A DNA stretch of 64,000 bases from Chloroflexota bacterium. Lineage in GTDB: Bacteria; Chloroflexota; Dehalococcoidia; UBA2979. The stretch covers positions 1 to 64,000 of the forward strand of contig JAQCIU010000006.1 in the NCBI GenBank assembly GCA_027593235.1, in the 5' to 3' direction. The position numbers were made by a program, and so were the translations under genes. The notes beneath the pieces are model-generated. The model ran no database searches, was not told where the DNA came from, and was given only the letters and a program-made list of their open reading frames with translations. The first letter of the stretch is position 1; each line of letters opens with the position of its first letter. Of this stretch, positions 1 through 64,000 are shown in pieces.

Positions 1-355
1 GGCCGGGCGGCACGCCCTCGAGCTCCCGCAGCAGGCGGGCGCTGCGCTCCGCGTCCGTGAGCAGCGGCCCGCCGTAGCGGGCCGAGGTGACGCCCGGCCG
101 CCCGCCCAGCGCGTCCACCTCGAGGCCGGAGTCGTCCGCGAGCACGGGCAGACCGGAGACCTGCACGACCGCCACCGCCTTGGCGACGGCATTCTCGAGG
201 TAGGAGCGTCCGGTTTCGATCACCTCGGCGTGATCGACGCCCGCCTCGGCGAGGCTGAGTGCGTGCCAGCCCGTCGGTTCAAGCAACGCGCGAATCTCGC
301 GCAGCTTGCCGGCATTACCGGTGGCGACGATGAGGCGGGGTGAGGCTTTGGTCAT
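1..355 (-). CDS. rdgB: Non-canonical purine NTP pyrophosphatase (RdgB/HAM1), 3' end outside window
   Basis: Hand translation from ATG 355: MTKASPRLIVATGNAGKLREI...ETGRSYLENAVAKA...LADDSGLEVDALGGRPGVTSARY. These are the ATxNxGK and ADDSGL HAM1 motifs. Not in the ORF track because it is truncated. Confidence 0.95.
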   Translation of the reverse strand, partial: MTKASPRLIVATGNAGKLREIRALLEPTGWHALSLAEAGVDHAEVIETGRSYLENAVAKAVAVVQVSGLPVLADDSGLEVDALGGRPGVTSARYGGPLLTDAERSARLLRELEGVPPG

Positions 356-361
356 CGGGTC

Positions 362-1141
362 CTACTCGGGTAGGGCGAACGGTTCGAGCAAATAGTCCGG
401 GGAGTCGCCGCCCTGCGCAAGAAGGGTGTCGGCGGTGTTGCCGCACCCGCCCACGCGCCGAACCACCATCCCCGCTTCAACGATGAATCCTGTCACGTTG
501 GACGGTGGGTTCCCCGGGACCACAAAGACAAGGAGCTGGTCTCCGGCTGGTGCGAACTCACCATCCACCACCGAGTCCGGCACCTTCGCCACGGCGAAGA
601 GGGCCACCAATTCAGGGTCGAACGGAACGACGAACGGGCGCTCATGCTGTGGGTATCCGTGACAGTTGCCGGCGAAGAAGAACTCAACGAGCGTTCCCTC
701 CGCGACACCCTCCGGGCAGACCTCCATGTCGCCGAGACCAAGCACCACTTCGTGGCAGACCGCGGACTGCGCCCGGACCAGCGCATCGAGCGCCGCCTGA
801 TCATCGCCGAACAATGCGTCAATCACTCGATCCACCTCGATCACCCCGGTCCGTCGCGCGTTCGTCGCGACGATCCGATCGGGCGCCATCGCCTCAGCCG
901 TGGGGAACGGCGTCGGTGTCCGGAGAATGAACGGTGCACGAGTCGTTGCAGCAGGGGTCGGCGAATCGACTACGACGGGAGTCCCTGTAGTGGCGGTAGG
1001 CGCTGCCGAAGTGGACTCGACAGAGTCGGTCCCATCGGGCGGCGTTCCATCCGACGTACAGGCAGCGATCAGCAGCGCGGCGAGCAGAGCCGACATCACG
1101 GAGCGAAGGCCATGCCTGCGCAGTCGGTGCGTGACCGTCAT
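362..1141 (-). CDS. Hypothetical lipoprotein with Thr/Pro-rich linker and Cys-containing C-terminal domain
   Basis: Hydrophobic stretch ending LIAAC (lipobox-like), then a T/P-rich linker. Co-oriented, ends 6 nt before rdgB. Start uncertain. Confidence 0.65.
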   Translation of the reverse strand: MTVTHRLRRHGLRSVMSALLAALLIAACTSDGTPPDGTDSVESTSAAPTATTGTPVVVDSPTPAATTRAPFILRTPTPFPTAEAMAPDRIVATNARRTGVIEVDRVIDALFGDDQAALDALVRAQSAVCHEVVLGLGDMEVCPEGVAEGTLVEFFFAGNCHGYPQHERPFVVPFDPELVALFAVAKVPDSVVDGEFAPAGDQLLVFVVPGNPPSNVTGFIVEAGMVVRRVGGCGNTADTLLAQGGDSPDYLLEPFALPE

Positions 1142-1226
1142 CGGTCACTCCTCGGCGATTGAGCGATCCCTGGAGCGATGAATGCCCCAGTGAGGAACGA
1201 AAGAAACTGGCGCGGAGTTCCGCGCG

Positions 1227-2264
1227 CTAAGCGTCCGCCCAGCGCGACTCGGTGCGGGCGGTCGCGGCCGGCAGCTCGGCCTGCTCCTCCTCGTCCAGCG
1301 GCAGCCGGTGCGGTTCGAACGGGCCGTGGCGGCGGAGCACGTCGGCGAGGCGGTTCGCTTCCTCCCGCGCGCGATCGAACGAGGGGTCGGCGAACAGGTC
1401 CCGCGCCTCGCCGAGCTTGCCGCCCGACAGCTCGAAGCCGAGCGCGACCGCGCGTGGCGGGCCATCGAAGCGGCCGGGCGCCGCGTCGCGCTTGCTGACC
1501 GGCATCCAGGGTCCGAGGTGAGATCCGCGCGTGAAGCCTTCGACCAGCGCGGGGATCGCGAACGGCTCCAGCGCCTCGCCAACCGTGGGGAGATCGCCGT
1601 CACAGCGCACGATCGCCAGCGGGTGCTGATGACCGGCCATCCCGGCCACCGCGGCGATCCGATCCGTCGAGGCCACCGCCGCTACCGCGCCGGACGACCG
1701 CTGGATCACGCGTTTCACGGCGAAGCGCCCCGGCGACCCGATGTAGGCAAGCAGGTCGTACAGCTCTTCGGGGGTGTTGAAGACGGCCTTGCGGTGTTCG
1801 AGGCTGTCGTGCACCTCGAACGAAGCGCCCTGGCTCAGTGCCGTCGAGAGCACGAGGCCCGGCGTGTTGAAGGGATCGGCGAACGCACGATAGAGCGGCA
1901 GGTTGAACGCGCCGGTGGCGGTGCCGACGCCAGCGAAGGCGATCAGCGATTCCGTTGGCCGTTCTTCCAGCGTCAGCTCGCAGACGCTCACCCCCGCAGC
2001 CTCCAGGTCGCCGGGGAACGGCTGCGGCGGTGGATCGGCCGCTGCGGCGAGCGCGTCCCAGGCAGCGCGGTGCACGGCGGCGTCGCCCTCACCCCGTCCG
2101 TGCGTCAGCAACACCCAGAGCCCGCTACCCAGCGCCCGGACCTGCACGTCGATCACGTCGCCGGCCACCAGCGCGGGCGCGAACCGTTCGAGGACCAGCG
2201 CAGCGGTCTTGCCCATGGCGGGGCTGTCCAGCGTGGCGGAAAGAGCCGTCAGCGTTACGGGCAC
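1227..2264 (-). CDS. Fructose-1,6-bisphosphate aldolase/phosphatase (class V FBPase) homologue, catalytically degenerate
   Basis: Family motifs NLPLYxxFADPFNTxGLV, TPEELYDLL, RGSHxGP, RFDGPP and RHGPFEPHRL are present. KAD, GDD, YGAGQD, DK and GKDDP catalytic motifs are absent. Confidence 0.9.
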   Translation of the reverse strand: MPVTLTALSATLDSPAMGKTAALVLERFAPALVAGDVIDVQVRALGSGLWVLLTHGRGEGDAAVHRAAWDALAAAADPPPQPFPGDLEAAGVSVCELTLEERPTESLIAFAGVGTATGAFNLPLYRAFADPFNTPGLVLSTALSQGASFEVHDSLEHRKAVFNTPEELYDLLAYIGSPGRFAVKRVIQRSSGAVAAVASTDRIAAVAGMAGHQHPLAIVRCDGDLPTVGEALEPFAIPALVEGFTRGSHLGPWMPVSKRDAAPGRFDGPPRAVALGFELSGGKLGEARDLFADPSFDRAREEANRLADVLRRHGPFEPHRLPLDEEEQAELPAATARTESRWADA

Positions 2265-2303
2265 GCGCTCAACCGCCGTCCTCGATCGTGAGCCGGGTGG
2301 CGA

Positions 2304-3263
2304 CTAGCTTGCCAGTGCCTGGTCGATTGCCTCAACGGCGCTGGCGTTGCCGATGAACAGCGGCGTGCGCTGGTGCACGGATTCCGGGACCAGATCCAGC
2401 ACTGGCCCATCGCCGGTGCTGGCCGCTCCGCCCGCCTGCGCGGCGATGTAGGCGAACACCGCGGCCTCGTAGAGCACGCGGATCTTGCCGCGCGGGCTGG
2501 TGGAGTCCGCCGGGTAGAGGAAGACACCGCCGCGTACGAGATCGCGGTGAAAGTCGGAGACCAGCGATCCGACGTAGCGGAGCGACCGGCCCTCGCGAGC
2601 GACGTCCACGGCGCGGCGAACGTCCGGGTCCCAGCGATCCTCGTAGCCCTGGTTCACGCTGTAGTACGGGCAGGCGTCCGGGATCCGCACCGCGGGCCGG
2701 GTGAGCCGGAACTCGCCGCTCGTATCGTCGAGGGTGAACTCCTGCACGAGGCCCGGCGTGGCGATCACCAGCACCGTGCTCGATCCGTAGAGCACGTAAC
2801 CGGCGGTCACCAGCTCGGTGCCGGGGCGCAGGAACGGCGCCTCGCCCGCCAGCGGGACTCCATCGGGTGACGGAAACACGCCGAAAATCGAGCCAATTGT
2901 GATCGCAATATCGGCATTCGAGGTGCCATCGATCGGATCGAGGACGCAGAGGAACGACGGATCACCGTTCGGGATCTCGAAGAACTTCGGCGCGGCCAAT
3001 TCCTCGCAGACGAGCCCGGCGACGGCGTCGCTCGCATCGAACGCCTCGACGAACCGCTCGGTGCCGAGGATGTCCAGCGGGTGCACGACCTCGCCGTGGA
3101 CGTTCCGCGCGCCCTCGGGATCCGGGGCCGGCAGCAGCGCGCCGGCGCGGACGTGGTGCGAGACGTCGCGCGCAGCCTCCACGATCGCGGCGAGCACGCG
3201 CGCGAGTACAGGATCGTCGATGCCCTCGACGGGTGCGGCGATACCAGCGACCGGTTGAACCAT
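2304..3263 (-). CDS. fbp: Class I fructose-1,6-bisphosphatase
   Basis: CEE, DPIDGTSN, AGYVLYGSST, RYVGSLVSDFHR, GKIRVLYEA and HQRTPL motifs. Start placed at ATG 3263 (MVQPV); the ORF track extends to 3380. Confidence 0.92.
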   Translation of the reverse strand: MVQPVAGIAAPVEGIDDPVLARVLAAIVEAARDVSHHVRAGALLPAPDPEGARNVHGEVVHPLDILGTERFVEAFDASDAVAGLVCEELAAPKFFEIPNGDPSFLCVLDPIDGTSNADIAITIGSIFGVFPSPDGVPLAGEAPFLRPGTELVTAGYVLYGSSTVLVIATPGLVQEFTLDDTSGEFRLTRPAVRIPDACPYYSVNQGYEDRWDPDVRRAVDVAREGRSLRYVGSLVSDFHRDLVRGGVFLYPADSTSPRGKIRVLYEAAVFAYIAAQAGGAASTGDGPVLDLVPESVHQRTPLFIGNASAVEAIDQALAS

Positions 3264-3424
3264 GCGCCCGCTCCCGAGGCCCAACGCGGGCCGCCTCACT
3301 GATCGATGCGTTCCCGCGGGATCACAAACTCCCGGAAGCCGGCGTGCTCGACGACTGTCGCGGGGCCCCGAAGATACCATCGGCGCGTTCTGCCCGTCGG
3401 CCCAGCCAGGCGCCGCGACGACCG

Positions 3425-4147
3425 CTACGAGGAGGCGAGTTGCCTCGTCAACGCCGCGATCGCGGCCTCCGCGACCGGGCGCGTTTGCGCCTGGACGTAC
3501 CAGTCAAGCTCCACCGAGCGAGCCATGAACGCCTGGAGCGCGGCGAGCGTCCGGCGCGCCCACTCCTGCGCCTGATCGTCGTCACTCTCGAGGGCCGGTC
3601 GCTCCCCCTGCAGCCGCCGCCGGCCGGCCCGAGCGCCGGCTGCCGCCGTGTGATCGCGCAAGGCGCCACGACCGGCCGCGAACAGCATCCCGCCGAGCGG
3701 GGTCGCGATCGGCGGCACCCCGGCTGCCAACGCCTGGGCGGTCACGGCGAAACCGGGGGATTCGTACTCCACGATCAGGCTGCCGGGGGCCGGCAGGCGC
3801 TCGGCGAGCGCGGTGAGCGTGCGCAGCAGGATGCCCTCGGGCACGTCGACCGTGCGGCCGTCGGCCAGCGGCAGCCGCGCGCGATAGCCGGTCACTTCGA
3901 TCCACGCGTGATCGCCGGCCCGGACCGGGCTGAGCAGCCCGCTGATCATCGGGAGCGCGGTGCGCCCGAGGTCCGGCGTCGCAAGGAAGAGACGGAACCG
4001 ACGCCCACCGACACGCGTACGCGGGCCAATCTCCGCGACCAGCGAGACATCCTCCCCGACCTCGAATCCATCGAGGCCCGCAAGGAGGTGAGCCCCGACG
4101 GGGTCGCACGGCTGCCAGGCAGGGTCGGTCGGTTTGGCGGCGATCAT
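3425..4147 (-). CDS. DUF1122-like protein (divergent)
   Basis: LIVEYES...TAQALAAGVPPIATPLGGMLFAAG...RRLQGE resembles the DUF1122 core as I recall it. Start placed at ATG 4147. Confidence 0.55.
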   Translation of the reverse strand: MIAAKPTDPAWQPCDPVGAHLLAGLDGFEVGEDVSLVAEIGPRTRVGGRRFRLFLATPDLGRTALPMISGLLSPVRAGDHAWIEVTGYRARLPLADGRTVDVPEGILLRTLTALAERLPAPGSLIVEYESPGFAVTAQALAAGVPPIATPLGGMLFAAGRGALRDHTAAAGARAGRRRLQGERPALESDDDQAQEWARRTLAALQAFMARSVELDWYVQAQTRPVAEAAIAALTRQLASS

Positions 4148-4270
4148 CGGGCGTGACACTACCAGAGCAGAGCCCGGCGTCGGCGGCAGCGACCGCCGAC
4201 GCGGCGGAGGCAGCGAACGCGGGCGCGGCGTGCACCTCAGACGATCGATCGCTCCGTACACTGGCGAGCC

Positions 4271-5647
4271 ATGACGATCGCACCGGACGATACCGATCTC
4301 GCCCGCTACGCCGACGCCGTGCGCCGGCTGCTCGCGCACGGCGGCTTCGAGCTGAGCGGGCGCCCAGCCCAGGCAGCGCGCTGGGAGATCTCCCACGTGC
4401 GCGCCCACCTGGACAAACACGGCAGTCCGGATGCCCGGCGGACCGTGCACGTCGCGGGGTCGAAGGCGAAAGGCTCCGTCACGACGATGACAGAAGCGCT
4501 GCTGCGCGCAGCGCTCCCGACCGTCGAGGGCCAATCGCGAACGATGCGCTACACCTCCCCGGATCTGCACAGCGCCCGCGAGCGGATCGCGATCGACGGC
4601 ACGATCATCGATGCCGCTACCTTCGCTCGGGTCGCGGATCTGGCACTGGCCGATCCAGACACCGAGGGCTGGTCGTACTTCGAGCTACTGACGTTGATGG
4701 CCTGGCAGGCGGCCGCTGACGCGCATTGTCGCTGGCAGGTCCTCGAGGTCGGCCTCGGCGGACGCCTCGATACGACGAACGCGATCGCCGAGAAGGCGGT
4801 CGCCGTGATCACACCGATCGACCTCGAACACACGGCGATCCTCGGCGAGACGATCGCGGAGATCGCCGCCGAGAAGGCGGGGATCCTGACCGGCCCCTGC
4901 GACCTGGTGATCGCACCGCAGCGTGCCTCGGCGCTCGATGTGATCCGCGCGAAGGCTGATGCGGTCGGGGCGCGGATCCACGCGATCGCCGAGGAGTGCG
5001 GGCTCCGCGTCACCAAACAGTCGCTCGACGAGCTGCAGTTCGATCTCAAGACACCGCTCTTCACCTACCGGCAGGTCAAGCTGGAGCTGCTCGGGCCGCA
5101 CCAGGCAGAGAACGCGGCGGCGGCGATCCGCGCCGCTGAGTTGGCACTCGCAACCGAGGGCATCGCGCTGACCGAACCGCTGGTGCGCCAGGCGCTGGGC
5201 GCCGTTCGGCTGCCCGGCCGTGGCGAGATCATCGGACGCAAGCCGCTGACGATCGTCGATGGCGCGCACACCCCGCTGGCCGCGAAGCGGCTGCGCGAGG
5301 CGCTCGACGGCGCCGGCGTTCCACGAGGGCGCACGTTCGTCCTCGGAATCCTCGAGGGCAAGGACGTCGAGCCGATCGTGCGCGCGCTGTTGCGGCCGGA
5401 GGATCAGGTGTTCATCGCAGCACCGCAGAGCCCGCGCGCAGCGGATCCTCGGGAGATCGCCGCGCAGGTGCGAGCGATGGGTGCGGCGGCCAGCACGACA
5501 CCGGATGTCGCCACCGCATTGGAACGTGCGACAGTCGCCGCGAGCGAGCGGGGCGCGGTGATCGTGACCGGCAGCCTGCGTACGGTGGCGGAAGCGCGCG
5601 AGGCGCGATTGGCGATCACAGGGGACCGCGCCCTCGGGCTGAGATAG
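4271..5647 (+). CDS. folC: Folylpolyglutamate synthase/dihydrofolate synthase
   Basis: HVAGSKAKGS P-loop, YTSPDL..RERI, EVGLGGRLDTTN, IDLEHT..LG, EKAGI, PGR, DGAH, TGSL. Confidence 0.95.
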   Translation: MTIAPDDTDLARYADAVRRLLAHGGFELSGRPAQAARWEISHVRAHLDKHGSPDARRTVHVAGSKAKGSVTTMTEALLRAALPTVEGQSRTMRYTSPDLHSARERIAIDGTIIDAATFARVADLALADPDTEGWSYFELLTLMAWQAAADAHCRWQVLEVGLGGRLDTTNAIAEKAVAVITPIDLEHTAILGETIAEIAAEKAGILTGPCDLVIAPQRASALDVIRAKADAVGARIHAIAEECGLRVTKQSLDELQFDLKTPLFTYRQVKLELLGPHQAENAAAAIRAAELALATEGIALTEPLVRQALGAVRLPGRGEIIGRKPLTIVDGAHTPLAAKRLREALDGAGVPRGRTFVLGILEGKDVEPIVRALLRPEDQVFIAAPQSPRAADPREIAAQVRAMGAAASTTPDVATALERATVAASERGAVIVTGSLRTVAEAREARLAITGDRALGLR

Positions 5648-5682
5648 GATCCCCGCTCAACGCTGGCGAGGATGGAGTGCCG

Positions 5683-6939
5683 ATGACGTCGCATGGACGT
5701 CGCCGAGTCGTGATTACCGGCCTCGGCGCCCTGACCCCGCTGGGTAAGACAGTCGACGAGTTCTGGGCGGCCGCCGTGTCTGGCGCCTCTGGCGTCCGCC
5801 CGTTCCAAGATCTCGATCCCAGTAACTACCCGTGCCACGTGGTGGGCGAGGTCCAGGACTTCGAACCCGAGGACTACATGGATCGCCGGGCCGCACGACG
5901 GATGGCGCGCTTCTCGCAATTCGCCGTGGCAGTGGCGAGGCAGGCGGTCGACGCAGCGGGCCTCGATCTGGACGCCATCGATCGAACGCGCGCGGGGATC
6001 GTGCTCGGCAACGGCGGCGGCGGCTACCCGAACGTCGAACAGGCCGTGCAGACCATGGACACGCGTGGCGGCATGAAGATCGATCCGCTCTACGTCGCGA
6101 AGTGGCTACCGAACATGGCCGCGGCGAATGTGACGATCCAGCTCGGACTCCGCGGCTACACGAACACCGTGGTCACCGCCTGCGCCTCCGGCACCCAGGC
6201 GATCGGCGAAGCGACCGAGGTGATCCGTCGTGGCAGCGCGGACGTAATGCTGGCCGGCGGCACCGAGGCCGGCATCTGCGAACTCGGCCTCGCCGGGTTC
6301 GCGGCGATGCGCGCGCTGACCACGTCGTTCAACGGCGAGCCGGAGCGCGCATCGCGCCCGTTCGACCGTGACCGCGACGGCTTCGTACCGGCCGAGGGCG
6401 CGGGGATGGTCACCCTGGAGAGCCTCGAACACGCCCAGGCGCGGGGCGCGACCCCGCTCGCCGAGGTGATCGGCTACGGCGTCAGCGCGGACGCCACCTA
6501 CCTGGTGGCGCCCTCGGACGGCGGCGAAGGCGCGGCCCACGCGATGCGCCTGGCGATCGAGGACGCGGCGATCGCCCCGGAGGAGATCGACTACATCTCA
6601 GCGCACGCCACCGCGACCGCGGTCGGCGACGTCGCCGAGACGAAGGCGATCAAGACGGTGTTCGGCGAGCACGCGTATCGCACGCCGGTCACCTCGTTGA
6701 AGTCGCAAATCGGGCACCTGCTCGGCGGCTCTGGCGGGGTGGAGGCCGTGGCCACGGTGCAGACGCTGCTCACCGGCCGGATCGCGCCCACAATCAACCT
6801 GGAGCATCCCGCGGACGAATGTGACCTGGACTATGTGCCGCTCACGTCACGAAGCGTGGACGCGCGGATCGCGATGAAGAACTCGTTCGGCTTCGGCGGG
6901 CAGAACGCCGTGCTGATCCTGCGCCGCTTTCAGGACTAG
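5683..6939 (+). CDS. fabF: Beta-ketoacyl-ACP synthase II
   Basis: RRVVITGLG, TACASG (catalytic Cys), SRPFDRDRDGF, HATAT, KSQIGHLLG, NSFGFGGQN. GGAG precedes ATG 5683. Confidence 0.96.
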   Translation: MTSHGRRRVVITGLGALTPLGKTVDEFWAAAVSGASGVRPFQDLDPSNYPCHVVGEVQDFEPEDYMDRRAARRMARFSQFAVAVARQAVDAAGLDLDAIDRTRAGIVLGNGGGGYPNVEQAVQTMDTRGGMKIDPLYVAKWLPNMAAANVTIQLGLRGYTNTVVTACASGTQAIGEATEVIRRGSADVMLAGGTEAGICELGLAGFAAMRALTTSFNGEPERASRPFDRDRDGFVPAEGAGMVTLESLEHAQARGATPLAEVIGYGVSADATYLVAPSDGGEGAAHAMRLAIEDAAIAPEEIDYISAHATATAVGDVAETKAIKTVFGEHAYRTPVTSLKSQIGHLLGGSGGVEAVATVQTLLTGRIAPTINLEHPADECDLDYVPLTSRSVDARIAMKNSFGFGGQNAVLILRRFQD

Positions 6940-7032
6940 ACCACTCGAGGCTGCGCGGCGACGGACCGCGCAGCCTCGCCCTCTCGGCAACACCCCACCG
7001 AAGCTGGATACCGCCGAACCTTCGGATTGTCG

Positions 7033-7278
7033 CTACGAGACCGGTGTCGCCGTCTTGACCATCCCCTCCAACAGCACCTCAAGCGCCATCGTGTGCGCGC
7101 AGGTCTCTTCGTGTCGGAAGAAGTCACAGCCGCAGTGCCAGACGCCGTCCTGGAGGGTGACCGTGTGTTCGTCGTTGTTGCCGCGGATCGTGACGCGGAG
7201 GTCGTGGAACTGGAATCGATCGCGCTCGGCGGCGTAGCGGTGCGCTTTGTCGATCTTGCCGATCATGCCTGAGTACAT
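7033..7278 (-). CDS. Small SWIM-type zinc-finger protein (81 aa)
   Basis: MYSGMIGKIDKAHRYA...CGCDFF...CAH fits the CxC-xn-CxH SWIM pattern. AGGAGG lies just upstream of ATG 7278. Confidence 0.8.
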   Translation of the reverse strand: MYSGMIGKIDKAHRYAAERDRFQFHDLRVTIRGNNDEHTVTLQDGVWHCGCDFFRHEETCAHTMALEVLLEGMVKTATPVS

Positions 7279-7337
7279 GAGGCCTCCTGCTCGTGCCCTA
7301 CCGGCCACATCGCCTGCCTGGAGTTGGCCCCAGAACG

Positions 7338-7367
7338 AAAAAGGCGCCGTGGCTTTGCCACGACGCC
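7338..7367 (-). terminator. Intrinsic terminator between thpR and the SWIM gene (possible attenuator)
   Basis: Minus strand GGCGTCGTGGC-AAA-GCCACGGCGCC-TTTTT: 11-bp stem with one G.U pair, followed by U5. Confidence 0.8.
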
Positions 7368-7430
7368 GCTCTGAAATTGCTCCATGCGATGCAGTCCATA
7401 TCGGACAGTAGATCGCCCCGCTGAGCGCCG

Positions 7431-8030
7431 TCAACTAATTGCTGACCGGGCTAACAATTTGTGATGCGGTGCACGATTTCCGAGGTCTGATTGGTACAGC
7501 GATACGCTTCGCGCGGTGAACGTCAGCGGCGCTGCAGCCGGCAACGTCGCCACCACCGCGGCCAGCGCGCGCGCCCGATCCGCGGTGGCCCGGCGCCGCA
7601 CGCGCGCGAGCGTGAGGTGGGGCCGCCACGGCCGATCCGCGGGCGTGAGACCCGCCGCACCAATCGCCCGATCGAGGTGACCGAGAAGCGTCGCGCTGTC
7701 CTCGTCGCTCATCCCAACGCCGAGCCAGACCACCGTTGGCCGCGCGGACGGGCCGAACGTCCCTGCCGCTCCCAGGAGCAACTCCAGTGCGAGCGGCGGC
7801 ATCGCTTCGATGGCGCGCACGAGGTCCGCGGCCTGCTCCGCGGGCACCTCGCCCAGAAATCGCACGGTGACGTGCAGTTGATCGCGACGCACCGGACGCA
7901 GCTCTGCCGCGAACCCCTCGGCGAGCCGCTCCTGTGCGTCATCGGCCGCCGCACGCCAGTCCTCTGGGACATCGATCGCGGTGAAGAGTCGCAACGAGGC
8001 ACCCTCGAAACGCCGCGCGTTGGCGGCCAT
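7431..8030 (-). CDS. thpR: RNA 2',3'-cyclic phosphodiesterase (2H family)
   Basis: RLFTAI N-terminus, two HxT motifs (LHVTVRFLG, PHLTLAR), and LYQSDL. Confidence 0.92.
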   Translation of the reverse strand: MAANARRFEGASLRLFTAIDVPEDWRAAADDAQERLAEGFAAELRPVRRDQLHVTVRFLGEVPAEQAADLVRAIEAMPPLALELLLGAAGTFGPSARPTVVWLGVGMSDEDSATLLGHLDRAIGAAGLTPADRPWRPHLTLARVRRRATADRARALAAVVATLPAAAPLTFTARSVSLYQSDLGNRAPHHKLLARSAIS

Positions 8031-8176
8031 CCGGCAGCGGTAGGCGTTCCCTGTGGACAGCGGTGCCCGACTGCCTCATGGTATTCACAGGCGTCATTAT
8101 GGCGCGCACCCGTGGCGGGGTGCCGGACGGCTCAAGTACGACCGACGATTCGGCGTGCGACGAGTCGGGGAGCCGT

Positions 8177-8851
8177 ATGTCTTCGCTGCGCCAACCAGGA
8201 CCTGATGATCAGTCGACCGGGCACGCCCGCCATGCACGTTTGCGCGCCCTGGACGCCACGCCCAACCGTCGCCGCCGTGGCGGCCGCCGCCTCGAGGGCT
8301 ATCGCGGTGCGTTGCTGCTCGCGCTGATCGCCACGGCGCTGATCGCGGTCGTCTGGTTGGCGCCCGTGGAAACACTGGACGCCTCGGGCGACGCCGTCGC
8401 CTGGCTGGAAGCGCACCAGACGCCGACCGCCCAGGCGATCGCCTCCGTCGCGCTCGGCGCGCTGGCGCTGCTCGGCCTCGTGATCGCCTGGGGGCGCCGC
8501 ACGGCGCTCGGCCGGCCGGTGCACCTGCCGGCGGGCGGGCAGATCACGGTGGCGGAGATCGCCCGACGGTTGGAAGCGCTGATCGAAGAGCGCGAGGGCG
8601 TCCACCGGGCCGAGGTTCACGTCGACAACCTGCACCGCCGGGGCGTGCGCGTGACGTCCCGCATCCACGTCGACCCACAGGCAAACCTCAGCGGGGCAAT
8701 CGAAGCCGTGTCGGAAGCCGCCGAACTGCTGCTTCACGGCCATCTACTCGTCCGCTTATCATCACCCCCGTCTGTTGAGCTCCGCTTCGATGAGCTCGAC
8801 CTCCGGTCAGGACGGGTTGATGACCAACGAACGAGCGCGCCGCATCGTTGA
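8177..8851 (+). CDS. Hypothetical two-TM membrane protein, AmaP/Asp23-like architecture
   Basis: Two hydrophobic helices then a small alpha/beta domain. GGGGAG precedes ATG 8177. Overlaps the scpB start. Confidence 0.55.
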   Translation: MSSLRQPGPDDQSTGHARHARLRALDATPNRRRRGGRRLEGYRGALLLALIATALIAVVWLAPVETLDASGDAVAWLEAHQTPTAQAIASVALGALALLGLVIAWGRRTALGRPVHLPAGGQITVAEIARRLEALIEEREGVHRAEVHVDNLHRRGVRVTSRIHVDPQANLSGAIEAVSEAAELLLHGHLLVRLSSPPSVELRFDELDLRSGRVDDQRTSAPHR

Positions 8852-10037
8852 TGCCTCGGTGGAGGCCGCGCTGGCCGACGCCCCAATCGACGAACCCGCG
8901 CTCGATGGCGACACCCTCACCGCGGAAGCGCCGATCGCCGACGACACCACAAGTGAGACCCTTGCGGACGCACCGGTCGACCTCGTGACGGTCGAAGATC
9001 CTGACGTCGAGATCGCGGAGCCAGCGGCCGAGCCACCGGAAGCCGCGGACGAAGAAACCATCGAGGCCGCGTCCGACGAAGACGCAGCCCCGAACGCGGA
9101 CGCGGACAGGCAGCCGGTCGCCGACCTCGAGGTAGAGGACACCATCGAGGCTGGCGCTGACACCGACGAGGCAGATGACGATGCGACCGACGCCGACCTT
9201 GAATCGCTGCCGCGCATGTTGGAGGCGATCCTCTTCGTCGCGGACGATCCGGTCGCGACCTCTGAGCTGGGACGCGCCCTCGAACTGACGCCAAGGCAGA
9301 TCCGGCGTGGGCTGGACGACCTGGCGGACAAGCTCCGCGAGGCCGGGCACGGGATTCGCCTGCAGCAGGGGCCGGACGGCGCGCAGTTGGTGACCGCACC
9401 GGAGATGGCGGCGACCGTCGAGCTGTTCCTTGGCCTCGAGGCGAACCGACGGCTCTCCAGCGCGGCGCTCGAGACGCTGGCAATCATCGCTTACCGCCAG
9501 CCAGTTACCCGCCATGCGATCGATCAGATCCGCGGCGTGAACAGCGACGGCGCGATCGCGACGCTGCGGGCACGCGGCCTGATCGAGGGCGTCGGACGAG
9601 CGCCGGGGCCCGGTCGACCACTGCTCTTCAGCACGACGCAGCGTTTCCTGGAGCACTTCGGTCTGGAGCGCCCGGATCAGCTACCGCCCCTCCCGGACGA
9701 TGTCGAAATGCCGCCCGAGGCAGAAGGCGCGCAGTTCGCGCTCGAGTCCGCGGTAAGAACAGAGACGGCCGCGAGTCCATCGACGGACGAACCCTCCGAG
9801 CTGAGCGCCCTCGATCCCGCCGCCGACGCCGGCGACGAGACGTTCGCCGAGGACACCCTGGCCGAGGACGAGGACAGCGAGGACGACGAGGACCTCGAAG
9901 AATTCGACGACCTCGATGACTTCGACGAGCTCGAGGATGACCTGGAGCTGGAGATCAGCGACGACGTGGAGGACTTGAGCCGCGCCGCCGGCGCCGCGTT
10001 CGCCAGCCCGGTCGAGGCCTCGGACAGCTCGAACTAG
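8820..10037 (+). CDS. scpB: SMC-Scp complex subunit ScpB with long acidic N- and C-terminal extensions
   Basis: LEAILFVA, LSSAALETLAIIAYRQPVTR, IRGVNS, PGRPLLF.TT..FLEHFGL. Confidence 0.93.
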   Translation: MTNERARRIVDASVEAALADAPIDEPALDGDTLTAEAPIADDTTSETLADAPVDLVTVEDPDVEIAEPAAEPPEAADEETIEAASDEDAAPNADADRQPVADLEVEDTIEAGADTDEADDDATDADLESLPRMLEAILFVADDPVATSELGRALELTPRQIRRGLDDLADKLREAGHGIRLQQGPDGAQLVTAPEMAATVELFLGLEANRRLSSAALETLAIIAYRQPVTRHAIDQIRGVNSDGAIATLRARGLIEGVGRAPGPGRPLLFSTTQRFLEHFGLERPDQLPPLPDDVEMPPEAEGAQFALESAVRTETAASPSTDEPSELSALDPAADAGDETFAEDTLAEDEDSEDDEDLEEFDDLDDFDELEDDLELEISDDVEDLSRAAGAAFASPVEASDSSN

Positions 10038-10041
10038 CCGC

Positions 10042-10341
10042 GTGACCACGGTCAGCGTCCTGTTGACGCTGCATCTGCTCCAACCCGGATCACTCAAGGA
10101 CAAGCGCGCGGTAGTGCGTTCACTCGTCGAACGGCTGCGCAAGCGGCTAGACGTCAGTGCCGCCGAGGTTGGCCTGCAGGACGACACGCGACGCGCGCAG
10201 ATCGGGTTCGCGACGGTGTCCGGTTCGCCCTCGGTAGCGCGCGGACTCGCGGACGACGCGCTGCGCTTCGCCGAGCGCGAGCTGATCGGCCGCGCCGAGA
10301 TCGTGGACGCGACGCGGGATGAGCAGACGATCGTCAGCTAA
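10042..10341 (+). CDS. DUF503 (YlxP-like) protein
   Basis: SLKDKRAVVRSL...VSAAEVGLQD motif, 99 aa. Confidence 0.88.
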   Translation: MTTVSVLLTLHLLQPGSLKDKRAVVRSLVERLRKRLDVSAAEVGLQDDTRRAQIGFATVSGSPSVARGLADDALRFAERELIGRAEIVDATRDEQTIVS

Positions 10342-10359
10342 CCGCGCCGCTTAACGAGG

Positions 10360-10391
10360 CAGACGGCCCCGAAGGGCCGTCTGTTGTTGTT
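10360..10391 (+). terminator. Intrinsic terminator, possibly bidirectional
   Basis: CAGACGGCCC-CGAA-GGGCCGTCTG-TTGTTGTT. The loop reads cUUCGg on the minus strand. Confidence 0.85.
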
Positions 10392-10430
10392 CGATACCGC
10401 CCCAACGCCTTCGCAGGCGCGGGAGTGGCG

Positions 10431-10473
10431 TTCCCGTACTATAGCTAGTCAGCGACTAGCTATAGTACGGGAA
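10431..10473. repeat. Perfect 20-bp inverted repeat with 3-nt spacer
   Basis: TTCCCGTACTATAGCTAGTC-AGC-GACTAGCTATAGTACGGGAA read directly from the sequence. Confidence 0.97.
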
Positions 10474-10581
10474 TTGGGCCTCGAGCGCACGATTCAGGTC
10501 CTTGCGCGCCTCCTGGATGGTGGGCGCAACGCCGGGCCGTGAGCGGCCGATGAGTGCGTTGTAGTAACGCTCGATTCGCAT
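10456..10581 (-). CDS. Small protein, 41 aa: MRIERYYNALIGRSRPGVAPTIQEARKDLNRALEAQFPYYS
   Basis: Hand translated, below the ORF-track cutoff. Purine-rich RBS AAGAAGGGAA upstream of the ATG. Explains a 470-bp gap between convergent genes. Confidence 0.75.
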   Translation of the reverse strand: MRIERYYNALIGRSRPGVAPTIQEARKDLNRALEAQFPYYS

Positions 10582-10637
10582 TTCCGCGATTCCCTTCTTT
10601 GGTAGGTCCGCGAATCCCGCGTGACCACCGTGGATTC

Positions 10638-10682
10638 AGTATCGGCCTCTCTCATCGCTTTCGCAAGTGAAAGTGTGCACAA
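10638..10682 (-). promoter_or_regulatory. Candidate promoter and CRP/FNR- or Rex-like operator for the 41-aa gene
   Basis: Minus strand TTGCGA-N17-GATACT (10666-10638). Adjacent AAGTGAA-AGTG-TGCACAA (10665-10682) matches TGTGA-N6-TCACA at 8/10 and TTGTGAA-N4-TTCACAA at 11/14. Confidence 0.4.
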
Positions 10683-10812
10683 TCACGTGAAATCCATGTA
10701 AATTGTCGCCTTAAAGGCAGGTACGTCGCCATCGGGGTTCACCCCGATCTGCGAAACGCCCATTTTCATTGAAGAAATCGCGCGAGACGCGTCCGAGACA
10801 GTGAATCTTCGG

Positions 10813-12108
10813 CTAGTTTGTGACCGGTGTGCAGAGCAGGTCGTATGGCAATGCGCCGTCGACGCGCGCTCGAATCATCGTTCCCGACGGGAATTCGCCC
10901 TTCACGAAGGCTAATCCGTCGACCTCTGGGGCATCGCGATGCGTGCGTCCCACGACCACGAGATCACCCCCGGCAGACTCTACGGGGGCGTCGGATTCCA
11001 CGAGGACGTCGAATTCCTGGCCGATCACGGAGCGGTTCGCTTCGTGCGAGATCGACTGCGCCAGTTCCATCAGCCGTCCGTAGCGTTCGACCTTGACCGC
11101 TTCCGGTACCTGTCCGGGCAATTCGGCGGCAGGCGTACCAGGCTGCGCCGAGTACGTGAAGGCACCAAGGTGTTCGAACCGCTGCTCCTCGACGAAGGCG
11201 AGCAGTTCTTCGAATTCGGCGGCGGTTTCGCCGGGGAAGCCAACGATGAAGGTGGTGCGCAGCACCGCATTGGGCATCGCGGCCCGGATGTGCGCAATGG
11301 ACTCGCGTGACTTCTGGACCGTCGGGCGCTTCATCCGCATCAGCGCGGCGGGCGAGGCGTGCTGGAGCGGCATGTCCATATAGGGCACGACGTTCGGCAG
11401 CGCGGCCATCGTTTCCGCCAGGCGCCGCGTGACCCGTCCGGGGTAGGCGTACATCAGCCGGATCCAGGGCAGATCCGGGACGGCCTCGGAGAGGCGCTCG
11501 AGGAAGATCGCCAGTCCGTCGCGCTCGTCGCGGTCCTCGCCGTAGGCCGTGGAGTCCTGCGCGACGAGCACCAGCTCGCTGGCCCCGGCCGCCGCGTGGA
11601 AGCGCGCCTCCACGAGCAGGCGGTCGGTGGGATCCGAGTGCATTCGTCCCTTGATCGTCGGGATGATGCAGAACGTGCACGGCCGGTCGCAGCCGTCCGA
11701 GATCTTGAGGTAGGCGCTGGGCGCACCAATGTTCGAGAGCGCCGGCTGTGGGATGTCGAAGCTGGGGCTCGCGGCGCCGAGGTCGGCCGCCACCTCGTCC
11801 CAGCGCTCCGCACCGAACGTCGCATCCACGTTCGGCACCGCGAGGCGCACCTGCTCCTCGGCGATCTCGGTCAGGCAGCCGACGACGTAGAGCCGCTGGC
11901 CGGCGTGCCGCTGCGCGTCAAGCTCGCGGATCACCCCGATCGATTCGTCTTTTGCGGCGTCGATGAAGCCACAGGTGTTCACGATCAGCAGTTCGGCGTC
12001 GTCCGGATCGGGCGCCGCGAGGTGCCGCCCAGCCCGCAACGCCTGCTCGAGGCGCATCGAATCCACGGTGTTCTTGGCGCAACCAAGCGTGACGAGGTGG
12101 TATTTCAC
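10813..12108 (-). CDS. rimO: Ribosomal protein S12 methylthiotransferase
   Basis: TLGCAKNTVDS, VNTCGFI..AK.ES, AYLKISDGCDRPCTFCIIP, WIRLMYAYP, TRAM domain DAPEVDG. GTG start placed at 12108. Confidence 0.95.
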   Translation of the reverse strand: MKYHLVTLGCAKNTVDSMRLEQALRAGRHLAAPDPDDAELLIVNTCGFIDAAKDESIGVIRELDAQRHAGQRLYVVGCLTEIAEEQVRLAVPNVDATFGAERWDEVAADLGAASPSFDIPQPALSNIGAPSAYLKISDGCDRPCTFCIIPTIKGRMHSDPTDRLLVEARFHAAAGASELVLVAQDSTAYGEDRDERDGLAIFLERLSEAVPDLPWIRLMYAYPGRVTRRLAETMAALPNVVPYMDMPLQHASPAALMRMKRPTVQKSRESIAHIRAAMPNAVLRTTFIVGFPGETAAEFEELLAFVEEQRFEHLGAFTYSAQPGTPAAELPGQVPEAVKVERYGRLMELAQSISHEANRSVIGQEFDVLVESDAPVESAGGDLVVVGRTHRDAPEVDGLAFVKGEFPSGTMIRARVDGALPYDLLCTPVTN

Positions 12109-12166
12109 GCGGCACTCCGTGGCGAATGAGCGCGAGGCCGCGCGAAATATCGGTCGGCGTAAGCGG

Positions 12167-12916
12167 TCATTGGGACGCCTGGGCAGTGGCTTCTGCGGAC
12201 GGCGGCCCCTGCGAGACAACGAGCGTCACCACGTCGCCGGCGGAGCTGAGGGTGCCGGGTTCCGGCGCCTGCTGGAACACCTCGCCGGCACGCGCTGTCG
12301 CGCTGGGACTCTCGACGATGCTCACGGTCAGACCCAGATTCTCGATCAGCGCGATCGCGGTCGCACGGTCGGCACCCACGAAGTCCGGCGTCGTTCCGGG
12401 ATCGAACGGCGGGATCACCGACGAACTCGCGACGGTCTGTGACTCCGCCCCGCCGCGGCCCGGGAGTTCCGGCAGACCGGTCCCCCCGCCGAGGCGTGGT
12501 GCGATCCAGAGCAGTAGCGCGATCACCAGCACGATCGCCGTCACAATCCCCGCCAGCCGCAGGTCGAACGGCGGGATCGTGCCGGACGGCATCCGCCGCA
12601 ATCCGGGCATCGGGTCGAGGCCCTCCGGCACCGGGAGGTGCGCCGGCATCGACATCACCGCTTCGGCGGGATCGAGGCCAAGGTAATCGGCATAGCTGCG
12701 CATGAAGCCGCGCGCGTAGACCGGTGCCGGCATGATCTCGTAGTGACCGCGCTCCAGCGCCTCCAGGTAGCGGCGGCTGATCCGGGTGTCGCGCTCGACC
12801 TCCTCGAAGCTGAGCTGCTTCGAGAGACGAGCATCCTCCAGGCGCGCGCCAATCGTCCGCGAGCGCGGTCGACCAGGGGCGGCGGAGGGAAACTCGATTG
12901 GGTTCGGTTGGGTCAT
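12167..12916 (-). CDS. RodZ-like HTH membrane protein with C-terminal PASTA domain
   Basis: IGARLEDAR...TRISRRYLEALE...VYARGFMRSYADYLGLD (RodZ HTH), one TM, then PDFVG...GEVFQQAPEPG...VTLVVSQGP (PASTA). Confidence 0.85.
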   Translation of the reverse strand: MTQPNPIEFPSAAPGRPRSRTIGARLEDARLSKQLSFEEVERDTRISRRYLEALERGHYEIMPAPVYARGFMRSYADYLGLDPAEAVMSMPAHLPVPEGLDPMPGLRRMPSGTIPPFDLRLAGIVTAIVLVIALLLWIAPRLGGGTGLPELPGRGGAESQTVASSSVIPPFDPGTTPDFVGADRATAIALIENLGLTVSIVESPSATARAGEVFQQAPEPGTLSSAGDVVTLVVSQGPPSAEATAQASQ

Positions 12917-13078
12917 CGCACCCCTGGCGGCTCGACCGGGCGACGCGATGGGTTCGCGCCTCAGCGCACCGGCCTGGAGGTTGCAGTATGACGGGTGCGG
13001 CGCCCGGGCGTCAGCGCCCGGTTGTTCTGGGAACCATTCGCCCGCTGGGCGGCGCTCCGCGGACGCGCCGGGAGCGTG

Positions 13079-13342
13079 CTAGGCCTGGATCGCCTTCAAC
13101 TGGCTGACTAGGCGCGCCTTCCGCCGGGCGGCGGAGTTGGGGTGAATGATCTTGCGGCGGGCGGCGCGATCCAGCGCGGACTGCGCCTCGCGGACGCGCT
13201 CGCCGGCATCGGCATCACCGGCAGCGATCGCAGCGCGCGCTTCGCGCAGCGCGTGCGCCGCACGCGTGCGGAACGGCTTGTTGCGCTCGGAATGCCGTTC
13301 GTTCTGACGAATGCGCTTGCGCGCGGACAACGTGTGGGCCAT
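13079..13342 (-). CDS. rpsT: 30S ribosomal protein S20
   Basis: SARKRIRQ...LDRAARRKIIHPNSAARRKARL, with a GGAGG RBS. Confidence 0.97.
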   Translation of the reverse strand: MAHTLSARKRIRQNERHSERNKPFRTRAAHALREARAAIAAGDADAGERVREAQSALDRAARRKIIHPNSAARRKARLVSQLKAIQA

Positions 13343-13423
13343 TGCCCCTCCATGTACGAAGCAACCTCTATCAAGCGGACGAACATCGTAGCCGCGACCT
13401 CACCGACCGTCTATCGTGCATGA

Positions 13424-15064
13424 ATGGCGAGCGAGCCGCGCCCAGCAGGCGCACGAGCCGCACTCGGCGGCTTCCGGCGTTTCCTGCAACGGGGCGGTGA
13501 CCGCGCGCCGTCCGGAATTGCCGGCGCTGCGGGCATTGTTGCCCTCGGATTCCTCGGATCGAGGCTGCTCGGCCTGCTCCGCTCGGTGGCGATCGCCGAC
13601 GCCTTCGGGACCGACCCGGAACTCGGCGCTTACTGGGTCGCGTTCCGCCTGCCGGATCTCGTGTTCCAGCTCCTGGCCGGCGCAACGCTGTCCGCCGCCT
13701 TCATCCCGGTGTTCTCCCGGGTCTCCATGCACCAGGGGCCGGATCGCGCCTGGCTACTGGCCTCACGGGTGCTCAACCTCGTCAGTATCGCCACCGTCGT
13801 GGTCGCTGCGGCCGCCTTCGTGGCGGCGCCCTGGCTCGTGCCCGTGCTCGCGCCGGGCCTCGGCGAAACGAGTGGCCGCGAGGCCGAGCTGCGCGATCTG
13901 GCGATCGAGCTGACGCGCTTGATGCTGCTCTCGCCGATCTTCTTCGGCATCTCCGGGATGCTGATGGGGATCCTGAACGCGCGCCAGCATTTCATCGCAC
14001 CGGCGCTGGCGCCGATGGTCTACAACGTCTCGATCATCTTCGGTGCGGTGTTCCTGGCCGGGCCGTACGGCGTGCACGGGCTCGTCTGGGGCGTGGTGAT
14101 TGGATCCGTCGGTCACCTGCTGATCCAGCTTCCCGCGCTGCGGAGCGTGGGGATGCGCTGGACGCCCTCGATCGATCTGGGATCGGAAGCGGTCCGCGAG
14201 GTCCTGCGACTGATGGGACCGCGCGTGATCGGCCTCGGCGCGTCACAGATCAACTTCCTCGTGCTGGTCTTCTTCGCCTCGTTCGTCTCGGACGAAGCGA
14301 TCAGCGCCGTGAACTACGCCTTCCTGATGATGATGTTGCCGGTCGGCGTGGTCGGGATGGCGGTCGCCACAGCGGCCTTCCCGATCTTCTCGCAGCAGGC
14401 GGCGGCCGGACGCCTCGATGCCCTGCGCAACACGGTCTGGCGTTCGCTGCGGGCGGTGCTCTTCCTCGCCGTCCCCGCCTCGGCCGGGCTGGTGGTGCTC
14501 GCGAAGCCAATGGTGCAACTGCTGCTGGAACGAGGCGCGTTCGACATCGGGTCGACCGATCTCGTGGCGAGCACGCTGGTGCTCTTCGGGATCGGCGTCT
14601 TCGCCCACGCGGGGATCGAGATCCTTAGCCGCGGGTTTTATGCCCTCGAGGACACCCGCACACCGGTCCAGGTCGCGGTGATGGCGATGGTGCTGAACGT
14701 CGTGCTGGCGCTGATCCTCGTCCGCCCGTTCGAACTGCGAGGACTGGCAGCCGCCGCCTCGATCACGGCGATCCTCGAGTTCCTCGTCCTCACCTCGTTG
14801 TTGCGTGGGCGCATCGGCGGATTCGATCGGCGCGGACTCGGCGACTTCTCGGCGCGGCTGGCGTTGGCGACGGTGGCGATGGTGCAGGTGATGGTGCTGA
14901 TGCGGTTGCTGCTCGGCGCGCTCGGCATCGATATCTCGGGCGCCCTCGGTGCGACGTTCCTCGTGCTGACGGCCGGGCTGCTCGGCGTGCTGACGTTCGG
15001 TGCGGCGGCGATTACGCTGCTGGGCGACGAATACCGGCAAGCGCGGCGCGCGCTGCGTCTGTAA
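13424..15064 (+). CDS. murJ: Lipid II flippase MurJ (MviN)
   Basis: SRLLGLLR, AFRLPDL, GATLSAAFIPVF, RGFYALEDTRTP; many TM segments. Confidence 0.93.
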   Translation: MASEPRPAGARAALGGFRRFLQRGGDRAPSGIAGAAGIVALGFLGSRLLGLLRSVAIADAFGTDPELGAYWVAFRLPDLVFQLLAGATLSAAFIPVFSRVSMHQGPDRAWLLASRVLNLVSIATVVVAAAAFVAAPWLVPVLAPGLGETSGREAELRDLAIELTRLMLLSPIFFGISGMLMGILNARQHFIAPALAPMVYNVSIIFGAVFLAGPYGVHGLVWGVVIGSVGHLLIQLPALRSVGMRWTPSIDLGSEAVREVLRLMGPRVIGLGASQINFLVLVFFASFVSDEAISAVNYAFLMMMLPVGVVGMAVATAAFPIFSQQAAAGRLDALRNTVWRSLRAVLFLAVPASAGLVVLAKPMVQLLLERGAFDIGSTDLVASTLVLFGIGVFAHAGIEILSRGFYALEDTRTPVQVAVMAMVLNVVLALILVRPFELRGLAAAASITAILEFLVLTSLLRGRIGGFDRRGLGDFSARLALATVAMVQVMVLMRLLLGALGIDISGALGATFLVLTAGLLGVLTFGAAAITLLGDEYRQARRALRL

Positions 15065-15118
15065 CCGGCATCGCCGGGCAAACCCGCGGCCCGGCAGGGC
15101 CACACCACACCCTCACGC

Positions 15119-15127
15119 TGGTACACT
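15119..15127 (+). promoter_or_regulatory. Extended -10 promoter candidate
   Basis: TGGTACACT (TGn-TACACT) about 95 nt upstream of the zinc-ribbon gene. Confidence 0.5.
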
Positions 15128-15219
15128 ATTTGCACCCCAACACACAAAGGGCGACAAGAAACGCGACAAGCGGTCGCGTGCCGCTGCGTGCGATGGGCCG
15201 CCGAACCTAAGGAGATCCC

Positions 15220-15855
15220 ATGGCATTCCAGGACCGTGAGCTGAACTGTCGCGACTGCGGCGGCGCCTTCGTCTTCACTGCGGGCGAGCAGGAGTTTTAC
15301 GCCACCAAGGGCCTCGAGCACGACCCGGTGCGCTGCCCGTCCTGCCGCGCCACGCGCAAGATGATGCGCCCCGAGGATCGCGACTTCGCGCCGGCCTACG
15401 GCGTCTACGTCTCCTGGGGAGGCCGCACGCCTCGGCAGCTCCACGTCGCGAGCTGCGCGCAGTGCGCCGGCATGACCGAGGTGCCCTTCCGCCCGCGCGA
15501 TGACCGGCCCGTCTACTGCTCCGACTGCTACGGCGACCTGCGCCGCAAGCAGGAGGCCCAGGAGTCCGCGGAAGCCACCGCCGCCGCGACGCGTATCGCC
15601 ACCTCCGGCACCCGCAACATCCTCGGCGCCCTCGAGGGCGAACGCCCGAACCCGCTCAGCATGCTGGGTGGTGACGATGAGGCCACCGACGAGGCGCCGG
15701 CTGCTGATGCGCCGGCCACAGAAGCAGCGACCGAGGGCGGCGAGACCGCCGAGGCCGTTGCGGTCCCCGCGACCGCGTCGACCGACGACGCAGCGCCCGA
15801 GACCGACGAGACCGCCGAGGTCATTGAGGTCCCAGCGACCGCGTCGATCGAGTAA
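15220..15855 (+). CDS. Zinc-ribbon / CxxC-x17-CxxC domain protein with acidic tail
   Basis: FQDRELNCRDCG..FVFTAGEQEFY..KGL...P.RCPSCR and CAQC...VPFRP...RPVYCSDC. RBS AAGGAG. Confidence 0.9.
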   Translation: MAFQDRELNCRDCGGAFVFTAGEQEFYATKGLEHDPVRCPSCRATRKMMRPEDRDFAPAYGVYVSWGGRTPRQLHVASCAQCAGMTEVPFRPRDDRPVYCSDCYGDLRRKQEAQESAEATAAATRIATSGTRNILGALEGERPNPLSMLGGDDEATDEAPAADAPATEAATEGGETAEAVAVPATASTDDAAPETDETAEVIEVPATASIE

Positions 15856-15932
15856 CCGGCTCGCCAGCCGCCATCGATCGGGGGCGATCTCGATTGATGG
15901 CGGTTTCCGGCGGACCTAGACTGATTCAGATA

Positions 15933-16267
15933 GGCGACGACGGAGACGAGTAGCCCCGCGGCCACGGCAGATGCGCAGCCGTGGACCGCACAGCGAGCCC
16001 GGGACGGTGTGAGCCGGGCGCGTGTCACGCGGGGCGAAGATCCCTCCCGAGCCGTCGACCGAAGCGCCGTCCGTCCCCGCGCGGGACATCGAGGACAGCG
16101 TGCGTAGGCTCGACCGGAGCGCCCACCGTTAGCAGGGGCAGTGCCATCGGCGACGTGTCGCCCGTGGTGCGGAGAGCGGCGAGTCCGTCACGCGAGGCGT
16201 GAGGGGCGCGCAACGCGGGTGGTACCGCGGGCAGTCCAGCCCGTCCCGTTCAGGGATGGGCTTTTTT
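15933..16267 (+). promoter_or_regulatory. T-box riboswitch (Ile, AUC specifier), transcriptional type
   Basis: Stem I motifs AGTAG, AGCGAGC, GGTGTGA. Specifier loop GAAG-ATC-CC with ATC at 16040-16042. T-box AACGCGGGTGGTACCGCGG at 16212-16230. Terminator GCCCGTCCC..GGGATGGGC-TTTTTT. Confidence 0.95.
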
Positions 16268-16327
16268 GATCTGCGCGCGCGGCGCGCGGATCTCAATGCG
16301 CGGGTCGCCGCGTTGGAGGTAACGAGC

Positions 16328-19300
16328 ATGACCACATTCGACCCGGTCGCCTCGCGGGTGGCGTTCCCGGAGCTCGAGGCGTCGATCCTCGACTTCTGGC
16401 GCGAACACGACATCTTCAAGCGCAGCGTCGATGAGCGGCCCGCTGACAAGATCTTCTCGTTCTACGAGGGGCCGCCGACGGCGAACGGCAACCCCGGCAT
16501 CCACCACGTCCTCGCACGCGCGTTCAAGGACGTGGTGCCTCGCTACCGCACGATGCGCGGCTACCGCGTGCCTCGGAAAGGTGGCTGGGACACCCACGGC
16601 CTGCCCGTGGAACTGGAGGTCGAACGTGAACTGGGCCTGACCAGCAAGCGCGAGATCGAGTCCTACGGCGTCGAGGCGTTCAACCAGAAGTGCCGCGAAT
16701 CGGTCTTCCGCTATGTCTCCGAGTGGGAACGGATGACCGATCGGATCGGCTTCTGGGTCGACATGGACCACGCCTACGTCACGTATTCCAACGAGTACAT
16801 CGAAACCGGCTGGTGGATCTTCAAACGGCTCTGGGACAACGAGCTGATCTTCCAGGATTTCCGCGTCACCCCGCACTGCCCACGCTGCGACACGAGCCTC
16901 TCCAGCCACGAGATCGCGCAGGGCTACGAGGAGAACACACCCGATCCCGGCGTCACGGTGCGCCTCCGCCTCCCCGCCGGATCGACCGCGCCGGCCTCGC
17001 TCCGCCTCGAGGATGGCGTCGCCACCTCGCTGCTCGCCTGGACGACCACGCCGTGGACGCTCTCCGGCAACACGGCGCTCGCGGTGCTCCCCACCGCGGA
17101 GTACGCGCTCGTCGAGATCGCCCGCGAGGACGAGGCGACGGAGCGCGTCGTGCTGGCGAACGCCCTCGTCACGAGCGTTGTCGGCGAGGACGGCAGCGTC
17201 CTCGGTACCGTGCCCGGCACGGACCTGCTCGGCCTCCAGTACGAGGCGCTCTACCCGCAGGCCGCCGAGTGGGTCGAGCCGCTGGCCTTCGTCAACGGGC
17301 GGACGCAACGCCTGAAGGACGGCGACGCGCTCCCGGTGCGGCGGGTGATCGCTTCGGACGAGGTCACCACCGACGAGGGCACGGGCATCCTCCACGTCGC
17401 ACCCGCGTTCGGTGAAGCCGACTACGCGATGGGCCGTGCCGAGGGCTTGATGTTCCTGCAGCCGGTGCGTTCGAACGGCACGCTGATCGGCGGTCCGGGT
17501 GACGGCGTCTTCGCGAAGACCGCGGACCCCGCGATCACCGCGGATTTGCGCGAGCGCGGACTGCTCTTCAAGTCGGAGACGATCCGCCACACCTACCCGT
17601 TCTGCTGGCGCTGCGGTACCGCCGTCCTCTATTACGCCAAGCCCTCCTGGTACATCCGCACCACGGCCGTCGCCAGCAACCTGGTCGAGCACAACCAGCA
17701 GATCCACTGGGTGCCGGAGAACATCAAGAACGGTCGCTTCGGCGAATGGCTCGAGGGCAACGTCGACTGGGCCGTCTCGCGCGAGCGCTACTGGGGCACG
17801 CCGCTCCCGCTCTGGGTCTGCGAGATCTGCGAGCACGCCGAGTGCATCGGCTCCTTCGAGGAACTGCGCGAGCGAGCGCGTCCCGGCACCGCCGACTCTC
17901 TCGAGACGGAGCACGGCTTCGACGCCCACCGTCCCTACGTGGACGGCGTCCAGCTTGGCTGCACGCGCTGCAACGGCACGATGCGCCGCACGCCAGAGGT
18001 CGCCGACGGCTGGTTCGACTCCGGCGCGATGCCCTACGCCCAGTGGCACTACCCGTTCGAGAACCAGGACGTGTTCGACGAGCGCTTCCCCGCCGACTTC
18101 ATCTGCGAGGCCGTCGACCAAACGCGCGGCTGGTTCTACACGCTGCACGCCCTGGCGACGTTGCTGCATCGCACGGAGGACGTGCCGGAAGGCATCGCCT
18201 ACCGCAACGTGATCAGCCTCGGCCACATCCTCGACGGCGCCGGCCAGAAGATGTCCAAGTCGAAGGGCAACGTCATCGATCCGTGGACCGTGCTCGACCA
18301 CCACGGCGCTGACGCGATCCGCTGGTACATGTACACGGCGTCGCCTCCCGGCAACGCGCGGCGGTTCTCCGAGGAACTGGTCGCGGAGACGGTGCGGCGC
18401 TTCCTCTCCACGCTCTGGAACACCTACTCATTCTTCGTCACCTACGCGAACCTCGCGGACTTCGATCCGTCCGCGCCCGCCACGCCGGACGAGGTGCCGA
18501 CGGAGCTAGATCGCTGGGTCCGCTCCGAGCTGCACCGCACCGTGCAACGGGTGACCGAGGGCCTCGAGGCCTACGAGCTGTCCGAGGCGGCCCGCCCGAT
18601 CGAGCAGTTCGTCGAGGGCCTGTCGAACTGGTACGTCCGTCGCAGCCGCCGCCGCTTCTGGCGCTCGGGCGACGACGCGGACAGTCGCGTCGCGCTCCGC
18701 ACGCTCTACGAATGCCTCGTCACCGTTTCGCGGTTGCTCGCACCGTTCACGCCGTTCGTCGCGGAGTCGCTGCACCGCAACCTCGCCGCGAGCCACCTGC
18801 GTGGCGCCGCCGATTCAGTCCACCTCGAGGACTGGCCGGCGGTCGATGAATCTGCGATCGACGAGACGCTCTCCGAGGAGATGGCGGCCGTTCAGCGGAT
18901 GGTCTCGCTCGGCCGCGCCGCGCGATCCTCGGCGCAAGTGCGCGTGCGCCAACCGCTCGGTTCCGCGGTCCTGGTACCGAGGAACGCCACCGAACGCGGC
19001 GCGCTCGAACGCCTCGCCTCGTTGATCGCCGACGAGTTGAACGTGAAAGCCGTGCAGGTCGTCGAGGATGGCGGCGACCGCGTGTCCTACACGCTGCGAC
19101 CGAACCTGCCGGTGCTGGGGCCGAAGTTCGGCAAGGACGTCGGCAAGATCCGTGGCGCCCTCGGCAACGCTGACGCGGCGGCGATCGTCCGTGCGATGCG
19201 TGCCGGCGAGCCGATCCGCCTTGGCGAGTTTGAACTCGGTGGCGGCGACATCCTCGTCGGCGTCGAAGCCGCCGAGGGCTGGGCTGCCGCTGAGGATGGC

Positions 19301-19624
19301 GGTTACGTCGCGCTGCTCGACACGACGATCACGCCGGAACTGCGCTCCGAGGGCTTCGCCCGCGAGCTGGTGCGCCGCCTCCAGGACCTGCGCCGCGAAG
19401 CTCGCCTGGACGTCTCGGACCGCATCGAGGTTCGCTACCACGCGGCTGTCGACGCCCCAGCGGTGGAGCAGGCGTTCGCGACCCACGGCGGCTACATCGC
19501 GGAGGAGACGCTCGCGCTGAGCATGCAGGCCGGCGGCGCGGACAGCGGTTGGGCCTCGGTGGACGCGACGATCGACGGGTTGGACGTGACGCTGGCGCTG
19601 CGCAAGAGCGGGACGACCGCCTAG
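16328..19624 (+). CDS. ileS: Isoleucine-tRNA ligase, type 2
   Basis: EGPPTANGNPGIHH, GWDTHGLPVE, DWAVSRERYWGTPLP, DQTRGWFY, KMSKS, and an IleRS2-type C-terminus (EGFARELVRRLQDLR). GGAGG precedes ATG 16328. Confidence 0.97.
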   Translation: MTTFDPVASRVAFPELEASILDFWREHDIFKRSVDERPADKIFSFYEGPPTANGNPGIHHVLARAFKDVVPRYRTMRGYRVPRKGGWDTHGLPVELEVERELGLTSKREIESYGVEAFNQKCRESVFRYVSEWERMTDRIGFWVDMDHAYVTYSNEYIETGWWIFKRLWDNELIFQDFRVTPHCPRCDTSLSSHEIAQGYEENTPDPGVTVRLRLPAGSTAPASLRLEDGVATSLLAWTTTPWTLSGNTALAVLPTAEYALVEIAREDEATERVVLANALVTSVVGEDGSVLGTVPGTDLLGLQYEALYPQAAEWVEPLAFVNGRTQRLKDGDALPVRRVIASDEVTTDEGTGILHVAPAFGEADYAMGRAEGLMFLQPVRSNGTLIGGPGDGVFAKTADPAITADLRERGLLFKSETIRHTYPFCWRCGTAVLYYAKPSWYIRTTAVASNLVEHNQQIHWVPENIKNGRFGEWLEGNVDWAVSRERYWGTPLPLWVCEICEHAECIGSFEELRERARPGTADSLETEHGFDAHRPYVDGVQLGCTRCNGTMRRTPEVADGWFDSGAMPYAQWHYPFENQDVFDERFPADFICEAVDQTRGWFYTLHALATLLHRTEDVPEGIAYRNVISLGHILDGAGQKMSKSKGNVIDPWTVLDHHGADAIRWYMYTASPPGNARRFSEELVAETVRRFLSTLWNTYSFFVTYANLADFDPSAPATPDEVPTELDRWVRSELHRTVQRVTEGLEAYELSEAARPIEQFVEGLSNWYVRRSRRRFWRSGDDADSRVALRTLYECLVTVSRLLAPFTPFVAESLHRNLAASHLRGAADSVHLEDWPAVDESAIDETLSEEMAAVQRMVSLGRAARSSAQVRVRQPLGSAVLVPRNATERGALERLASLIADELNVKAVQVVEDGGDRVSYTLRPNLPVLGPKFGKDVGKIRGALGNADAAAIVRAMRAGEPIRLGEFELGGGDILVGVEAAEGWAAAEDGGYVALLDTTITPELRSEGFARELVRRLQDLRREARLDVSDRIEVRYHAAVDAPAVEQAFATHGGYIAEETLALSMQAGGADSGWASVDATIDGLDVTLALRKSGTTA

Positions 19625-20808
19625 TCGCGGTCGTCCTCGGCACGTCGATCGGCGCGGCGGCGGTGGCGCGTCCGATCGATGTGGGATCCGTTATCGGAGA
19701 CGGCATCCTCTGGCTGCGGTCGGAGGGTGCCGGGGGGCAAGTGATCCTCTTCGTCCTCGGGCGCAAGCAGGAACCAGCGGACGATCTTCCAACCGGCGGA
19801 AACCCAGGATCGATCCTCGCGACCCTGGACGCGACCGTGCCGCGGGTGCTCATAGAGCACGTGCGGTACCTCGTTTGATATCTCGGCGCCCAGGATCAGG
19901 ATGTTGGCGCTCAGGAAGACCCAGAACAGCAACACCACCACGCTCCCCAGCGTGCCGTAGACCTGGTCGTAATTCGCAAAGTTCGCCAGGTAAAAGGTGA
20001 AGCCGTACTTCAACCACTCGAAGGCCGCGGCGGCGAAAAGCGCACCGGGCCACAGGTAGCGGAACCGCACGGTGCGGTTCGGCGCGAGCCAGTACAGCAA
20101 CGAGAAGGCGACGAAGGCGAGCACCATCGAGGTGCTGATCGTCGCGATCTCCCACACCCACACGAAGTCGCTGGCAAGCGGCAGGTCCTCCACACGTTTG
20201 CGGATAATCTGCCAGCCCGCGGAGATCACAACGCTCCCCAACACCGGCAACCCGAGGATCGGCAGCAGCGCGTAATCGATCAGCTTCCCGCGCAAGGCGG
20301 GCCGGCTCCGGCGCGCCTCGAAGGCGACGTTCAGCGCCGTGCGAAGCGACGCGGAGAGCGCACCAGCGGTCCAGATCACAGCCAGCAGCGACGCAAGCGC
20401 GAGCTGTGGCGCGTTCCGCGCCGTGCCCTCCACCGCCGTCGTCACATCGCCGGTCGGGATCGGCACCGCATCGGTCAGCGCGTTGATCACCCGCTGCTGG
20501 AGATCCACGTCGCGCAGCAACAGACCGAATACCGCCACGGTCAGGATCAGCAGCGGCAACAGCGAAAAGAGCGTGTAGTACGAGATCGCCGCCGCCATCT
20601 GCGTGCCACGGTCCTCGGCGAAGTTCTTGATCGCGCGACCGATCACGCGCAGCACCACCCCGCCCCAGTACCAGGGCGCGATCCGACGGCGCCGCGGGGC
20701 ATCGAGGGCCGGCGCGTCCAGCGGCGGTTCCAGCGGCGATTCCGCAGCGGAATCGCCCGACGTGGACCCGACGGCAGCGGGTATTTCGGCGAAGGCGGGA
20801 TCCGCCAC
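19621..20808 (-). CDS. YihY/virulence factor BrkB family membrane protein
   Basis: AAAISYYTLFSLLP, ALNVAF, LYWLAPN, YGTLGSVVVLLFW, LGAE. Confidence 0.92.
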   Translation of the reverse strand: MADPAFAEIPAAVGSTSGDSAAESPLEPPLDAPALDAPRRRRIAPWYWGGVVLRVIGRAIKNFAEDRGTQMAAAISYYTLFSLLPLLILTVAVFGLLLRDVDLQQRVINALTDAVPIPTGDVTTAVEGTARNAPQLALASLLAVIWTAGALSASLRTALNVAFEARRSRPALRGKLIDYALLPILGLPVLGSVVISAGWQIIRKRVEDLPLASDFVWVWEIATISTSMVLAFVAFSLLYWLAPNRTVRFRYLWPGALFAAAAFEWLKYGFTFYLANFANYDQVYGTLGSVVVLLFWVFLSANILILGAEISNEVPHVLYEHPRHGRVQGREDRSWVSAGWKIVRWFLLAPEDEEDHLPPGTLRPQPEDAVSDNGSHIDRTRHRRRADRRAEDDRD

Positions 20809-20912
20809 GAGGCTCCTCGTCCAACGAACGCCTCGACGGTGGGCGCACGCTTCGCGATCCTACAGAGGTAGCCCATCACATCCGATGGGTTCCCGCATCA
20901 GGGATCGTAGCA

Positions 20913-22067
20913 ATGCCCGGTCGTCCTCAACCTCGGCACATCGAGTATCGGCGCGTCGTCGTGAAGGTTGGCACCAACGTGCTGACCGCCGGGACGAGCG
21001 AACTGAACACCGCCGCCATGGCCTCGCTCGTCGAACAGATCGCCGCGATGCGCGAGCGCGGCATCGAGGTCCTGCTCGTCACCTCCGGTGCGATCGCCGC
21101 CGGACGCCACCGCGTCCAGGCCAGCGCCCGCGTTGGCGCGTTGCACCCGCGCGACGTGCAGGGACGGCAGGTCCTCGCCGCCGTCGGGCAAGGTCGCCTG
21201 ATGTCGCTCTGGGACGAACTGTTCGAACAGCACGACGTGGTGATCGCGCAGGCGCTACTGACCGCGATGGATCTCGCCGACCGCCTCAGCTACCTCAACG
21301 CCCGCAACACGCTCACCCGCCTCGTCGAACTCGGCGTCGTGCCCGTGATCAACGAGAACGACGTTGTCTCGGTCGAGGAGATCGATTCCCGCCACATCGG
21401 TGACAACGACCAGCTCTCGGCGCAGGTCGCCAACCTCGTCGACGCGGACCTGCTGCTGATCCTCACCGACATCGCCGGGCTCTACACGGCCGATCCCGCC
21501 CGCGATCCGGACGCGCGCCTGATCGAGGAAGTGCCGCACATCGACGCCGCGATCGTTAGTGCGGCGGCGGGCGCGCCCGGCGCGCGCGGCACCGGCGGCA
21601 TGCGCACGAAGATCGAGGCGGCGAAGCTCGCCACACAGCACGGCACCCACGTGATGATCGCGGACGGCCGCGCGCGTGACGTCGCGATCCGCGCCGCCGC
21701 CGGCGAACCGGTCGGCACCCACTTCCTCCCCGCCGGCGATCGCACCGAGAGCCGGCGCCGCTACCTGCTCTCCGGGCTGCAGGTACGCGGCCGCGTGATC
21801 GTGGACTCCGGGGCCGCCACCGCACTGCGCCACGGCGGGACCTCGCTGCTCCCCGCCGGCGTCACCGGCGCCAGCGGCGAGTTCGCGCGCGGTGATGTGG
21901 TGCACATCTACGCCGTCGACGGCGAGCACGTCGCTACCGGCGTCGCCAACTACGCCCGCGCCGAGGTGGAGCGCATCCGCGGCAAGCATTCGGATCAGAT
22001 CGTCAACGAGCTCGGCTACGAATACTCCGAAGAAATCGTCCACCGGAACAACCTGGTCCTCGTCTAG
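20913..22067 (+). CDS. proB: Glutamate 5-kinase with PUA domain
   Basis: VVKVGT, VTSGAI, AAVGQ, PVINEND, GDND.LSA, GTGGM.TK, C-terminal PUA domain. Confidence 0.96.
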   Translation: MPGRPQPRHIEYRRVVVKVGTNVLTAGTSELNTAAMASLVEQIAAMRERGIEVLLVTSGAIAAGRHRVQASARVGALHPRDVQGRQVLAAVGQGRLMSLWDELFEQHDVVIAQALLTAMDLADRLSYLNARNTLTRLVELGVVPVINENDVVSVEEIDSRHIGDNDQLSAQVANLVDADLLLILTDIAGLYTADPARDPDARLIEEVPHIDAAIVSAAAGAPGARGTGGMRTKIEAAKLATQHGTHVMIADGRARDVAIRAAAGEPVGTHFLPAGDRTESRRRYLLSGLQVRGRVIVDSGAATALRHGGTSLLPAGVTGASGEFARGDVVHIYAVDGEHVATGVANYARAEVERIRGKHSDQIVNELGYEYSEEIVHRNNLVLV

Positions 22068-22077
22068 GGGGCGCCGC

Positions 22078-22581
22078 ATGGCATCCAGCTACGACCACAT
22101 CACCGCCGAGCAACGCGCGCTGATCGAACGCGCACCGCTCTTCTTCATCGCCTCCGCGCACCGCGAACTGCAGCCCGGCCCCGCGGGCCAGGGCCCGGTC
22201 AACGTCTCGCCGAAGGGTGGCGTCCCACTCCACGTCATCGACGAACGGCACGTCGCCTACCTCGACTACACCGGGAGCGGCGACGAGACCGCCCGCCATG
22301 CCTCCTCGGACGGCCCGGTCACGGTGATGGTGATGTCGATCGACGGCCAGGACGCCGCGATCGTCCGCCTCTACGGTCGCGCTCGCGTCAGCCCGATCGA
22401 GGGCTCCCCGCTGGCGGAACGCCTGCTGGCCCAACCGGCGGCCTCGATTGAGCTGCCACAGCGCCAGGTCGTGGAGATCGAGGTGGAGTCGACCGCGACG
22501 AGCTGCGGCTACGGCGTGCCCGTCCTCGAGTTCCGCGCCGACCGCACCCGGTCGGAACGCGGCCGCCGCTATAAAGCCTGA
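22078..22581 (+). CDS. Pyridoxamine 5'-phosphate oxidase family (FMN split-barrel) protein
   Basis: FFIASA, VNVSPKG, YLDYTGSG.ET..H, IVRLYG, SCGYGVP. Confidence 0.88.
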   Translation: MASSYDHITAEQRALIERAPLFFIASAHRELQPGPAGQGPVNVSPKGGVPLHVIDERHVAYLDYTGSGDETARHASSDGPVTVMVMSIDGQDAAIVRLYGRARVSPIEGSPLAERLLAQPAASIELPQRQVVEIEVESTATSCGYGVPVLEFRADRTRSERGRRYKA

Positions 22582-22591
22582 CCGGCCGACC

Positions 22592-22624
22592 CCGTGATCG
22601 ACGCGACCGTGATCGACGCGACCG
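22592..22624. repeat. 15-bp direct tandem repeat (about 2.2 copies)
   Basis: CCGTGATCGACGCGA x2 plus CCG in the intergenic gap. Confidence 0.8.
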
Positions 22625-22664
22625 ACCTCGCCGTGCGCTCCGCGCCGAACACGCGAGGCACGCC

Positions 22665-23240
22665 ATGAATCGCCCGACGTTGCTGCTGATCAACGGTCAC
22701 CCGGGAACCGGCAAGACCGCGCTCGCCGCCTGGCTCGCCGCGGAGCTCCGGGTCCCGTGTGTGCGCAAGGATCTCTTCAAGGAGGCGCTCTACGACCATC
22801 GGATGCCCGCTGACCGCGAGCAGTCCCGCGACTACGGTCGCCTCGCCTACGCGCTGACGTTCCGGACCGCCGCCGCGCACCTCGGCTCCGGCGTTTCGAC
22901 AATCCTCGAGGCCCCGCTTCACCGCGAGTTCTCGCAGCACGAGATCGATCTCGTGGCCGCGGAGACCGGCGCGGCGCTCGCGCAGATCGTCCTCAGCGCC
23001 GCCTCGGGCGAACTGGAACGGCGGGAGTTGGCTCGCCGCGCCACCTCGGAACGTCACGCCGGGCACAGCGTCGGCTTCACGATCGAGGAGTTCCACTCAG
23101 TCGTCGTCCGCCCGATCGACGCGCCGGTCGTCGATCCAACCCTCGAAGTCGACACCACCGACTTCGCCGCGGTCGATCGGCAAGTGATCCTCTCCTGGGC
23201 TGGCGAACGGCTCGCGACCACAGGCCCGGCCGCCATGTAG
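22665..23240 (+). CDS. P-loop kinase (AAA_33-like)
   Basis: Walker A GHPGTGKT, KDLFKEALYD. Confidence 0.85.
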   Translation: MNRPTLLLINGHPGTGKTALAAWLAAELRVPCVRKDLFKEALYDHRMPADREQSRDYGRLAYALTFRTAAAHLGSGVSTILEAPLHREFSQHEIDLVAAETGAALAQIVLSAASGELERRELARRATSERHAGHSVGFTIEEFHSVVVRPIDAPVVDPTLEVDTTDFAAVDRQVILSWAGERLATTGPAAM

Positions 23241-23269
23241 GATCAGCGCCCAACCAACGAGGAGTCCCC

Positions 23270-23590
23270 ATGCCCGACTACCGGTTCGAGCGCGAGGCGC
23301 GCACCGCGCACTCCGAGCAGTGGGTGATCGAAACCACCGAACACTCGATTGGCCGCGTCGACATCCACTTCACCGGATCCGCCGCTCACGCCACCCTCGC
23401 CGTGCACGTCTCCGTCGACGACGCCGAGGTGCAGGCGCTGATCGCCGAGATCGATGAGCGCATCGTCCTTTCCGCCGATCCGTACCGCGAGGACTTCATC
23501 GTCACCGTCTGGCGCGGCGAGGAAGCCGGCGTCTATGCCGAAGAGGGCGCCGACGACGATGACGAAGCCGACGAAGATGCACCCGAGTAG
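23270..23590 (+). CDS. Acidic hypothetical protein upstream of dapB
   Basis: GAGGAG RBS, typical codon bias, ends 9 nt before dapB. Confidence 0.8.
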   Translation: MPDYRFEREARTAHSEQWVIETTEHSIGRVDIHFTGSAAHATLAVHVSVDDAEVQALIAEIDERIVLSADPYREDFIVTVWRGEEAGVYAEEGADDDDEADEDAPE

Positions 23591-23599
23591 GAGACCCGC

Positions 23600-24376
23600 A
23601 TGATCCGCGTCGTCATCAGTGGCACCGGACAGATGGGGACATTGATCCTCGAAGCGGTCGAGAACGCCGAGGACATGCAACCGGTCGGCATCCTCGAGCC
23701 GATCGCCCCCGCCGTCGACAGTCACACCGTGCTCGCGATGCACGCGGACCCGGGCCAGCTCTTCGAGGCGACGCACCCGGACGTGGTCGTCGACTTCACG
23801 AACGCGGCGGCGACGCCCGCACTGGTCGAGGCCGCCCTCGAACACGGGGTGCGCCTCGTGATTGGCACCAGCGGCGTGCCCGTCGAAACGGTCACGCGGC
23901 TACGCCACGGCTGCGCGGAGCAGGGCCTCGGCGCGGTGATCGCGCCGAACTTCGCGATCGGCGCCGTGATGCTGATGTACATGGCGCAGCTCGCCGCCCC
24001 CTACTTCGAGGCCGCCGAGATCATCGAACTGCACCACGATCGCAAGGTGGACGCACCCAGCGGCACCGGCCTCGCCACGGCCCGCCTGATGCGCGAGGCC
24101 CGGGGCAGCGACTTCAGCTACAACGTCCCGGAGTTGACCACCATTCCGGGCACCCGCGGTGGGGTCGAGGGCGGTATTCCCATCCACTCCGTGCGTCTGC
24201 CGGGCCTCGTCGCCCACCAGGAAGTGCTCTTCGGCGGCCAAGGCCAGACGCTCACGATCCGCCACGACACCACCGGTCGCGACTCGTTCGTACCGGGCGT
24301 CCTGCTCGCGATCCGCGAGGTGATGGAGCGCGACCACCTCGTCGAGGGTCTCGATCAGCTCGTCGGGCTCACCTAG
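23600..24376 (+). CDS. dapB: 4-hydroxy-tetrahydrodipicolinate reductase
   Basis: VDFT, VIGTSG, APNFAIG, ELHHDRKVDAPSGT, HSVRLPG..AHQEV. Confidence 0.97.
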   Translation: MIRVVISGTGQMGTLILEAVENAEDMQPVGILEPIAPAVDSHTVLAMHADPGQLFEATHPDVVVDFTNAAATPALVEAALEHGVRLVIGTSGVPVETVTRLRHGCAEQGLGAVIAPNFAIGAVMLMYMAQLAAPYFEAAEIIELHHDRKVDAPSGTGLATARLMREARGSDFSYNVPELTTIPGTRGGVEGGIPIHSVRLPGLVAHQEVLFGGQGQTLTIRHDTTGRDSFVPGVLLAIREVMERDHLVEGLDQLVGLT

Positions 24377-24501
24377 CCGGCCGTTCCAGGCGGGCCGTGC
24401 GGGCCGACCCTGCTCGCTCGGTGCGCCCGCGTCCCGGTAAGATCGCCGGCCGTGCCGTCGAATGACCGCGCGATCCAGCGCCGAGCCCAAGGAGCCGAGC
24501 C

Positions 24502-25521
24502 GTGCCGAATGTGGCAGTCATCGGAGCAACAGGTGCCGTGGGGGACGTCTTCCTCCGCGTCGCCGAACAGCGTGAATTCCCGATCGGGGAGCTCAAGCTC
24601 CTCGCGACCGCACGCTCCGCTGGCAAGCAGCTCAAGTTCCGCGGCCAGCTCATCACCGTCGAGGAGACCAGCGAAGCCGCCCTCGCCAATGCCGACGTGG
24701 TCTTCTGCTCCGCCACCTCCGAGGCTTCGCGGCACTGGGGTCCGATCGTGCGCGCCAATGGTGGCGTGATGATCGATGACGGTTCCGCCTACCGCATGGA
24801 AACCAACGTCCCGCTGGTCGTCCCGGAAATCAACGGCGACGACCTCGAATGGCACGAGGGCATCGTCTCGATCCCCAACTGCACGACCACACCGATGGTG
24901 TTGGCATTGCACGCGATGAAGAGCGTCGCCACGCCGGTGCGCGTCACCGCCGCCACCTACCAGGCCGTCACCGGCAGCGGCTCCGCGGCCGCCGCTGAAC
25001 TGCGCGCTCAAATCGGGGCGATCGGGCGCGGCGAGGCCGTGCCCGCACCGACCGTGTACCCGCAGCAGATCGCGATGAACGTCCTCCCCCAGGTGGATGA
25101 CTTCGACGCGGACGGCTACACCAAGGAAGAACTGAAGATGCGCAACGAGACGCGCAAGATCCTGCACCAGCCGGATCTGCCCATTGCCACCACCTGCGTA
25201 CGCGTCCCCACCCTGATCGGCCACGCCGAGGTCGTGCACGCCGAGTTCGACCGCCCGGTCGATCTCGCCGCGTTGCACGCCGCGCTCGCCGCGCAGTCCG
25301 GCATCGTGATCGGCGAAGGTCCCGAGGACTACGCGACCCCGTTGCAGGCCGAGGGGAACGACCTCACTCATGTCGGGCGGCTGCGACCGGATCCCACGGT
25401 CCCGGACGGCCGCGGCATCGTCTTCTGGTGCGTCAGCGACAACCTCCGCAAGGGCGCCGCGACCAACGCGATCCAGATCGCCGAAGAGCTGATCGCACGG
25501 AATCTGCTCAAGCGTTCGTAA
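24502..25521 (+). CDS. asd: Aspartate-semialdehyde dehydrogenase
   Basis: GATGAVG, PLVVPEIN, PNCTT, TYQAVTGSG, EE.KM..ETRKI, TCVRVP, DNLRKGAA.N. Confidence 0.97.
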   Translation: MPNVAVIGATGAVGDVFLRVAEQREFPIGELKLLATARSAGKQLKFRGQLITVEETSEAALANADVVFCSATSEASRHWGPIVRANGGVMIDDGSAYRMETNVPLVVPEINGDDLEWHEGIVSIPNCTTTPMVLALHAMKSVATPVRVTAATYQAVTGSGSAAAAELRAQIGAIGRGEAVPAPTVYPQQIAMNVLPQVDDFDADGYTKEELKMRNETRKILHQPDLPIATTCVRVPTLIGHAEVVHAEFDRPVDLAALHAALAAQSGIVIGEGPEDYATPLQAEGNDLTHVGRLRPDPTVPDGRGIVFWCVSDNLRKGAATNAIQIAEELIARNLLKRS

Positions 25522-25637
25522 CCAGCCGGCGCGTGACGCCGGGACGAACATCGGGCTGATACGATTCCGCCGACATCCGGCGCGCACGCTTCCAGCACCC
25601 ATGCGCGGCACCGGATCGGCTCCACTGGGGGGTTCTG

Positions 25638-26543
25638 ATGACCGCTGAAGTTGGCCGTCTGGTGACGGCGATGATCACGCCAATGACTACCGAGGGCGAG
25701 GTTGACCTCGCCCAGACCGCCGAACTCGCGCGGGCGCTCGTCGCCTCCGGAACCGACAGCATCGTCGCGACCGGCACCACCGGCGAGGCACCGACCCTCA
25801 GTGACGCCGAACAGTTCGAGGTGTGGCGCACCGTCAAAGCCGCCGTCGGCCCGAACGTCGCCGTGATCGCCGGCGCGACCGACAACAACACCGCCGCATC
25901 CATCACCCGTGCGAAGGCAGCCGCCGACCTGGGGATGGACGGACTGCTACTCACGGTCCCCGCGTACAACAAGCCCACACAAGCCGGCTTGATCGCTCAC
26001 TTCACCGCGATCGCCGCGGCCACGTCGCTCCCGTGCATGCTCTACAACGTGCCATCGCGCACTGCCTCGAACATGACCGCCGAAACGACGCTCGCGCTGG
26101 CGGACCTCCCGAACGTGTTTGGCATCAAAGAGGCGAGCGCCAGCCTCGAACAGATCGCGCACATCATCGAGCACGCCCCCGAGGGATTCCGCGTCTGGTC
26201 CGGCAACGACGGCGATACGCTCCCGATCCTCGCGATCGGTGGGTTCGGCGTCGTCTCGGTCGCGTCACACCTCGCCGGCAAGCAGATCTCCGAGATGATG
26301 GCGGCCGCAGTCGCCGGCGATCTGGCGCGCGCCGGTGCCATCCACCGCCGGCTGATGCCGCTTGTCGACGCGCTGTTCTACGAGAGCAGCCCACAGCCGC
26401 TGAAATACGCGCTCAACCACCTGGGCTTCACCGTCGGCACGCCACGGCTGCCGCTGGTCGAGGCCTCGGCAGGTGCGCAGGCGCTCGTCCGCACCGAGCT
26501 GACGAGGCACCAGATCGACCTCCCAATCCCGGCGACGGCGTAG
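25638..26543 (+). CDS. dapA: 4-hydroxy-tetrahydrodipicolinate synthase
   Basis: TAMITP, GTTGEAPTL, YNKP, YNVPSRT, GIKEAS, SGND. Confidence 0.96.
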   Translation: MTAEVGRLVTAMITPMTTEGEVDLAQTAELARALVASGTDSIVATGTTGEAPTLSDAEQFEVWRTVKAAVGPNVAVIAGATDNNTAASITRAKAAADLGMDGLLLTVPAYNKPTQAGLIAHFTAIAAATSLPCMLYNVPSRTASNMTAETTLALADLPNVFGIKEASASLEQIAHIIEHAPEGFRVWSGNDGDTLPILAIGGFGVVSVASHLAGKQISEMMAAAVAGDLARAGAIHRRLMPLVDALFYESSPQPLKYALNHLGFTVGTPRLPLVEASAGAQALVRTELTRHQIDLPIPATA

Positions 26544-26551
26544 CCCCGGGC

Positions 26552-27286
26552 GTGGCGTTCATCAAAGCCTGCCTCAACGGCGGCCGCCGGCGCGCCGACG
26601 CGCCCGGCGTCCCCGAGTCACCCAATGACGTCGCGCTTAGCGCAGCCGAGGTCGCCGACGCCGGCGCCTGCGCTATCCACGTGCACGTCCGCAACCTCGA
26701 GGGCGGGCAGAGCCTCGATCTCGCGGACGTGGATGCCACCGTCGGCGTATTGCGCCACATGGTCGAGAAGCCGATCGGCGTCAGCACCGGCGCCTGGATT
26801 TCCTCCGGCGAACTGCGGATGAACCAGGTCCGCAGTTGGACCGAACTCCCGGACTTCGCATCTGTGAACTTCCACGAGGACGGCTGCGAGGAACTCGCCG
26901 CGCTGCTGCTCGAGCGTGGCATCGCCGTCGAAGCCGGCCTCTGGCACGCCGAGGCGGCCCAACGCCTCGTGGCGAGCGGCTTCGCCGACCGCTGCGTCCG
27001 CATCCTCATCGAGCCGCTCGAGCAGGATCTCGAGCAAGCGCGCGCGAACGGAGCGGCGATCGAGGCCGTCCTCGACGCGGCCGCCACCACCGCACCGCGC
27101 TTGCTGCACGGCAACCGCGACACGACGTGGCCGTTGCTGATCGATGCCGTCCGCCGCGGCCTGCAAACGCGCATCGGTTTCGAGGACACACTGACGTTGC
27201 CAGACGGCACGCCCGCCGCGAGCAACCGCGATCTCGTCGCGGTCGCGCTCAGGCTCGCCGAACGGTTCGAGGGCGAACCGGCTTAG
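26552..27286 (+). CDS. 3-keto-5-aminohexanoate cleavage (BKACE/DUF849) family protein
   Basis: KACLNGGR, GACAIHVHVR, PDFASVN, EAGLW, LLHG, RIGFEDT. GTG start placed at 26552. Confidence 0.88.
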   Translation: MAFIKACLNGGRRRADAPGVPESPNDVALSAAEVADAGACAIHVHVRNLEGGQSLDLADVDATVGVLRHMVEKPIGVSTGAWISSGELRMNQVRSWTELPDFASVNFHEDGCEELAALLLERGIAVEAGLWHAEAAQRLVASGFADRCVRILIEPLEQDLEQARANGAAIEAVLDAAATTAPRLLHGNRDTTWPLLIDAVRRGLQTRIGFEDTLTLPDGTPAASNRDLVAVALRLAERFEGEPA

Positions 27287-27822
27287 CCGCCGATATCGTC
27301 CCGCGTCGCCTCGAACTCCCGCCAACTCGCGATCGTCTTCGCGCGGGCGCGCTCGTAGCCAATTCGATCCCCGTAGTACCCACCGAGGAACCCGGCGAGG
27401 CCGCGCACGCCGATCAGCAGAATGATCGCGTAGACGATCGTCGCGGGCAGCAGATGGTCCCGCAGGTACGGAATACCGAGCACCACACCCAGCCCGCCGA
27501 CCACCGCGATCAACACCCCGAGGAACGCGAAGCTCGTCACGATCGTCGACTCGGTCTTGCGCTGTCGTCGCAGGATCTCCGTGATCTCATCCGGCACCAG
27601 ATCCACGGTCGGACGGCCCTCCACCGTGTGATTGTTGCAGTGCGAGCAGCGCTCAATATCGCGCCCCAACGGGTGGTAGCAGTTCCCGCAGAAGCGCCCG
27701 CGACTGGGCGCCTCGCCGCGGCTCACCGCGATCAGGTGCTCCTCCAGCCGTTCGCTGAAGATCGGGCAGTCCGCCGTCACCGGTGGCCGGAACCGCCGCT
27801 CCTGCGGCGCCTCCATGCTCAC
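27283..27822 (-). CDS. Hypothetical zinc-ribbon membrane protein
   Basis: CGNC...CSHC followed by two TM helices. 4-nt overlap with mug. Confidence 0.75.
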   Translation of the reverse strand: MSMEAPQERRFRPPVTADCPIFSERLEEHLIAVSRGEAPSRGRFCGNCYHPLGRDIERCSHCNNHTVEGRPTVDLVPDEITEILRRQRKTESTIVTSFAFLGVLIAVVGGLGVVLGIPYLRDHLLPATIVYAIILLIGVRGLAGFLGGYYGDRIGYERARAKTIASWREFEATRDDIGG

Positions 27823-28373
27823 GCCGCACCTCGCGCCGGCGCGTTCAGCGCGTCCCGCCCGAGGTACGCCGCCAATTCATCGAGCACGCGGTGGACGTGT
27901 TCGCGGTGCCGCATCGCGCGACCGGACGTCGAGGGCATCACCCACACCGAGGCGCCCTCGATATCGACGGGCTGCCGCCCCCACGCACCGCTCGTGCGCA
28001 CCTTCGGGAACAGCACGTCGAACGCACGCGAGCTGGTCAGGCACACCGCACGCGGCGACGCACCGGCAATCCGCGCGCGGAACGCGGCCTCCGCGGCACG
28101 CAACTCCTCGGTCGTGACGTCGGTGCTATCGGTGACGACGCGCTTCACAACGTCGGTGAAGCCGATCCGCGCCACCCCGGGGAGGGTGTGATCGTCCTCG
28201 GCCGTCACGGCGCGCGCCACGAGCATCGAGGCACTGAGCGCGGGCCAGAAACCGTTGCCGGGATGGGCGTAATAGTGGCCGGCGAGCGCGGAGCGTTCAC
28301 CGGGATTGATGCCGACGAACACCAGATCGAGGCCGGGCACAAGCAAGTCCGGCAGCGTCTCGATCGCGGTCAC
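27819..28373 (-). CDS. mug: G:T/U mismatch-specific DNA glycosylase (Mug/TDG family)
   Basis: LPDLL.PGL..VFVGINPG, HYYAHPGNGFW, MPSTSG. Confidence 0.92.
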   Translation of the reverse strand: MTAIETLPDLLVPGLDLVFVGINPGERSALAGHYYAHPGNGFWPALSASMLVARAVTAEDDHTLPGVARIGFTDVVKRVVTDSTDVTTEELRAAEAAFRARIAGASPRAVCLTSSRAFDVLFPKVRTSGAWGRQPVDIEGASVWVMPSTSGRAMRHREHVHRVLDELAAYLGRDALNAPARGAA

Positions 28374-28375
28374 CG

Positions 28376-28888
28376 CTAGTTCGCGACGTACGAGAACTCG
28401 CCGCGCCCCAACAGCGTGCCGAGCACCAGGATCGCGACCGCGACCAGCATCATCACCAGCGCCAGCATCAGCGAAATCCGGCGCTTATTCTCCAGCGCGA
28501 ACTCGTCGCCGTCGCCGGCAGCGACGGCATCCGCGAGGCGTCCGATCCGCCGTCCGATCACGCCGTGCACGCCGAGCAGACCGATGAAGACCGTGAACAG
28601 CGTCATCTTCGTGATGAAAAGCCAGCCGAAGCGGTAGGACACCATGTCCTCGCTGATCGCGTCCGGCGTGACGTTGTAGAACTGGTACAGCCCGGTCACC
28701 AGCAGCGTCAGCATCGCGGTACCCGCGATATAGGCGTACCGCTGCGTAATCACCCGCGTGACCGCCCGCTTCAGCGCCTCGTCCTCGATCAGCCACGTCG
28801 CCGGGACCGCCGCGAAGAAGAGCAGCACCTGCGGGCCGACCAGCAGCGTGGCGGCGAACACGTGGACCACCAGCGAGACGTTGTCCAT
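28376..28888 (-). CDS. Four-TM membrane protein (CopD/DUF2269-like)
   Basis: N-terminal HVFAA..LVG, TG in TM2, K in TM3. Confidence 0.65.
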   Translation of the reverse strand: MDNVSLVVHVFAATLLVGPQVLLFFAAVPATWLIEDEALKRAVTRVITQRYAYIAGTAMLTLLVTGLYQFYNVTPDAISEDMVSYRFGWLFITKMTLFTVFIGLLGVHGVIGRRIGRLADAVAAGDGDEFALENKRRISLMLALVMMLVAVAILVLGTLLGRGEFSYVAN

Positions 28889-28906
28889 GACGCGCTCCTT
28901 CGAGGA

Positions 28907-30250
<1,344 letters not shown>

Positions 30251-30311
30251 TCAACGCGCGGTGTCAGTGGAAAACCCGCGAGATCATACCGGACAGCGGG
30301 GCCGCGCTCGA

Positions 30312-31208
30312 TCAGTCGCTGATCTGATCCCGTGCCGCGATCGCATCGGCACGCGCCACCACCAGCCTCGCCGCGCGCATCGCGCGCCGGTCAACGGGCT
30401 CCACGCGCGGGTTCCCCTCATCGCCGATCAGCGCCACGCCCGAGGTCATGCCGTCCCCGCGCAGCCGCTCCCACTCACGCAGCACTGCCCGCGCCGAGGC
30501 CACGTCCGCCGCGTCCGGTTGGAACAACGAGTGCACGCCACGAACGCCGGCTTCCGACTGGACCGTCACCCCGGCCGCGCCGAACTCGTGGGCGCGCGCC
30601 GCCTCGATGAACCCGCGATCGGCCTCGAAGGTGCCGACGATCCACGGCAGCTCCGCGGCGCGGGCGGTAACGGCGGTCAGCGCCATCACGTAGTCAAGAG
30701 CGTCATGGCGACCACGCGCCAGGCCGAGATCGCGATGCATCCGTCCCGCGTTCAACGCGATCGCCGCGTAGCGATCGACAGCTTCGGCGATCACCGGCAG
30801 CGCCTGCAGCCCGGCCGCCGAGTCGATCTCCGGAATCAGTCGCACCGCACCCGGCGTGATCTCATGCGCCAGCTCGAACTTCCGCAGCAGCACGTCGGCG
30901 TCCCGCGCGTCCTGCGGCACCTCGGTACCGGCGACGATCACCGCCGCCAGTGCCGGGCGTACCGCGGCAAGCAGGTCGGCCGCCAGCGCCCCGCTGCTGA
31001 CCGAGGACACGCGCACCATCACCGTGCGCCCGGTCGCTCCAATCGCGTCGATCGCCTCGGCCAGGTTCGCCCGCGCCTCGCCACGATCGGTGTCGTGCGC
31101 CGGCACGGCGACGTCCAGCACCACCGCGTCGGCGCCAGTGCGGCGCGCCGCGAGCAGCGCCTCCTGATCGGATGCGGGAACAACAAGCAGGCTGCGGAGC
31201 GGGAGCAT
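30312..31208 (-). CDS. HpcH/CitE (citrate lyase beta / malyl-CoA lyase) family protein, degenerate
   Basis: RSLLVVPA, GADAVVLD, VMVRV and overall CitE layout. DLED, IE[ST], GxxD and GKxxIHP motifs are altered. Confidence 0.78.
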   Translation of the reverse strand: MLPLRSLLVVPASDQEALLAARRTGADAVVLDVAVPAHDTDRGEARANLAEAIDAIGATGRTVMVRVSSVSSGALAADLLAAVRPALAAVIVAGTEVPQDARDADVLLRKFELAHEITPGAVRLIPEIDSAAGLQALPVIAEAVDRYAAIALNAGRMHRDLGLARGRHDALDYVMALTAVTARAAELPWIVGTFEADRGFIEAARAHEFGAAGVTVQSEAGVRGVHSLFQPDAADVASARAVLREWERLRGDGMTSGVALIGDEGNPRVEPVDRRAMRAARLVVARADAIAARDQISD

Positions 31209-31258
31209 GGTCTGTCCTCTCGCTGCCCGCGGTCAGGCAGCCATCGTGTGTTCCGTCG

Positions 31259-31984
31259 CTATGCGATGAGGTCTTCGCCCAACCCCGCCTCTTCGTCGAC
31301 GTCCTCCAGGAATTCCAGCACCGCCTCATTCCAGGCGCCCGGGCGCTGGCCGGAGGTGCCGTGAGAGCAGCCGGCGAGGCGCACGATCCGCCGTCGCGGC
31401 AGCGCGTCGACCAGCCGATCGAGGCCCGGCAGGATCATCTCGTCGTGCTCGCCAACGATCACCAGCGTCGGGATGTCGAGGCTGGCGAGCTGTGGTGTCA
31501 GGTCCGGGCGCGTCCGCATCGCGTGCATGCAGCCCTCGAGGCCGGCGTCACCGCCGTACGCCGCCGCCATGCTCGCGCTGGGCGCACCGGGCGGTTGCGA
31601 CCCACGCGTCGTCGAATCGGAAAGGATCAGCGCGTGCACGTCCGCTGGATGGTCGACCGCATACTGCAGCGCGATCTGCCCACCGAACGACATGCCGCCA
31701 ATCACCGCGTCCTCCACCGCCTCGATCGTCTCGAGCAGCGCGCGCAGGTCCGCGGAGAGCGCCGCCATCGAGTACGACTCGGGGTCAGCGGGCGCGCTGC
31801 TGCCACCGTGGCCGCGCGCATCCCAGGTGATCAGCCGGTGCTCGGCGGAGAGCGCCGCGAGCTGCGGCATCCACATCTCCAGTGAGACGCCAAACCCGTG
31901 CGCCAGTACCAGCGGCCGGCCATCGCGTGGGCCGCGATCGTCGTATCGAATCTGGATGCCCTCGGACGTCTCGATCTGTGGCAC
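31259..31984 (-). CDS. Alpha/beta hydrolase
   Basis: LAHGF, WDARGHG.S, GMSFGG nucleophile elbow, GEHD, C-terminal His. Confidence 0.92.
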   Translation of the reverse strand: MPQIETSEGIQIRYDDRGPRDGRPLVLAHGFGVSLEMWMPQLAALSAEHRLITWDARGHGGSSAPADPESYSMAALSADLRALLETIEAVEDAVIGGMSFGGQIALQYAVDHPADVHALILSDSTTRGSQPPGAPSASMAAAYGGDAGLEGCMHAMRTRPDLTPQLASLDIPTLVIVGEHDEMILPGLDRLVDALPRRRIVRLAGCSHGTSGQRPGAWNEAVLEFLEDVDEEAGLGEDLIA

Positions 31985-32020
31985 GGGCTCTCTCCTGGCG
32001 GCGCCACCCCACGCGGGCGG

Positions 32021-33019
32021 CTAGAACTGGCGTCGCACCGCCAGCGTCAAGGTCTCTTCGAGGAACGTGATGGTACGCGCGAGCCGGGCCGCGTCGGGCA
32101 CGTCCACCATGTGCTTTTCGATCTTCTGAAGCGCCAGCGCGACCGCGAGGCGATGCGCCTCCACCAGCCGGATCTCGCGGAAGACGCCGTTGTTCGTGTA
32201 CCCGTCCAGCAGCGCCTCGGTCGCGGCCCACCCGAAGTAGAACGCGAACGAGGCGATATCGAACGCCGGCGGCACGATCGCAGCGTCGCCGAAATCGATG
32301 AGGCCACTCAGCCGGCCGTCCTGCACGCGCAGGTGCGAGCCGTTGAGGTCGGTGTGACTGACCGAGAACTGGACGCGCGACTCCTCGAACCGAAGCAGCC
32401 CTTCGCGCAGCGGCGCGATCGTGCTCACCAGCACCGGCGCCGCATGCACTACCGGGTGCGCGAGGAGCGGGCGGCCATCGAACGGCCACAGCTTCGGCCA
32501 CCAGCGCGACAGCACGCCGTCGTGGCGATCCGTCGCCGTGCCGTGCAGCGCATCCGCGCGGTCCTCGAGCCGCCCGTAACCCTCGGCAGGCAGCGCGTGC
32601 AACGCGGCGAGCAACCGTCCGAGGTCGGTCGCCGCCGCCTCCGGGATCGTGTCGGTGAGCGGATCGCCGGCAGCCCAGCCGGTGACCATCCAGTCCCAGC
32701 GCCCGTCGGCGGGGTCATGACCCTCGATCGTCGCGGCGGTCGCGATCGCGGCGGGGACCGGCAGGTCGCCCTGCCCCAGGCCCTCGAGGATCGCGTGCCG
32801 CGCGGCGTAGATCGTCGGCTCGTCGCGATAGCGCTCGTGCCGCGCTTCCGGCGGGATCGCGACCACCACGCAGTACGGACCGCCACGCGCCTCCACGTAC
32901 CAGCCGACGCTCGTCTGGCCCTGCCCGGCGATCCGCAGATCGTCCGGATCCTCGCCCGTCGCGGCGTGGACGATCCGCGCCACCATCGGCGCGTCAGACA
33001 TCGTGCCCAGGCCCGCCAT
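32021..33019 (-). CDS. Aminoglycoside phosphotransferase/choline kinase-like protein
   Basis: LGRLLAALH, HTDL, GLIDFGD, FDIA. Confidence 0.82.
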   Translation of the reverse strand: MAGLGTMSDAPMVARIVHAATGEDPDDLRIAGQGQTSVGWYVEARGGPYCVVVAIPPEARHERYRDEPTIYAARHAILEGLGQGDLPVPAAIATAATIEGHDPADGRWDWMVTGWAAGDPLTDTIPEAAATDLGRLLAALHALPAEGYGRLEDRADALHGTATDRHDGVLSRWWPKLWPFDGRPLLAHPVVHAAPVLVSTIAPLREGLLRFEESRVQFSVSHTDLNGSHLRVQDGRLSGLIDFGDAAIVPPAFDIASFAFYFGWAATEALLDGYTNNGVFREIRLVEAHRLAVALALQKIEKHMVDVPDAARLARTITFLEETLTLAVRRQF

Positions 33020-33021
33020 CG

Positions 33022-34296
33022 CTAGCCGTGCAGCAACGCGTCGAGGCGATCTGCCTCGGCGGTTGGTCCAACCACGGCGATCGAGAACTCGCCGGGGCCG
33101 ATCACCCGCTTCGCGACCGCCTGGATGTCCGCGGCGGTCACCGCTCGCAGCGCGGTCACGGAGTCCTCGGGCGATTCGATCTCGCCATCCATCAGCAGCT
33201 GGTTGCCGTAGCGCTGCCCCAGCGCCATCGGCGTCTCCAGCGAGAGGCGGAAGCTGCCGGCGGCGTAGTCCTTGGTGCGCTGCAACTCCTCGTCACCCAT
33301 CGGCTCGTCCACCAGCTTGCGCAGCTCGGCGAGGATCACCTCCAGCGCCTCCTCCTGGTGCTCACGGGTCACGCCCGCGCTCACCGTCAGCGATCCGGTG
33401 TCCGAGTAACGCGCGCCACCCGCCGACACGGAGTAAGCCAGCCCTCGGCGCTCCCGCACCTCCTGGAAGAGCCGCGAGGACATCCCCCGCCCCAGCGCGG
33501 TGTTCATCAGGTCGAAGGCGTAGCGATCCGGGTCGTTGCGCGCCATGCCATGCATCGAGAGCGCCACGTTCGTCTGCTCCAGTTCGCGCGGATCGAGCTG
33601 GATGTATGCCTCGGGCCGTTCGGTCTTCGAGGCGACTGGTGCGGCGGGCTTACCGACCGGAAGGTCGCTGAACCGCGCGGTCGCCCACTCCACCACCTGC
33701 TGATGCTCGACGTTCCCGGACACCGACAGCACGGAATTGTCCGCGGTGTAGTACCCGGTCATGTGCTCCGCGAAGTCGGGGCGATGCATCTCCTCGACGG
33801 ATTCGACGGATCCGGCCACCGGCCAGCCGATCGGCTGATCACCGTAAACCGCGCGCCCCAGCAGTTCGCCGACGAAGGCGCCCGGGTTGTCGTGCGCGCG
33901 CTTAATCTCCTGCTGCACCACCGTCCGTTCGCGGTCGATCTCCACGGTCTCCAGCAGCGAGTGCTGAAGCATGTCCCCGAGGATCTCGATGCCGGTCTCC
34001 GCCCGCTCGTACGGAAGGTTGTTCCAGTAACAGGTCAGCTCTTTCGTCGTGTAGGCGTTCAGGCTGCCGCCCGCGCCCTCGATCGCTTGCGAGATCTGCG
34101 TCGCCTCGGGGCGCTCAGTCGTGCCCTTGAAGAGCATGTGCTCGATGTAGTGCGACAACCCGTTGGTACGCGGATCCTCGTTGCGCGATCCCACCCGCAC
34201 AAAGAACGCGGCGGCGGCGGATTGCGCCGTCGGCACGGTAGTGGTCAGCACCCGGAGGCCATTGTCGAGCGTCGTCAGTTGCCAACCCTGTGCCAC
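33022..34296 (-). CDS. M16 family zinc peptidase
   Basis: LDNGLRV, VGSR.E, HYIEHMLFKGT (HxxEH), NAYT, SSRLFQEVRE.RGLAY. AGAGGAG precedes GTG 34296. Confidence 0.95.
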   Translation of the reverse strand: MAQGWQLTTLDNGLRVLTTTVPTAQSAAAAFFVRVGSRNEDPRTNGLSHYIEHMLFKGTTERPEATQISQAIEGAGGSLNAYTTKELTCYWNNLPYERAETGIEILGDMLQHSLLETVEIDRERTVVQQEIKRAHDNPGAFVGELLGRAVYGDQPIGWPVAGSVESVEEMHRPDFAEHMTGYYTADNSVLSVSGNVEHQQVVEWATARFSDLPVGKPAAPVASKTERPEAYIQLDPRELEQTNVALSMHGMARNDPDRYAFDLMNTALGRGMSSRLFQEVRERRGLAYSVSAGGARYSDTGSLTVSAGVTREHQEEALEVILAELRKLVDEPMGDEELQRTKDYAAGSFRLSLETPMALGQRYGNQLLMDGEIESPEDSVTALRAVTAADIQAVAKRVIGPGEFSIAVVGPTAEADRLDALLHG

Positions 34297-34451
34297 GAGC
34301 GCTCCTCTAGCTGTCATTTTTGGACGTTGCACTAATGTCTGATCGACCCCGCCAGCAGCGCGGGTCACTACTGAGTAAGATACCGGCAGCACGTATCGAG
34401 CAAATCCGGCGATTCGACCGTTGTGGCCGTCGCTAGCGAAAGGGAACCAGC

Positions 34452-36323
34452 GTGGAAGAAGTCGCGTTCAACGGACGAATCCTCAACATCAACCTCACCA
34501 CCGGTGAGATCGAGCCGGAAACCATCCCGGAACAGATGTACCGCGAGCACCTCGGTGGCTACGGCCTCGGAGCGCGGTTGCTGTTCGACCGCATCCCGGC
34601 GGATGCCGATCCGCTCGGCCCCGACAACGTCCTTGGCTTCTTCCCCGGCCTCCTCACCGGCACGCCGCTGTTCGGTCAGCGCTTCCAGGTCGTCGCCAAA
34701 TCGCCAAAGAACAACGGCTGGGGCGACGCCAACTGCGGCGGCGACTTTGGTCCCATGCTCAAATTCACCGGCTACGACGGCATCCTCTTCAGCGGCCAGT
34801 CGGACAAGCCCGTCTACCTCTACATCGAAGACGACAAGGTCGAACTCCGCGACGCGGCCCCGTACTGGGGCGGCCTCGCGATCGACGTCGAGGACCAACT
34901 GAAGGAAGAACTCGGCAAGAAGATCAGCGTTGCGCTGATCGGACCGGCCGGCGAGAACCTCAGCATCATGTCCGGCGTGGCCAACGAGCGCGGCCGTCTC
35001 GCCGCCCGCTCCGGCGTCGGCGCGGTCATGGGCTCCAAGAAGCTCAAGGCCGTCGTCGTGAAGCCGACCAAGAAGATCATGGCCCAGAACAAAGAGGTCA
35101 TCCTCACCGTCAAGGACAGCCTCGCGGGCTTCAACCAGGGTGCGAAGAAGTTCTTTACCACCTTCGGCACCACCGGCATCACCGCCAACTCCGCGATCAA
35201 CGGCGATGCACCCGTCCTCAACTGGGGCGGCGTCGGTGTCGTGAACCTGGTCGAGAACATGGACATGTCGGGCATGAACGGCCCGGTCGTCAACGAGAGC
35301 ATGGAGAAGAAGTACGCCTGCTGGCACTGCCCGGTCGCCTGTGGCGCCGAGTCCGTGGATGGCAGCGACCGCGGCGAGTTCGCGTTCCCGAAGCACACCC
35401 ACCGTCCCGAGTACGAGACGATGGGCGCCTTCGGCGTGATGAACGGCGTCAACGACACCGACGCGATGATCGCGGTCAACCACTGGTGTAACCAGTACGG
35501 CCTCGACACCATCTCCACCGGCGCCGCGATCTCCTTCGCCACGGAGTGCTTCGAAAACGGCCTCCTCACCAAGGAGGACACCGACGGCATCGAGCTCTCC
35601 TGGGGCAACGCCAGCAGCATGCTGCAGGCGCTCCACCAGATCGGCCGCCGCACGGGCGCCCTCGGCGAACTACTCGCTGACGGCACCACCGTGGCCGCCG
35701 AGAAGATGGGCCCCGCCGCCAAGGAGTTCGTGACGGCAATCGACGGCGAAGAGCCGCCGATGCACGACCCAAAGCTCGACGTTGGCTTCGCCAGCTCCTA
35801 CGCCCTCGACCCGACGCCAGCACGTCATACCATCTGGTCGCCCGGCAAGAGCTCCAAGTTCCCGACGATGCCGAAGGCTCCCGAGGACAAGAAGGGCGCG
35901 AACGGCTGGGCCCCGATCAGCAAGGCCGCACACGAGCAGGCCCACGTCATGAACTCGGCCGGCATGTGCTACTTCATCTACACCATGTCGCCGACCAACC
36001 GGATCCCCGAGTGGATCAACCTGGTCACCGGGTGGGACACGACGCACGAGGAGCTCAACCAGGTCGGCGAGCGCATCGCCAACCTGCGGATGGCCTTCGC
36101 CGTGAAGCACGGCAACAACCCCGCCAAGCGCGAGGTCCCCGGCCGCATCCTCGGCAGCCCGCCGCAGACCGCCGGACCGCACGAGGGCTACACGATCGAC
36201 CTCGAGACGATGAAGAACGAGTGGTTCGATCTCGCCGGTTGGGACCGCGAGACCAGCGCCCCGAGCCGCGCGAAGCTCGAATCGCTCGGCCTCGCCGACG
36301 TGGCAACGGCGCTCGGCGTCTAG
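34452..36323 (+). CDS. aor: Aldehyde:ferredoxin oxidoreductase family (W/Mo-pterin, 4Fe-4S)
   Basis: YLGG-like EHLGGYG, KSP, IGPAGEN, R.G.GAVMGSK.LKA, CWHCPVAC, PEYET, GLDTIST, GMC. Confidence 0.93.
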   Translation: MEEVAFNGRILNINLTTGEIEPETIPEQMYREHLGGYGLGARLLFDRIPADADPLGPDNVLGFFPGLLTGTPLFGQRFQVVAKSPKNNGWGDANCGGDFGPMLKFTGYDGILFSGQSDKPVYLYIEDDKVELRDAAPYWGGLAIDVEDQLKEELGKKISVALIGPAGENLSIMSGVANERGRLAARSGVGAVMGSKKLKAVVVKPTKKIMAQNKEVILTVKDSLAGFNQGAKKFFTTFGTTGITANSAINGDAPVLNWGGVGVVNLVENMDMSGMNGPVVNESMEKKYACWHCPVACGAESVDGSDRGEFAFPKHTHRPEYETMGAFGVMNGVNDTDAMIAVNHWCNQYGLDTISTGAAISFATECFENGLLTKEDTDGIELSWGNASSMLQALHQIGRRTGALGELLADGTTVAAEKMGPAAKEFVTAIDGEEPPMHDPKLDVGFASSYALDPTPARHTIWSPGKSSKFPTMPKAPEDKKGANGWAPISKAAHEQAHVMNSAGMCYFIYTMSPTNRIPEWINLVTGWDTTHEELNQVGERIANLRMAFAVKHGNNPAKREVPGRILGSPPQTAGPHEGYTIDLETMKNEWFDLAGWDRETSAPSRAKLESLGLADVATALGV

Positions 36324-36347
36324 CCTCGGCAGTCGCGATTGCAGTAC

Positions 36348-36375
36348 GAACGGCCCGCCTCACGGCGGGCCGTTC
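36348..36375 (+). terminator. Hairpin after aor, probable terminator
   Basis: GAACGGCCCGCC-TCAC-GGCGGGCCGTTC, 12-bp stem with only a weak U tail. Confidence 0.65.
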
Positions 36376-36483
36376 TGCGTCTCGCCGCACACGAGGACTG
36401 ACGGGCGCGGTTTCGTTCGACAGTCTTCGGAGCCGGGCCTAGACTGACTCAAACTGGGCTCCCCGCCCCTCCGATGGGATGCG

Positions 36484-38187
36484 ATGACGAAGTACGTCTT
36501 CATCACGGGGGGTGTGGTCAGCTCCGTTGGCAAGGGAATTGTCAGCGCGTCGCTGGGCCGCATCCTCAAAGCTCGCGGCGTTCGCGTCTCCATTCTCAAA
36601 CTCGACCCCTACCTCAACGTCGACCCCGGCACCATGTCGCCGTACCAGCACGGCGAGGTCTTCGTCACCGACGACGGCGCCGAGACCGATCTCGACCTCG
36701 GTCACTACGAGCGTTTCCTCGATGACGCGCTGACCGCCGCGAATTCCTCGTCCAGTGGCCAGGTCTACGAAGAGGTGATCCGCAAGGAGCGCCGCGGCGA
36801 CTACCTCGGCGGCACAATCCAGGCGATCCCCCACGTCACCAATGAGATCAAGCGCCGCATCCGCAAGGCCGGACAGGCCCTCGAGGCCGACGTCGTCCTC
36901 GTCGAGGTCGGCGGCACCGTCGGTGACATGGAGGGCCAGCCCTTCCTCGAGGCGATCAGCCAGATGCGCTACGCCGCGGACCCGCAGGACACCCTCTCGA
37001 TCCACGTCACCCTCTTGCCGCACCTCGGTGCCACCGGTGAGCAGAAGACCAAGCCAACCCAGCACTCCGTGCGCGAACTGCGTGCCTTCGGAATCGCACC
37101 CGACGTGATCGTCGCCCGCTCAGACCAACCGGTTCCCGAGGCCCTCCGCGAGAAGATCGCGCTCTTCTGCAACGTGAAGCGCAACGCCGTGATCCCGCTC
37201 GAGACCGCCGACTCCATCTACGAAGTTCCGCTCGTCCTCGAAGCCGCCGGGCTCGGGAAGATCGCGGCGGACCGCCTCGGCCTCGGCGATCAGACGCCCG
37301 ATCTCGAGGAATGGCGCTCCTTCGTCTCACGTCTGCAGCACCCGGACCGCCGTGCGCGCGTGGCGATCGTCGGCAAATACGTCGAATTGCACGACGCCTA
37401 CCTCTCAATCCGCGAAGCCCTCGTCCACGCCGGCGTACACCACGGCGCGGAACTCGAGTTCGACTGGGTCCACTCCGAAGACCTCGAAGTCCGCAGTGCC
37501 GAGGAAGTAATCGGCGAGGTGGATGGGATCCTGCTCTGCCCCGGCTTCGGTGATCGCGGCCTCGAGGGCAAAATCAACGCCGTCCGTTACGCACGCGAGA
37601 ACCTGATCCCGTACCTCGGCGACTGCCTCGGCCTGCAAATGCTCGTCGTCGAGTTCGCGCGCAACGTCGCTGGCATGCCCGAGGCGAACACCACCGAGGC
37701 CGATCCACGCACCCCCTTCCCGGTCATCTCCTTGCTCTCCGAGCAGCAGGAGGTCCACGACATGGGCGGCACAATGCGTCTGGGCGGCTACGACTGCCAG
37801 CTCGTCCCCGGCACCAAAGCCGCCGAGTGCTACGGCGCCGAAACCGTCCGCGAGCGGCACCGTCACCGCTACGAGGTGAACAACCAGTTCTTGCCGCAGC
37901 TCGAGCAGCACGGCCTCCGCGTCTCCGGTCACATGGCGGATGCCGGGCTCGTCGAGATCGTCGAACTCACCGATCACCCGTGGATGGTCGCCTCTCAGTT
38001 CCACCCCGAATTCACCAGCCGACCCAACCGCCCGAACCCCCTCTTCCGCGGGTTCGTCGGCGCGGCGCTGGAACACGCAGCGCAGCGAACACCGGCACAG
38101 ACCAACGGCGCATCCACACCCAGCCCCAACGGCGCTCCGGAACACGCACCGGCGGAACCGGCAGCCGCTGGGCCGGCGGTGAACTGA
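36484..38187 (+). CDS. pyrG: CTP synthase
   Basis: TGGVVSSVGKG, KLDPYLNVDPGTMSP, KTKPTQ, CLG, RHRHRYE, QFHPEF. Confidence 0.98.
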   Translation: MTKYVFITGGVVSSVGKGIVSASLGRILKARGVRVSILKLDPYLNVDPGTMSPYQHGEVFVTDDGAETDLDLGHYERFLDDALTAANSSSSGQVYEEVIRKERRGDYLGGTIQAIPHVTNEIKRRIRKAGQALEADVVLVEVGGTVGDMEGQPFLEAISQMRYAADPQDTLSIHVTLLPHLGATGEQKTKPTQHSVRELRAFGIAPDVIVARSDQPVPEALREKIALFCNVKRNAVIPLETADSIYEVPLVLEAAGLGKIAADRLGLGDQTPDLEEWRSFVSRLQHPDRRARVAIVGKYVELHDAYLSIREALVHAGVHHGAELEFDWVHSEDLEVRSAEEVIGEVDGILLCPGFGDRGLEGKINAVRYARENLIPYLGDCLGLQMLVVEFARNVAGMPEANTTEADPRTPFPVISLLSEQQEVHDMGGTMRLGGYDCQLVPGTKAAECYGAETVRERHRHRYEVNNQFLPQLEQHGLRVSGHMADAGLVEIVELTDHPWMVASQFHPEFTSRPNRPNPLFRGFVGAALEHAAQRTPAQTNGASTPSPNGAPEHAPAEPAAAGPAVN

Positions 38188-38263
38188 GCCCCGTGCGAAT
38201 TCCATCGTCGAATGACCAGCGCCCACGGCGTCGCGCACCCGCGCGTTGTGGACAGGGAGCATC

Positions 38264-38731
38264 GTGACCCTCGCCCGCTTCATCCACGTGATCGCTCTGC
38301 TCTACCTCGCCGCCGGCGTGGGCAACACCATCGTCCCCATCTGGCGTGCCTGGTTCCTGGATGAACTGGAGACGCGCGCGTTGCTGCTCAGCGAGGCGCA
38401 GCGGAACTACACCACCTGGCTGCTGCCGGGCATCATCGCCACCGGTATCAGCGGCTACTTCTACGCCGGGGTGCTGGAACTCAACGTCGTCACGGTCGGT
38501 TGGCTCGTCGCGATGCAGGTGGTCTGGCTCATCCAGATCTTCGTCTTCGTCCCGCTGCTCGGCCTCGGGCTCCGTCGCGTCCGCTTCCTCGCGCTCCAGT
38601 CCGCCAAGGACGGCGAGACGTCCGAGGAACTGCGGGACGCCCTCGCGGACAACGCACCGCTCGTCTTCGGTACGCTCATCGTCATCACGATTGTCATCAT
38701 GACCTGGCTGCCCATTTTCCGGCCGTTCTAA
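38264..38731 (+). CDS. DUF2269-like four-TM membrane protein
   Basis: FIHV near the N-terminus, four TM segments, RPF C-terminus. AGGGAG precedes GTG 38264. Confidence 0.7.
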   Translation: MTLARFIHVIALLYLAAGVGNTIVPIWRAWFLDELETRALLLSEAQRNYTTWLLPGIIATGISGYFYAGVLELNVVTVGWLVAMQVVWLIQIFVFVPLLGLGLRRVRFLALQSAKDGETSEELRDALADNAPLVFGTLIVITIVIMTWLPIFRPF

Positions 38732-38759
38732 GCCGTCTCAACACCTCGGAGGCAACGCA

Positions 38760-39407
38760 ATGCGCATCTTCATGGACACCGCCAACATCGAGGAAATCCG
38801 CCGCGGCGTCGCCATGGGCGTCGTCGACGGCGTCACCACCAACCCCTCGCTGGTCGCCAAAGAGGGCGTCGAGTACCGCGTCCGCGTCCTCGAGATCTGC
38901 GAGGCGGTGCAGGGCCCCGTCTCCGCCGAGTGCATCTCCGAAAGCGCCGACGAACTCGTCGAAGAAGCGCGCCGGATCGCCGGCTGGAACGAGCACGTCG
39001 TCGTGAAGATCCCGATGACCGAAGAAGGCCTCGGCGCAATCAAGCGTGTCAGCGCGGAGGGCATTAAAGTCAACGTCACGCTGATCTTCTCCGCGAACCA
39101 GGCACTCCTCGCCGCCCGCGCCGGCGCCACCTACGTCTCACCCTTCATCGGCCGCCTCAACGACGCCGGACACGACGGGATGGCCGTCGTCCGCGAGAGC
39201 GCGCAGATCTTCGAGACGTTCCACTTGCCGACCCAGGTCCTGGCCGCCAGCATCCGCCTCCCGCGCGACGTCACGGACGCTGCCCTCGCCGGTTCACACG
39301 TCGCCACCATCCCGGCCAGCGTGCTCTTCCAGATGGTCAAACACCCGCTCACCGATTCAGGGATCGAGCGTTTCCTCGCGGACGCAAAGAAGTACACCCC
39401 CGTCTAG
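38760..39407 (+). CDS. tal: Small transaldolase (TalC/Fsa family)
   Basis: DTAN, GVTTNPSL, VSAE, VVKIP (Schiff-base Lys), NVTLIFS, YVSPFIGR. The Glu/Phe pair indicates transaldolase rather than FSA. Confidence 0.93.
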   Translation: MRIFMDTANIEEIRRGVAMGVVDGVTTNPSLVAKEGVEYRVRVLEICEAVQGPVSAECISESADELVEEARRIAGWNEHVVVKIPMTEEGLGAIKRVSAEGIKVNVTLIFSANQALLAARAGATYVSPFIGRLNDAGHDGMAVVRESAQIFETFHLPTQVLAASIRLPRDVTDAALAGSHVATIPASVLFQMVKHPLTDSGIERFLADAKKYTPV

Positions 39408-39540
39408 CAAACATCGTCAGCATGGCGCCGGTAGGCGCCGCCGGGGATTCCCCGACTTGTCGAACAAAGGCCCAGTTCGCTAGGATGAGCGCGGTCGCAG
39501 TTCGCGACACTCTCTTCTTCGCCCGAAAGCACCCATACAT

Positions 39541-41007
39541 ATGACGAGTACTTCGCGTGGGCGCGACAACGCGTCCTCGACCCAACGCAACGATCGCGGT
39601 GGCGATCGAAACGGCGGCGGCGGCGGTGATCGCAACGACCGTGGTGGCGAAGGCCGCCGACGGCGGCGACCGCGCACCGGACGCCCCTCACGCGAGTGGG
39701 AGCGCGATGACGAGCCCGAGGCACCTACCGATCCCAGCGTGCCCGCGGTCAACATCTCCGACATGGACCAGTTGGCCCGCGAATCACTGATCGACCTCGC
39801 GACCGAGACCTTCGATGTCGAACTCGCCGCGGGCATGCCCCGACATGAAATTATCTACCGGATCCTGCAACGGCAGGCTCAGCGCAACGGAACCATCTAC
39901 TCCGGCGGCGTGATCAACATCGTGGACGACGGCTTCGGCTTCCTCCGCGGCGATTCCCTCCGACCCGGTCCGAACGACGTTTACGTCTCCCAATCTCAGA
40001 TTCGCCGCTTCGGTTTGCGTCCGGGCGACTACGTCACCGGCCAGGTACGTCAGCCCAAGGACTCAGAGAAGTACTACGGGCTGCTGCGCGTTGAGACCGT
40101 GAACGGTGTGGATCCGGAGGTCGCCAAGCGACGACCGGACTTCGACGCCCTCACCCCCATCTTCCCGAACAAAATGATGCGCCTGTCCACGACCCCGGAA
40201 GAAGTCAGCCAGCGGATGGTCGACCTGTTCGCGCCGATCGGGCGCGGTCAGCGGGGCCTGATCGTTTCGCCGCCGAAGGCCGGCAAGACGATGCTGCTGA
40301 AGTCGCTGGCGCACGGCATCATCGCGAACCACCCCGACATCCACCTGATGGTCTTCCTGATCGGCGAGCGGCCCGAGGAAGTCACGGACATGCGTCGTTC
40401 GGTCCGCGGCGAGGTGATCGCGTCGACCTTCGACGAGCCGGTCGAGGATCACACGCGTGTGACCGAGGCTGCCCTCGAGCGCGCGAAGCGCCTCGTCGAG
40501 AGTGGCACCGACGTTGTGATCCTGATGGACTCGATCACGCGTCTGACGCGTGCCTACAACACCAACCTGCCGACCAGCGGTCGCACGCTGTCCGGTGGTA
40601 TCGACCCGGTCGCCCTCTACCCGCCGAAGCGCTTCTTCGGCGCGGCGCGAAACACCGAGGAGGGTGGGTCGTTGACCATCATCGCGACCTGCCTGATCGA
40701 AACCGGTTCGCGCATGGATGACGTCATCTTCGAGGAGTTCAAGGGCACCGGGAACATGGAACTGCGGCTCGTCCGCCGGCTCGCTGAGAAGCGTGTGTAC
40801 CCGGCCATCGACGTGCTCGGTTCCGGTACCCGGCGCGAGGATCTCCTCTTCGAGGAAGACGAACTTAAGCAGATCTGGCTGCTCCGTCGCATGGCCTCGA
40901 TGCTCGAGGAAGACAGCGGTGACGCCGCCGAGCGCGTGCTCGAGCGCATCAGCCGCACCGAGACAAACGAGGAATTCCTGCTCTCGCTCAAGGCCGGCTC
41001 TGTTTAG
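39541..41007 (+). CDS. rho: Transcription termination factor Rho
   Basis: DGFGFLR, DVYVS.SQIRRFGLR.GD, GRGQRGLIVSPPKAGKT, LIGERPEEVTD, DSITRL, EFKGTGNME. Confidence 0.98.
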   Translation: MTSTSRGRDNASSTQRNDRGGDRNGGGGGDRNDRGGEGRRRRRPRTGRPSREWERDDEPEAPTDPSVPAVNISDMDQLARESLIDLATETFDVELAAGMPRHEIIYRILQRQAQRNGTIYSGGVINIVDDGFGFLRGDSLRPGPNDVYVSQSQIRRFGLRPGDYVTGQVRQPKDSEKYYGLLRVETVNGVDPEVAKRRPDFDALTPIFPNKMMRLSTTPEEVSQRMVDLFAPIGRGQRGLIVSPPKAGKTMLLKSLAHGIIANHPDIHLMVFLIGERPEEVTDMRRSVRGEVIASTFDEPVEDHTRVTEAALERAKRLVESGTDVVILMDSITRLTRAYNTNLPTSGRTLSGGIDPVALYPPKRFFGAARNTEEGGSLTIIATCLIETGSRMDDVIFEEFKGTGNMELRLVRRLAEKRVYPAIDVLGSGTRREDLLFEEDELKQIWLLRRMASMLEEDSGDAAERVLERISRTETNEEFLLSLKAGSV

Positions 41008-41166
41008 GATTTGTTAACTGATCGCCCTTCCAGTTGACGATTGCGTGCCGAACGCGTGCTAGGATTGCGCCCATCGCGCGGACAGCCGTCCGTTCGTCGG
41101 TCGACCAGCTCCGAGGCCGCAAGAGGCGGCCTCACACCCATGGCGGGGTAACGCGGAGGCGGACCG

Positions 41167-42342
41167 ATTCGAGGAACTATTCAGCCGCCGCGCCAGGAGC
41201 GCCGGGGCCGTGAATCACGGCGCCGAGCACTGCACAACGGATCTCATCGAGGTCTGTCGACGCGGCCGCTGATCCACGCCGGCATGTTCGTCTCGATCTT
41301 CGCGCTGGTCGCGATCTTCGGGCTCTTTCCTGTGCACTCCGGTGGCGCCGCCCTCGACCCGCAACTCCAGGTCAACCAGCTCAGCTTCCCCGGCCTCGCC
41401 GCCTCCGCACCGCTCGTCGCGCAGACGGAGCTCCAGGCCTCGCCACAGCCGCTCACCGTCAAGGCGCCGTATGTCTCCGAAGGCACCATCCTCGGCGCCG
41501 ACAACGTAACCGACACCGAAATCCAGACGCGCGCGGCCGCGCAGCAGAACGACTCGGTCACGGTTGCTGGCGCGGACACCCAGCAGGCCACGCGCGTCGC
41601 GATGTACCAGAACTACATCGTTCAATCGGGCGATACGGTTACGTCGATCGCGGCGGCGTTCGGCCTCGAAACCAACTACATCATCTGGAACAACCTCGAC
41701 CTCGAGGATCCGAACCGGGTCTCGACCGGTACCCAGATCATCGTTCCCTACGTCCCCGGCATCGTTCACGCTGTTGAGTTCGATGACACGCTGACGGAAA
41801 TCGCGCGCCTCTACGACGCCAGCGTCGACGACATCCTCTACTTCGAAGCGAACTCCATCGGCGACCCCAACGTGCTGGTCGCCGACCGTTACATCTTCGT
41901 GCCCGGCGGCCGGCGACTGCCGAATCCTGCGCCATCGATCCGACCGGGGGCCAATCAGGCGCCGCCGGACACCGGGTCGTGGGGTTGGCCGGCGCAGGTG
42001 AACGGCCTGCTCACCTCCGAGTTCGGCGCGTACCACCCACTCGGGATCGACCTCGCGATGCCGAACGGCACACCGATCGTCGCCTCTCGCGGGGGCTATG
42101 TACAGTTCGCCGGTGGCGACCAATGGGTGTCGTACGGGTTCTACATCAAGATCGACCATGGCGACGGTTGGGAGACCACCTACGCCCACCTCACCAGCTT
42201 CGAGGTGCCGTCCGGCGTCTACGTCAACCAGGGCGACGTGATCGGCTACAGCGGAAACAGTGGCCACTCGACCGGCCCCCACCTGCACTTCGAGCTGCGC
42301 TACTACGGCGACCCGACGAACCCACTCGACTACATCCAGTAA
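41167..42342 (+). CDS. LysM x2 + M23 peptidase (membrane-anchored cell-wall endopeptidase); start probably ATT 41167, first ATG at 41284
   Basis: YIVQSGDT and HAVEFDDTL LysM repeats. M23 motifs HPLGID, YAHL, STGPHLHFE. GGAGG lies 7 nt before the in-frame ATT. Confidence 0.9.
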   Translation: MRGTIQPPRQERRGRESRRRALHNGSHRGLSTRPLIHAGMFVSIFALVAIFGLFPVHSGGAALDPQLQVNQLSFPGLAASAPLVAQTELQASPQPLTVKAPYVSEGTILGADNVTDTEIQTRAAAQQNDSVTVAGADTQQATRVAMYQNYIVQSGDTVTSIAAAFGLETNYIIWNNLDLEDPNRVSTGTQIIVPYVPGIVHAVEFDDTLTEIARLYDASVDDILYFEANSIGDPNVLVADRYIFVPGGRRLPNPAPSIRPGANQAPPDTGSWGWPAQVNGLLTSEFGAYHPLGIDLAMPNGTPIVASRGGYVQFAGGDQWVSYGFYIKIDHGDGWETTYAHLTSFEVPSGVYVNQGDVIGYSGNSGHSTGPHLHFELRYYGDPTNPLDYIQ

Positions 42343-42457
42343 CCGCACCGCCCGCGATCCAGTTACCGCCGAGGTTCATGCACCACACCCGAGGCACGGC
42401 GACGCCCGCGAGGCGTCCCGTCGCTTCCGCTGCGTGCAAGCGTGGTGGGGTGTGGCG

Positions 42458-43105
42458 CTACCCGCGCGACTCGAGGATGACCATCCGTCGCTTGTCGCCC
42501 AGCGTCCGTCGGTTCACCGTGAGCCGCGAAATCGCCTCTTCGGGCTGGTCGCCGACCGCCTCGAGGAACGCCTTCAGCTCGGCCGATTCGCCGCTTGCCG
42601 GTGGCTCGTAACCGACCGGGATAACCATCCGCGGCTCGAGCGCGCGCACGATCTTCGCCGCTGCTTCTGGACCCAGACCGCCCGGCAGCGCAATCGGCAG
42701 GATCAGGATGTCCACATCCCCCAGCGCCTCGGACTGGTGGCCCGTCGGCGGCTGGCCCAGACCACCGAGGTGCGCGAACGTCATTTCCTCGGACTCCCCG
42801 ATGTAGATCGTCGTCGCTTCGGGCGTCTGATCTTCCGCCTCGGCCGCGACCGGCCAGAGCGCGCGAATACCCTCGATGTGCACGCCCAGGATCTCGTACT
42901 CGCCGGGACCGTCCACGATCACCGGTTCGCCCTTGATCCCCTTCACGTGGCTGTGTTGCGGGTGATCGACACGACTGATCGTAGCGATCTCCCCCGCCGG
43001 GCGCCCCATGTCATGCCCCGCCGATCGATCCGTCGGATCCATCACGATCGCCGCCTGACGGGTGCGCACGCGTACGGCCGCATGGCCGAGCCAGGTGATA
43101 TCCAC
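42458..43105 (-). CDS. MBL-fold protein (lactamase_B_3-like) with altered metal ligands
   Basis: ITWLGHA, DP, GPGEYE, HLGGLG, VDIL..P, EPR.VIP. GTG start placed at 43105. Confidence 0.82.
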   Translation of the reverse strand: MDITWLGHAAVRVRTRQAAIVMDPTDRSAGHDMGRPAGEIATISRVDHPQHSHVKGIKGEPVIVDGPGEYEILGVHIEGIRALWPVAAEAEDQTPEATTIYIGESEEMTFAHLGGLGQPPTGHQSEALGDVDILILPIALPGGLGPEAAAKIVRALEPRMVIPVGYEPPASGESAELKAFLEAVGDQPEEAISRLTVNRRTLGDKRRMVILESRG

Positions 43106-43216
43106 AGGTGCTCCGAGTCTTTCGAGGAGAGATGCCGATCGTATCGAGGTGGCTCCGCATGAACCACCTCGCCGCCCGTGTGCAGGTGACCTGACCCGCA
43201 CGAACCGACGCTACCG

Positions 43217-44548
43217 CTAAACCGGATCCTCGGGGATCGCCAGCACCTCGGACACCGCCGGTGGCTCAAACGCTCGCATCGCCGTCGGGTGCGCGAGCAA
43301 GATCGCGGCGTTGTGGGCCCAGCCGGTCGCGTTGATCATGCAGACCAGCACGTGGTCGTCGCGCATGCCCCGCGCGTTGCCGTCCAGGTCCACCTCCGCG
43401 TCTTCCACTTCCAGGTTCAGCGTCGGCGGGATCTTCTTGCGATGCATCGCCTCCAGCATCACCGCCAGTGTCAGTGGCCCGGACGCGCCAAGCAGGTGCC
43501 CAAAATGGCCCTTCAGCGCCGGGGTGTAGAGGTGATGCCGCGTCGACGCGCCGAAAATTCGGCGCACGCCCAGCGCCTCCGTGCGGTCGCCCGCCACGCT
43601 CCCGGCGGCGTGCAGCGCGATCACGTCCACCTCCGCCTGGATCCGCCCGCTCGAAACCAGCGCCAGTTGCAGCGCCTGCCCGATCTGCTCCGCCTCCATC
43701 GAGGGTGTCCCGCCACTGCCCGGCGAGAACGTCATCCCCACGCCCTCGATCTCCGCCAGCACCTTCGCGCCGCGCGCCTCCGCTACCTCCAGCGCCTCGA
43801 GCGTTACGAGTGCCGCGCCCTCCCCGAGCACGAAGCCGTCCCGCGCCGCGTCCAGCGGTCGCGATGCGCCCGCCGGGGCGTCGTTGCGCGTCGAGAGCGC
43901 GCCGGTCCCCTGGAACGCCGCCAGCGTCAGCGGCGTGATCGGCGCGTCCGCCCCGCCGGCGATCGCCACCAGCGCGTCGCCGCGTCGGATCATCGCCGCC
44001 GCCTCGATGATCGAGTTCAGTCCACCCGCCGATCGGTTTTCGATCTGCAGCACCGGCCCGGTCACGCCCAGCAGCGCCGCGATGCGCTCGGCCGGGGCGT
44101 GCGGTCGTGCGTGCGCCGCCAGTATCGAGGCCGCGCCATCGATGTCGCCCGCGATCAGCGCGCGCGCGCCCGCCAGAAGCACATCCTCTTCCGGTCGCTC
44201 GGAGGCCATCACCACCGCGACCTGGCCGCGGTTCTGCGGCGTGAAGGTCAGTCCCGCGCCCTGTACCGCGGACAGCGCCGCGCTGACCGCGAACCGCGCT
44301 CGCAGATCGAGCGACTGCCAGTACGCCTCGTCGAAGCGGTGATCGTGCGCCAGCGCGTCCGGGACCTCCGCCGCGATCCGCGTGGCGAAACCCGAGGCGT
44401 CAAAGCGTGTAATCGGGCCGACACCCGAACGCCCGTCCTCGATCGCCTGCCAGACGTCGCCGGTGGTGCGCCCCAGCGAGCACACCACCCCAACGCCCGT
44501 GATCACGACGCGCCGTTCCGCGCTCCCACTGTCCGAGGTATTGACCAT
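43217..44548 (-). CDS. FabF-like ketosynthase lacking the catalytic Cys (Cys->Ser)
   Basis: RRVVITGVG, SRPLD..RDGFVLGEGA, ALHAAGS, KGHFGHLLGASG. ENRSAGG aligns with TACASG of the window's own FabF. Confidence 0.9.
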   Translation of the reverse strand: MVNTSDSGSAERRVVITGVGVVCSLGRTTGDVWQAIEDGRSGVGPITRFDASGFATRIAAEVPDALAHDHRFDEAYWQSLDLRARFAVSAALSAVQGAGLTFTPQNRGQVAVVMASERPEEDVLLAGARALIAGDIDGAASILAAHARPHAPAERIAALLGVTGPVLQIENRSAGGLNSIIEAAAMIRRGDALVAIAGGADAPITPLTLAAFQGTGALSTRNDAPAGASRPLDAARDGFVLGEGAALVTLEALEVAEARGAKVLAEIEGVGMTFSPGSGGTPSMEAEQIGQALQLALVSSGRIQAEVDVIALHAAGSVAGDRTEALGVRRIFGASTRHHLYTPALKGHFGHLLGASGPLTLAVMLEAMHRKKIPPTLNLEVEDAEVDLDGNARGMRDDHVLVCMINATGWAHNAAILLAHPTAMRAFEPPAVSEVLAIPEDPV

Positions 44549-44550
44549 GG

Positions 44551-45633
44551 CTACAGGTATACCGGAGCGGAGCGTTGACCGGCGGTCGGTGTCGCGGCGC
44601 GTGCTTCTGGCGCCGCTGCGGCGGCGCATGACGCGTCGGCAGGCTCACCGCGCTGGGCGGCCCATTCCACCACCGTCGCCCCCCACGTCAGCCCCACGCC
44701 AATCGTGCAGAGCAGCACCCGGTCGCGCGGTCGTAGTCGCCCACTCGCCTGCGCCTCCGCCAGCGCGATCGGCAACGTCGCGCTCGAGGTATTCGCGTAA
44801 CGGTCGATCGTCACCATCATCCGCTCGTCCGAAACGCCCAGCGCCCGCGCCACCGCCGTCATGATCCGCAGGTTCGCCTGGTGCGGCACGAACAGATCGA
44901 TCTCCTCGATGCTCCTGCCGGCCATCGCCATCGCCTGACGGCACGCGTTCGTCATCTCTGTCACCGCTCCGCGGAACAGCGCGCGGCCGTTCATCACGAT
45001 CTGCGCCTCCTGTCGCAGCGCACCCAGTGGCGAAGCGGGACCCCCCGCGTACACCACGTCCGCGCGCGCCGCGTCCGAGCGCATCACAATCGCGCCCAAT
45101 GTCCCCGGTTCGCCCGGCTCCGCGGGCTCCAGCAACGACGCGCCGGCGCCATCACCGAACAGCACGCAGGTGTTGCGATCGGTCCAGTCGAGGATCCGCG
45201 TGATCGCCTCCGTCCCCACGACCACCACGCGGCGCGCGGCGCCAGTCGCGATGTACTGCGAACCGATGCTCAGCCCCAGCAGATAGCTCGCGCAGGCCGC
45301 GTTCACATCGAACGAGGTCGCGCGATCGGCGCCAATCGCCTGCTGAATGCGCGTCGCCACCGCCGGGAACATTCCGTCAGGCGAACACGTCCCCGCGATC
45401 ACCAGATCGATCGTCGCGGGATCGACCTCGGCCCGATCGAGCATCCGCCGCACCGCCTCGGCCCCCAGCGTGCTCGCCGCCTCGTGCGGCGCCGCGATCC
45501 GCTGCTCACGGATGCCCGTACGTGTCCGGATCCAATCGTCGTTCGTATCGACCAGGCGCTCCAGCTCGGAGTTCGGCATCACCCGCTCGGGAAGATAGGC
45601 GCCGGTAGCGGTGATGCGAGCAGCTGGTGTCAT
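44551..45633 (-). CDS. fabH: Beta-ketoacyl-ACP synthase III
   Basis: DTNDDWIRTRTGI, DVNAACAS, DR.TCVLFGDGAGA, PHQAN.RI, NTSSA, GLTWG. Cys-His-Asn triad intact. Confidence 0.95.
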   Translation of the reverse strand: MTPAARITATGAYLPERVMPNSELERLVDTNDDWIRTRTGIREQRIAAPHEAASTLGAEAVRRMLDRAEVDPATIDLVIAGTCSPDGMFPAVATRIQQAIGADRATSFDVNAACASYLLGLSIGSQYIATGAARRVVVVGTEAITRILDWTDRNTCVLFGDGAGASLLEPAEPGEPGTLGAIVMRSDAARADVVYAGGPASPLGALRQEAQIVMNGRALFRGAVTEMTNACRQAMAMAGRSIEEIDLFVPHQANLRIMTAVARALGVSDERMMVTIDRYANTSSATLPIALAEAQASGRLRPRDRVLLCTIGVGLTWGATVVEWAAQRGEPADASCAAAAAPEARAATPTAGQRSAPVYL

Positions 45634-45794
45634 CGGATCCCCCGATCCCCTGTGCGGGGCGACATCGTACGACGTACAGCAGCGACTAACGGGTTCCCCA
45701 CCCGGAACTTCCCGCCTCAACTGCATGGCAGCACCGCGAGCAACCCCCGATCGCCCATTCGATCACTAATCTGATCAGTTGGGGCACACCCGCG

Positions 45795-45823
45795 TTGACC
45801 CGATTTCAGTGCCCGCATACAAT
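45795..45823 (+). promoter_or_regulatory. Sigma70/SigA promoter of the hrcA operon
   Basis: TTGACC-N17-TACAAT. Confidence 0.85.
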
Positions 45824-45835
45824 CGAGTTCGTCGA

Positions 45836-45862
45836 TTAGCACTCTCACCTCGAGAGTGCTAA
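45836..45862 (+). promoter_or_regulatory. CIRCE element (HrcA operator)
   Basis: Exact TTAGCACTC-N9-GAGTGCTAA directly before the hrcA RBS. Confidence 0.98.
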
Positions 45863-45874
45863 CGGAGGGAAATC

Positions 45875-46885
45875 GTGCTTACCGAGCGCCGCTCCGCGAT
45901 CCTGGGACTCGTCATCGACGAGTACGTGGCAACAGCCATACCTGTCAGTTCGCGCGCGCTGGTCAACCGGCACGGCCTGAACGTCTCCACCGCCACCATC
46001 CGCAACGAACTCGCGCTACTGGAGGAGGACGGCTACATCACGCATCCGTACACCTCTGCCGGTCGCGTCCCCTCGGATCGCGGCTACCGCCACTACGTCG
46101 AAGTGCTGATGGCCGAAGAGCCAGTCGGCCCCGACGAGCAGCGCACCATCGAGCACCAGCTCCACCAGGTCCGTGGCGGCCTCGACGAGTGGCTCAGCCT
46201 GACCGCCACCATCCTCGCCACCGCCGTCGACTGTGTCGCCGTGGTGACCCGCCCGCGCGCCGAGGATGCCCGCCTCAAGCACGCCCAGCTCGTAGAACTG
46301 CAGGGCGATCTGGCGCTGCTGGTCGCCGTCATGGCCGACGGTCGCGTGCGCCAGAGCATGGTCACCATCACCACCCCGCTCAACCAGAGCCAGCTCAACG
46401 CACGCGCCGAACAACTCAACCTGCTGCTCGGCGGCGCCGATCGCGCCGCTGCCCTCGAGGCCGCCAGCACCCAGGAGGACGTGAACAACACCCGCATCCT
46501 CACCGCGATCGCGGCGCTCATCGGTGAGCAGCGCGTCGCGGAAGAGACCTACCTCGACGGCCTCCAGATCGTGCTCCAGCAACCGGAGTTCCATGACGTC
46601 GAGCGTCTCCGCGTCGCCGTCGATCGACTGAACGCCTACGACGTACGCGGCCTCGTCGAGCACGCCGGCGCCGCCGATATCGGCGAGACCCGCGTGCTCA
46701 TCGGCGAAGAGCACGGCGACGTTGCCATGCGCGACTGGAGTGTCGTGCTCGCCAGCTACGGGGACGGCGAAACCAACGGGATGGTCGCCGTCCTGGGACC
46801 AACGCGCATGCACTACCAGCGCTCGATTCCGCGCGTGCGATACGTCGCGTCGCTGATGAGTTCGCTGCTCCACGACGTGCGCTAA
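45875..46885 (+). CDS. hrcA: Heat-inducible transcription repressor
   Basis: PVSS, STATIRNE, PYTSAGRVPSDRGYR.YV, LGPTRM.Y; preceded by CIRCE. Confidence 0.97.
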   Translation: MLTERRSAILGLVIDEYVATAIPVSSRALVNRHGLNVSTATIRNELALLEEDGYITHPYTSAGRVPSDRGYRHYVEVLMAEEPVGPDEQRTIEHQLHQVRGGLDEWLSLTATILATAVDCVAVVTRPRAEDARLKHAQLVELQGDLALLVAVMADGRVRQSMVTITTPLNQSQLNARAEQLNLLLGGADRAAALEAASTQEDVNNTRILTAIAALIGEQRVAEETYLDGLQIVLQQPEFHDVERLRVAVDRLNAYDVRGLVEHAGAADIGETRVLIGEEHGDVAMRDWSVVLASYGDGETNGMVAVLGPTRMHYQRSIPRVRYVASLMSSLLHDVR

Positions 46886-46909
46886 GCACCACCGCCAGGG
46901 ATATGACGC

Positions 46910-47461
46910 ATGACTGACCAGCCGCTGCACGACGAGAGCGTTGACGATGACGCCGCCGGTGATCCGGTGGCGATCACCGACCCGCCCTCCGTCGCCGATC
47001 TCGAGGAGCGCGTCGCCGACCTCGAACAGGCCCAGGCGCGCGCGCTCGCTGACTACCGCAACCTGGAGCGCCGCACCGCCGAGGGCCGCGCGGAGCTTCG
47101 CCGCCTAACCACCGCCTCCGTCGTGATCAACCTCATCCCCGTCTACGACGACCTCACCCGTGCCCTCGACGCCGTCGCCAACGACATCGCCGATCACGAG
47201 TGGGTCGCCGGCATCACCATCATCCGCGACAAGTTCCGCGGTGTCCTCGATGCCACCGGCGCCTCGGAGATCGAAGCGCTCGGCAAGCCGTTCGATCCGC
47301 GCCAGCACGAGGCGCTCGGCTACGCCGCCGGCCCCGAGGGCCAGGTCGTTCACGTCATGCAGTCCGGCTGGGCGGTCGACGGACACGTCGTGCGCCCGGC
47401 GATGGTCATGGTCGGCAGCGGCGACGCTCCCGAACCATTCTCGATCGACGCCAACAGGTAA
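46910..47461 (+). CDS. grpE: Nucleotide exchange factor GrpE
   Basis: [23 protein letters not shown]; operon position. Confidence 0.95.
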
Positions 47462-47538
47462 TACCGCGACCGGGCGCGCGTCCGCGTGCGCTGGTCCGTC
47501 ACAAACACAACGTACGTACGCAAAAGGATGCGTCCATC

Positions 47539-49443
<1,905 letters not shown>

Positions 49444-49456
49444 TCCCTCGCCACCC

Positions 49457-50179
49457 ATGAACCAGCACTTCGCGTTCGATCAGGTCTACAACTTCCGCGA
49501 CATGGGCGGCTATCGCGCCGCGGATGGACGCACCCTCCGCTGGCGCCGCCTGCTCCGCTCCGGCGAGCCGCTCCGCATGACCGACGCTGAAGCCGCCGGA
49601 CTCCGCGCCGAGGTGCCAATCGCCACGATCATCGACCTCCGCAGCGAGGGCGAAGCCAACCACCCGCGCGGCCTCGGTCCGCTCGCCGGCGCGCCCGTCA
49701 CGCGCCACCACTTCCCCATGGGCGATCCGCGCTCGAAGTTCGACGCGCGATCCTCGGGCGGTTGGGATCCGCGCTACCAGGACCTCCTCGAGGCACGCGG
49801 CGAATCATGGGCCTCGATCATCCGCATCCTCGCCGATGACGCCGCGTACCCGGCGCTCTTCCACTGCGTGACCGGGAAGGATCGCACCGGCGTACTCGGC
49901 GCGCTCATCCTCGATCTGCTCGGCGTCGACGAGGACACCATCCTCCAGGACTTCGGGCTCAGTCAGCTCGGCATGGACCGCTTGGTCGCCGATCTGCGCG
50001 CGCGCGGAAAAATAACCGATGACAACCCGCCCAACCCCGCGCTCGGCGTACCCGTCGAGGCCATGGAAGCCATGCTCGAGGTCCTGCGCACACGCCACGG
50101 CGGCGCCGCCGCGTTCCTCGGGAAACACGGTGTCGATGATCAAACCCTGGAGCAGCTCGTCGAACTGCTCCTCGAATAG
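49457..50179 (+). CDS. Protein-tyrosine phosphatase-like (Y_phosphatase3/MptpB-like)
   Basis: NFRDMGGY, IIDLRS, HCVTGKDRTG (CX5R). Confidence 0.93.
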   Translation: MNQHFAFDQVYNFRDMGGYRAADGRTLRWRRLLRSGEPLRMTDAEAAGLRAEVPIATIIDLRSEGEANHPRGLGPLAGAPVTRHHFPMGDPRSKFDARSSGGWDPRYQDLLEARGESWASIIRILADDAAYPALFHCVTGKDRTGVLGALILDLLGVDEDTILQDFGLSQLGMDRLVADLRARGKITDDNPPNPALGVPVEAMEAMLEVLRTRHGGAAAFLGKHGVDDQTLEQLVELLLE

Positions 50180-50281
50180 CCATTTCCGAGGGCGTTCGCT
50201 GACAATGGACGCGCGTCGCTCACTGCTAAACTGGACGTTCATGCGACGCCGAAACCGCGGTGTCGCCCCCGCAATACCCGG

Positions 50282-51394
50282 ATGCCGATGACCACTCAGC
50301 AAGACCCGTACTCAGTGCTTGGCGTGACGCGGGATGCCTCTGCCGAGGACATCAAGCGCGCCTTCCGCAAACTCGCCATGGAGTTCCACCCCGATCGCAA
50401 CAAGACAGACGGCGCCGAGACCCGCTTCAAGTCCGTGAACGCCGCCTATGAGGTGCTCTCCGATCCGGAGAAGCGCGCCCGCTTCGATCGCTTCGGCCAG
50501 GCCGAAGGCGGTGGCCAGGGCTTCGCCGGCTTCGAATCCATGGGCGGCTTCGGCGACATCTTCGATGCCTTCTTCCGCGGCACCGCCGCACGCCGCGCCG
50601 GCCCCCAGCGCGGCGGCGATCTCGAGGCCCGCCTCACCATCCAGTTCGAGGACTCGATCTTCGGCGCCGAAAAAGAGATCACCTTCCACCGCACGGAGAA
50701 CTGCCCCGACTGCCGCGGTTCCGGCCAGCGCAACGGCGCGCCCCGCGACACCTGCGAGGCCTGCCAGGGCAACGGCGAAATCCGCCGCGTCCAGCAGTCG
50801 CTCTTCGGCCAGTACGTCAACGTCGCCGCATGCCCCACCTGTAGCGGCGAGGGCAGCGTCGTCACCGACGCCTGCTCCACCTGCAAGGGCCAGGGACAGC
50901 GGCGGGTCCGCGTCAGCCAGCACATCAAGGTCCCCGCTGGCGTCGAGGGCGGCTCCCAGATCCGCTTCGCCGGTCAGGGCGATGCCGGTGCCCGCGGCGG
51001 CCCCGGCGGCAACCTCTACATCGAGCTACAGGTCGAGCCGCATGAGCTCTTCACCCGCTCCGATCGCAACCTCATCTACGAACTGCCCCTCAACATCGCC
51101 CAGGCCGCGCTCGGCACCACCAGCAAGGTCCCGACGATCGACGGCGACGAGATCGAACTCGAACTCAAGCCCGGTACGCAGCACGGCGAAATGCACACCA
51201 TCAAAGAGCGCGGCGTCCCGCACCTACGCGGCGCCGGTCGCGGCGATCTGCTCGTGCGTACGCACGTCGTCACGCCCAAGAAGCTCTCCGAGGATCAGAA
51301 GGAACTGCTGCTCAAGCTCGCCGAATCGCTCGGTACCCCCGAGGTGCCGGAGGACAGCTCGATCTTCGATCGCATCCGCGGAGCCTTCGGCTAG
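50282..51394 (+). CDS. dnaJ: Chaperone DnaJ
   Basis: J domain with HPD, G/F-rich region, four CxxCxGxG repeats. Confidence 0.97.
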   Translation: MPMTTQQDPYSVLGVTRDASAEDIKRAFRKLAMEFHPDRNKTDGAETRFKSVNAAYEVLSDPEKRARFDRFGQAEGGGQGFAGFESMGGFGDIFDAFFRGTAARRAGPQRGGDLEARLTIQFEDSIFGAEKEITFHRTENCPDCRGSGQRNGAPRDTCEACQGNGEIRRVQQSLFGQYVNVAACPTCSGEGSVVTDACSTCKGQGQRRVRVSQHIKVPAGVEGGSQIRFAGQGDAGARGGPGGNLYIELQVEPHELFTRSDRNLIYELPLNIAQAALGTTSKVPTIDGDEIELELKPGTQHGEMHTIKERGVPHLRGAGRGDLLVRTHVVTPKKLSEDQKELLLKLAESLGTPEVPEDSSIFDRIRGAFG

Positions 51395-51400
51395 CGCCCC

Positions 51401-52333
51401 ATGACCAACGATCGCTGGATCGAGATCACCGTTCGGGTCCCCCCGGACGATGTCGATCCCGTGGCGAGCATCCTCACCGACTTCACCGGGCAGCCCGTCG
51501 CGATCGAACCGCAGATCCGCCGCATCGAAGGCATCGAGTTCGGCTATGAGGAACTCGACGCCCCGGTCACCGTCCGCGCCTACGCCGAGCCTCCGCTCCC
51601 GGACAGCCAGCGCGACGCCATCGAGGCCGCACTCGCCGCCCTCCTCCTCAGCGCCCCCGTCGAACCACCGACCTACCGTCCGCTCGATCCCACCGACTGG
51701 TCCGAGGAGTGGAAGCGCTTCTACGACGTCCAGCACGTTGGCGGCCGCCTCGTCGTGCGCCCCTCCTGGCTGGAGTACGCACCACGCGAGGGTGAGGTCG
51801 TCGTCGAACTCGACCCCGGCACCGCGTTCGGGACTGGCCAGCACGAGACGACGCGCCTCTGCCTCGCCGCGATCGAGCGCCATCTCCGGCCCGGCGAGTC
51901 CGTCCTCGATGTTGGTTGTGGCTCCGGCATCCTCGCCATCGCCGCCGCCAAACTCGGCGCCGGGCGCATCCGCGCCATCGATGTCGATCCCGACACCATC
52001 GCGGTCACCCAGGCCAACGCGGCGATCAACGACGTCCACACCATCGAGGCAGCGGCGGGCTCTGTTGGCGACGCCTGGCCCTGGCCCGACGACCCGGCGC
52101 GGGGAGTCGAACTCCTCGTGCTCAACATCTCATCGCGGGCCGTGCTGTTGTTCCTGCCCGAGGTGATCGCCGCGCTCGCGCCCGACGGACGTGCCATCCT
52201 CAGCGGCTTCCTCGCGCGCGACGCCGGCGAGATCGAAGCCGCCGTCATCGCCGCCGGCCTCCACATTATCGAGGTCACGCCGGAGCTCGAGTGGTGCGCG
52301 ATCGTCGCCGAACGCCAACCCGCTACTCGCTGA
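51401..52333 (+). CDS. prmA: Ribosomal protein L11 methyltransferase
   Basis: DW...WK, LDPGTAFGTGQHETT, LDVGCGSGIL; follows dnaJ. Confidence 0.95.
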   Translation: MTNDRWIEITVRVPPDDVDPVASILTDFTGQPVAIEPQIRRIEGIEFGYEELDAPVTVRAYAEPPLPDSQRDAIEAALAALLLSAPVEPPTYRPLDPTDWSEEWKRFYDVQHVGGRLVVRPSWLEYAPREGEVVVELDPGTAFGTGQHETTRLCLAAIERHLRPGESVLDVGCGSGILAIAAAKLGAGRIRAIDVDPDTIAVTQANAAINDVHTIEAAAGSVGDAWPWPDDPARGVELLVLNISSRAVLLFLPEVIAALAPDGRAILSGFLARDAGEIEAAVIAAGLHIIEVTPELEWCAIVAERQPATR

Positions 52334-53474
52334 AGTCGACCTCGGTCCAGGTGATCGGGTCCACGTTCACGCCGTAAATCGTCAACTCCCAGTGCAGGTG
52401 CGGTCCCGTCGACAGCCCCGTCGACCCCATCTCGCCCAGCACCATCCCGGGCGTCACCGCTTGCCCCACCTCGACGAGAATCGCCTGCAGGTGGTGGTAC
52501 CCCGTCTTCACCCCGCCCCCGTGATCGACGATCACCGAGTTCCCGCGGATCGGCATCTCGCCGGTCCAGGCCACGCGCCCGGCCGCCGCCGCCCGGATCG
52601 GCGTGCACGCCTCATTCGCGATATCGGCGCCAGAGTGGAACCCGCCAAAGGGACCGCCGTTGATCGACCGGCCTTGCCCGAACTCCGTCGTCGGATATCC
52701 CTGGACCGGCACCAGAAAGAGCCCGTCCCAGCGGCGCTGACGATCGAAGCTCAGGAACTGCTCGTTCCGCAGCCGTGCCTCCAGCACCGCCGCCCCCGGC
52801 GTCAGCACTGCCCCCTGCTCCTCGGTCAGCGCCAGGTAGTCGACAGGGCGATCGACGGTGACGATCTCGAACGGCACCGCGCGCTCCTCGATCACCGTGC
52901 CGAAGTCATCGCGCAACGTCAGCAGGAGCTCGGTCGTCCCCAGGGCTGCATTCAAGGGAATCCCCACCACGCCGAAGAGCGTCCCGCCGTCCTCGGCCAG
53001 CAACGGCGAGGACACGCCGTTCGCCACCACCGCTCCGCTTCCCGCCTCCGGTGCGAACACGCGGATCGCGAACGTCTCGCCGATCCCGACCGCCTCCGCA
53101 CTGAGCCTCACGCGGGGCGGAGCCTCGGTTGGCGTCGCCGTCGGTGCCAACGTCGCCGTCCCCGCAGCGCCCGTCGCGCTGGCCCCGGCGGTGCCAGTCG
53201 CGGCCGCGGCGCCACCGGAGCCCAACAACGGCGTCGCGCTCGCACCTGCGGTCGCGGTCGCCGTCACGAACGTCACATCGCCATTGTTTGCGGCGCCTCG
53301 GTCGGCGAAGAACACCGCCGCCGCCGCGCCCAGCAGCGCCACCCCAACGAGCGCCGTCGCCCAGCGCACCGGCCTCCGGCCATGCCGATCGCCTGAGTCT
53401 CGGTCCACTGCAGGGCGGTCATCGGGGGGCGGGGCACCGGAAACGGTGCCGTGCGAGTCGGGACCAGTCGTCAC
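52323..53474 (-). CDS. Membrane-anchored M23 peptidase
   Basis: TM, Ala/Thr linker, HSGAD, DHG.G, STGLSTGPHLHWE. Confidence 0.9.
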   Translation of the reverse strand: MTTGPDSHGTVSGAPPPDDRPAVDRDSGDRHGRRPVRWATALVGVALLGAAAAVFFADRGAANNGDVTFVTATATAGASATPLLGSGGAAAATGTAGASATGAAGTATLAPTATPTEAPPRVRLSAEAVGIGETFAIRVFAPEAGSGAVVANGVSSPLLAEDGGTLFGVVGIPLNAALGTTELLLTLRDDFGTVIEERAVPFEIVTVDRPVDYLALTEEQGAVLTPGAAVLEARLRNEQFLSFDRQRRWDGLFLVPVQGYPTTEFGQGRSINGGPFGGFHSGADIANEACTPIRAAAAGRVAWTGEMPIRGNSVIVDHGGGVKTGYHHLQAILVEVGQAVTPGMVLGEMGSTGLSTGPHLHWELTIYGVNVDPITWTEVDFSE

Positions 53475-53677
53475 GGCCGGTGCAGTCCTTACGGTCGGGT
53501 CCCGGGGTCATTCCCATCCTACGACTGGTGAGGAACCTCACGAGCCCGCCTGACGTTTTGTGATTGGCTATACTTCGGGAACCACGGTGGCCGGCAGGTC
53601 GCCTCGCTCAACAACAATCGTTGTCCGCCGCCGGTAGCCCGGTCGGACGGACGCTCGACAGACCGCGGGGAGGTCAC

Positions 53678-54634
53678 GTGGAAGATCCCAAACTCGTCGC
53701 CGAACGCATCCTCGACAACGTCGAGCGCGTCATCATCGGCAAACAGCACGAAGCTCGTCTCGCGCTCATCACGCTCATCTGCCGCGGGCACCTCCTCATC
53801 GAGGACGTCCCCGGCGTCGGCAAGACGATGCTCGCGCGCGCACTCGCCCGTTCCGTCGGTTGTCGGTTCTCGCGGATCCAGTTCACCCCGGACCTGCTGC
53901 CCTCGGACGTCACCGGAGTCTCGATCTACCAGCAGCAGACCGGCGGCTTCGAGTTCCGCCCCGGCCCGATCATGGCCGAGGTCGTTCTCGCCGACGAGGT
54001 GAACCGCGCCACCCCGAAGACCCAGTCCGCGCTGCTCGAGGCGATGGAAGAGGATCAGGTCACCGTCGACGGTGTCACGCACCGCCTCCCCGAGCCGTTC
54101 ATGGTCATGGCCACCCAGAACCCGATTGAGTACGAAGGCACCTTCCCGCTGCCGGAAGCCCAGCTCGATCGCTTCATGCTCCGCATCCACCTCGGGTACC
54201 CGTCGCCAACCGACGAGGTCCTGATCATGGACGCACAACAGAACCGCCACCCAATCGAGTCCCTCCCCGAGGTCACAAGCCGCGCCGAGGTCGTCGAACT
54301 GCAGGGTGCCGTACGCCAGATCTACGTCGACCCGCTCATCAAGAAGTACATCGTCAGTCTGGTCACCGCGACGCGGGAACACGAGAGCGTGTACCTCGGT
54401 TCCTCGCCGCGCGGCTCGCTCGCGCTGATGCGCGTCGCCCAGGCGTACGCCCTCCTCGAGGGTCGCGACTTCGTGCAGCCGGACGACGTCAAACTGCTCG
54501 CCTACGCCACCCTCGGTCACCGTGTGATCGTCAGCCCCGGCGCGCGCGTGCGTGAGATCGACAGCGCCCAGATCGTCGACGAGGCGATCGAACGGGTACC
54601 CGTCCCGGGCGTCCGGGCACGCGGCGGCGCCTGA
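53678..54634 (+). CDS. moxR: MoxR family AAA+ ATPase (TGase-operon type)
   Basis: [63 protein letters not shown] precedes GTG 53678. Confidence 0.95.
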
Positions 54635-54641
54635 GTCTCTG

Positions 54642-55904
54642 ATGGGAATCGGGAAGCTGGTCGGTGTCATCCGCCGCTACCCGAGCGCCGCGATCGCCCT
54701 CAGCCTCGGCGTCGTCTGCGTCGTGCTCGGCTTCGCGACCGGCTTCTGGTTGCTCTTCCGCCTCGCCTACATCGTCGCCGTCGCCGTCCCGGCGCTCTAC
54801 TTCTGGACCCGCTCGATGTCGCGCGGGCTGGAAGTCGAAGTGCTGCGCAAGACCCACCGCGTGACGCAGGGCCAGAACCTGGAAGGCCGCGTCATCATCC
54901 GCTCTCGCTCGCGCCTGCCGAAGCTCTGGCTGGAGGTGGAGGATCAGTCCTCGGTGCCCAACCACGCCGCACGGCGCGTCGTCACCCTCGGCGCGCACGG
55001 CGTCGCCACCTGGAACTACGCCACCCCGGCGCGCCTCCGCGGCCTCTACGAACTCGGGCCGCTCCGCATCATCGCCACGGACCCCTTCGGATTCTTCCGC
55101 ATGGAGCGCGAGTTCGGGCAGACCGCCTCCGTGCTCGTCTACCCCAACGCTCCGGAGCTGCCCAACTTCTACATCCCGCCGGCCAACCTGCCCGGTGAAG
55201 GCCGCTTCCGGCGCCGCACCCACAACGTCACGCCCAACGTTTCCGGTATCCGCGAATACGCCCCCGGCGATTCGTTCAACCGCATCCACTGGCCGGCCAC
55301 CGCTCGCGCCGGTCGCCCGATGGTGAAGCAGTTCGAGCTCGATCCCGCATCCGATATCTGGATCGTCCTCGATCTCCAGCGCTCCCAGCACGTCGGCAGC
55401 GGCGAAGACAGCACCGAGGAAGGCGCGGTCCAGATCTGCGCCTCGATCGCGCGCTACTTCATCAACGCCAACCGCTCGGTCGGCATGATCTCCTTCGGCA
55501 GCGACCTCCGCATCGACGAACCCGATCGAGGCCAGAACCACTACACCCGGATCCTCGAATCACTCGCCCTCGCCCGCGCGACCGGCGACGTGCCGCTGAC
55601 CAACCTGATCATCGAGGAATCGCGACGCTTCGGCCGTCACACCACCGTGGTCGTCGTCACGCCGTCCACCGATACCGACTGGGCGCTGACCCTCACCGGC
55701 CTGTCCGCCCGCGGCGTCAAGGTCGCCGCCGTCCTGCTGGAAGCCAACACCTACGGCGAAGCACCCAGCGCGCTGGATGTCTACAGCACCCTCGCCGCCG
55801 GCGGCGTCTACTCCTACACCGTGAAGCACCAGGACGACCTCGGTCGTGCGCTGGGCGCCGGCGCTGAGCGCGCGATTCAGCAGTACGAGGGCGCGCGGCC
55901 ATGA
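54642..55904 (+). CDS. DUF58 protein with N-terminal TMs
   Basis: DPFG, VYP, REYAPGD...RIHW..TAR, MVKQFE. Confidence 0.92.
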   Translation: MGIGKLVGVIRRYPSAAIALSLGVVCVVLGFATGFWLLFRLAYIVAVAVPALYFWTRSMSRGLEVEVLRKTHRVTQGQNLEGRVIIRSRSRLPKLWLEVEDQSSVPNHAARRVVTLGAHGVATWNYATPARLRGLYELGPLRIIATDPFGFFRMEREFGQTASVLVYPNAPELPNFYIPPANLPGEGRFRRRTHNVTPNVSGIREYAPGDSFNRIHWPATARAGRPMVKQFELDPASDIWIVLDLQRSQHVGSGEDSTEEGAVQICASIARYFINANRSVGMISFGSDLRIDEPDRGQNHYTRILESLALARATGDVPLTNLIIEESRRFGRHTTVVVVTPSTDTDWALTLTGLSARGVKVAAVLLEANTYGEAPSALDVYSTLAAGGVYSYTVKHQDDLGRALGAGAERAIQQYEGARP

Positions 55905-58297
55905 GCTCCGTCTCCTGGGAAACGCTCTACCGCCCCTCGGAACGCGATCCGTTCGAGAAGCGCGGCGGCGTGCTCGGCCTCATCGGCAATACCGAGCGCT
56001 GGCTCAACCTGTTGCTCCTCTTCGTCGCCCTGCTGGCGATGAGCAACTCCCTCGAGAGCGCCAACTGGGTCGAGGAGATGCCCTCGCTCACCCTCACCGT
56101 CATCTTCGGCCTCGCCGGCGGTTGGCTGGTCTCCCAGCTACCCGGTCGCGCCTCGCTGCTCCAGATCCTCGGCGTCGGAATCGGCCTCGTCGGCGTCGTC
56201 GCCATCGTCATGGCGAACATGGCGCTCACTGATCCGCTGCTCGGTACCGGCATCGGCGCGCGCCGCGCGGAGCTGGTGTTGCGGCTGCAGGACTGGGCGT
56301 CGGCACTCCTCAGCGGCGGCGTCTCCAGCGATCCGCTGCCATTCGTACTCATGCTCGTCTTCTCCACCTGGGCGGTCGCCTACCTCGCCGCCTGGGCCGT
56401 CGTCCGTTGGCGCAACGCCTGGGTCGCGCTGATCCCGCCGGGCTTCATCCTGCTCACCAACATCTCTTACCTCCCGGGGCAGCCGTCGCTGCACTTCGTC
56501 GTCTTCCTCTTCGCCTCGGTGTTGCTCGTCCTCCAGCTCCACTTCGCGCGGGCGCTCGGGCGCTGGCGTGAGGAGCGCATCGCCTGGCCCGACCTCATGT
56601 CCATGGAAGTCGCGTTCGCCGGCGTCTGGATCTCGCTCGCGCTGATCGTCGGCGCATGGCTCATCCCCACCGCGAACAACTGGGGACCGGTCGCCGATCT
56701 CTGGAACCGCGCCGTCGCCCCGGTGAGCGGCCGTGTCGAAGGCCTCGGGCGTGTCTTCATCGGCGTCTCGTCGAAGCGCGACATACCCGTCCATGCCTTC
56801 GGCGAAGTGCTCCCACTTCAGGGCAAGGTCACACTCAGCTCCACCCCGCTGATGGAGGTCAGTTCCGACGAGCCTGGCCACCTCCGCGGCGCCGTCTACG
56901 ACGAGTACACCGGCACCGGCTGGCGGAACTCGGGCGTCACCACCCAGCCGCTGCTCGGCACGACCATCGAGGCCGCCGCGTTCGGTACCACGCTCTCGCA
57001 GGCGCAGCTCCGCCGCCCGGTCACGCTCACCGTCACCGTGCTCGGCCCGGTCCCGGATCGCCGCATGCTCTCCCCCGGCGATCCAATCGCCTCCGACGTC
57101 GCGGGCGATCTCCTCTTCGGGGGCGGTCCCGCGGACATCGTCGGAATCGCACCCCAGGATCGCCTCCGCGAGGGCGACACCTACGTCGTCGTCGGCGCCG
57201 TCTCCGCCGCCGCGATCGACACGCTGCTCGCGACCGGTACCGACTACCCCGCCGGCATTCGCGATCGCTACCTCCAGCTCCCCAACGATCTCCCGCCCGA
57301 AATCGCCGCTCTCTCCCAGAGCCTCGCCGGCGGGCAGCACCCGTTCGCCGCCGCCCGCATCATCGAGGACTACCTGCGGGTCAATTACCCGTACTCGATC
57401 GACGTCTCCGACCCGCCCCCGCTCCGTGACGCCATCGATCACTTCCTCTTCGACTCGCAGGCCGGCTACTTCGATCACCACGCCGCCGCGATGGCCGTCA
57501 TGCTGCGCACGCTCGGCATCCCCACGCGCATGGCCGCGGGCTTCTCCCTCGATGAGGACAACTTCGACGCCACGAGCAAGACCTACACGCTGACCGAAAA
57601 GGACGCGTGGGCTTGGACCGAGGTCTACTTCGACGGCCTCGGCTGGGTCGAGTTCAACCCCACTCCCGGCCGCGATCTGGTCGCCCGACCAGGCGACGAC
57701 ACCGCGCTGCGCCAGCCGCTCGCCACAACCGGCAGTGGCATCACTGTTGACGAGGAAGCGCTGCTCAACGAACTGGAACTGCTGTTCGGCTCCGAGGCGG
57801 CTGCTGCCGTGGACCTCGCTGCCCTGGAGTCAACCAACTCCAGCTCCGGTATCGGGTCGGTGATCGTGCAAGCGCTGACGCTGCTGGTCATCCTCGGCGT
57901 CGTCGTTTTCGCCGCCGGTATCGGCTTCCGCTTCGCCTGGGAGTACCAACTGCGCGCACTCGCGCCGGCGCAGCGCCGTTGGGCCAAGCTCCAGCGCATC
58001 ACCGCCTGGGCTGGCATCGAGCCGCGCGTCACCCGCACCCCGCTCGAGTGGGCCCACGAGGTCGCCGCCACCACCGGTGAGCCCGCCGCCTTCGATGCGA
58101 TCGCCCGCGACTACACCCGCGCCCGCTACGGCCTCGAGGCCGCGCCGCCCTCCGAGGAGGCCGCGACCGCCCTCCACGAGAGCTACCGCCTCGCGCGCAA
58201 CCGGCTCTGGCGCCGCGTCTTCAGCCGGTTCATCCCGTTCCGCCGACGCAGCTCAGCGGTCGCCGAATCCGCCGCGGCTCGATCCGACTCCGTCTAG
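55901..58297 (+). CDS. TgpA-like multi-TM transglutaminase-domain protein with altered catalytic triad
   Basis: N-terminal TMs, LRG.VYD.Y.G.GW, AMAVMLRTLGIP.R...GF, AW.EVYF...GWV.F.PTP, DUF4129-like tail. Confidence 0.9.
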   Translation: MSSVSWETLYRPSERDPFEKRGGVLGLIGNTERWLNLLLLFVALLAMSNSLESANWVEEMPSLTLTVIFGLAGGWLVSQLPGRASLLQILGVGIGLVGVVAIVMANMALTDPLLGTGIGARRAELVLRLQDWASALLSGGVSSDPLPFVLMLVFSTWAVAYLAAWAVVRWRNAWVALIPPGFILLTNISYLPGQPSLHFVVFLFASVLLVLQLHFARALGRWREERIAWPDLMSMEVAFAGVWISLALIVGAWLIPTANNWGPVADLWNRAVAPVSGRVEGLGRVFIGVSSKRDIPVHAFGEVLPLQGKVTLSSTPLMEVSSDEPGHLRGAVYDEYTGTGWRNSGVTTQPLLGTTIEAAAFGTTLSQAQLRRPVTLTVTVLGPVPDRRMLSPGDPIASDVAGDLLFGGGPADIVGIAPQDRLREGDTYVVVGAVSAAAIDTLLATGTDYPAGIRDRYLQLPNDLPPEIAALSQSLAGGQHPFAAARIIEDYLRVNYPYSIDVSDPPPLRDAIDHFLFDSQAGYFDHHAAAMAVMLRTLGIPTRMAAGFSLDEDNFDATSKTYTLTEKDAWAWTEVYFDGLGWVEFNPTPGRDLVARPGDDTALRQPLATTGSGITVDEEALLNELELLFGSEAAAAVDLAALESTNSSSGIGSVIVQALTLLVILGVVVFAAGIGFRFAWEYQLRALAPAQRRWAKLQRITAWAGIEPRVTRTPLEWAHEVAATTGEPAAFDAIARDYTRARYGLEAAPPSEEAATALHESYRLARNRLWRRVFSRFIPFRRRSSAVAESAAARSDSV

Positions 58298-60109
58298 CGG
58301 CTCCACCGCACTGAGCTGACGGATCAGCTCCAGCAGTTGGGCCGCCTCTTCCAGTGTCAGGTCGCCCTGCAGATCCTGGAGCGCCTGCTCCAGCGCCGCC
58401 TGCGCCTGCTCCAGCGACAGCGCTCCACCCGGATCGTCGGTCGCCGTCCCCGGAGTGTCGCTGCCCGGCTCCGTGCCCGGTTGATCGCTGCCCGCGGCCG
58501 GGGTCGGCTCCCCCGGGGTCGATTGGCCATCGGGTTGTTGGCTCGGTTGCTCGCCCGGCCCATCACCCTGCGTCCCGTCATCCGGACCGCCCTCGCCCGG
58601 ATCGCTGTCGGGTGACTCGCCGTCAGAGGACCCCGGCGAGTCGCCGGGCTCCGGCGTCGCCTCCGGGGTGCTGGTCGGCTCGTCGGGATTGTCAGTACCC
58701 ACGTCGGGCGGCTGCAGGCGCGCCAGCACCCACTCCAGGTTCGCCTTCGCTTCGGCATCGTCCGGATCGATCCGCAGCACGCCGATGTAGCGTCGCCGCG
58801 CCTCCTCGAGCGCCCCGCGCGCCACCGCGTGGTTCCCCAGCGCGTAGCCAATCAGCGCCGCCAGCACGTTGTCGTCCACCCGCGTCAGCGCATCCCCCGC
58901 CGCTACCGAGGCCTCCTCGTAACGACGCAGCCGGTTCAGCGTGTTACCGACGTTGTAGCCGACCGCCGGCTCACCCGGCGACGCCAGCAGCGCATCGCGG
59001 TACTCGATCAACGCTTCGTCGTAGAACGCCTGGTCGTAGGCCGCGTTGCCGTCCGCCACCAGTTGGTAGAGCTGCGACCCGCCACACGCCCCGAGCAGCA
59101 ACGTACCGAGGATCGCCGTCGCCCCGAGGTGCCGGCGCGTCAGCACCCGCGATCGCCGGCCCGCCGCCTCGCCGACGACCATCGGCAACAGCAACAACAG
59201 CACGGCGGGCACCAGGAACCACTGGAAGCGCTCGATCGGCTGCTGCCCCGTGTCGTCCCCAAACTCGCTCTGTCGGAGCCGCTGAACCTCGATCGCCAGC
59301 CCCGCGATCGCGTTCAGCTCCCGGAAATCGCCGCCCGTCGCCGTCGCGATCGCGCGTAACGTCTCGCGGTCCGCGCGGCTGATCGCCAGCGTTGCCGCGT
59401 CACCGGGAATCGCCGCCCCGGCGTCTGTGCCTACGGCCACCGTGAACACCGGGATGCCGTCGTTCGCCGCGCGTGCTGCTGCCGCCAACGCCGCCTCACC
59501 GAGGTCCTCGCCATCCGAGATGACGATGATCACCTGGCTCTCCGCCGCGTCCGGTACCGCCAGCACCGCGCGCGCCTCGTCGATCGCCGCGCCCAGATCG
59601 GTGCCCGCTGGCACCAGCTCCGCATCCCGCTGCGCCTGGTTCACGAGCTGCCCGAGCACCTCGAGGTCCAACGTCAGCGGCGACCGCGCGAAGGCCCGCC
59701 CGGAGAAGATCACGAGGCCGACACGATCGCTGCGCAGATGCGTCAGGAACTCCCCGACGCCCTCCGCCGCCGCGACCGATCGCGAGGGCAGCACGTCGCT
59801 CGTCGTCATCGACCGCGACACATCGAGGGCGATCGCGATGTCCACGCCCCGCCGTTCAGCGGGCGCATCCTCGGAGCCCCATTGCGGCCGCGCGATCGCC
59901 AGCACGAACAACACGACCGCAGCCACCAGCGACCACGTCCGCAAGCGTTGCAGCCGCCTCCGCCGGCCCAGCCGCAGCTCAGGTGCTCCGCCGTAGCGAG
60001 AATCCGCCCGCGCGCGGCGCCGCGCTTCCAGCCGCAAGAGCGCCCACCACGGCACCAGCACCAGGATCAACGCCAGCGACCACGGCTCACCGAACGAGAG
60101 GCCGAGCAT
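58253..60109 (-). CDS. VWA + TPR protein (BatB-BatC-like fusion)
   Basis: ARPQWG, LDVSRSM MIDAS, DRVGLVIF, SDGED, TPR repeats, acidic tail. TGATG coupling with the upstream gene. Confidence 0.88.
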   Translation of the reverse strand: MLGLSFGEPWSLALILVLVPWWALLRLEARRRARADSRYGGAPELRLGRRRRLQRLRTWSLVAAVVLFVLAIARPQWGSEDAPAERRGVDIAIALDVSRSMTTSDVLPSRSVAAAEGVGEFLTHLRSDRVGLVIFSGRAFARSPLTLDLEVLGQLVNQAQRDAELVPAGTDLGAAIDEARAVLAVPDAAESQVIIVISDGEDLGEAALAAAARAANDGIPVFTVAVGTDAGAAIPGDAATLAISRADRETLRAIATATGGDFRELNAIAGLAIEVQRLRQSEFGDDTGQQPIERFQWFLVPAVLLLLLPMVVGEAAGRRSRVLTRRHLGATAILGTLLLGACGGSQLYQLVADGNAAYDQAFYDEALIEYRDALLASPGEPAVGYNVGNTLNRLRRYEEASVAAGDALTRVDDNVLAALIGYALGNHAVARGALEEARRRYIGVLRIDPDDAEAKANLEWVLARLQPPDVGTDNPDEPTSTPEATPEPGDSPGSSDGESPDSDPGEGGPDDGTQGDGPGEQPSQQPDGQSTPGEPTPAAGSDQPGTEPGSDTPGTATDDPGGALSLEQAQAALEQALQDLQGDLTLEEAAQLLELIRQLSAVEPLDGVGSSRGGFGDR

Positions 60110-61059
60110 CACGGGTACCGCCGCAGCCACGTCGCGCGCAGCGCGCTCTCACTCAGCAACAGCAGCAGCGCACCGGCCAGGAACCACGGCGCGTACTCGC
60201 GGAACGCCACGAACCGCCGCTCCCCCAGCCGCGAGCGTTCCAGCTCGCCGATATCCGCGTACGCCCGTGCCAGCTCTTCGCGGTCGCGCGCGTTGTAGTA
60301 CTCCGCGTCCGTGCTCCGCGCGATCGCCCGCAGCGACACCTCGTTAATCGGGATCTGCCCGCCAATCGCGCCGCTGAGGAAGCCAATCGTGTAGACGCGC
60401 ACGTCCAGCGCCGTCGCAAGCTGCGCCGCGACCTCCGGCGTGATCGCGCCCGCGTTGTTCTGCCCGTCCGTCAGCAGCACCACCACGCGGCTCCGCGCCG
60501 GCGAATCCTCCACCAGCGTCAGCGCTTCGCTGATCCCGAGGCCAATCGCCGTCCCGTCATCGATCAACCCCGGCGCGATCGCGCGCACCTGCCGCTGGAT
60601 CGCCGTCGTGTCGTGCGTCAACGGCGACAGCGTCAACGCGCGCGTTTGGAAGATCACCAGCCCGACGCGGTCACCCTCCAGCGTCTCCACGAATGAGGCC
60701 ACCACCTCCTGTGCCTCCGACAGCCGCGTTGCGCCCCGCTCGCTGCGCGTCAGCGTCAGCATCGAGCTCGACACATCGAGGGCGATCACGATGTCGACGC
60801 CCTCGGACGGAACCTGCGTCACCGCGAGACCCTGGCGCGGCCGCGCCAACGCGATCACCGCGAACGCGATCGCCGCCCAGCGCAACGCCGAGGGCAACCA
60901 GCGCAGCCGCAGCCGCCAGCTCGGCCGTGCCGCCGCGCGAATCGCCTCCAGCGAGCCGATCGCCAGATCTGCCGGTCGGCGTGGCCGCACGATCTGCATC
61001 AACGCCAGCACGCCAACCAGCGGCAGCAGCCAGAGCAGCAGCGGCGTCGCGAACGTCAC
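60109..61059 (-). CDS. BatA-like VWA protein
   Basis: ALARP, GVDIVIALDVSSSM, DGTAIG, LLTDGQNNAG.I.P, VYTIG. Confidence 0.9.
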   Translation of the reverse strand: MTFATPLLLWLLPLVGVLALMQIVRPRRPADLAIGSLEAIRAAARPSWRLRLRWLPSALRWAAIAFAVIALARPRQGLAVTQVPSEGVDIVIALDVSSSMLTLTRSERGATRLSEAQEVVASFVETLEGDRVGLVIFQTRALTLSPLTHDTTAIQRQVRAIAPGLIDDGTAIGLGISEALTLVEDSPARSRVVVLLTDGQNNAGAITPEVAAQLATALDVRVYTIGFLSGAIGGQIPINEVSLRAIARSTDAEYYNARDREELARAYADIGELERSRLGERRFVAFREYAPWFLAGALLLLLSESALRATWLRRYP

Positions 61060-62069
61060 GCGCTCACCGCCTGTCGCAACTCACCGCGGCGTGGCCGCGA
61101 CAGCTCCACGATCTCGTAGGCCACGGTCAGGTCGTGGTCCGCCGAGGCAGGATCCGGCTGGGCACGCGCGTAAACCGCGGCGTCGCACCGCTCCAGCAGC
61201 CCGGCGACCAGCCGCGCCTGCCAGCGTCCCACCCCCGCGCCCGCGAACCGCTCGCGCAGCTCCCCCGTGGTCAGCGCCGTCGCGTTGAAGCCGTGCCGCT
61301 CCGCTAGGTAGGCGCGCGTCGCGATCGACAGTTCGCCGTAGAAATGGCGGTAGGCGGCGCGGTCGACCAGCGCCACGCCCCGCAACGCATCGAGGCGTGC
61401 GCGGGCACGGTCCTCGGGCGATCGGACATCCTCGATCGGCACCGCCGGCTGCGCGATCGGACGGCGCCGGCGTTGCCAGGCCAGCGCCGCCGCGGCGGCT
61501 AGGGCGACACCGCCGAGGCCCAGCGGCACCTCGCTGCGTTGCCACCACGCCGGCGGCGTCCCGGCGCTCGCCTGTGGCTTCAGCGGACGTAGTTCCTCGT
61601 CACCGGCCGCGCGCACCGGCACGATCCGCAGGATCGGCGGGGGGCCCACCCCCCCCCCCCCGCTCGTGCCGTCCGAGGCCAACCACGACACCCGGATGTC
61701 CCCGGGGTGCAGATCCCCGAGGCTATACGCCGCGATCGTGAACTCGAAGGTGGTCGTGGCCATCCCCGGCGTGCCCGTGCTCGGATCGTCGAACACCAGC
61801 TCCTCGGGCCGCGCTTCGAGCAGGTCGATGTTCTCGACACGCACCGGCTGATCGCTGCTGACCAGCAGGTCCTGGCTATGCCGCACCGTCACGACGAGTT
61901 GCACCCGCTCACCAAGCGTCGCCGCACGCGGCCGCAACGAAGCGCTCACCTCGAACGCCGGTGTCGCCTCCTGCGCCGCCACGTGCGGACGGTCGAGGGC
62001 CGTCGCGAACGACACCCCGATCACCGCCAGCACCACGGCGACCACGACAAGGACCGCGGGGCGCCTCAC
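61056..62069 (-). CDS. Bat-operon membrane protein (Ig-like extracellular domain, TM, helical C-terminus)
   Basis: Signal/TM segment, beta-rich domain, TM, R.YL..R.G..A...TT.E motif. Coupled to its neighbours by 4-nt overlaps. Confidence 0.75.
   Translation of the reverse strand: MRRPAVLVVVAVVLAVIGVSFATALDRPHVAAQEATPAFEVSASLRPRAATLGERVQLVVTVRHSQDLLVSSDQPVRVENIDLLEARPEELVFDDPSTGTPGMATTTFEFTIAAYSLGDLHPGDIRVSWLASDGTSGGGGVGPPPILRIVPVRAAGDEELRPLKPQASAGTPPAWWQRSEVPLGLGGVALAAAAALAWQRRRRPIAQPAVPIEDVRSPEDRARARLDALRGVALVDRAAYRHFYGELSIATRAYLAERHGFNATALTTGELRERFAGAGVGRWQARLVAGLLERCDAAVYARAQPDPASADHDLTVAYEIVELSRPRRGELRQAVSA
61649..61661. repeat. C13 (G13 on the coding strand) homopolymer
   Basis: Thirteen consecutive C residues; encodes GGGG-V in frame. 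Confidence 0.9.
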
Positions 62070-63007
62070 CGACGCATCGCCCGCGTGCGGAAGAAGCGCG
62101 CGATCGGCGCCACCAGGTCGCCATCGAGGTGGATCTCCACCTCGTCCACCCCGGCCGCCGCCAGCGTTCGCCGTCGCTCGGCCGCCCGCTCCGCCGCCAC
62201 CTGCGCATACCGCGCGCGCAGCGCCCCGCTCGAGGTGTCCACGAGCTGCCCCGGCTCACCCTCGGCACCGGCGAATCGCACGATCCCCAGGTCGGGCAAC
62301 GCGAGGTCCGTCGGGTCGACAAGCACCAGCGCGATCACGTCGTGCCGCCGGCCAAGCGTGCGCAGCGAGTCGACATAACCCGTATCGAAGAAGTCCGAGA
62401 TCAAGAACACCACGGACCGCCGTCGCAACGCGCGCGACAGGTAGTCGCACGCCGCTGCGATCCGCGTACCGGAAGTCGGCTTCGGGTGCCTCAGCACATC
62501 CCGCACGAGCCGTAGCACGTGATTCACGCCGCGCTTGGGCGGAACGAACCGCTCCACCTCACCGGCGAACGTGAGCAGACCGACCCGATCGTGATGTTGC
62601 GCCGCCGTGAAACCCAGCAGCGCAGTCAGCTCCGCGGCCGCGCCGAGCCGCCCATCCGTGCGGTGCGCGACGAGCTGCGAGTCGGAGATGTCCACCGCGC
62701 AGATCACCGACAGCTCGCGCTCCTCGACGTACTCCTTCACCCACGGCACGCCCATCCGCGCGGTGACGTTCCAGTCGATGAAACGCACGTCGTCGCCGGG
62801 CACGTACTCGCGCGCCTCCGCGAACTCGATGCCGGTGCCACGAAACACGGAGCGGTAGTCGCCGCCCAGCACCGCGCTCGCCAGCCGTCGTGTACGAATT
62901 TCGATCCGTCGGATCCGCTCGCGGTCGGCGATCGTCAGCCCGCCGCCCTGGTCAGTCGGACCGCGTTCCGGCTCGGCCGGGTCGGCACGACGTCGCCAGC
63001 GCAGCAC
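62066..63007 (-). CDS. DUF58 protein (Bat-operon type)
   Basis: YRSVFRGTGIEFAEAREYVPGDDVRFIDWNVTAR, EERE, DISDS, FLISDF. Confidence 0.94.
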   Translation of the reverse strand: MLRWRRRADPAEPERGPTDQGGGLTIADRERIRRIEIRTRRLASAVLGGDYRSVFRGTGIEFAEAREYVPGDDVRFIDWNVTARMGVPWVKEYVEERELSVICAVDISDSQLVAHRTDGRLGAAAELTALLGFTAAQHHDRVGLLTFAGEVERFVPPKRGVNHVLRLVRDVLRHPKPTSGTRIAAACDYLSRALRRRSVVFLISDFFDTGYVDSLRTLGRRHDVIALVLVDPTDLALPDLGIVRFAGAEGEPGQLVDTSSGALRARYAQVAAERAAERRRTLAAAGVDEVEIHLDGDLVAPIARFFRTRAMRR

Positions 63008-63996
63008 TACGGGATCCCAACGCCCTCAAGCAGGCGCGCCACCACGTCCTCGGGAGACACGCTCTGTGCCTCGGCCTCGTAGGTCAGCACCACGCGATGC
63101 CGCAACACGTCCGGTGCCAGCGCCTTCACGTCGTCCGGTGTCGCGTAGTCACGGCCCTGGACGAAGGCATATGCCTGCGCGCCACGCGCCAGGAACGTCG
63201 CGGCGCGGGGAGACGCGCCGTAATCGATCAGCGGCGTCAGGTCGTTCAACCGGTAGCGCGCCGGCTCTCGAGTCGCATCGATCAGCCGCAGGATGTACTC
63301 GCGCAGCGGCTCGTTCACCTCCACGGCCCGCACCGCAGGCCGCAGCGCCGCGATCTCCGCCGCCCCGGCCACTGCCTCCAGCGCCTCCGGTTCGGCATCG
63401 AGGGCCTGCTTCAGGATCGTGCGCTCGTCCTCGCGCCCCGGGTAGCCGACCAGGATTTTCAGCATGAAGCGGTCGAGCTGCGCTTCCGGCAGGGGGTAGG
63501 TCCCCTCCTGTTCAATCGGGTTCTGCGTCGCCAGCACCAGGAACGGATCCGGCAGCTTCAGCGTCTCTCCGCCGATCGAGACCTGCCGCTCCTGCATCGC
63601 CTCCAGCAGCGCCGATTGCACCTTCGCCGGCGCGCGGTTGATCTCGTCCGCCAGCACGATGTTCGCGAAGATCGGGCCGCGCCGTACCGCGAACTCGCCC
63701 TCCCGAGGGTTGAAGATCAGCGTCCCGGTGATGTCCGCCGGCAACAGGTCCGGCGTGAACTGCACCCGCGAGAAGCTCGCGTGCAGCACCTCAGCCAGGC
63801 TCTGCACCGTCAGCGTCTTCGCCAGCCCGGGCACGCCCTCGATCAGCGCGTGATTGTTGGTGAACAACGCCACCAGCAGGCGATCGATCAGCTCATGCTG
63901 ACCAACGATCACCCGTCCAATGCCGCCACGAATCGCCGAAACCACCTCGTGCAGGTGTTCGGGGGGCGTGAGCCGCTCTGCCGCCGGTTGCGCCAT
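63007..63996 (-). CDS. moxR: MoxR family AAA+ ATPase (Bat-operon type)
   Basis: [45 protein letters not shown]. Confidence 0.95.
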   Translation of the reverse strand: MAQPAAERLTPPEHLHEVVSAIRGGIGRVIVGQHELIDRLLVALFTNNHALIEGVPGLAKTLTVQSLAEVLHASFSRVQFTPDLLPADITGTLIFNPREGEFAVRRGPIFANIVLADEINRAPAKVQSALLEAMQERQVSIGGETLKLPDPFLVLATQNPIEQEGTYPLPEAQLDRFMLKILVGYPGREDERTILKQALDAEPEALEAVAGAAEIAALRPAVRAVEVNEPLREYILRLIDATREPARYRLNDLTPLIDYGASPRAATFLARGAQAYAFVQGRDYATPDDVKALAPDVLRHRVVLTYEAEAQSVSPEDVVARLLEGVGIP

Positions 63997-64000
63997 GTTC

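Follow-up and report, generated by a model that had tools for sequence, protein, structure and literature searches.

The window, that is, the whole stretch of DNA analysed here (64,000 nucleotides, contig JAQCIU010000006.1, positions 1 to 64,000, from a Chloroflexota bacterium of the class Dehalococcoidia), begins with a run of genes on the reverse strand (Table 1). [quoted passage not shown] This spacing holds, as the fbp stop codon is a TAG at 2304-2306 and the GTG start of the next gene lies at 2264. A search for terminator-like sites gave none in the spacer, and a hairpin of this kind follows right after the second gene, notable for its position only, since 2 such sites were found in 4.7 kb compared to 1.4 expected. 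Based on the short uninterrupted spacer and the position of the hairpin, the two genes are probably co-transcribed. The open frame of fbp extends to 3380 (ORF 2304-3380), whereas the public gene call starts at 3263. In the DUF1122-domain gene the homologous part covers only approximately residues 135-381, and its true start is thus probably downstream of 4570. A 259-aa ORF lies between the FBPA/P homologue and rdgB, an arrangement shared only with one other genome (G001).

Table 1 Features at the beginning of the window
Feature	Position	Strand	Description
rdgB-like gene	2..355	-	cut by window edge; named by eye from translation
259-aa ORF	362..1141	-	no Pfam match; lipoprotein-like N-terminus
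Terminator-like GC hairpin with T-rich tail	1210..1225	-	2 nt past the stop of the FBPA/P homologue
FBPA/P homologue, predicted to be catalytically dead	1227..2264	-	345 aa, GTG start, uninterrupted open frame
Spacer, fbp stop to GTG	2265..2303	-	39 nt; purine-rich GAGGA...GGCGG, ribosome-binding-site-like
Class I fructose-1,6-bisphosphatase (fbp)	2304..3263	-	319 aa (P0121); PF00316, PF18913
DUF1122-domain gene	3425..4570	-	PF06557, E 5e-08; upstream of fbp

The 345-aa protein matches Pfam PF01950 over residues 30-342 (E 4.3e-96), and it shows full-length homology to the solved FBPA/P structures 1umg and 3r1m (E ~4e-82) and 3t2b (4e-75). It had been described as an uninterrupted class V FBPA/P homologue, which agrees with this match and with a frame free of stop codons. 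Unlike intact FBPA/P it falls below the cut-off of the NCBIfam FBPA/P equivalog NF041126 (315.7 bits compared to 520). The public gene call (P0001) is 329 aa long and begins at Met17, but the longer start is favoured because T4 and L5 are invariant in 22 sequences of the dead clade. The frame is not an assembly artefact, since an independent DNA sequencing run gave a single contig across 1100-2655 with 1 difference to the window, and related strains had no indels.

The lysine of YxGKDDP is taken here to be the Schiff-base lysine of FBPA/P, and the Asp of KAD, the His of GH, GDD, the Gln loop and DK are taken to be the metal ligands. In 115 intact sequences each of these metal-ligand positions is conserved to 95 % or more. 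In machine alignments of the 345-aa protein KAD was replaced by SAT, GDD by GSG, DK by VG, RYVGKDDP by MAGHQHP and EMEY by EEEQ (C-terminal Tyr to Gln), while the GGxVGH and YGAGQD loops were deleted. Each of the substitutions and both losses that had earlier been read by eye were thus reproduced, and compared to intact FBPA/P the protein has lost, by substitution or deletion, the Schiff-base Lys, the acidic ligands, His18, the Gln loop and the C-terminal Tyr. In ST0318 the C-terminal catalytic Tyr is Tyr347, and the Y347T mutant is inactive (PMC8740755). When a nine-residue catalytic signature was scored in 163 sequences, 115 kept all nine residues and 34 kept one or none.

The motifs FADPFNT, FEVHD, RFDGPPR and HGPFEPHR are retained in the protein, and 98 columns carry the same conserved residue across 30 dead and 115 intact sequences. 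An AF2 model built from a 69-sequence alignment (pLDDT 81.8) superimposed on 3r1m with a TM of 0.85, and a structure search with it gave seven clear matches (E 5e-36 to 1e-31), all of them FBPA/P entries. An earlier model from 22 sequences, with a mean pLDDT of 65.8, was too low in confidence and was superseded by this one. The protein is confirmed, as far as sequence can tell, as a catalytically dead FBPA/P lacking all of the catalytic residues checked and two active-site loops, and the predicted fold is kept, as the first-pass annotation had proposed.

All genomes compared were metagenome-assembled. In the genome of the window, which is 89.7 % complete, the dead copy is the only PF01950 homologue, and a DNA pattern search for YxGKDDP gave no match. 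Regulation of an active FBPA/P paralogue, one of the roles suggested earlier, is therefore not supported. The intact paralogue was also looked for in related genomes, and G001-G003, G007, G010, G014, G023, G029 and G033 had one PF01950 match each.

The neighbouring Fbp had been called an apparently intact class I FBPase, and it does have the two domains together with the motifs for metal and substrate. It matches E. coli FBPase 2gq1 with an E of 1.5e-62 and keeps the EE, DPxDGxSN and GKxRxxYE motifs; across 49 sequences there is little or no variation at E87, E88, D109, D112, K260, R262 and E266. Its best score, 275.3 bits, is under the NCBIfam class I FBPase equivalog cut-off of 368. Judged by these comparisons, the window Fbp is a divergent subfamily of class I FBPase.

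An FBPA/P homologue was found in 95 of 99 genomes of this Dehalococcoidia family. The gene order fabF - folC - DUF1122 - [fbp] - FBPA/P - rdgB is conserved, with DUF1122 as the upstream and rdgB as the downstream neighbour across the family; the ancestral locus in the family is DUF1122 - intact FBPA/P - rdgB. Class I FBPase was present in 26/26 genomes whose FBPA/P homologue lacks YxGKDDP, mostly inserted at this very locus, compared to just 5/69 of those which keep the motif, although with related genomes not independent the 26 correspond to approximately 4-6 separate events. Intermediates were also found: in G016 and G122 an intact FBPA/P stands beside an inserted aldolase and fbp. G058, which has no FBPA/P, carries fbp together with a class I aldolase at this locus. 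Outside the family, none of the 23 genomes with class I FBPase in a 251-genome sample of the class had a PF01950 homologue. The family-wide association together with the conserved locus shows that this is a non-orthologous displacement in situ of FBPA/P by class I FBPase, and the replacement which the first-pass annotation thought the locus might record is borne out.

A separate aldolase was looked for as well and turned up in every dead-copy genome examined. The genome of the window has a class IIA FBP aldolase (FBA) elsewhere (434 bits, cut-off 297), an Fda-type class I FBA occurs in G001-G003, G007 and G023, and in genus g8 a DhnA-type aldolase sits between fbp and the dead gene. A class II aldolase was considered as a co-acquired replacement and rejected, since PF01116 occurs in 77 of the 99 family genomes, including those with intact FBPA/P, and does not follow the displacement.

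The ORF descends from the lineage's own bifunctional enzyme. A class I FBPase gene was inserted directly upstream of it, with a stand-alone FBP aldolase elsewhere in the genome, after which the old enzyme lost its Schiff-base Lys, the acidic metal ligands, the C-terminal Tyr and two loops and kept its core fold. Purifying selection has since preserved the dead gene as an open frame while at least four genera diverged. It is probable, in our view, that this account as a whole is right and that a displaced FBPA/P has been kept as a selected, non-catalytic protein.

A first alternative is that the gene is a slow neutral relic without function, heading to loss, the frame of which persists because the displacement was recent or the decay slow. 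A tree of the neighbour genes unites g1, g21, g5 and g8 in one clade (SH-aLRT 96), whose nine genomes have all kept the dead gene. The dN/dS values of the dead gene, from NG86 only (with YN00 most pairs came out as nan, and NG86 dS reached saturation (-1) in pairs with G002), were 0.065 for G014-G033 (dS 0.21), 0.07 for G010-G029, 0.18-0.21 for pairs inside genus g1 and 0.23-0.31 for pairs from different genera. For comparison, these pairs gave 0.07-0.21 for fbp, 0.08-0.15 for fabF and 0.08-0.28 for folC. None of the FBPA/P matches across the 99 family genomes contains an internal stop, synonymous changes account for 19 of the 25 strain differences listed for the dead gene, and approximately 100 invariant columns are left in 22 dead-clade sequences. 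Retention in 9/9 genomes and a dN/dS similar to that of housekeeping neighbours rule out simple decay for the four-genus clade, and support the conclusion that the dead gene there is subject to purifying selection. The earlier reading of selective loss under continued selection is in line with these values. Relative to folC, dN was ~0.6-0.9 for the dead gene and ~0.45 for intact FBPA/P (one intact pair, G019-G013), and constraint is thus roughly halved.

In genus g18 the picture is the one that a relic would give. There the homologue has a dN/dS of 0.2-0.8, two to three times that of its neighbours, RFDGPPR and HGPFEPHR are lost, the C-terminus is truncated, and decay is graded, with identity to an intact reference falling from 83 % to 35 % inside one genus. 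The relic reading can also draw on the 23 class I FBPase genomes of other families, in which no homologue is left; given such outright loss, the role of the dead gene, whatever its nature, must be dispensable in some lineages. Of 22 public sequencing runs listed, 20 hold the stretch or part of it, one being an RNA library, and its single 212-nt contig (2336-2547) lies inside fbp, with none on the dead ORF. For the four-genus clade, given its dN/dS, complete retention, open frames and invariant columns, we consider a functionless relic unlikely.

For the retained gene, the pattern of change suggests that the dead protein is now in a non-catalytic role. Change fell preferentially on catalytic positions, usually on Lys first, with the remainder of the protein constrained. 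In the partly dead G078, 7 of 12 catalytic positions were changed compared to 9 among the 162 remaining conserved positions (p = 8e-6). This is in keeping with a protein that remained necessary once its unregulated activity had become redundant or harmful. As the most likely role we tentatively suggest that the protein acts in gluconeogenesis, either as an oligomeric scaffold or by binding sugar phosphates or proteins.

A more specific possibility is that the dead protein is a dedicated partner of Fbp, a regulatory or channelling subunit bound to it and perhaps also to the aldolase. In g1, g21, g5 and g12 the dead gene is on the same strand as fbp and either overlaps it or lies no more than 39 nt away, the window has no terminator-like site between the two genes, and the identity ranges of Fbp orthologues and the dead clade in metagenomes run in parallel. 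However, the whole region is syntenic with or without fbp and adjacency follows from the point at which fbp was inserted, so that adjacency alone is no evidence of interaction. In addition, the g8 aldolase gene separates the pair, and in G117 and G119 fbp is on a different contig while the dead gene has remained in place. Fusion to PF00316 was not seen in any of 34 longer PF01950 proteins, 33 of which are intact FBPA/P fused to the SorC-type sugar-binding domain PF04198. On balance, a dedicated Fbp partner is rather unlikely. Co-folding of Fbp with the dead protein, run without controls, gave ipSAE values of 0.00 and 0.00, which count neither for nor against binding.

In its most ambitious form, the dead FBPA/P would be a required non-catalytic subunit which assembles class I FBPase and the stand-alone aldolase on the old oligomeric scaffold; we regard this as improbable. 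If true, the displacement would have given rise to a new gluconeogenic complex of several enzymes instead of leaving a spare gene behind, and the triose-phosphate channelling of the ancestral enzyme would have been recreated or metabolite-sensing control added.

It is also conceivable that the protein is still an enzyme with a new active site, in which for example the His of GHQHP, at the position of the Schiff-base Lys, serves a different reaction. This His is present in most of the two nearest subgroups (short ~341-aa and full-length ~364-aa forms), and the region of the old pocket has kept many of its lining motifs. There is also a precedent in Coxiella burnetii CinF (Cbu0513), described in PMC8740755 as an FBPA/P homologue repurposed as a protein phosphatase without FBPase activity. 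Similarly to CinF, the window protein is an FBPA/P-fold protein predicted to act no longer on FBP, but CinF is a secreted effector that keeps a working active site and requires its Tyr362 (PMC8740755), whereas the window protein has Gln at that position, lacks the catalytic set and is encoded in a putative central-metabolism operon. The acidic metal ligands are all gone and two pocket loops deleted, conservation was gained at only 4 columns in the dead clade, and G007 (GIETP) and g8 (GNDTP) lack the His. A new catalytic function thus seems very unlikely. The charge of the proteins gave no pointer to nucleic-acid binding either (mean pI 4.9 for dead and 5.2 for intact proteins).

The takeover of a reaction by an unrelated enzyme and the survival of an inactive homologue are familiar from non-orthologous displacements and pseudoenzymes. 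FBPA/P is regarded as an ancestral gluconeogenic enzyme. Unlike in such general cases, the displacing gene here lies at the very locus of the displaced one, where sister genera have the intact orthologue, and intact, partly dead, fully dead and lost states all occur within one family. In the literature on FBPAP, ST0318, class V FBPase and aldolase/phosphatase pseudoenzymes we found no published description of dead FBPA/P homologues. The family holds every stage of replacement at one locus, from intact FBPA/P alone, through intact with inserted FBPase and aldolase, first loss of Lys, and loss of all catalytic residues and loops with the protein still constrained, to fast decay and absence of the gene. 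It could therefore serve as a natural system in which to study the course of non-orthologous displacement and the reasons for which dead enzymes are in some cases retained. A dead copy retained under constraint would imply a second, undescribed role of the FBPA/P scaffold. In practice, these Dehalococcoidia would be given the wrong gluconeogenic route in metabolic reconstructions.

DUF1122 was considered as a general partner of FBPA/P and rejected: it is adjacent in 5 of 80 loci only, apparently all from this family, so its adjacency reflects synteny of the lineage. The one longer protein that joins PF01950 to PF06557 (P0242) has an Arg/Pro-rich tail and looks like a wrong-frame gene call.

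Homology of the 345-aa protein to the class V FBP aldolase/phosphatase (FBPA/P) is unambiguous and extends over the full length. Matches were obtained to PF01950 (E 4.3e-96) and to the solved structures 1umg and 3r1m (E about 4e-82), and the protein misses the NCBIfam FBPA/P equivalog cut-off (315.7 bits compared to 520). An AF2 model built with 69 sequences (pLDDT 81.8, pTM 0.86) superposed on 3r1m with a TM score of 0.85, in agreement with the retained fold proposed in the first-pass annotation, and its clear structural matches were FBPA/P entries in seven of seven cases (E 5e-36 to 1e-31). The loss of catalytic residues, at first listed by eye, was reproduced in every particular by a HMMER alignment to ST0318 and by MAFFT alignments with as many as 115 intact homologues: KAD is replaced by SAT, GDD by GSG, DK by VG, RYVGKDDP by MAGHQHP and EMEY by EEEQ, and the GGxVGH and YGAGQD loops are deleted. 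Twelve positions, each at least 95 % conserved across 115 intact sequences, were treated as catalytic; except for Tyr347, the roles assigned to them are those reported with the FBPA/P structures of 2004 and 2011. Both FBPA/P activities require Tyr347, and the Y347T variant is inactive, according to PMC8740755.

The dead gene and the class I FBPase gene (fbp) are co-oriented. A contig from an independent DNA run covers positions 1100-2655 with one difference from the window, and related strains differ over the locus by substitutions only, with no indels; the arrangement is thus real. A terminator-like hairpin lies 2 nt past the stop codon of the dead ORF and none was found between fbp and the dead ORF, which by position hints weakly at co-transcription. 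Fbp itself had been described as apparently intact, and it does keep the EE, DPxDGxSN and GKxRxxYE motifs. In this family FBPA/P, dead or intact, invariably has the DUF1122-domain gene next to it on the upstream side; among 80 loci of other genomes, the two genes were adjacent in just 5. The long ORF of the DUF1122-domain gene runs into the start of the divergent folC, so that the gene itself probably begins further downstream. An ORF without Pfam matches separates the dead gene from rdgB here and in G001 (47 % identity), but not in other relatives. Its N-terminus resembles a signal peptide with a lipobox, and it contains a Thr/Pro-rich linker.

Features of the window and of comparison genomes
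Feature	Position	Strand	Remarks
Class I FBPase gene (fbp)	ORF 2304-3380, likely start 3263	minus	Start matches 319-aa public gene call P0121
Dead FBPA/P ORF	1227-2264	minus	345 aa, GTG start, 39 nt downstream of fbp
DUF1122-domain gene	3425-4570	minus	
ORF without Pfam matches	362-1141	minus	259 aa
Class IIA FBP aldolase, window genome	G000:C13:21035-22048		
Tandem FBPA/P paralogue (G067)	L150 4412-5551		
Tandem FBPA/P paralogue (G070)	L151 2657-3775		
Two-piece FBPA/P match	G057:C16:48080-49043		Query residues 21-143 and 158-344

In a protein search the dead FBPA/P appears as a clade and not as a single case. About 23 clusters at 60-77 % identity have the catalytic losses in common, and they comprise short forms (about 341 aa), to which the window protein belongs, and full-length forms of about 364 aa in which catalytic residues are replaced but the loops are undeleted. 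Outside these subgroups are hundreds of intact FBPA/Ps from Dehalococcoidia and Chloroflexota at about 50 % identity. When 30 dead-clade sequences were compared with 115 intact ones, 98 columns were conserved as the same residue in both groups (FADPFNT, FEVHD, RFDGPPR and HGPFEPHR included), and 33, with all catalytic positions among them, in the intact group only. Just four columns gained conservation in the dead group, which argues against a new active site.

Simple decay would be expected to give a dN/dS near 1. Values for the dead gene (NG86) were 0.065-0.31 in the compared pairs, and no internal stops occurred in FBPA/P matches of the 99 family genomes. The lowest values were 0.065 for G014-G033 (dS 0.21) and 0.07 for G010-G029 (dS about 1.1, near saturation), with 0.18-0.21 within the window's own genus (g1) and 0.23-0.31 between genera; for fbp, fabF and folC the same pairs gave 0.07-0.21, 0.08-0.15 and 0.08-0.28, respectively. 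Strain-level differences were mostly synonymous among those listed (33 further ones exist): 19 of 25 for the dead gene, 6 of 7 for fbp. Relative to folC, dN was about 0.6-0.9 for the dead gene compared to about 0.45 in one intact pair (G019-G013), so constraint is relaxed about two-fold, not lifted. Retention under strong constraint holds for the window's own clade and g12, but not for all lineages: homologues of the single genus g18 range from 83 down to 35 % identity to an intact reference, have dN/dS values of 0.2-0.8, two- to threefold those of the neighbouring genes, are truncated at the C-terminus and no longer have RFDGPPR and HGPFEPHR, which do not vary elsewhere.

Across the window genome's GTDB family (99 genomes, 21 genera), the locus order is fabF - folC - DUF1122 - FBPA/P - rdgB. 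In g1, g21, g5, g8 and g12, a class I fbp akin to that of the window (50-87 % identity) has been inserted immediately upstream of FBPA/P; in g8 a DhnA-type aldolase separates this fbp from the dead gene. In g14, g18 and at one copy in G073, a more distant fbp (36-42 % identity) and a PRK06852-type aldolase are inserted downstream of FBPA/P. The insertion site accounts for the adjacency of fbp, which is broken in G117 and G119.

An FBPA/P homologue was found in 95 of the 99 genomes and a class I FBPase in 32. The YxGKDDP motif, which holds the Schiff-base Lys, was present as a DNA pattern in 69 genomes, always within the FBPA/P gene. All 26 genomes with a motif-less homologue have a class I FBPase, G021 being a fragment with the motif region unassembled, compared to just 5 among the 69 motif-bearing genomes (adjacent in G016 and G122, elsewhere in G076 and G111, and two FBPA/P copies in G073). 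The four genomes without a homologue are 70-80 % complete, and one has a class I FBPase. These counts include related, non-independent genomes and do not equal separate events. About four to six such events are indicated by a quick-method tree of folC, fabF and rdgB, which are linked genes, with SH-aLRT as the sole measure of support: g1, g21, g5 and g8 as one clade (support 96), g12, g18, g11, G022 within g20 (its sister G070 is intact) and the G073 copy. FBPA/P has been displaced in situ, non-orthologously, by class I FBPase. In a class sample of 251 genomes, 27 had a class I FBPase above cut-off; the 23 of these outside the window's family had no PF01950 match, and G058 has, at the homologous locus, both fbp and a 'Glycolytic' aldolase of class I. 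Gene loss is thus the usual end point, and the window's family was caught at intermediates. We read the case as a pseudoenzyme left by non-orthologous displacement; its natural series of intermediates is unusually complete.

Partly dead forms (G022, G073, G077, G078, G032, G115, G020 and several metagenomic proteins) recurrently change Lys to Asn/Ser, Asp11 to Gly/Ala and Tyr347 to Phe/His, and keep the other acidic ligands. In G078, 7 of 12 catalytic positions had changed compared to 9 of 162 other conserved ones (p = 8e-6); a similar excess was seen in G032 (p = 0.002) and G020 (p = 8e-4), but G022 (p = 0.16) and G077 (p = 0.08) did not reach significance. The pattern is compatible with relaxed constraint on catalysis alone and with selection to inactivate an unregulated enzyme, and does not discriminate between these.

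Other enzymes cover the lost catalysis. The separate aldolase sought elsewhere in the window genome is a single class IIA enzyme (434 bits on NF006628, cut-off 297). The aldolase type differs among close relatives: the three congeners (G001-G003), G007 and G023 have no PF01116 or PF01791 match and carry an Fda-type class I enzyme (NF003784; loci L152-L156), that of G003 scoring 480 bits (cut-off 392) and the other four being 67-79 % identical to it. No Fda-type gene was found by tblastn in the window genome (89.7 % complete).

Regulation of an active FBPA/P paralogue, suggested earlier, is ruled out because the dead copy has no second homologue in its own genome and the other dead-clade genomes surveyed have one match each. 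The likeliest role of the dead protein, though at less than an even chance, would be that of a non-catalytic oligomeric scaffold, or of a sugar-phosphate or protein binder, co-expressed with Fbp. The pI of dead proteins is unchanged from that of intact ones, and none of 34 longer forms was a fusion of class I FBPase to FBPA/P. In full-text searches, no account of catalytically dead homologues of FBPA/P turned up. Among published cases Coxiella CinF comes closest; this homologue of FBPA/P has lost FBPase activity but remains a phosphatase (PMC8740755).

Other FBPA/P forms were also met. In two g20 genomes the canonical intact copy is immediately preceded by a second, very divergent paralogue in tandem, which has 29-30 % identity to an intact reference and keeps the motif as Y-S-G-K-D-D-P. 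The match in G057, from another family, falls into two adjacent pieces and could be a frameshifted or broken copy. A distinct subfamily in families f6, f21 and f28, with no more than 33-37 % identity to the window protein, gives matches about 1113 nt long that score about 450-470 bits on PF01950, compared to about 600 for typical copies. P0241 and 32 similar proteins are natural fusions of about 638 aa, two of them source-labelled Desulfobaccales and Thermodesulfovibrionaceae, in which an intact FBPA/P carries a C-terminal SorC/CggR-type sugar-binding domain (PF04198) that may be a built-in regulatory domain.
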